A DNA stretch of 25,275 bases from a virus (lineage: Duplodnaviria; Caudoviricetes): positions 1 through 25,275 of IMG/VR virus record IMGVR_UViG_3300020043_003632. The stretch is one strand, 5' to 3'. Below are positions 1 through 25,275 of this stretch, in pieces. Made by a program: the position numbers and the translations under genes. Every line of letters starts with the position of its first letter. Position 1 is the stretch's first letter. Under the pieces are notes generated by a model, which worked only from the letters and a program-made list of their open reading frames with translations, searched no databases and was not told where the DNA came from.

Positions 1-480
1 TTAACCGAAGAGGGTAACATACCCGTGCCAATGGGTGAGTACATTCTTGAAGAGGGCTTAAAAATTAAGGTAGATGAACAAGGCGTTATCGTTGAAGTTG
101 AAACCGAAGGTGCCGAAGAAATCGAAGAAGTTGAAGCCAAAGATATGGTGGAAAAAGAAGAAGAGGATATGATGGGCAAAGATAAAATGGAGGCTAAAAT
201 GCCAAAGAAAATTATCAAAACCAAAACCGAAATGGAAGAGTCGTATTTTAACAAATTTGATGCCCGTTTAAGTGCAATCGAAAGAACCAACGAAGATTTA
301 AAAGCCGTTAATGTTCAACTTTCCGCCGAGAACGAAGAACTTAAACGCCAATTAAACGAAACCCCCGCCGAGCATACCAAATTCAATCCCGATGCGGAAG
401 TAAAAAGAGATTTCCAATTCAAAATTGGTGCAAAGCGCAACGAGACCATTCAAGACCGAGTATTCAATTCATTATTTTAA
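1..480 (+). CDS. Capsid scaffolding protein (or protease/scaffold C-terminus), 5'-truncated
   Basis: Frame is open from base 1 (LTEEGNIPVPMGEY...). Very acidic, coiled-coil-like, with a short C-terminal helix, directly upstream of the capsid gene. Confidence 0.65.
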   Translation, partial: LTEEGNIPVPMGEYILEEGLKIKVDEQGVIVEVETEGAEEIEEVEAKDMVEKEEEDMMGKDKMEAKMPKKIIKTKTEMEESYFNKFDARLSAIERTNEDLKAVNVQLSAENEELKRQLNETPAEHTKFNPDAEVKRDFQFKIGAKRNETIQDRVFNSLF

Positions 481-493
481 AAAACCTACAAAA

Positions 494-1429
494 ATGTATA
501 ATCGTAAAATCAACCTATCTGGACCAACTATTTCCCCAAATACATATGCGGGTAATTTTGGCAACAAGTACATCGCAGCCGCTTTGCTTTCAGGCGAAAC
601 TTTGGCGAAAGACCTTATCACCGTTCACCCGAATGTTGCTTTTAAGCAAGTAATTCGTAACTGGCAGAATTCAATCGTTGTTGCCGATGCAACTTGCGAT
701 TTTACCGATGGCAGTTCAGTGACTTTGGGCGAATACGTTTTGACCACCACCGAGAAGCAAGTTAACTTGCAGTTATGCAAAAACAATTTGCGTACAACTT
801 GGGAAGCGGCACAAGCGGGATTCTCTGCTTACGAAAAATTACCCGCATCATTTGAAGAGTTCTTGTTGGCTCAAGTAGCCGCTGAGGTTTCTCAATCAAT
901 CGAATTAGGTATATGGAAATCAAACCTTTTCTATGATTCAGCGGTAACTGCTGGGCAAGATGGTATGTTCGGTTTCCTTGCTGATAATTCAGCGATTTCA
1001 GTAACTGGGACTGGTGCAACTGACCAAACAAACGTCGTTGCTCGTTTACAAGCGATGTTGGCGGCTTCCCCCGCTGCATTGTATGGCAAAGAAGGTTTTG
1101 CTTACTACGTTGGACCATCAACTATGAAGGCTTACCAAGCAGCGTTGGCCGTTGGTAACTTCAACTTCCAATTCTTTGTTGGTGAGAAACCAATGAACTT
1201 TAACGGTATCCCCGTTCATATGTGTCCAGGTCTTAACGACTTCGATTGTGTGTTAGGTTTGAAATCTGACCTTCATTTTGGAACGGGCTTATTGAGCGAC
1301 ACCAACGAAGTTAAGTTGATAGATATGTCGGACATCGACGGTTCTCAGAATGTTAGAGTAATTCTGCGTTTTACTGGCGGTATCTTGGCTACCAACCCGA
1401 CTCAACAAGTAATTCTTAATATTGCTTAA
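494..1429 (+). CDS. Major capsid protein
   Basis: 311 aa from ATG 494 after an A-rich leader. TYAG...YIAAALLSG N-terminus and DMSDIDGSQNVRV C-terminus resemble Bacteroidota phage capsids. Lies between scaffold and a terminator. Confidence 0.8.
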   Translation: MYNRKINLSGPTISPNTYAGNFGNKYIAAALLSGETLAKDLITVHPNVAFKQVIRNWQNSIVVADATCDFTDGSSVTLGEYVLTTTEKQVNLQLCKNNLRTTWEAAQAGFSAYEKLPASFEEFLLAQVAAEVSQSIELGIWKSNLFYDSAVTAGQDGMFGFLADNSAISVTGTGATDQTNVVARLQAMLAASPAALYGKEGFAYYVGPSTMKAYQAALAVGNFNFQFFVGEKPMNFNGIPVHMCPGLNDFDCVLGLKSDLHFGTGLLSDTNEVKLIDMSDIDGSQNVRVILRFTGGILATNPTQQVILNIA

Positions 1430-1457
1430 TTAGTCTTTATAGATAAATTTAACAAGG

Positions 1458-1483
1458 GGGAGGGGATTGCCCCTCCCTTTTTT
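1458..1483 (+). terminator. Rho-independent terminator after major capsid gene
   Basis: GGGAGGGG-attg-CCCCTCCC stem followed by T6. Confidence 0.85.
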
Positions 1484-1496
1484 ATAAAACAAAAAT

Positions 1497-2063
1497 ATGG
1501 CTTGTAATACATTAGCAAATAGATATGAACCTTGCAAGGAATTTGCGGGAGGTTTAAGAGGCGTGTTTTTAGTACCTTATGCATTTGGTGACGTAGTGTC
1601 AAAGGATGCAAGTGGACTTGTAACATCTATCAATAACGGGGCAACACCTACGCCCGTAAAAAGCACGGCTTACTTTTTCGAATTGAAAGGGTTAAGCACC
1701 TTAGAAATTAGCGGAGCAACGTCAAGAGATAACGGCACAACTGCCTACACTCAGACATTGACTTTGTCATTAAAGCCAAGCGGAAGCACACCAAACCAAG
1801 CGGATAGCGATGCCGAATTATTCGACACGTTGACTAAAGGGCGTTGGAGGGTAATTACTTGGGATAGAAACAACGTGTTCACTCTATTGGGTGCCGTTGA
1901 AGGTATGGATGCCACCACCGACGTAGAGGCGTGGGGTACGCAAATGGGCGATGCTCGTTTGAATACCGTTACGTTAATCGGTATGGAAACTTTACCAAAA
2001 GTAATTGTTGATGCTGAAAGTTATGCCGATATGTCAACGGTTGTAACTATTTCCGCTTCCTAA
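1497..2063 (+). CDS. Virion structural protein, probable major tail (tube) protein
   Basis: 188 aa, beta-rich, Thr/Ser/Gly-rich (SRDNGTTAYTQTLTLSL). Size and position after the capsid gene fit a tail tube protein. Confidence 0.55.
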   Translation: MACNTLANRYEPCKEFAGGLRGVFLVPYAFGDVVSKDASGLVTSINNGATPTPVKSTAYFFELKGLSTLEISGATSRDNGTTAYTQTLTLSLKPSGSTPNQADSDAELFDTLTKGRWRVITWDRNNVFTLLGAVEGMDATTDVEAWGTQMGDARLNTVTLIGMETLPKVIVDAESYADMSTVVTISAS

Positions 2064-2085
2064 TATCGTTCGTTTTCCATTCATT

Positions 2086-2109
2086 AAGGGGGCTTTATGC
2101 CCCTTTTTT
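2086..2109 (+). terminator. Rho-independent terminator
   Basis: AAGGGGGC-tttat-GCCCCTTTTTT. Confidence 0.8.
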
Positions 2110-2119
2110 GATATATAGC

Positions 2120-2147
2120 AAACGAAGTTCTTGATTTGCGTTATTTA
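2120..2147 (+). promoter_or_regulatory. Putative phage late promoter, copy 1 (AAAC-N15-CGTTATTTA)
   Basis: Same motif and spacing at 5607 and 21650. Lies just after a terminator, with ATG 4 nt downstream. Confidence 0.7.
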
Positions 2148-2151
2148 AATA

Positions 2152-2499
2152 ATGGTTATCACATCGGCATCGACCGCCATATCGTTTTTCCCCTTTGTCA
2201 CGTTTGATGACGTGACCACGGCAACGATTCAGGTGTGGCACAAAAACACAAAAACAAAGGTCACGGCTACCAATGCAGTAACTAAGGTAGGTTCAAAAGT
2301 TACTATTAATTTACCATCGCTTACGGCTATTTCAAACGTGGCCGAAGATTTGGACACTTTGTTAATTCGTGTATATTTAGGCAATGTTTTAAAGTGGGAA
2401 TACGTTGCGACATTCAGTAACGAAAGCACCAATATAAATAGGTCATTTAAAGAATGGGAAGAGGTTGCAGTAGTAACCCCACAATGGATACAAATATGA
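2152..2499 (+). CDS. Hypothetical virion protein
   Basis: 115 aa, beta-rich. Stop overlaps portal start (ATGA). Confidence 0.6.
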   Translation: MVITSASTAISFFPFVTFDDVTTATIQVWHKNTKTKVTATNAVTKVGSKVTINLPSLTAISNVAEDLDTLLIRVYLGNVLKWEYVATFSNESTNINRSFKEWEEVAVVTPQWIQI

Positions 2500-4589
2500 G
2501 CATTAAATTAATACAATTGGCGAGTTACACTACACCCGCCGTTATAGAGCAAAAGAATAAGGAATGGGTTGAATACGGCGAGGATAACAATTACTACCAA
2601 TATTTAATCGACCTATATTACGGAAGCCCGACCAACAATTCGGCCATTAAAGGTATCTCAGATATGATATACGGCGAAGGCTTGGAGGTGGTGAAAGCAG
2701 ACCGACATTTGGCGGGTTACTTGGATTTGAAAAAGGTTTTCCAAGATGATACTTTGCGCAATTGCGCTATGGATTTAAAAATGTTGGGGCAGTATGCTTT
2801 GCACTTGGTTAAATCTAAAGACCGCAAAAAGTATGTAGCCGCCCACCATTGGCCAATCCAAACTTTACGCCCCGAAAGATGCGATGAAAATGGGGAAATA
2901 AGAGGTTATTATTTTGCACCTGATTGGTCAAAATTAAAGAGAGGCCAAAAACCAAAGCGATTTGATTCATTCGGATTTGATGAAAGCGCAACCGAATGTA
3001 TTTTGGTGTGCAAACCTTACTCCACTGGTAACTATTATTTTTCACCCGTAGACTACCAAGGCGGTACGCAATACGCTAACCTTGAAATTGAGATTGCCAA
3101 TTATCATATTAATAACATTATGAACGGCCTTGCCCCATCGATGTTAATTAACTTTAACAACGGGCAACCACCCGCCGAAGTTAAAGATATGATAGAGGCC
3201 CAAATTCAAAACAAATTCAGCGGTTCGAGCAATGCGGGTAAATTTATTCTTTCGTTCAATGATAACGTAGAATCCAAGGCGGATATCACACCCGTTCAGT
3301 TGTCAGATGCCCACAACCAATACCAATTTTTAAGTACGGAATCAAGCACCAAAATAATGGTGGCCCACCGAATTACATCCCCAATGCTTTTAGGGATTAA
3401 AGATAATTCAGGATTTGGGAATAATGCCGAGGAACTTAAGACCGCATCCATATTTTTTGATAACACGGTTATTCGACCTTTCCAACGCCTTTTATTAAAC
3501 GGAGTTCAGAAGGTTATGAATTACAATGGTTACAACTTGGACATTTATTTCAAGACTTTGCAGCCTTTGGAGTTTACCGATTTATCTGGTAAGGTAATGG
3601 ATGCCGAAACGAAAGAAAAGGAATACGGCTTTGCAAAAACCGAGATGGCAGAATCATTTACCGACTATCCCGAAAGTGCCTCAAACAACGCAAAAAGGGC
3701 GTTAAAATGGGTAATGGATAACGGGTGGGGGGATTGCGGCACAAATGTAGGCAAGGCAAGGGCGCACCAATTAGCAAACAAGGAACCCATATCCGAGGAA
3801 ACCGTTAAGCGAATGGCATCATTTCGTCGGCACCAACAACATAAAGACGTACCATATACAAAAGGTTGCGGTGGATTAATGTGGGATGCTTGGGGTGGTG
3901 AAAGCGGAATAAGTTGGGCCGAGAATAAAGTTAAGCAATTAAATTTAAGTGCTGATAAACCCGAATTTACCGCCGAAGCGGAGTCGGATTGGTTGCAATA
4001 TTTGGAAACTAAGGGCGAGGTAATCGGGGATGAGTACGAATTAATCGAAGAGGCAGTTGTAACCGATGCCGATAACGAGGGGGAATACAAGTTTTTTAAA
4101 CGCTTTGCAGAACCCGAGGAAAAAAGCAAGGATGATAAGGGCGTATATTTAATTCGTTATCGTTACGCACCAATGCAAACGGCGGGGAATAGCCGTCAGT
4201 TTTGTAAAGATATGGTCGCAAATGCCAAATTAGGCGTAGTGTATCGACGTGAGGATATTGATACGATGGGTGACCAAGGTATAAACGGGCAATTTGCCCC
4301 AAGTGGAACGTCGACTTATTCGATATGGAAATACAAAGGGGGCGTTAATTGTCATCATCAATGGTATCGTTTATCTTATATGAGAAAACGCAAAGGAAAC
4401 GGCGGAGCGTTTTTGCCGTTATCCCCTGAGGAAAAAGCCAAAGGCATAAAAGACATCCAAGACAATTACAAGCGTGTATCAAATCAAAGTGCGGATTCAG
4501 CGGGTGTACCTTTTGACCCACCAAGTTGGGATATCGCATCGACAAAAACCAAAGATTTACCAAACGGGGGTTCACTAAAAAATAAATAA
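2496..4589 (+). CDS. Portal protein with inserted domain and C-terminal MuF/minor-head-like extension
   Basis: Start set at ATG 2496 (ATGA overlap). The first ~380 aa carry portal-like motifs (YGEDNNY, NGLAPSMLI, GSSNAGK, AHRITSPMLLGI, IRPFQ). The C-terminus has SRQFC...YKGGVNCHHQW. Confidence 0.8.
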   Translation: MSIKLIQLASYTTPAVIEQKNKEWVEYGEDNNYYQYLIDLYYGSPTNNSAIKGISDMIYGEGLEVVKADRHLAGYLDLKKVFQDDTLRNCAMDLKMLGQYALHLVKSKDRKKYVAAHHWPIQTLRPERCDENGEIRGYYFAPDWSKLKRGQKPKRFDSFGFDESATECILVCKPYSTGNYYFSPVDYQGGTQYANLEIEIANYHINNIMNGLAPSMLINFNNGQPPAEVKDMIEAQIQNKFSGSSNAGKFILSFNDNVESKADITPVQLSDAHNQYQFLSTESSTKIMVAHRITSPMLLGIKDNSGFGNNAEELKTASIFFDNTVIRPFQRLLLNGVQKVMNYNGYNLDIYFKTLQPLEFTDLSGKVMDAETKEKEYGFAKTEMAESFTDYPESASNNAKRALKWVMDNGWGDCGTNVGKARAHQLANKEPISEETVKRMASFRRHQQHKDVPYTKGCGGLMWDAWGGESGISWAENKVKQLNLSADKPEFTAEAESDWLQYLETKGEVIGDEYELIEEAVVTDADNEGEYKFFKRFAEPEEKSKDDKGVYLIRYRYAPMQTAGNSRQFCKDMVANAKLGVVYRREDIDTMGDQGINGQFAPSGTSTYSIWKYKGGVNCHHQWYRLSYMRKRKGNGGAFLPLSPEEKAKGIKDIQDNYKRVSNQSADSAGVPFDPPSWDIASTKTKDLPNGGSLKNK

Positions 4590-4590
4590 G

Positions 4591-5103
4591 ATGTACGTTA
4601 ACGACAATGTCCTTTTAATAACTAAGGACCATTTATTCAAATACACCCAGTTGCAAGGCAACGTGGATATTGATAAGGTAACCCCATTTGTAAAGATTGC
4701 CCAAGATATTCAAGTTCAAGAAATCTTAGGCACAAAGTTGTATCGAAAGATTTTAACCGACGTTCAAAATAGCACCCTAACGGGCAACTATTTGTTATTA
4801 GTGAATGAGTATATCCAACCGATGTTGATTCATTACGCAATGTCGGATTTTATGCTATTTCACGGCTACGAAATCAGCAATGCGGGAATATTACGCAACA
4901 CACCCGAAGGAACAAGTTTACCCGCCAAAGAGGAATTGGATTCACTTGTAAAACGCCAAAGGGATATCGCTGAAACCTACCGAACTAAGGCGGTGGACTA
5001 TTTGAGTTATTACCCCCAACTTTTTCCCGAATACAACGCCGACCAAGAAAGCGGAATGTATCCAGACTCTAACCCCTCAAATTACGTTGGATGGAATCTA
5101 TAA
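4591..5103 (+). CDS. Putative head-tail adaptor/connector protein
   Basis: 170 aa, helical (IAQDIQVQEILGTKLY), directly after the portal. Confidence 0.55.
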   Translation: MYVNDNVLLITKDHLFKYTQLQGNVDIDKVTPFVKIAQDIQVQEILGTKLYRKILTDVQNSTLTGNYLLLVNEYIQPMLIHYAMSDFMLFHGYEISNAGILRNTPEGTSLPAKEELDSLVKRQRDIAETYRTKAVDYLSYYPQLFPEYNADQESGMYPDSNPSNYVGWNL

Positions 5104-5603
5104 AAAAACCATACAAGCCCAAGGCCGATAAGGTGGAAAAACTTAGCAAGGTTTACGCCGAGTTAAAAAAGGATGCGCCAAAAGTTAGCCCGTTGTTTAA
5201 GGGTGTGGCAAAGGTCTTATTTATGGCCGTTTTATTTTCGTCTTGTTCGGCTAATTACCATTTAAAACAAGCGATTAAAAAGAACCCCAATATCATAACC
5301 GAAAAAGTAATACGCCAAGTAGATACTTTGATAATTAGGGATAGCGTTAAAACCGAACATACATACGTTACCAAATCAATCGACACCCTTATAATTGATA
5401 ACGAGCATTTTAAAACTACGATTTACCGATACCACGATACCATTAAATTGGTTCAGGTGTTAAAAGCGGACACGGTTAAAATTACACAAAAGTATGTCGT
5501 GCCTGAGGTGGTTTACAAGCCGTGGTACGAAAAATATATGGGATTGTTGGGATTGGGCTTAATAATTTTAATTTTAGTCGGTTGGGTAACCAAAAAAATC
5601 TAA
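5091..5603 (+). CDS. Lipoprotein with C-terminal TM helix, putative unimolecular spanin (true start possibly GTG 5205)
   Basis: Hydrophobic stretch ending in lipobox-like LFSS-C, a beta-rich DT/DS-repeat middle, and C-terminal GLLGLGLIILILVGW-KK. Confidence 0.55.
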   Translation: MESIKKPYKPKADKVEKLSKVYAELKKDAPKVSPLFKGVAKVLFMAVLFSSCSANYHLKQAIKKNPNIITEKVIRQVDTLIIRDSVKTEHTYVTKSIDTLIIDNEHFKTTIYRYHDTIKLVQVLKADTVKITQKYVVPEVVYKPWYEKYMGLLGLGLIILILVGWVTKKI

Positions 5604-5606
5604 CCC

Positions 5607-5634
5607 AAACGATAACCCAAAATCACGTTATTTA
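5607..5634 (+). promoter_or_regulatory. Putative phage late promoter, copy 2
   Basis: AAAC(5607)-N15-CGTTATTTA(5626-5634), with ATG 3 nt downstream. Confidence 0.7.
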
Positions 5635-5637
5635 TAT

Positions 5638-6147
5638 ATGAACCCATCTAACGCTACACTTTCGAGGTCATCGCCAAAAGGCGGAAAGCGTGGATGCTTA
5701 TGCAAGGATGGCAATAGTTATAGCGTTAAGTGTTGCGATGGTACTTTACAAGCCCAAGGCATTGGTAATATTAGTGGCATAGCGGCCCCTATAATGATTC
5801 CTTATTATTGGGGGATTAGCAATACAACGGTAAACGCAAATCAAATTATTACATTGATTACCAGCGGCCAAGCAAACGTCGTGAATCAATACCCTAACGG
5901 CCAAATCGAATTGGCTTGGTTGGCGCAAGGGAAATTCTTGTGGTTTGCCTATCAATCAATTTACCCAAATAAAACGCGTTGGTTCAATACAATTTTAAAT
6001 CAAGGCCACATTGGAGGGGTTGGCGATTTATTTGGGCAGCCTACACAATTTGATTTAATTACACCAAATTATTCCCAAGTTTTTAAATTTTACGTTTCGC
6101 AATATGCCACCACTACGAGCGGCACAATGTTATTATTAGAGGAATGA
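5638..6147 (+). CDS. Hypothetical virion protein with Cys-rich N-terminal domain
   Basis: SPKGGKRGCLCKDG..SVKCCDG N-terminus followed by a beta-rich aromatic domain. Confidence 0.6.
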   Translation: MNPSNATLSRSSPKGGKRGCLCKDGNSYSVKCCDGTLQAQGIGNISGIAAPIMIPYYWGISNTTVNANQIITLITSGQANVVNQYPNGQIELAWLAQGKFLWFAYQSIYPNKTRWFNTILNQGHIGGVGDLFGQPTQFDLITPNYSQVFKFYVSQYATTTSGTMLLLEE

Positions 6148-6554
6148 GCCAAGTTTTAAACGTCAATTTTACCCCTGAATTAAACAAGCCACTGGATGAT
6201 AGGTACGGCGTGTATAATTCCGTAAATGCGGCCTTAATTGCTATACCACTTTATCGTAGATATTTAGGCTTGACCATAGGGGTGGGAACGCCCGTTCAAG
6301 AATATTGGTTCGAAGATGGTATAACCGATTCGGATTTAGTCACAAAATCGCTCGGAAGTTCTACCTTAGTAGGATTATCCGACGTTGACGTTACGAATTT
6401 ATTAGATGGAAATATTATTGTTTACAACGCCATTTTAGATAAATGGGTAAACCAAGAAGGCGGCACGGTACCGAGCGGAACCTTGGATATTGATGGCGGT
6501 ACTTTTTTAGAGCCAGGCGGCGGATTTTCATTTGATGGGGGAACTTTTAATTAA
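6144..6554 (+). CDS. Tail fibre-associated structural protein
   Basis: PLDDRY motif, LSDVDV...IVYN..KWVN fibre-type repeat, DGGTF repeats. Confidence 0.5.
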   Translation: MSQVLNVNFTPELNKPLDDRYGVYNSVNAALIAIPLYRRYLGLTIGVGTPVQEYWFEDGITDSDLVTKSLGSSTLVGLSDVDVTNLLDGNIIVYNAILDKWVNQEGGTVPSGTLDIDGGTFLEPGGGFSFDGGTFN

Positions 6555-6559
6555 GTATT

Positions 6560-7462
6560 ATGGCAATTAAATTAAGACGTGGACTTGAAGAGGAAAGGGT
6601 GACCATCTTGTTTGAACAAGGTGAAATCGTATACGTTACAAATACTAAAAAAGTATATATAGGGGATGGGTTGACCGTTGGAGGTAATTTGGTTACGGGC
6701 GAGGAATTATTATCAAAATTGGATGATGTCGTTTTAACATCCTTAGCCAATGGGAATTTATTAATTTACGATTCGACTTTACAAAAGTGGAAAAATATTG
6801 CACCAACCACAACCAACATTGCCGAAGGTACTAACCTTTATTTTACAGATACACGAGTATACACTAAGGTTAAAGCATCTCTTATCGCAGGTAGCAATAC
6901 ATCAATTACTTTCGATGATGCCTTACAAACGATTACAATAGCCTCTCAAGGCAATGTACAAAGCGTCAACACTAAAACAGGAGCGGTTGTACTTACGACT
7001 ACTGATATTGCAGAAGGCACAAACGAATACTTTACCGCTGCAAGAGTTAGAGCCGTACTTTTAACGGGTTTATCTTTGGTTACAAATGCCGTTATTTCTG
7101 CGACGGATTCGGTGCTTATTGCATTCGGCAAGTTACAGGCACAAATTACCGCTAACCTTACGACTTTAACAAGCCACGTTGCAGATTTAAATAATCCACA
7201 CGCAGTTACAAAGACCCAGGTAGGGTTAAGCAATGTTGCTAACGTAGACACCACAAACGCTTCGAATATCTCAAGTGGTACATTAGCTGACGCAAGGCTT
7301 ACATCTGCCGTTACGCTGCAAGGAAACACCTTTAACGGCGTTAATCAGTTGGTTAAATTAGACGCAAGTGCAAAACTACCTGCAATAGACGGAAGCAACC
7401 TTACAAATTTACCTATTTCACCTTCAACGGGTGGAGACTTATACCTATTTTATAACTACTAA
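6560..7462 (+). CDS. Tail fibre protein
   Basis: IKLRRG...GE..Y...K..IGDG N-terminus, two IAEGTNxYFT repeats, VQSVNTKTGAVVL and NPHAVTKTQVGLSNV fibre motifs. Confidence 0.7.
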   Translation: MAIKLRRGLEEERVTILFEQGEIVYVTNTKKVYIGDGLTVGGNLVTGEELLSKLDDVVLTSLANGNLLIYDSTLQKWKNIAPTTTNIAEGTNLYFTDTRVYTKVKASLIAGSNTSITFDDALQTITIASQGNVQSVNTKTGAVVLTTTDIAEGTNEYFTAARVRAVLLTGLSLVTNAVISATDSVLIAFGKLQAQITANLTTLTSHVADLNNPHAVTKTQVGLSNVANVDTTNASNISSGTLADARLTSAVTLQGNTFNGVNQLVKLDASAKLPAIDGSNLTNLPISPSTGGDLYLFYNY

Positions 7463-7863
7463 TGGCAAACACATCACCCATATTCGCACTTGTACCCGAA
7501 ACGAAGATAGTAACGGTTACGACTGCAACAACCGATAGAACGGGAGCGACTACTACTAACTTGGCAGAGTTACTAACCGCAGGAACTGACGGCACTAAAA
7601 TCACTCAAATAGGCGCAAAGGTTGCAGGTACAAATACGGCTTGTTTGGTGCTTATATTTATTACTGATACCGCAGGGGCAAATCCTAAATTGTACGATGA
7701 ATTAGCCTTGAACCCTATAACGGCATCGGCAACTGTTACATCTGAAAGAAGAGTAAATACATACTCTGACTTACAACTTAAAAGCGGACAAAAGGTTTTA
7801 GTAGGAACAACCGTAGCACAAGCCGCAGGGGTTAACATTTTTGCAATTAAGGGAGACTACTAA
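7462..7863 (+). CDS. Tail fibre-associated structural protein
   Basis: 133 aa, Thr/Ala-rich, translationally coupled (TAATG) on both sides. Confidence 0.55.
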   Translation: MANTSPIFALVPETKIVTVTTATTDRTGATTTNLAELLTAGTDGTKITQIGAKVAGTNTACLVLIFITDTAGANPKLYDELALNPITASATVTSERRVNTYSDLQLKSGQKVLVGTTVAQAAGVNIFAIKGDY

Positions 7864-8774
7864 TGGCAAATTTTGGTTTATTTCGTGGATTTAGCGAAAA
7901 ATTATTTCAAGGAGAATTGCCTACAAGTTTAGGAATTATTGGTTCTCAAACTGTTTTTGATTTTATTGGTTTATTAGACACTTATCCAAATTCTGAAGCT
8001 GCGTTTTCATTAAGAAAATTAAGAGAGGCGTATAGTGGAAATTGCATAGAAGTGCGTAATGATAGTAATGTTCATTTAAATATAGGCTTTGTAAATAATG
8101 AACTTGACACAGCATCATTACTTGCGCATTGTGGTAGTGGCAGTGGAAGAATTTCAAAATGGTATGATCAAAGTGGATTTGGAAGAGTATTAGCACAAGC
8201 AACAGTTGTAAATCAGCCTTTATTAGTTTCCAATGGTTCAATTATTACTTTAAATGGAAGACCTACTATTCAATTTAATGCAGACCAATTTTTAAGGACA
8301 ACAAGTTTTAATTTGGTAGATGTATCTATTTTTACAGTTTTAAATAAATATACTATTACAGCTTGGGGGGCTTATATGCGAAATGTAACAGCATCTGGTA
8401 GTTCTTTTGGCTTAGTATCAAGTTCAAACTCATCTTGGCAATCTCAAGCAGTACAGTTTATAAACGGTAGCGACGTGCAAATAAATACTTCTGCTCGCGC
8501 TAATACAAAGCCATTACCAACGGGTATCTATTTAGAAAATTGGATCAAGAGTGTTTTGAATACGAATTTGTTTGAGAACAATAATACAATTTCAATAACG
8601 TCTGGTTCTACAGGATGGGGAACCAATAATACTTTTACAATTGGTAGTATAAATTTTCAAGGAGACCCAAGCAATAATAAAGTTGACCTTTCAGAAATGG
8701 TAATTTATAACTCAAATCAAACATCAAATCGCAGCAATATCAATCAAAATATAATTGTGCATTATGGAATATAA
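7863..8774 (+). CDS. Putative receptor-binding protein with concanavalin A/LamG-like fold
   Basis: AAFSLRKL..AYSG, KWYDQSG, NQP and SEMVIYN motifs. Asn/Ser-rich and in an AT-rich stretch. Confidence 0.6.
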   Translation: MANFGLFRGFSEKLFQGELPTSLGIIGSQTVFDFIGLLDTYPNSEAAFSLRKLREAYSGNCIEVRNDSNVHLNIGFVNNELDTASLLAHCGSGSGRISKWYDQSGFGRVLAQATVVNQPLLVSNGSIITLNGRPTIQFNADQFLRTTSFNLVDVSIFTVLNKYTITAWGAYMRNVTASGSSFGLVSSSNSSWQSQAVQFINGSDVQINTSARANTKPLPTGIYLENWIKSVLNTNLFENNNTISITSGSTGWGTNNTFTIGSINFQGDPSNNKVDLSEMVIYNSNQTSNRSNINQNIIVHYGI

Positions 8775-8991
8775 ATTAGGATATATTTATCAAACCGAAA
8801 CCCAAGCAATTGCAGCACGTCAAAAGGCTGCAGATTATATGGGATTGCCTATGCACCCAAATGATACGACTATTTATTGGGTAGACTACAACTACTCGCA
8901 ACTTGATCAATTTTGGTACATTTCACATGTTGACGGTTTAGAGTTAGTATTTGGTCAACCTACTGAATTTCAAATTTCTTTTAAGAAATGA
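8764..8991 (+). CDS. Hypothetical protein (possible fibre chaperone)
   Basis: 75 aa from ATG 8764, overlapping both neighbours. Confidence 0.5.
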   Translation: MEYKLGYIYQTETQAIAARQKAADYMGLPMHPNDTTIYWVDYNYSQLDQFWYISHVDGLELVFGQPTEFQISFKK

Positions 8992-9182
8992 AACTAACTG
9001 ATACAACCGCTAACGCATTAGCCACTACCTCATTTGTTAGTTGGCTATCGGCTATATCCACGTTATGGAATCCAATTATCTCAATGATAGGCGGTTTGAT
9101 TGCAATTATTACGGGCTTGGTGGGCTTAAGGTACTACATTAAAAAATTAAACAATGAAGGAAATAAAACAACGGATATTTGA
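8988..9182 (+). CDS. Small membrane protein, holin/antiholin-like
   Basis: 64 aa with hydrophobic helix IISMIGGLIAIITGLVGL followed by a basic tail, in the lysis cluster. Confidence 0.55.
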   Translation: MKLTDTTANALATTSFVSWLSAISTLWNPIISMIGGLIAIITGLVGLRYYIKKLNNEGNKTTDI

Positions 9183-9324
9183 TAATTGGAAAACGACCAC
9201 TTTAGGGCTTGTAATTCTTGCCGTGGGATTTGGATTCGTTTGGTTTGAGAAAATAACAATGCCTGAATTTACCGCATTTTTAAGCGGTGGTTTGGCTTTA
9301 TTAATTGCAAAAGACGGAAAATGA
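9154..9324 (+). CDS. Putative holin (56 aa, not in the supplied ORF track)
   Basis: Hand translation: MKEIKQRIFDNWKTTTLGLVILAVGFGFVWFEKITMPEFTAFLSGGLALLIAKDGK. Two TM segments; stop overlaps the endolysin ATG. Confidence 0.7.
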   Translation: MKEIKQRIFDNWKTTTLGLVILAVGFGFVWFEKITMPEFTAFLSGGLALLIAKDGK

Positions 9325-9947
9325 AAATAATTCAAGTACCTTTTAAGGATTATTACCACGAGGAAACAACTAAGAACCAAGTGTATTTACACCATACGGC
9401 GGGTACTGGCAGCGGTGACCAAGTTTACAAGTGGTGGGGTGCTGACAAACCACGGGTGGCCACTTGCGTAATTATCGACCGAGATGGTACCATTAAGCAA
9501 GGTTTCGACTCAAAGTATTGGGCCTATCATTTAGGATTAGGCAACGCCCATTTTAAAAATGAAGGCATCGCTTATCGCAATTTGGACAAAACATCAATAG
9601 GAATCGAGATAATTGGATGGGGTTGGGTTACCAAAAAAGGCACAAAGTATTTGACTTATGTTAATTCAGAAGTAAACGCCGAGGATGTGGTAACCTTAGA
9701 TAAGCCTTTTCGTGGGTTTAAGCACTGGCACAAATACACTCAGGCGCAAATCGATGCGGTCGTTGACTTGTTAAAGTTGTGGAAAGAGCGTTACGGAATC
9801 GATATTTCATACAATGAGGACATTTGGGATGTGACCCCAAGGGCTTTAAGTGGCGAGAATGGTGTTTTTACGCATTGTAGCGTAAGAAAAGACAAGTTCG
9901 ATGTGTTTCCCCAAGCCGAATTAATAGAGGCCCTAAAATCGCTTTAA
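9321..9947 (+). CDS. Endolysin, N-acetylmuramoyl-L-alanine amidase (Amidase_2 family)
   Basis: VYLHHTAG, WAYHLG, SIGIEI, TQAQIDA and THCSV..DK.D zinc amidase motifs. Confidence 0.85.
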   Translation: MKIIQVPFKDYYHEETTKNQVYLHHTAGTGSGDQVYKWWGADKPRVATCVIIDRDGTIKQGFDSKYWAYHLGLGNAHFKNEGIAYRNLDKTSIGIEIIGWGWVTKKGTKYLTYVNSEVNAEDVVTLDKPFRGFKHWHKYTQAQIDAVVDLLKLWKERYGIDISYNEDIWDVTPRALSGENGVFTHCSVRKDKFDVFPQAELIEALKSL

Positions 9948-9961
9948 GTTCATTCATTAGT

Positions 9962-9998
9962 AAAAAGAGGCCATTCACAAAGTTTTTGGTCTTTTTTT
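9962..9998 (+). terminator. Probable terminator ending the late/lysis transcript
   Basis: AAAAAGAGGCCA...TGGTC followed by T7. Imperfect stem with a large loop. Confidence 0.5.
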
Positions 9999-10017
9999 AC
10001 CCTTTCTTGTATTTTAT

Positions 10018-10049
10018 TTTGTGAATATAAAAAGTAGGTTGTATCATTG
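10018..10049 (+). promoter_or_regulatory. Bacteroidota housekeeping-type promoter (TTTG-N20-TATCATTG)
   Basis: One mismatch to the TAnnTTTG -7 box, upstream TTTG present, ATG 4 nt downstream. Confidence 0.55.
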
Positions 10050-10053
10050 TACT

Positions 10054-10275
10054 ATGAAATTTGAAATAACGCATATAACAATGACCTATGCACCTCAAGG
10101 GGGCTACATCATTAAGGGTATCGTAAACAACCAAAACGTAACCGCCCACACCAACGATAGCGAGGTTTACGATTGGTATGCAGATGATAAGGAAGCCGAA
10201 TTGCACGAAGAGGCAGTGATGCTATGCGAAACAAAACTAATGCAGTCGTACGTTAGCGATAACAACAAAGGATGA
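10054..10275 (+). CDS. Hypothetical early protein
   Basis: Start set at ATG 10054, after the promoter box. ATGA-coupled to the next gene. Confidence 0.55.
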   Translation: MKFEITHITMTYAPQGGYIIKGIVNNQNVTAHTNDSEVYDWYADDKEAELHEEAVMLCETKLMQSYVSDNNKG

Positions 10276-10523
10276 AAACTAAACCAAGTCTAAACCTTAC
10301 CAGTTCTGCCATTATCGTAAGCGTGTGGCATTACTCGGCTACCTATTCCCGTAAGGAATTAAATGCCTTAATTAAGAAATATTTTGCCGAATTAGCGCAC
10401 TTTAAGGGCGGCGAAGTTGATTTTGATATTATGTATGTGTTTTACCGATTTGACCTAATCGATATAATTGATGACTGCATTACATATTACGATTTAGAAC
10501 CAATAACAATAGAGCAAATATGA
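10272..10523 (+). CDS. Hypothetical protein
   Basis: 83 aa with ATGA overlaps at both ends. Confidence 0.55.
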   Translation: MKTKPSLNLTSSAIIVSVWHYSATYSRKELNALIKKYFAELAHFKGGEVDFDIMYVFYRFDLIDIIDDCITYYDLEPITIEQI

Positions 10524-10663
10524 ACACACCAATAGTTTTCGCCATCTTTATTATAGGATGCCTGACAATAACGGCTTTTGTAGCCCTTGCAATTTACTTG
10601 GCTTTCTTCTACAAAGAAACGCCTAACACTTGGAACATTAAAAAACAAAACAATGCTAACTAA
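10520..10663 (+). CDS. Small single-pass membrane protein (47 aa, not in the supplied ORF track)
   Basis: Hand translation: MNTPIVFAIFIIGCLTITAFVALAIYLAFFYKETPNTWNIKKQNNAN. Fills the gap and has an ATGA overlap. Confidence 0.6.
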   Translation: MNTPIVFAIFIIGCLTITAFVALAIYLAFFYKETPNTWNIKKQNNAN

Positions 10664-10874
10664 CCTAATTGAAGCCATCAAAAAAGGGGATATTGACAAC
10701 CTCGAAGTAATCGTATCCATTATGGAAGCCGATGAATCATTAACCCGTACCGAATTAGATTTAGCGTATCAAAATGGGCGTGTGGATGTCCTGAACGGAG
10801 CGTATAAAAAGTCATATTCAGACTGGAAATACCCCAAAAATAACGAGGGCAATATTTCGGATTCACAAAAATAA
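10653..10874 (+). CDS. Hypothetical protein
   Basis: Start set at ATG 10653 after an A-rich leader. Contains AYQNGR. Confidence 0.55.
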   Translation: MLTNLIEAIKKGDIDNLEVIVSIMEADESLTRTELDLAYQNGRVDVLNGAYKKSYSDWKYPKNNEGNISDSQK

Positions 10875-10878
10875 AAGT

Positions 10879-10886
10879 TATATTTG
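10879..10886 (+). promoter_or_regulatory. Bacteroidota -7 promoter box TATATTTG
   Basis: Consensus match in an intergenic gap, 5 nt before ATG 10892. Confidence 0.65.
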
Positions 10887-10891
10887 CATTA

Positions 10892-11101
10892 ATGGATACA
10901 CACGAAGCAATGCACGACTTACTCAGTAATTTTACCAATACGCAATTGGTGGAAATGACTGGCATCAACTATTACACGGTCGCAAGTTGGCGGTTTAAAT
11001 TTAACTGCAATCAACTTTCAATGGAAAAACAAATCCAAATTTTAATGAAATTACACTACACACCAATACAAAATCTATTATGGAAAAAACAAGCAAAGTA
11101 A
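10892..11101 (+). CDS. Small HTH DNA-binding protein (Cro/XRE-like)
   Basis: TNTQLVEMTGINYYTVASWR helix-turn-helix pattern. Confidence 0.55.
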   Translation: MDTHEAMHDLLSNFTNTQLVEMTGINYYTVASWRFKFNCNQLSMEKQIQILMKLHYTPIQNLLWKKQAK

Positions 11102-11601
11102 CCCAAGTCGCTGGAGTAGGCTCTTGGAATGGTCAGTACGGAATTATGTACAAGTTCGAAGTATCGTTTGAGAATGGCGATATGGGGCAGTATTTAAGCA
11201 AGTCAATCGACCAAAACAAATTTAAGCAAGGCGTTGAGGCCACCTACACAATCGAAGGCAAAGAGTTTAACGGCCAAACTTTCTACACGGTTAAACCAGT
11301 AATGGCGCAGCAACAAGCCTTTCAAGGTGGCGGAAAACCCGCTTACCAAAAGGACCCTGAAACCGATAAACGCATTACCAGAATGTCGGTGTTGAAAGTT
11401 GCCACGGATTTGGTCGTTCACGGACACGTTAAATTGTACGACCTAACCAAAGTAGCCCAAATATTTGAGCGGTTCGTTATGACTGGCGAAGATACCATTA
11501 CGGCTATGTACGGAGCGGCACAACCCAAGAACAATATCGCCACGTCATTTATGAATGATGCGATAGACCAAGCACAAAACAATAACGATTTACCCTTTTA
11601 A
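11080..11601 (+). CDS. Putative single-stranded DNA-binding protein
   Basis: Beta-rich OB-like N-terminus, Q/G linker, and C-terminal DLPF tip typical of SSBs. Confidence 0.55.
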   Translation: MEKTSKVTQVAGVGSWNGQYGIMYKFEVSFENGDMGQYLSKSIDQNKFKQGVEATYTIEGKEFNGQTFYTVKPVMAQQQAFQGGGKPAYQKDPETDKRITRMSVLKVATDLVVHGHVKLYDLTKVAQIFERFVMTGEDTITAMYGAAQPKNNIATSFMNDAIDQAQNNNDLPF

Positions 11602-11612
11602 ATAAAGCACAA

Positions 11613-12026
11613 ATGACATTTCAGGAAATAATTGAAGCGGTGGAGGTGCATAGCATCTCCGCAAAGAACGGGAACGCTAACCCGTTGGATGTTTACATCG
11701 AGTTGAAAAACTTGGAATCCCACGTTAAATACTGCAAAGATTTGGTGCAACTAAACGCACTGGATGAGGCGGAAAAATACAAGGGCCAAAGTTACCTTGG
11801 TTACGACATCGACGTGCGTTCGGTAGGTGGAAGGTACACTTATGACCATATCGATGAAATAACGGCCCTAAAAGAGCAAATAAAGGACCTTGAGAAGTTG
11901 GCTCAAGATTCGTATCGAATGAGCAATAAGGGTTCAATAATGATGAATATGGAAACGGGGGAGGTAACTGCCCCCGCCCATTACAAAGAAGGTCCAACGG
12001 CTATAATTTTAAAACTGCGCAAATGA
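11613..12026 (+). CDS. Hypothetical phage protein
   Basis: 137 aa with coiled-coil segments and NMETGEV. Confidence 0.65.
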   Translation: MTFQEIIEAVEVHSISAKNGNANPLDVYIELKNLESHVKYCKDLVQLNALDEAEKYKGQSYLGYDIDVRSVGGRYTYDHIDEITALKEQIKDLEKLAQDSYRMSNKGSIMMNMETGEVTAPAHYKEGPTAIILKLRK

Positions 12027-12373
12027 ACAAACTAATTAAAGTAAGGGTGGCCGACATTTTATTGCGCCACCCCTCGACTAAGGATAGCGACCGTGAATTA
12101 ATAGTGCGCTACTGGAAGCAAGAAGTGGCCGATATGCAAGATGCGGCACGGGAAAAATTACAATCAATGCCGTATTTTACATTTGATTCGTTCTTGGCTT
12201 CATTTATGACGGGCGGCTTTGAGCATCCTGATAGCATCACAAGGGCAAGGCGGCAATGTCAAGAGCATTACCCACACCTAAGAGGTGCAAAGTATTTGGA
12301 ACGCTTAGAAAGGCAGAAACAAGTTAAAAAGGATTTAGGCTATGACGTGGAAGGCGGCGGATTTACACCTTAG
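12023..12373 (+). CDS. Hypothetical phage protein
   Basis: 116 aa containing SITRARRQCQEHYPHLRG; ATGA-coupled. Confidence 0.65.
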   Translation: MNKLIKVRVADILLRHPSTKDSDRELIVRYWKQEVADMQDAAREKLQSMPYFTFDSFLASFMTGGFEHPDSITRARRQCQEHYPHLRGAKYLERLERQKQVKKDLGYDVEGGGFTP

Positions 12374-12599
12374 GCATTGTAAAAAGTGCGGAGTATTGAC
12401 CCCAAGGGAGGGATTTTACCCCCGAAACGATGGGTACTTTAATTTAATTTGTAAGGTGTGTATTAAAATAAGGGAAAGAGCGCACCTTGAAAAAATGAAA
12501 AAGAACCTACTTTGGCGGTGGCAAAAGAGCGAAAACACAAAAGCGTATATAAAAAGGAAAAAAGCAAATGAATCAACACCGATTTGTCCGACTGATTAA
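12342..12599 (+). CDS. Putative zinc-finger protein
   Basis: CKKC...FY...CKVC followed by a basic helix. Confidence 0.55.
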   Translation: MTWKAADLHLRHCKKCGVLTPREGFYPRNDGYFNLICKVCIKIRERAHLEKMKKNLLWRWQKSENTKAYIKRKKANESTPICPTD

Positions 12600-12771
12600 G
12601 TTAATGCACCTACTGGAAGCAAAGCCAAGGAAACTGCACACGATGACCAGGTACCTAAACGTAAGCGAACGCACAACATACCGATACATTGAGTGCTTTC
12701 GTGAAATTGGATACGAGGTTATCAAGTCAAAAGATTTAACTTATACCTTAAAGAAAGAAAAATGCCAGTAG
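12568..12771 (+). CDS. Winged-HTH protein (HTH_11-like)
   Basis: RLIKLMHLL...YLNVSERTTYRYIECFREIGYEV. Confidence 0.7.
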   Translation: MNQHRFVRLIKLMHLLEAKPRKLHTMTRYLNVSERTTYRYIECFREIGYEVIKSKDLTYTLKKEKCQ

Positions 12772-13391
12772 TAGAACAAAAAGTATTTGAGCAATACGAA
12801 TATCACGATTATCTTATAACAATAGAAGACTGTTGGGGTGGTCCATCATTAAAAGGAACTGCCGTACCTACAAAGTATTCCCATTTGATTCAAGACGAAA
12901 TGGATATAATGATGTCAGATGATATATTTGAGGCTAATGGTATTGAAAGATATGAGAAAGTATTTGACGAAGAGCAAAAAGAAGTTGTAGAGGTGGATTT
13001 AATTCCAATGATACTTTTTGACGCTGAAACTACTATTGTTTGGCTTTCAGACGTTAAGGTTGAATCCGCATCCTCGGTTTTAAGTTTTATTGTAAATGAA
13101 CTTAACTGGTTGCTTGATTTAAAACCAAAAACAATTGTTTTAAAATTGATATACAAAAAAAGCATTACGCCCAAAGTATCAAAAAACAAACGTGGATTTA
13201 ATCAGGTGGCTTGGTCATCTATGGTAAAATTGAGGGATGGCAAATGTACAAAGTGTAGCAGCGTTTATGATTTACACGCTCACCACATAGAAGCATTTAA
13301 AGATAATGAGGCTTTGAGGTATGATGTAAACAACGGCGTTACTTTATGTGGGCAATGCCATCGAGAATATCACAAGAAAAACGGAAAATAA
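12762..13391 (+). CDS. HNH endonuclease with acidic N-terminal domain
   Basis: RDGKCTKC..LHAHHI...NGVTLCGQCHREYH. Confidence 0.8.
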   Translation: MPVVEQKVFEQYEYHDYLITIEDCWGGPSLKGTAVPTKYSHLIQDEMDIMMSDDIFEANGIERYEKVFDEEQKEVVEVDLIPMILFDAETTIVWLSDVKVESASSVLSFIVNELNWLLDLKPKTIVLKLIYKKSITPKVSKNKRGFNQVAWSSMVKLRDGKCTKCSSVYDLHAHHIEAFKDNEALRYDVNNGVTLCGQCHREYHKKNGK

Positions 13392-13394
13392 CCC

Positions 13395-13402
13395 TATATT
13401 TG
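13395..13402 (+). promoter_or_regulatory. Bacteroidota -7 promoter box TATATTTG (would drive a short non-coding unit)
   Basis: Consensus match immediately after the HNH stop. Confidence 0.5.
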
Positions 13403-13406
13403 TGGG

Positions 13407-13467
13407 CTTTATTTCCTGACTTTTGTGTTGAAATTGGGCAACGATGAGAGGTTGTTGCCCTTTTTTT
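13407..13467 (+). ncRNA. Candidate ~60-nt small RNA
   Basis: Bounded by a promoter box and a terminator, with no complete ORF inside. Confidence 0.4.
13436..13467 (+). terminator. Rho-independent terminator
   Basis: GGGCAACGAT-gagag-GTTGTTGCCC followed by T7. Confidence 0.85.
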
Positions 13468-13469
13468 AT

Positions 13470-13477
13470 TATATTTG
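13470..13477 (+). promoter_or_regulatory. Bacteroidota -7 promoter box TATATTTG for the replication operon
   Basis: Consensus match directly after the terminator, ~100 nt upstream of ATG 13579. Confidence 0.65.
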
Positions 13478-13488
13478 TAGAGTATTAT

Positions 13489-13578
13489 TTGGAGTGTAAG
13501 AGATTCCAATGTTTAAAAGATATTTGCCCGTTGGGTTTGTGTGTACTCTTACTACCACAAACTCGATGGGCTTTTTTT
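13489..13578 (+). promoter_or_regulatory. Structured RNA leader: two hairpins with complementary loops, the second terminator-like
   Basis: Hairpin 13489-13509 (loop GTAAGAG) and hairpin 13526-13571 (loop CTCTTAC), then T7 and ATG. Confidence 0.75.
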
Positions 13579-14271
13579 ATGGCAGAAAACAAAAAATCTT
13601 TTCTCTTGTATTGCGACCAACAAGGGATATTTAACCAACTACCCGATGAAATAGCGGGGCGATTAATTAAGCACATATTCGCATATGTGAACGACGAGGA
13701 ACCAGTAACCGATGAACTAATCGTGAATATTGCGTTTGAACCAATCAAGCAACAATTAAAGCGTGATTTGGTAAAGTACAATCAATTCGTTGATAAACAA
13801 CGGGATAACGGCTTAAAAGGTGGCCGACCAAAGAAACCCAACGAAACCCAAAAAACCCAAGCCTTTACGGAAGAACCCAAAAAAGCCGATAATGTTAATG
13901 TTAATGTAACTGATAATGTTAATGTAAATGAAATAGATATAAAAAGAGATAAATCTCTTGTGGTGGATGGGAACGAAATTTTTTATGAAGATGCCTTTAA
14001 TCAGGTTTGGAAGGCTTACAATTATTCAAGTACACGCCAAGCGGGAAGCAAAGCGAAAGCGTTGGCCAAGTGGATGAAATTGAGTAACGATGATATTTTG
14101 GCAATTCGAACCCATTTACCCAAATTTATAAAAGCCCACGTCGAAGCGAAAAAAACCGAGTTTTTCCCCGACTTTACAACGTACCTGAATGGGCGGCGGT
14201 TTGAGGATGAAAAAATGCCCTACGCCACGAACCAAGCGAAAGGCGATGACTTTTTAAATAAATTTGTATGA
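13579..14271 (+). CDS. Phage replication initiator (DUF6291-like N-terminus, lambda O-like architecture)
   Basis: KKSFLLY..., NGLKGGRPKK, repetitive linker, FNQVWKAY...KAKALAKW...TYLNGRRFEDE C-terminal domain. Start reassigned from 13444. Confidence 0.75.
   Translation: MAENKKSFLLYCDQQGIFNQLPDEIAGRLIKHIFAYVNDEEPVTDELIVNIAFEPIKQQLKRDLVKYNQFVDKQRDNGLKGGRPKKPNETQKTQAFTEEPKKADNVNVNVTDNVNVNEIDIKRDKSLVVDGNEIFYEDAFNQVWKAYNYSSTRQAGSKAKALAKWMKLSNDDILAIRTHLPKFIKAHVEAKKTEFFPDFTTYLNGRRFEDEKMPYATNQAKGDDFLNKFV
13831..13959 (+). repeat. Iteron-like repeats and AT-rich tract within the initiator gene (putative origin)
   Basis: Four AACCCAA copies, then tandem AATGT(T/A) repeats, then inverted repeat AAGAGAT-AA-ATCTCTT. 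Confidence 0.55.
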
Positions 14272-14900
14272 GGGTTTTAATAGCGTGTGAATATAGCGGA
14301 GCGGTTCGTGATGAGTTTATAAAACTTGGACACGATGCGATGAGTTGCGACCTTTTGCCCACCGATGTACCTGGTCCGCATTATGAGGGGGATGTTTTTG
14401 ATATTATAAATGATGGATGGGATTTAATGATTGCGTTTCCCCCGTGTACGCATTTGGCCGTAAGTGGAGCGGCTTGGTTTGAAGCAAAAAGAAAAGATGG
14501 AAGACAACAAGAAGGTTTAGATTTTGTTAAAAGACTAATGTTGTCAGAAATTGACAAAATTGCGATTGAAAACCCAATGGGAATTATAAGTACTAACATA
14601 AGACCTCACGACCAAGTTATACAGCCGTATCAATTTGGTGACCCTTTCCAAAAGTCTACTTGTTTATGGCTTAAAAACTTGCCAAAATTAACACCTACTA
14701 ACATTGTTGGTAAAGGGGAGTTTAAGGAGTGGGTTGATAAAAAGACAGGCAAAAAGAAAAGACAACCTCTTTGGTTTTTTGAGGCTTTATCTCAAGGCGA
14801 TTTAAGATGGAAAATAAGAAGCCAAACATTTCCTGGTATTGCCAAAGCAATGGCAGACCAATGGAGTAGGCCAGGAATTATTCAAGGAAAATTATTTTGA
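14268..14900 (+). CDS. DNA (cytosine-5) methyltransferase-like protein, short phage type
   Basis: VLIACEYSG SAM-binding start, FPPCTHL catalytic motif, ENP, RSQTFPGIAKAMADQW. Confidence 0.75.
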   Translation: MRVLIACEYSGAVRDEFIKLGHDAMSCDLLPTDVPGPHYEGDVFDIINDGWDLMIAFPPCTHLAVSGAAWFEAKRKDGRQQEGLDFVKRLMLSEIDKIAIENPMGIISTNIRPHDQVIQPYQFGDPFQKSTCLWLKNLPKLTPTNIVGKGEFKEWVDKKTGKKKRQPLWFFEALSQGDLRWKIRSQTFPGIAKAMADQWSRPGIIQGKLF

Positions 14901-14926
14901 TTTTACAAAATAAAAAACAATATTTG
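14896..14926 (+). promoter_or_regulatory. Bacteroidota-type promoter (TTTG-N19-AATATTTG)
   Basis: One mismatch in the -7 box, 4 nt before ATG 14931. Confidence 0.5.
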
Positions 14927-14930
14927 CACA

Positions 14931-15548
14931 ATGGAAACGAATTATATACTGGAAACCCCCGACATAGATTTGGCAATGGTCGTTAAGCGATTCTGCGACT
15001 TGTCGGAAATAGAACCACCGAGGCAAGGGGTGGAATTTATAGCATTGCTAAAATTAGGCTTTGGCCGATACCCGTTTGAAACTTTGGAAAATGCATTTAC
15101 GCATTGGATGGTCAACAAAACGGATATTAGACCCGTTAAGATTTGCAATATAAAGTGGATTTCAGACGTTTTAAATGATTATATTGAGCGGAACGCCCAT
15201 ACTATTAAAAAGAAACCAAAGTACCCGCAAATGGCGTTAGAATCGCCCAAGGAAGAACCCGTGGATTATATGAGCGTAGCCCGTAGGATGTTTGCAATAA
15301 TTGAGGCGGACCATAAAGCAACCATATTCCCCTCGGTTTTTGCAAGTGCTTGGGATTCTTTACCGCCCACGATGGTCGAAGAGTCCGAGTATTTTAGGTA
15401 TTTGGAACTGATTGAAAATAGGGAAGCCTATCAGGTGATACGTTCAACAATGTTGATAGGAAAGCACAAGGTAAAACGTGACAAATTAAATCAAGACATA
15501 ATCGAAAAAGCCGCTTCAATGATGGCATATTTAAAAACACAATGTTAA
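14931..15548 (+). CDS. Hypothetical protein (position suggests replication accessory/helicase loader)
   Basis: 205 aa helical ORF in the replication module. Function inferred from position only. Confidence 0.55.
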   Translation: METNYILETPDIDLAMVVKRFCDLSEIEPPRQGVEFIALLKLGFGRYPFETLENAFTHWMVNKTDIRPVKICNIKWISDVLNDYIERNAHTIKKKPKYPQMALESPKEEPVDYMSVARRMFAIIEADHKATIFPSVFASAWDSLPPTMVEESEYFRYLELIENREAYQVIRSTMLIGKHKVKRDKLNQDIIEKAASMMAYLKTQC

Positions 15549-16042
15549 CACCAACTACGGATTTTTACGCCGAATACTTAAAGATAAAGGCGAAAAGCAC
15601 ACGGGATTCTAACGCCCAAACAAGACAAATTGAAGCCCTCCAAAACGAACTTGCGACCCTTAGGGTAAAACATCGTAAAGAAGTAGGTCAATTGCGTATG
15701 GAAATAATAAACCTAAGGCGGGATGAAATGACCAATTTTGATGCGCAATACTTGATTGATTCCAAACGTATGATATTTAAGGTCGCTGAATTTGTTGGGT
15801 GTTCATACGATGATTTAATTGGAAAGTGGCGAATGAGGGAAGTGGTAACCGCAAGGCATATTTTATTTCACTATTTCCGTTATAAGATGGGAATGAAGTT
15901 AAATCAAATTGGGGTATTATTTGAGCGTGACCATTCAACGGTTATACACGGCGTTCGGAAGGTTCAGGAATTTATAGACAACCCAAAGTATTACAAACAA
16001 GAAAACATTTTAATAGAAAAAATTTACGGAGGTAACAAATGA
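15542..16042 (+). CDS. Protein with DnaA C-terminal (domain IV-like) HTH
   Basis: R.REVVTARH...LNQIG..F.RDHSTVIHG motif after an N-terminal coiled coil. Confidence 0.8.
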   Translation: MLTPTTDFYAEYLKIKAKSTRDSNAQTRQIEALQNELATLRVKHRKEVGQLRMEIINLRRDEMTNFDAQYLIDSKRMIFKVAEFVGCSYDDLIGKWRMREVVTARHILFHYFRYKMGMKLNQIGVLFERDHSTVIHGVRKVQEFIDNPKYYKQENILIEKIYGGNK

Positions 16043-16078
16043 GCATCAAAACATTTTGATAACCAAATAAATAAAAAT

Positions 16079-16282
16079 ATGAGCATCAAAAAAAATAGTT
16101 GGAACGAGCAACACTTGACCCAAGGGCGGATGGTAGCATTTCGCCCTAAGTTATCCGACAAAACCCGCATAGGTCAGGTGGTACATTGCGATGGCAAAAC
16201 CGCAAAGGTGGAATTTGCCGAAGGCATCGAAGTAGTATTGGCCGATGATTTAACGCCGATTTTTAGCACGATAGCCCCGTGA
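16079..16282 (+). CDS. Hypothetical protein (small SH3/KOW-like barrel)
   Basis: 67 aa; G..V......IGQV....G..AKVEF pattern. Confidence 0.5.
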   Translation: MSIKKNSWNEQHLTQGRMVAFRPKLSDKTRIGQVVHCDGKTAKVEFAEGIEVVLADDLTPIFSTIAP

Positions 16283-16623
16283 GCGAAAGTAAACTACAAA
16301 TCGCAATGGTGAAGTGGTTTAGTTTTTTCTATCCCAAGCGTTATTTAATGGCTATTCCCAACGGGGGAAATCGTAGTCCGATTACTGGAGCCATTTTAAA
16401 AGCCGAGGGCGTAAGGGCGGGAGTTGCTGACTTGTTTTTGATGGAAGCCATTGCACCTTACCACGGGTTGTGGATTGAGGTTAAATTGGAAAAGGGTAGG
16501 CAGTCCGATAAGCAGAAAGAATTTCAGCAAATCGCAACGGATAAAGGCTACAAATACATAATTGTGCGCACAATGGACCAATTTAAGGATGGTGTTAATG
16601 ATTATTTACAAAATAAAATATAA
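16279..16623 (+). CDS. VRR-NUC domain nuclease
   Basis: ESKLQ, AIPNGG, GVRAGVADL, IEVK..KGRQS..QKEF. Confidence 0.85.
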   Translation: MSESKLQIAMVKWFSFFYPKRYLMAIPNGGNRSPITGAILKAEGVRAGVADLFLMEAIAPYHGLWIEVKLEKGRQSDKQKEFQQIATDKGYKYIIVRTMDQFKDGVNDYLQNKI

Positions 16624-16628
16624 CTTTG
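16621..16628 (+). promoter_or_regulatory. Bacteroidota -7 promoter box TAACTTTG for the sigma factor gene
   Basis: Consensus match 4 nt before GTG 16633. Confidence 0.6.
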
Positions 16629-16632
16629 AAGT

Positions 16633-17208
16633 GTGCTAACCATCCAAGCAATAGCGGCCCGACACGATGAGTGGATTAAGATGGCGAATTACTTGGGTAG
16701 CGATAGCCCCGAAGACGTGGTTCAAGAAATGTATCTTAAACTTTGCGAGGATATCGATTTGGTTGCACGGATTGAGTATAAAAAAGGTGAGGTAAATTCT
16801 TGGTATATCTTTTCGATACTGCGAAGCAAAATAGTTGATGCCCATCGCAAGACCAAAAGAGAATATTATGATGAAACATTGTACGACCCGATTTTGCCGC
16901 CTGATGATAGCGAAAATGAATACGAGGAGTTAATGATTGAAATAAAATTGACCATCGACAAAATGAGCGATTACGACCAAATGTTATTGGAACTGCATTT
17001 CGTTTATAAATTGTCGATGAGGGAAATTGAAAAGCGCACTGGCATCCCTTTACATTCAATTTTTAATCGTTTGATGAATGCAAAAAATTTAATTAAATTC
17101 GAAAATAATGGAAAATATAAAAGTTACTGCGAAGCACTCGACCAAAAAGAGGCCATCGCAAGGCCTCGGCGATACGATAGCCAAAGTCACGAAAGCAACG
17201 GGTATTGA
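16633..17208 (+). CDS. Phage-encoded sigma-70 family (ECF-like) sigma factor
   Basis: Region 2-like EDVVQEMYLKL...DAHRK and region 4-like LSMREIEKRTGIPLHSIFNRL. Confidence 0.8.
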   Translation: MLTIQAIAARHDEWIKMANYLGSDSPEDVVQEMYLKLCEDIDLVARIEYKKGEVNSWYIFSILRSKIVDAHRKTKREYYDETLYDPILPPDDSENEYEELMIEIKLTIDKMSDYDQMLLELHFVYKLSMREIEKRTGIPLHSIFNRLMNAKNLIKFENNGKYKSYCEALDQKEAIARPRRYDSQSHESNGY

Positions 17209-17512
17209 AAAGGTAGTGAAATTTATTGCGGGTGAGGATTGCGGATGCGACGAGCGCAAAGTAAAGTTAAACCAAATGTTTCCGTATGGAAAACAACCCC
17301 TTTGTTTAACCGAAGCCGAGTTTCATTGGTTCCAAAACTACAAAAGTCAAAATGCAACGCATCTAAGCAAAGAAATGGCCGACCAAATTAGCCAAATTTG
17401 GAGCCGTATATTTCAGGCACGAAGAGTTTACCGCCCGTGTACTTGTAACCCCCGTGAATGGTCTAAAATGGTAGAGGAAATAAATAAAGTTTACGAAACG
17501 TATGAACATTGA
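17108..17512 (+). CDS. Hypothetical phage protein with Cys motifs
   Basis: GLGDTIAKVTKATGI..DCGCDERK..LN and PCTC motifs. Overlaps the sigma gene 3' end by 101 nt. Confidence 0.7.
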   Translation: MENIKVTAKHSTKKRPSQGLGDTIAKVTKATGIEKVVKFIAGEDCGCDERKVKLNQMFPYGKQPLCLTEAEFHWFQNYKSQNATHLSKEMADQISQIWSRIFQARRVYRPCTCNPREWSKMVEEINKVYETYEH

Positions 17513-18020
17513 GATTAAAAAACTAAGCGAATTAAAACCCGCACCATACAACCCACGGGAATCCACCAAAAGACAAGAGGCGGATTTGGCGAGGTCATTG
17601 GAAAAGTTCGGAGTAGTAGAGCCAATTATTTGGAACAAGCAAACTGGATACATTGTAGGCGGACACTTTCGAGTAAGGGAATTAATAAAGCAAGGTTACG
17701 AGGCCATTGAATGCGTAATCGTAGACCTATCCCCCGAAGATGAAAAGGAGTTGAATATAAGGCTAAATGCAAATACGGGCCAATGGGATTGGGATTCAAT
17801 TGCAAACAATTTTGAGATTGAGGAAGTATCGGATTGGGGATTAAGCATTCCTATCGAGGTTTTTGATGAAGACGAAGATGAGCAACCCAAAGAAAAAAAT
17901 CCCTACACCAAAAATATTACCCTAACTTATTCCATCGAAGAGGCCGAGCGCATAGAATCCGAACTTTATAACATCGCATCGACACTTGAACAAGCCGTGC
18001 AAATACTACTGCAAAAATGA
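17502..18020 (+). CDS. ParB/Srx N-terminal domain protein
   Basis: LKPAPYNPR, SLEKFGVVEPII, IVGGHFR, NIRLN..G.WD. Confidence 0.8.
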   Translation: MNIEIKKLSELKPAPYNPRESTKRQEADLARSLEKFGVVEPIIWNKQTGYIVGGHFRVRELIKQGYEAIECVIVDLSPEDEKELNIRLNANTGQWDWDSIANNFEIEEVSDWGLSIPIEVFDEDEDEQPKEKNPYTKNITLTYSIEEAERIESELYNIASTLEQAVQILLQK

Positions 18021-18205
18021 AAGCATATAGAAACACACTTAATACCCTCCCCGATGATTTCACCCCCGTACTTGTATTCGAGGCGGGAAACGATGTGGCC
18101 TACGTTGGATACCACGATGAGGGTAATTGGTTTGAGGCTCACACGGGCGAACCATTAAACGAGGTTACTTACTGGATGCCCATCCCGCTACTCCCGTACC
18201 AATGA
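18017..18205 (+). CDS. DUF551-like protein
   Basis: C-terminal VTYWMPIP. Confidence 0.65.
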   Translation: MKAYRNTLNTLPDDFTPVLVFEAGNDVAYVGYHDEGNWFEAHTGEPLNEVTYWMPIPLLPYQ

Positions 18206-18480
18206 AAAACCACGTTAAAGTTTACTTGAGCCACTTTGGATATAGTCAAGGTGAATATATACCTTGCGAAAATTGCGGCGGAAATGGTGTCGATATTCAT
18301 CATTTGAAATTTAGGTCGCAAGGCGGCGATGACCACATAACTAATTTAATGTGTTTGTGTCGTGATTGCCACTTTGAAGTGCATAACGGAACGAAGATAA
18401 AAACCGAAGATTTAATCAAAAAGCATTACCGAGTTTTAGGTATAGAAAAAGCAACGATAGCCGATGATGAGCAGCAATAG
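18202..18480 (+). CDS. Small HNH endonuclease
   Basis: CENC..VDIHH..RSQGG..NLMCLCRDCH..VH. Confidence 0.8.
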   Translation: MKNHVKVYLSHFGYSQGEYIPCENCGGNGVDIHHLKFRSQGGDDHITNLMCLCRDCHFEVHNGTKIKTEDLIKKHYRVLGIEKATIADDEQQ

Positions 18481-19468
18481 AATTATAGTGTTAATCGATT
18501 CGGTGGGGGCCGTGGAATACCATCGCTTGGCTATGCCGTTTGAATACATCAAAGAGCGGACTAAGATTACCTTTGCCGTTCAAGAAGCCGAAATAAACGC
18601 CGTGGATTTTTCCGAGTTCGACGTTTGTGTAATATCGAGGTATTTAGTGAATATGGATAAGTTAAGGGAAGCCAAAGCAAAGGGCTTGAAAATAATTGTC
18701 GACATAGATGATTATTGGAACGTTCCCAAATACAACCCCGCTTATAAACTTTATAACGAAAAGGGCAAAAAATCAGTAATTGAAAGCCTAAAATTAGCGG
18801 ATATGGTTTGGGTTACCACTTGGCAACTTGCCGAAAAGGTAGCCGAAATAAATCCCAATGTACACATAATCCCAAATTACATTGATACAAGCGTGAGCCA
18901 GTGGCACGAAGTCGCTGAACACCCATTCACAATTGGGTACGTTGGGGGCTTTTCCCACTTGGAAGATTTAAAATTATTACGGGGGCAAATGGAAACGCTA
19001 TGTACAAAATACAACGCCCGTTTTTTACTTTGCGGATACAAGCATTTAGACCCTTTGTACTTGGAATTTGAAAAGGCAGTTCACGATAGCAAGGATAGGC
19101 CTGATTGGTTTTGGGTTGCCGAGGCTACGAATGTATTGCAGTACGGCAAATACTACGCTCATATTGATTTGGTTTTAGCCCCATTAGCAAAGACCAATTT
19201 TAACCGACACAAAAGTGAATTAAAGATAGTTGAGGCCGCCGCTTACAAATTACCCATTGCCGTGAGTGATGTGGAACCATACACGAACCATAAAGAAAAT
19301 GAGGGGGTGACCTTTGTCAAAAATAACGATTGGATTTCCGCCGTGGGCGAGATGATTGAAGGTAAAAAATTAAAGGAGCAAGGGCAAAAGAATTTTGAAT
19401 ACTGTCAAGAACACCACAATATTGATACGATAAATCAAAAGAGAATGGAACTGCTTAATTTAATGTGA
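18464..19468 (+). CDS. Glycosyltransferase (GT-B, GT4-like)
   Basis: YHRL.MP, DIDDYW, IGYVGG.SH..D, LAPL...FNRHKSELK..EAA....P...SDV.PY. Confidence 0.8.
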   Translation: MMSSNRIIVLIDSVGAVEYHRLAMPFEYIKERTKITFAVQEAEINAVDFSEFDVCVISRYLVNMDKLREAKAKGLKIIVDIDDYWNVPKYNPAYKLYNEKGKKSVIESLKLADMVWVTTWQLAEKVAEINPNVHIIPNYIDTSVSQWHEVAEHPFTIGYVGGFSHLEDLKLLRGQMETLCTKYNARFLLCGYKHLDPLYLEFEKAVHDSKDRPDWFWVAEATNVLQYGKYYAHIDLVLAPLAKTNFNRHKSELKIVEAAAYKLPIAVSDVEPYTNHKENEGVTFVKNNDWISAVGEMIEGKKLKEQGQKNFEYCQEHHNIDTINQKRMELLNLM

Positions 19469-19484
19469 AACAAAAGTGAGCGAT

Positions 19485-19808
19485 ATGGCAAACGAAGAAA
19501 ACTTAACACCATTTGAAAAGGGAAGCATCCCTAACCCAAACGGCCGACCAAAGGGAAGCAAGAACCGAAGCACAATAGCCCGTAAATGGTTGGAAACAAT
19601 GCAGAACGCAAAGAACCCAATTACTGGCATTGATGAGAACCTAAGCCAAGAAGATTTAATTACTTTGGCAATGATACACAAAGCCCGAAAGGGTGACGTG
19701 GCGGCCTATAAACAATTAATGGATTCGACCTTTGGTATGCCGATGCAACAAATTGAAAATACCATTATTGAACAACCACTATTTCCCGAGGAACCAACCA
19801 ATGAATAA
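19485..19808 (+). CDS. Terminase small subunit (DUF5681-like N-terminus)
   Basis: NLTPFEKG..PNPNGRPKGSKN and KARKGDVAAYK, upstream of TerL. Confidence 0.7.
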   Translation: MANEENLTPFEKGSIPNPNGRPKGSKNRSTIARKWLETMQNAKNPITGIDENLSQEDLITLAMIHKARKGDVAAYKQLMDSTFGMPMQQIENTIIEQPLFPEEPTNE

Positions 19809-20004
19809 TATTGAGCCATCGCATTATCAAGGGGAAGTTGAGTGCATTGAGGCAATTAAAGCCAGTATGCCAACGCAACAATTTTTAGGTTACTTGAAAG
19901 GGAACGTGCAAAAATATCTTTGGAGGTACGACCGAAAAAATGGGTTGGAAGATTTACGCAAGGCGCAATGGTACTTAAATAGGTTGATATCTGAACTTGG
20001 ATAA
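19801..20004 (+). CDS. DUF3310 (SaV-like) protein
   Basis: PSHYQGEVECIEAI...GNVQKYLWR..KNG.EDLRKAQWYL. Start set at ATG 19801. Confidence 0.8.
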   Translation: MNNIEPSHYQGEVECIEAIKASMPTQQFLGYLKGNVQKYLWRYDRKNGLEDLRKAQWYLNRLISELG

Positions 20005-20019
20005 AAAGAATGTTTATGG

Positions 20020-20027
20020 TATCTTTG
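20020..20027 (+). promoter_or_regulatory. Bacteroidota -7 promoter box TATCTTTG
   Basis: Consensus match 4 nt before ATG 20032. Confidence 0.6.
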
Positions 20028-20031
20028 ATAA

Positions 20032-20517
20032 ATGGAAGTATTCAAAGACATAAAAGGGTATGAGGGCATTTACCAAATTTCAAACTTTGGCAATGTTAAG
20101 TCTTTAAAGCGGGTAATTATGCGCAGCGATAATAGAAAGCGAACCATACCCGAAAAAATAAAACGCTCAACGCCCGACCACGGATATAGAAAAGTAGGAT
20201 TGCACGATAAAGATGGGAATGCCAAAACTTATTCTATTCATAGGTTGGTGTTAAAAACATTTTTGCACGAAAGCGACTTGTATGTGGACCACATTGATGG
20301 GGATAAGCACAACAATAATTTGGAAAACTTGCGGTACGTTACAAATTCCGAAAATCTAACCTTTCGCAATACTAACAAAGAATATAAAAGTAAATACCCA
20401 TACGTCTATTATGACAAATCAAGAAACGACTATCGGGTTTATAAGCACGGACCAAGGATAAAAACATTTGAGGAGGCCAAGGCATTAGCGATATGTTTAT
20501 ACGGACCACGGCAATAA
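20032..20517 (+). CDS. NUMOD4-HNH homing endonuclease
   Basis: FKDIKGYEGIYQISNFGNVKS (NUMOD4) and IHRLV...VDHIDGDKHNNNLENL (HNH). Confidence 0.9.
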   Translation: MEVFKDIKGYEGIYQISNFGNVKSLKRVIMRSDNRKRTIPEKIKRSTPDHGYRKVGLHDKDGNAKTYSIHRLVLKTFLHESDLYVDHIDGDKHNNNLENLRYVTNSENLTFRNTNKEYKSKYPYVYYDKSRNDYRVYKHGPRIKTFEEAKALAICLYGPRQ

Positions 20518-21650
20518 ACAAACTTTTAAAACTTAACAAATTTGTTAAGGGCGTTCAGGGTGGTTCCAGTGCGGGGAAAACTTATGGGATAATACCCATT
20601 GAGATAAACTACGCAATTAGAAACCCAAGCACGGAAACATCTATTGTTGCCGAGTCCATACCTCATTTAAAGCGTGGGGCGATTAGGGATTTTAAAAAGA
20701 TAATGAAGGAAACGAACCGTTGGAATGAATCCAATTGGAACGCAAGTGATTTTAAGTATACATTTTCAAACGAATCGTTTATTGAATTTTTTAGTGCGGA
20801 TAATAGTGCCAAATTAAGAGGCGCACGGCGGGATAGGTTGTATATTAATGAGTGTAATAACATTGATTTTAATTCTTACACCGAATTAGCAATGCGAACC
20901 AAACAATCTATTTTTTTAGATTGGAATCCAACAACGGAATTTTGGTTTCACAATGAGGTTATACACGATGATGACGTTGATTTTATAATTTTAACCTACA
21001 AAGACAATGAAGCCGCCCCGCTTAAATCCGTTGAGTTTATTTTAAAGGCAGAACAAAAAGGTAAAACGTCTGAATATTGGCGGAATTGGCATAGAGTTTA
21101 CGGCTTGGGGGAAATAGGCAATTTGGAGGGCGTTGTATTCAGCAATTACCAATTAGTGGACTCTATACCCGAAGAGGCAAAGTTAATCGGTTACGGCTTG
21201 GATTTTGGTTATAGCAACGACCCTACCGCATTGGTTGGAATCTACTTATTTAACGGGCAAAGGTACATCGACCAAATACTTTACCGCACTGGTATGATGA
21301 ATGGGGAAATAGCCAAGCACATTGAAAGCGGCGTTATTTGTTATGCTGATTCTGCGGAGCCAAAAAGCATCGAGGAAATCCGAAGGTATGGCAAAACAAT
21401 CCGAGGGGTTACGAAAGGCAAGGACTCGATAAACTACGGCATTCAGGTTATGCAAGAACAAGCGTATTTTATTACCAAGCGAAGCACCGACCTAATCAAA
21501 GAATTACGGGGCTACATTTGGGATAAGGACAAAAGCGGTAACACTATGAACCGACCCATTGGGGTGGACCACGCCTTAGATGCGTTCAGGTACCACGAAA
21601 TGGAAGCCATTGGGATTAAGCGTAATTTTGGTCAGTACGACGTGCGTTAA
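20493..21650 (+). CDS. terL: Terminase large subunit, PBSX family
   Basis: Walker A QGGSSAGKT, Walker B LYINEC, DWNP, GLDFGYSNDP and DHALDAFRY nuclease motifs. Confidence 0.93.
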   Translation: MFIRTTAINKLLKLNKFVKGVQGGSSAGKTYGIIPIEINYAIRNPSTETSIVAESIPHLKRGAIRDFKKIMKETNRWNESNWNASDFKYTFSNESFIEFFSADNSAKLRGARRDRLYINECNNIDFNSYTELAMRTKQSIFLDWNPTTEFWFHNEVIHDDDVDFIILTYKDNEAAPLKSVEFILKAEQKGKTSEYWRNWHRVYGLGEIGNLEGVVFSNYQLVDSIPEEAKLIGYGLDFGYSNDPTALVGIYLFNGQRYIDQILYRTGMMNGEIAKHIESGVICYADSAEPKSIEEIRRYGKTIRGVTKGKDSINYGIQVMQEQAYFITKRSTDLIKELRGYIWDKDKSGNTMNRPIGVDHALDAFRYHEMEAIGIKRNFGQYDVR

Positions 21651-21677
21651 AACATTTGCTTTTATTGGCGTTATTTA
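21650..21677 (+). promoter_or_regulatory. Putative phage late promoter, copy 3
   Basis: AAAC(21650)-N15-CGTTATTTA(21669-21677), with ATG 3 nt downstream. Confidence 0.7.
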
Positions 21678-21680
21678 AGT

Positions 21681-22409
21681 ATGGAAATAACGATACCAAC
21701 CCACCTAAGCGAAGTGCCGCTTTATCAGATGGTGGAATATAATTCACTGCCCCACCAAGAAGAAACGGAACGGGGAATAAAAGCCGTTAGTATATTTTTA
21801 GGGCTTACAAATAGTGAAACCGCACGTTTGCCGTTGAAGGTACTTAACAAGGCCGTAGAGCATATCTCTAAATTCCTAAACGAAACCCCCGAACTACAAA
21901 CGACATTCGAACACAAGGGCGTTAAATACGGATTCATCCCGAATATTGATGACATCACAACGGGCGAGTTTATTGATATTGAAAACTACCAAAAAGAACC
22001 TAAGGACACTTACAAAGTTTTAAGCGTTTTATATCGCCCTATCATAAAGGAAGGGCAAGGCAAACGCTACCTTATCGCCCCGTATAAAGGCGAGGTAAAC
22101 GATGCGTTTAAAGATATGCCGAGTGACGTTGCATTTGGTGCGCTGCTTTTTTTTTGGCGTTTAGGAATCGACTTATTGGCTTATACCCTGAAATCTTTGG
22201 AGCAAAAGAGGGAAGTGCTGACGAAAACCAATTCTCAAAAAAATGGGGTTGGATGGGGTTCATACAATTACTCACTGGAGGCGATGTTACAAAATTTAGA
22301 CAAGTTAGTCAACTTCCCATTCATACCTCTTTCGTGTGGGGTGCTTACAAAAGCGATATGGCTGAACTTGAGCGACAAATTATTAATAAAAAACGATGAG
22401 CAAAGATAA
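21681..22409 (+). CDS. Putative tail assembly chaperone (0-frame product)
   Basis: YGFIPNIDDITTGEFID..LYRP motifs; T9 slippery run at 22147-22155. Confidence 0.55.
   Translation: MEITIPTHLSEVPLYQMVEYNSLPHQEETERGIKAVSIFLGLTNSETARLPLKVLNKAVEHISKFLNETPELQTTFEHKGVKYGFIPNIDDITTGEFIDIENYQKEPKDTYKVLSVLYRPIIKEGQGKRYLIAPYKGEVNDAFKDMPSDVAFGALLFFWRLGIDLLAYTLKSLEQKREVLTKTNSQKNGVGWGSYNYSLEAMLQNLDKLVNFPFIPLSCGVLTKAIWLNLSDKLLIKNDEQR
22147..22399 (+). other. -1 frameshift site and alternative C-terminal frame of the chaperone
   Basis: T TTT TTT heptamer at 22148-22154. The -1 frame is open to 22399 and its stop overlaps the next ATG (ATGA). Confidence 0.65.
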
Positions 22410-22890
22410 TTTAGGCGGGATTTTCGCCATACTAAAAGAGATAGCCGATGAGTTAGGTTGGAATTATAGCCACGGGAATATGACCGAAAAGTCATTTAAG
22501 GCCGTGAACGTATATCCATTGCAACACGTCACCATAAATAATATAACCGTTCAAGAGCAAATCGCAACTTATTCGGTAAATATTATAATTGCGGACTTGG
22601 TGAACTTTTTAAAGACCGAGAACGAAGGATTAAATCCCGTTGTGCTTTATTCTGAAATTGGATATACTGAAAATACCAATTACGCCCACGTTTTGCAAGA
22701 ACTTTACGTCTTGTTTAATTTGAAGGTAAGGGAAAAGCGGCTTCAATATGCCGAAGATGTAAATATCGTATACCCATTGACGTTCAATCCTTTTATTGAT
22801 GCCGAGGCGGATGTTTTAGCGGGGTACACCATTACCCTAACTATTGAAGGCAAAGCCCCAACCGTTATAGATTGCTATAATGAAGTATAA
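22396..22890 (+). CDS. Putative tail completion/terminator protein
   Basis: 164 aa with YP..HV and LAGY.ITLTI pattern; in the tail module. Confidence 0.45.
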   Translation: MSKDNLGGIFAILKEIADELGWNYSHGNMTEKSFKAVNVYPLQHVTINNITVQEQIATYSVNIIIADLVNFLKTENEGLNPVVLYSEIGYTENTNYAHVLQELYVLFNLKVREKRLQYAEDVNIVYPLTFNPFIDAEADVLAGYTITLTIEGKAPTVIDCYNEV

Positions 22891-23449
22891 ATTAACCGCT
22901 TTAGTTGTTCAGGATGCCGCCAATTTTATGGCTAAGGCTGCCCAATTGACTTTACAAGCCAAGCATACCCGCACGGCTATTAGAGCCAGTTGGAAAAAGG
23001 TCGGTTCGTCTTGGGAACCAACGAGCGTAACCAAGCAAAAGATAAGGGCGAATTATGTGGCTTCGGGAAATTTAGTGCGAAGCATCCAACCCGTTGCCGA
23101 TGGCTTAGAATTTGGTATTGAGTTTGATTCATACGGCCAAATGTTAATAAACGGCCGACAACCCTTTGGTAAAAATAAAGGGGGCAAAGGAATCCCACCA
23201 AGCACACTAAGGGAGTGGGGCAAAATGCGTAACCTTAGACCAAAGGACCCTAAGAGTGGGCAATTTATAAAGAACACCGATGCAAATCGCAAAGCAATGT
23301 TTTTTATGATGAACCGAAAAATAAAACACTTTGGAATTGAGCCGTTTGATTTTGTAAAAATGCCACGGCGATACACCTTAGATAAATATACCCAACCAAT
23401 TAAAGATGCCATTAGGCAAGATATAACCAACACAATAGCAAACCGATGA
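22880..23449 (+). CDS. Putative neck/tail completion protein (HK97 gp10-like)
   Basis: Basic; ASGNLVRSI, GR.P..., IPP..L.EW, GIEP..F. Confidence 0.5.
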   Translation: MKYKLTALVVQDAANFMAKAAQLTLQAKHTRTAIRASWKKVGSSWEPTSVTKQKIRANYVASGNLVRSIQPVADGLEFGIEFDSYGQMLINGRQPFGKNKGGKGIPPSTLREWGKMRNLRPKDPKSGQFIKNTDANRKAMFFMMNRKIKHFGIEPFDFVKMPRRYTLDKYTQPIKDAIRQDITNTIANR

Positions 23450-24546
23450 ATTTTAACGTACAACCAAGCGGAGTAGTAGGGGCAAATAGCCCTATAATTT
23501 ATCAATTCTTTGATGCCCTTTACACATCGACAAACTTTTATTATAAAGTTGAGGTATTTGTATGGACTGGAACCACAACAATACCCGCCTCCCCCATTGC
23601 GACTATCGAGCGAGTTCCTGACACTTTCGCAAGTGGTCGGGCATTTGTCGATATCCATAAAATTGTTCAGCAATATTTAACCAACGATTTTTTCACGGCT
23701 TCGGGTTACAAGGTAAATGTGAACGGAGGGGCGGTAAATTGTGCCGTTAAGGTTCAGGGGTTCTATACGGGTGGTTCGACCTCATTAATTACCTCCAATG
23801 TGGTTTTGGCCACAAATGGCTATACCTATATGGCCGATGGATTTAACGACCCATTAGTTACTACGGGATTATTGACATCCAAAACTAAATTTATTATACC
23901 GATAGGCACACCAAGTTATTACGTTTGGTTTGATGCTTCGGTCGTTACGGAATTGGAAATTGACGTTACTGCGGTTACCCCAAATACGGTGACGGGAACG
24001 GCCACAAGGATACAAGGCGTTGACTTGGTGCAACTTTACACGAATGCGGGAGCCAGTGGCGATACTACCTTAATAGTTACTGCGGGAGCATCTCAATTTA
24101 ATTTTGCAATTGAACGCCCTTGCCAAAATAGATATGGTTTAATCCCTTTGCATTTTTTAAACCGATGGGGGGTGTATGAATCGTATGTATTTAATGCTTT
24201 ACACCGAACGCAAATAGACGTAACCCGTGAGACATTTCAACGGGCAATGTTTGCCCAAACCGATATGAGCGCACGATGGGCCTACGGATACCAAATAAAT
24301 ACGCCGTACTTGGTAAACGCCAAAGAAAAATACACCTTAAATTCAAATTACATTCCCGAAGATGATAACGACTCGGTGCAACAAATGTATTTAAGCGATA
24401 ATATTTTATTGCAAGATGGGGCGATTAAGAGTGCAACGATTACGGATGCATCGCTTGGATTTAAGACCCGCACAAACGATAAATTAATCGACTATACCAT
24501 TAACGTGGAAGTAAATTCACCTTTAATAAATAAAGTGGTACGATGA
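23446..24546 (+). CDS. Minor tail structural protein
   Basis: 366 aa, beta-rich, FLNRWGVYESYVF; ATGA overlaps. Confidence 0.6.
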   Translation: MNFNVQPSGVVGANSPIIYQFFDALYTSTNFYYKVEVFVWTGTTTIPASPIATIERVPDTFASGRAFVDIHKIVQQYLTNDFFTASGYKVNVNGGAVNCAVKVQGFYTGGSTSLITSNVVLATNGYTYMADGFNDPLVTTGLLTSKTKFIIPIGTPSYYVWFDASVVTELEIDVTAVTPNTVTGTATRIQGVDLVQLYTNAGASGDTTLIVTAGASQFNFAIERPCQNRYGLIPLHFLNRWGVYESYVFNALHRTQIDVTRETFQRAMFAQTDMSARWAYGYQINTPYLVNAKEKYTLNSNYIPEDDNDSVQQMYLSDNILLQDGAIKSATITDASLGFKTRTNDKLIDYTINVEVNSPLINKVVR

Positions 24547-25275
24547 GATTTTCACTTGTTATTGATGGCAAGGTTGTGGATTTGTTCAGCGATGAAACGA
24601 TACAACTTACAAGGGCTATAAAAGATTTTTTAACGACCCAAGCCCGTACCGATTTTACCCAACAATTCAACATCCCATCTACATCGGTAAACGACCCAAT
24701 CTTTGACAATTACTTTGATGAAAATTCGGTTCTTAGCGGTTGGAATGCTTATGTTAAATTAGATGCAATAATCTACATTCATTCAATTCCCATTTTTAGC
24801 GGGTGTGTTGAACTTACGGGGGTTGAGTACAAAAACGGATTACCACGTCAATACAATTTGATTTTTTACGGACAAGGCAAAACGGCGATAGCGGATTTTG
24901 GTGAGAAGACTTTACCAATGGTCGACTGGACCGCCTACAATCACACGGTTAATTATTCAAATGTCATCGATTCGTGGTTCGGAACTTTACTAAGTGGTAA
25001 AGTGCTTTACCCCGTTGCCGATTGGCATATCGGTTTGAGTTATTGTAAGGTACCCGTAATCGACAATAATTTGTATCAAGGTGGCTTGGCAATAAACGAC
25101 CTTAGACCCGCTTTACTTTTAACCGAAATGGTAAAGGCTTGTTTTTTGGATATTGGCTATACCCTGAGCGGTTCACTTTTTGACCGAGATAATCTCACCG
25201 ACCTTTTTGTCATCCCGATGAACGGGGCGGGGCCAGTACAAAATTCTAATAACGTAGATTCGAAAATAAACGAAA
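24543..25275 (+). CDS. Tail/baseplate hub-like protein, 3'-truncated (not in the supplied ORF track)
   Basis: Hand translation: MRFSLVIDGKVVDLFSDETIQLTRAIKDF...DFTQQFNIPSTSVNDPIF. Appears to run off the window end. Confidence 0.65.
   Translation, partial: MRFSLVIDGKVVDLFSDETIQLTRAIKDFLTTQARTDFTQQFNIPSTSVNDPIFDNYFDENSVLSGWNAYVKLDAIIYIHSIPIFSGCVELTGVEYKNGLPRQYNLIFYGQGKTAIADFGEKTLPMVDWTAYNHTVNYSNVIDSWFGTLLSGKVLYPVADWHIGLSYCKVPVIDNNLYQGGLAINDLRPALLLTEMVKACFLDIGYTLSGSLFDRDNLTDLFVIPMNGAGPVQNSNNVDSKINE

Follow-up and report, generated by a model that had tools for sequence, protein, structure and literature searches.

How is transcription into the replication-initiator gene of this phage controlled, and is the short leader that precedes it, with two hairpins whose loops are exact complements of one another, an RNA element or a coincidence of sequence? 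The window (the whole stretch of DNA analysed, 25,275 nucleotides) is part of a phage genome and carries portal, terminase and sigma-factor-like genes. The initial annotation had placed, directly upstream of the initiator, a promoter box, two hairpins with complementary loops, a run of seven T residues and then the ATG; each of these parts is borne out by the sequence and by folds, at the following positions.

13436..13468, + strand: upstream terminator-like hairpin and T run, 10 pairs, tail TTTTTTTATT, directly before the leader promoter.
13470..13477, + strand: Bacteroidota -7 promoter box, TATATTTG; the same box heads related elements.
13489..13509, + strand: hairpin 1, 7 bp (one G-U) in folds, with loop GUAAGAG at 13496-13502.
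13509..13634, + strand: uORF of 41 codons with its stop at 13634, crossing hairpin 2; probably incidental.
13510..13525, + strand: A/U-rich linker of 16 nt.
13526..13571, + strand: hairpin 2, 19 bp (16 bp with three G-U, one bulged U and 3 more bp), a predicted intrinsic terminator; its loop word CUCUUAC, at 13546-13552, is the complement of loop 1.
13572..13578, + strand: U7 tract, the predicted 3' end of the terminated leader, adjoining the start codon at 13579.
13579..14271, + strand: DUF6291 replication-initiator-like gene, 230 aa (PF19808, E 2e-23; PHROG replication initiation/primosomal matches).

The -7 consensus and its -12 to -5 numbering (PMC6847099) would place the transcription start near 13482, and hence give a terminated RNA with a predicted length of 97 nt. 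This leader folds at -34.4 kcal/mol (z -5.4; none of 200 shuffles was as stable) against only -20.6 kcal/mol for the opposite strand, with hairpin 2 by itself reaching -27.9 kcal/mol (z -7.8). Neither the word nor its complement has a third copy in the 25-kb window beyond the two loops. On the window alone, shuffling of the 45-nt 5' region produced a 7-mer complement to the 13-nt loop region in 6119 of 100,000 trials; with chance thus at about 6%, a comparison with relatives was needed, and it proved decisive.

From 357 viral relatives of the initiator the best 80 were taken and, along with 49 from genome contigs, provided 94 non-redundant upstream regions: 39 lacked the promoter box, 4 lacked a hairpin, and in 37 the hairpin reached -10 kcal/mol or lower. 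Within these 37, the hairpin loop could form at least six Watson-Crick pairs with the 5' region of its own leader in 31, as against 5.2% of 1332 cross pairs between leaders; for at least seven pairs, the figures were 27 of 37 and 1.8%. The expectation that complementarity would be kept in homologous leaders is therefore upheld, and it is kept by compensatory changes. A pattern describing hairpin 1 alone found 63 viral loci, many of them near-duplicates, with a matching loop 2 evident by eye in 61; of the other two, one has a loop mismatch and one no element. Across 20 distinct aligned rows the ‘kiss’ is 99.3% paired, both positions left free by the pattern covary, and the stems of hairpin 2 covary widely; the stem of hairpin 1 likewise varies in its letters yet still pairs in relatives that carry the same word. 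We are almost certain that the loop-loop RNA pairing is real.

A descriptor scan of all loci returned 78 non-redundant matches, reduced to 73 by the removal by eye of five (L105-, L142+, L205-, L212- and L157+, the last of which looks real with its hairpin mis-assigned), and this set is enriched by the pattern searches used to collect the loci. The 73 elements carry 49 different words, and 67 of them have hairpin 1. G-U pairs number 105 as against two A-C mismatches, and the sense strand is the stabler in 64 of 73, a result that detection on the sense strand itself favours; the earlier suggestion that the structure works as + strand RNA rather than as DNA is thus well supported. Hairpin 2 has the anatomy of a terminator, as had been claimed, namely a stem and a U tract (in the family set, U-rich tails with at least 5 T in 9 were a selection criterion), and on these predictions it very probably acts as one. 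An AGUA/GAA motif, found in 10 of the 73 compared with one for a mirror control, likewise speaks for selection on the RNA. The distance from word to word is tight (median 44 nt, CV 0.13, n=43, one element per word), and unpaired bases of loop 2 fall on the 5' side in 39 of 67 elements and on the 3' side in 4 of 67. In an alignment of 25 rows there are two invariant columns only. A covariance model, R1, was dropped, as its 22 matches recovered mostly training rows and it gave no match in five whole genomes, some of which are known to carry the element; its lower-stem pairs were partly out of register.

That the element stands before a replication initiator holds for the window, with its DUF6291 gene, but not as a rule specific to initiators, since helicase, primase and HNH/GIY-YIG genes follow it as well. 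Downstream of the 73 elements, a DUF6291-type protein is encoded in 26 cases and there is no ORF in two; the 44 other proteins (one duplicate left out) comprise 13 HNH/NUMOD4/GIY-YIG nucleases, 8 helicase-, primase- or initiator-like proteins (the last label being our reading of DUF7833 and Lin1244_N), 3 others and 20 without a family. Viewed from the gene, of 48 non-redundant viral loci a detector placed the element directly upstream of DUF6291 in 22, and within 1 kb of it in a further seven. Many elements (L081-L143 and others) have a NUMOD4-HNH or GIY-YIG nuclease gene directly behind them, and in L048, L069 and L144 a nuclease gene sits between the leader and the DUF6291 gene.

Five of the six cultured Bacteroidota phage records contain the element (lillamy9-1, elemoA_7-9A, 11b, Harreka_1 and phi19:3, two records being read in part), according to a detector that missed the window's own element, gave one spurious match in the window and returned a single match in 816 kb of shuffled sequence. 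The sixth, RAP44, which has an integrase and a repressor, gave no match. Phages of Flavobacterium, Cellulophaga and Olleya are among the carriers, and four of the five list no integrase in the part of the record read; a sister phage, tooticki6-1, is called lytic (PMC7077304, in part). By eye, the element also precedes an initiator on a Pedobacter chromosome contig, and a blastn search of the leader against cultured phages found no match.

There is some variation in form within the family. In a sub-family of swapped polarity, hairpin 1 carries a word ending in AC and hairpin 2 a word beginning with GU (L011, L019, L020, L023, L026, L041, L050, L186, L190 and L218:23510), and most words keep the GU/AC end in one polarity or the other. 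Separately, the A/U-rich linker is near-identical in L021, L055:164 and L074, leaders with words that disagree at no less than half of their positions, a hint that the linker sequence has a role of its own, for example as a cleavage or pause site.

The suggestion that this is not a named RNA family agrees with the Rfam search, which gave no match at gathering score in the window; among the leaders of 20 loci there was again none at gathering score, and of nine sub-threshold matches (up to E 10) none was to c4. A DUF805b match at L027:984-1016 (+) lies away from the leader and is unrelated. The literature searched holds no description of such a leader, though parts of the family may be present in the PMC10690425 alignments or the PMC5737381 supplement, which lay outside that comparison. 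In its available part, PMC10690425, a catalogue of viral candidate RNAs, tabulates candidates located before NUMOD4/HNH and VirE_N genes, and sub-families may therefore already stand there as unnamed hairpins. Taken together, we regard the element as a real, widespread and uncatalogued RNA family, whose function we infer from sequence.

The surroundings of the leader contain several further features. TAATGT hexamer repeats at 13888-13939, within the initiator gene, may represent origin iterons. Lambdoid origins occupy the corresponding place within the initiator gene. Upstream of its start, the initiator frame stays open across the whole leader as far as an ATG at 13444 (13444-14271, +), while relatives start at 13579, so that gene callers may stretch the initiator gene over the RNA element. 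The terminator-like site at 13436..13468, to which nothing similar was found in the fetched loci, would insulate the leader promoter from upstream transcription and would force expression through hairpin 2. A second TATATTTG box is followed about 60 nt later by this terminator-like hairpin (13395-13468, +), making a 62-nt RNA possible; its loop pairs weakly with loop 2 (-4.9 kcal/mol, 6 bp including one G-U), and the fetched loci hold no sequence similar to 13395-13468.

To which known systems, then, might the leader be likened? In plasmid antisense control, as in pT181 attenuation and the rep pseudoknot of IncI and IncB plasmids, loop-loop recognition controls the replication initiator. Systems of the pT181 and IncI types depend on an antisense RNA transcribed convergently, to which IncI adds a leader peptide; neither a convergent antisense promoter nor a leader peptide is supported here. 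The analogy to plasmid rep control drawn in the initial annotation thus fails on its antisense partner: convergent minus-strand boxes within 300 nt occur at 17 of 73 elements, with a mean of 0.25 against a background of 0.26, and there is none for the window. A minus-strand TAnnTTTG box does lie at 14121-14128, within the initiator gene, pointing at the leader from about 540 nt away, and boxes of this kind are not enriched within 300 nt in the family. The leader-peptide part fares no better, as a uORF over the terminator is not a conserved feature. The uORF start codon is AAG in the closest relative (L002), and of the 31 non-redundant metagenome sequences that match the window's words, the 11 that proved to be true elements all lack a uORF crossing hairpin 2; for hairpin-1-bearing elements in general such a uORF is present in 7 of 67. 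The role proposed for the 41-codon uORF is accordingly not supported, and its presence at this locus is probably incidental.

In topology, the closest likeness is to the guanidine-IV riboswitch (GGAM-1), in which the loop of a small 5' hairpin pairs with the loop of the terminator hairpin, the terminated RNA is of similar length (~93-97 nt), and the kiss competes with closure. In the available parts of PMC11611296 and PMC7736828, the kissing loop is described as hindering the terminator, competing with stem elongation via the linker and forming little once the terminator is complete, with a steric model set out in PMC7736828. The leader shares with it the loop complementary to a terminator loop. 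However, the guanidine-IV loop bases are highly conserved and a ligand is required (same sources, in part), whereas here there are 6-10 freely varying Watson-Crick pairs, no conserved ligand-pocket bases and no sugE or guanidine-related gene downstream, and the elements are found in Bacteroidota phages before replication and nuclease genes. The window's loops also differ from those of the guanidine-IV constructs compared.

In logic, the leader possibly resembles P4 CI or c4. In P4, a leader-derived CI RNA terminates transcription of the replication genes through flanking seqA and seqC, and in Gifsy-1 the short form of IsrK targets its read-through form in trans and activates translation (PMC4825925, in part); in both, the operon's leader yields an RNA whose target is that same transcript, and the P4 replication genes are shut off by premature termination. 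CI differs in being processed out of the transcript, with targets on both sides (same source), whereas here the complementary word lies in a terminator loop and the window has an upstream copy only; flanking targets do occur in 4 of 11 relatives that lack hairpin 1. The c4 RNA of P1/P7 (RF01695) likewise uses same-strand antisense loops with a variable specificity word, its a1b1 targets having 7-nt loop words (PMC5320573, PMC8198154, PMC2864571, each in part). Unlike the two-hairpin leader, c4 has three stems, is cleaved by RNase P and regulates the icd/ant antirepressor genes (PMC5320573, PMC8198154, in part). We found neither the Rfam model nor the three-stem fold, the downstream gene in the window is DUF6291, and no antirepressor family appears among the 44 other downstream proteins, 20 of them without a Pfam match. 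Each of these systems, then, has defining features that the leader lacks.

Synthesising these findings, we tentatively favour a model in which the leader is a ligand-free kissing-loop attenuator, such that the kiss in cis would give read-through until terminated copies, as they build up, prevent that kiss in trans. The observed starting point is a promoter box, hairpin 1, linker, hairpin 2 with its U7, and the ATG, with loop pairing kept in relatives. Transcription from about 13482 is predicted to stop at the U tract, yielding the 97-nt RNA. By analogy with guanidine-IV, loop 2 would exit the polymerase some 43 nt after loop 1 and pair with it while the 3' arm of hairpin 2 has yet to be made; the resulting tether would slow closure of the terminator base, allowing the polymerase to enter the initiator gene. 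On this analogy, we think it probable that the cis kiss favours read-through. In the last and weakest step, finished leaders, having a full hairpin 2 and free loops, would accumulate and capture the loop of nascent transcripts, so that the terminator closes and the replication genes are shut down. That this trans ‘quench’ by terminated leader is the regulatory input is a suggestion we hold with some reserve; the outcome would be either ‘burst-then-off’ or copy-number feedback, specific to each word.

The trans step draws support from elimination: no ligand pocket is apparent, antisense promoters are not enriched, and nothing else in the window could pair with the loops, which leaves the leader as the sole complementary RNA there. 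The idea of a separately encoded trans RNA was rejected, there being no further copy of the word in the window. In relatives without hairpin 1, the word adjoins a uORF ATG in five of six, and 4 of a hand-picked 11 have a second copy of it ahead of the main ATG, as against 2 of 110 cross pairs; this minority form points to an antisense logic. In L055, L064, L068 and L153 (upstream of the DUF6291 match), the same word of 7-11 nt stands before both the uORF ATG and the main ATG, and its complement sits in a long hairpin.

Other observations bear on how a kiss could work and what it might serve. Fully stretched, the linker of the window reaches about 10 nm, the stacked helices being about 9.2 nm long, a ratio of reach to stack length of 1.09; the family median is 1.47 and base pairs must open in 33% of 67 elements, so that steric exclusion alone is not general. 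Universal steric exclusion was accordingly rejected on linker reach, and strand-wrapping or kinetic delay would have to contribute; a conserved extended antiterminator was also rejected as a general feature (p 0.84). The window's kiss is weak, at -6.9 kcal/mol (weakest decile of the family), and its terminator is among the strongest, while across the family kiss strength and terminator strength correlate with the opposite sign to that expected (rho -0.32 to -0.36); this speaks against a switch in fine balance. In seven close pairs, change in the words is no quicker than in the stems (8/104 versus 23/197, p 0.32), and an earlier rate test hinting at faster change was set aside, since it is conditioned on identity outside the word and takes in spurious alignments. 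As the words are not accelerated and the same word recurs in many phages, an immunity ‘address’ is not favoured; unaccelerated words and carriers listing no integrase lead us to prefer a feedback on the output of the replication genes to lysogenic immunity of the classical kind. Co-resident copies have non-matching words in all nine loci with more than one match (one extra L210 match being probably false), which is in keeping with trans action but could be neutral divergence.

Of the rival explanations, the one that ranks close behind the favoured model, doubtful as we consider it, is an attenuator acting in cis only, in which kiss and terminator closure compete, the balance depending on how fast the polymerase moves, on Mg2+ or temperature, or on a protein of phage or host, and no RNA acts in trans. 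It would account equally for the covariation and spacing, sits well with words that are not accelerated and with an element found in phages listing no integrase, and could find a protein site in the non-canonical internal-loop motifs of hairpin 2. It leaves unexplained, however, those relatives that have the word at a uORF start and a repeat at the main start, and an unsystematic look noticed no conserved neighbouring protein. Those same relatives fit a c4- or CI-type antisense cassette acting in trans or on translation only, with the hairpin-2 loop as effector, loop 1 as mere target and a cis kiss of no effect on termination; their target-antisense-target layout (4 of 11), the c4 a1b1 targets, which are small hairpins with similar 7-nt loop words (PMC2864571, in part), and the ending of hairpin 2 only 7 nt before the ATG, where start-proximal structure inhibits initiation in Flavobacterium (PMC6847099, in part), all speak for it. 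We nonetheless judge it unlikely, given that loop 1 is clear of any start codon, and a downstream target is lacking, in the window and in most relatives, that there is neither a c4 cloverleaf nor an Rfam match, and that the tight word-to-word spacing fits a co-transcriptional contact in cis.

Ribosome-mediated attenuation via the 41-codon uORF might be argued from the way in which that frame crosses hairpin 2 in the window and from the ATG directly after the word in five of six hairpin-1-less relatives; the AAG of L002, the absence of a crossing uORF from all 11 same-word relatives and its rarity among hairpin-1-bearing elements (7/67) make it very improbable. We give as little credence to a small-molecule riboswitch of the guanidine-IV type, which would share the topology and a similar size (93-nt terminated product): 49 words among 73 elements and two invariant columns in 25 rows leave no ligand pocket apparent, and the downstream genes are for replication and nucleases, not transporters. 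Finally, chance complementarity in an ordinary terminator, or a structure at the DNA level, could be entertained at the roughly 6% estimated from the window alone, but is scarcely credible in view of the compensatory changes in relatives, the sense-strand bias of G-U over A-C, and the 31 of 37 own-leader pairings against 5.2%.

The timing of replication genes in Bacteroidota phages is largely undescribed in the literature searched, and the presence of the element in cultured Flavobacterium, Cellulophaga and Olleya phages makes these ideas testable now. The family would provide natural examples, working without a ligand, of the kissing-loop antitermination that has been proposed for guanidine-IV and, if the trans step is true, a library of orthogonal RNA switches for Bacteroidota. 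We speculate, more cautiously still, that a protein-free, ligand-free RNA ‘counter’ may be widespread in Bacteroidota phages, in which one 100-nt leader would be antiterminator, terminator and its own trans repressor, and each 6-10 nt word an independent channel, with replication genes on in a naive cell and off as leader accumulates; if so, phages might use it to control copy number or exclude superinfection, including phages that lack a lysogeny module.
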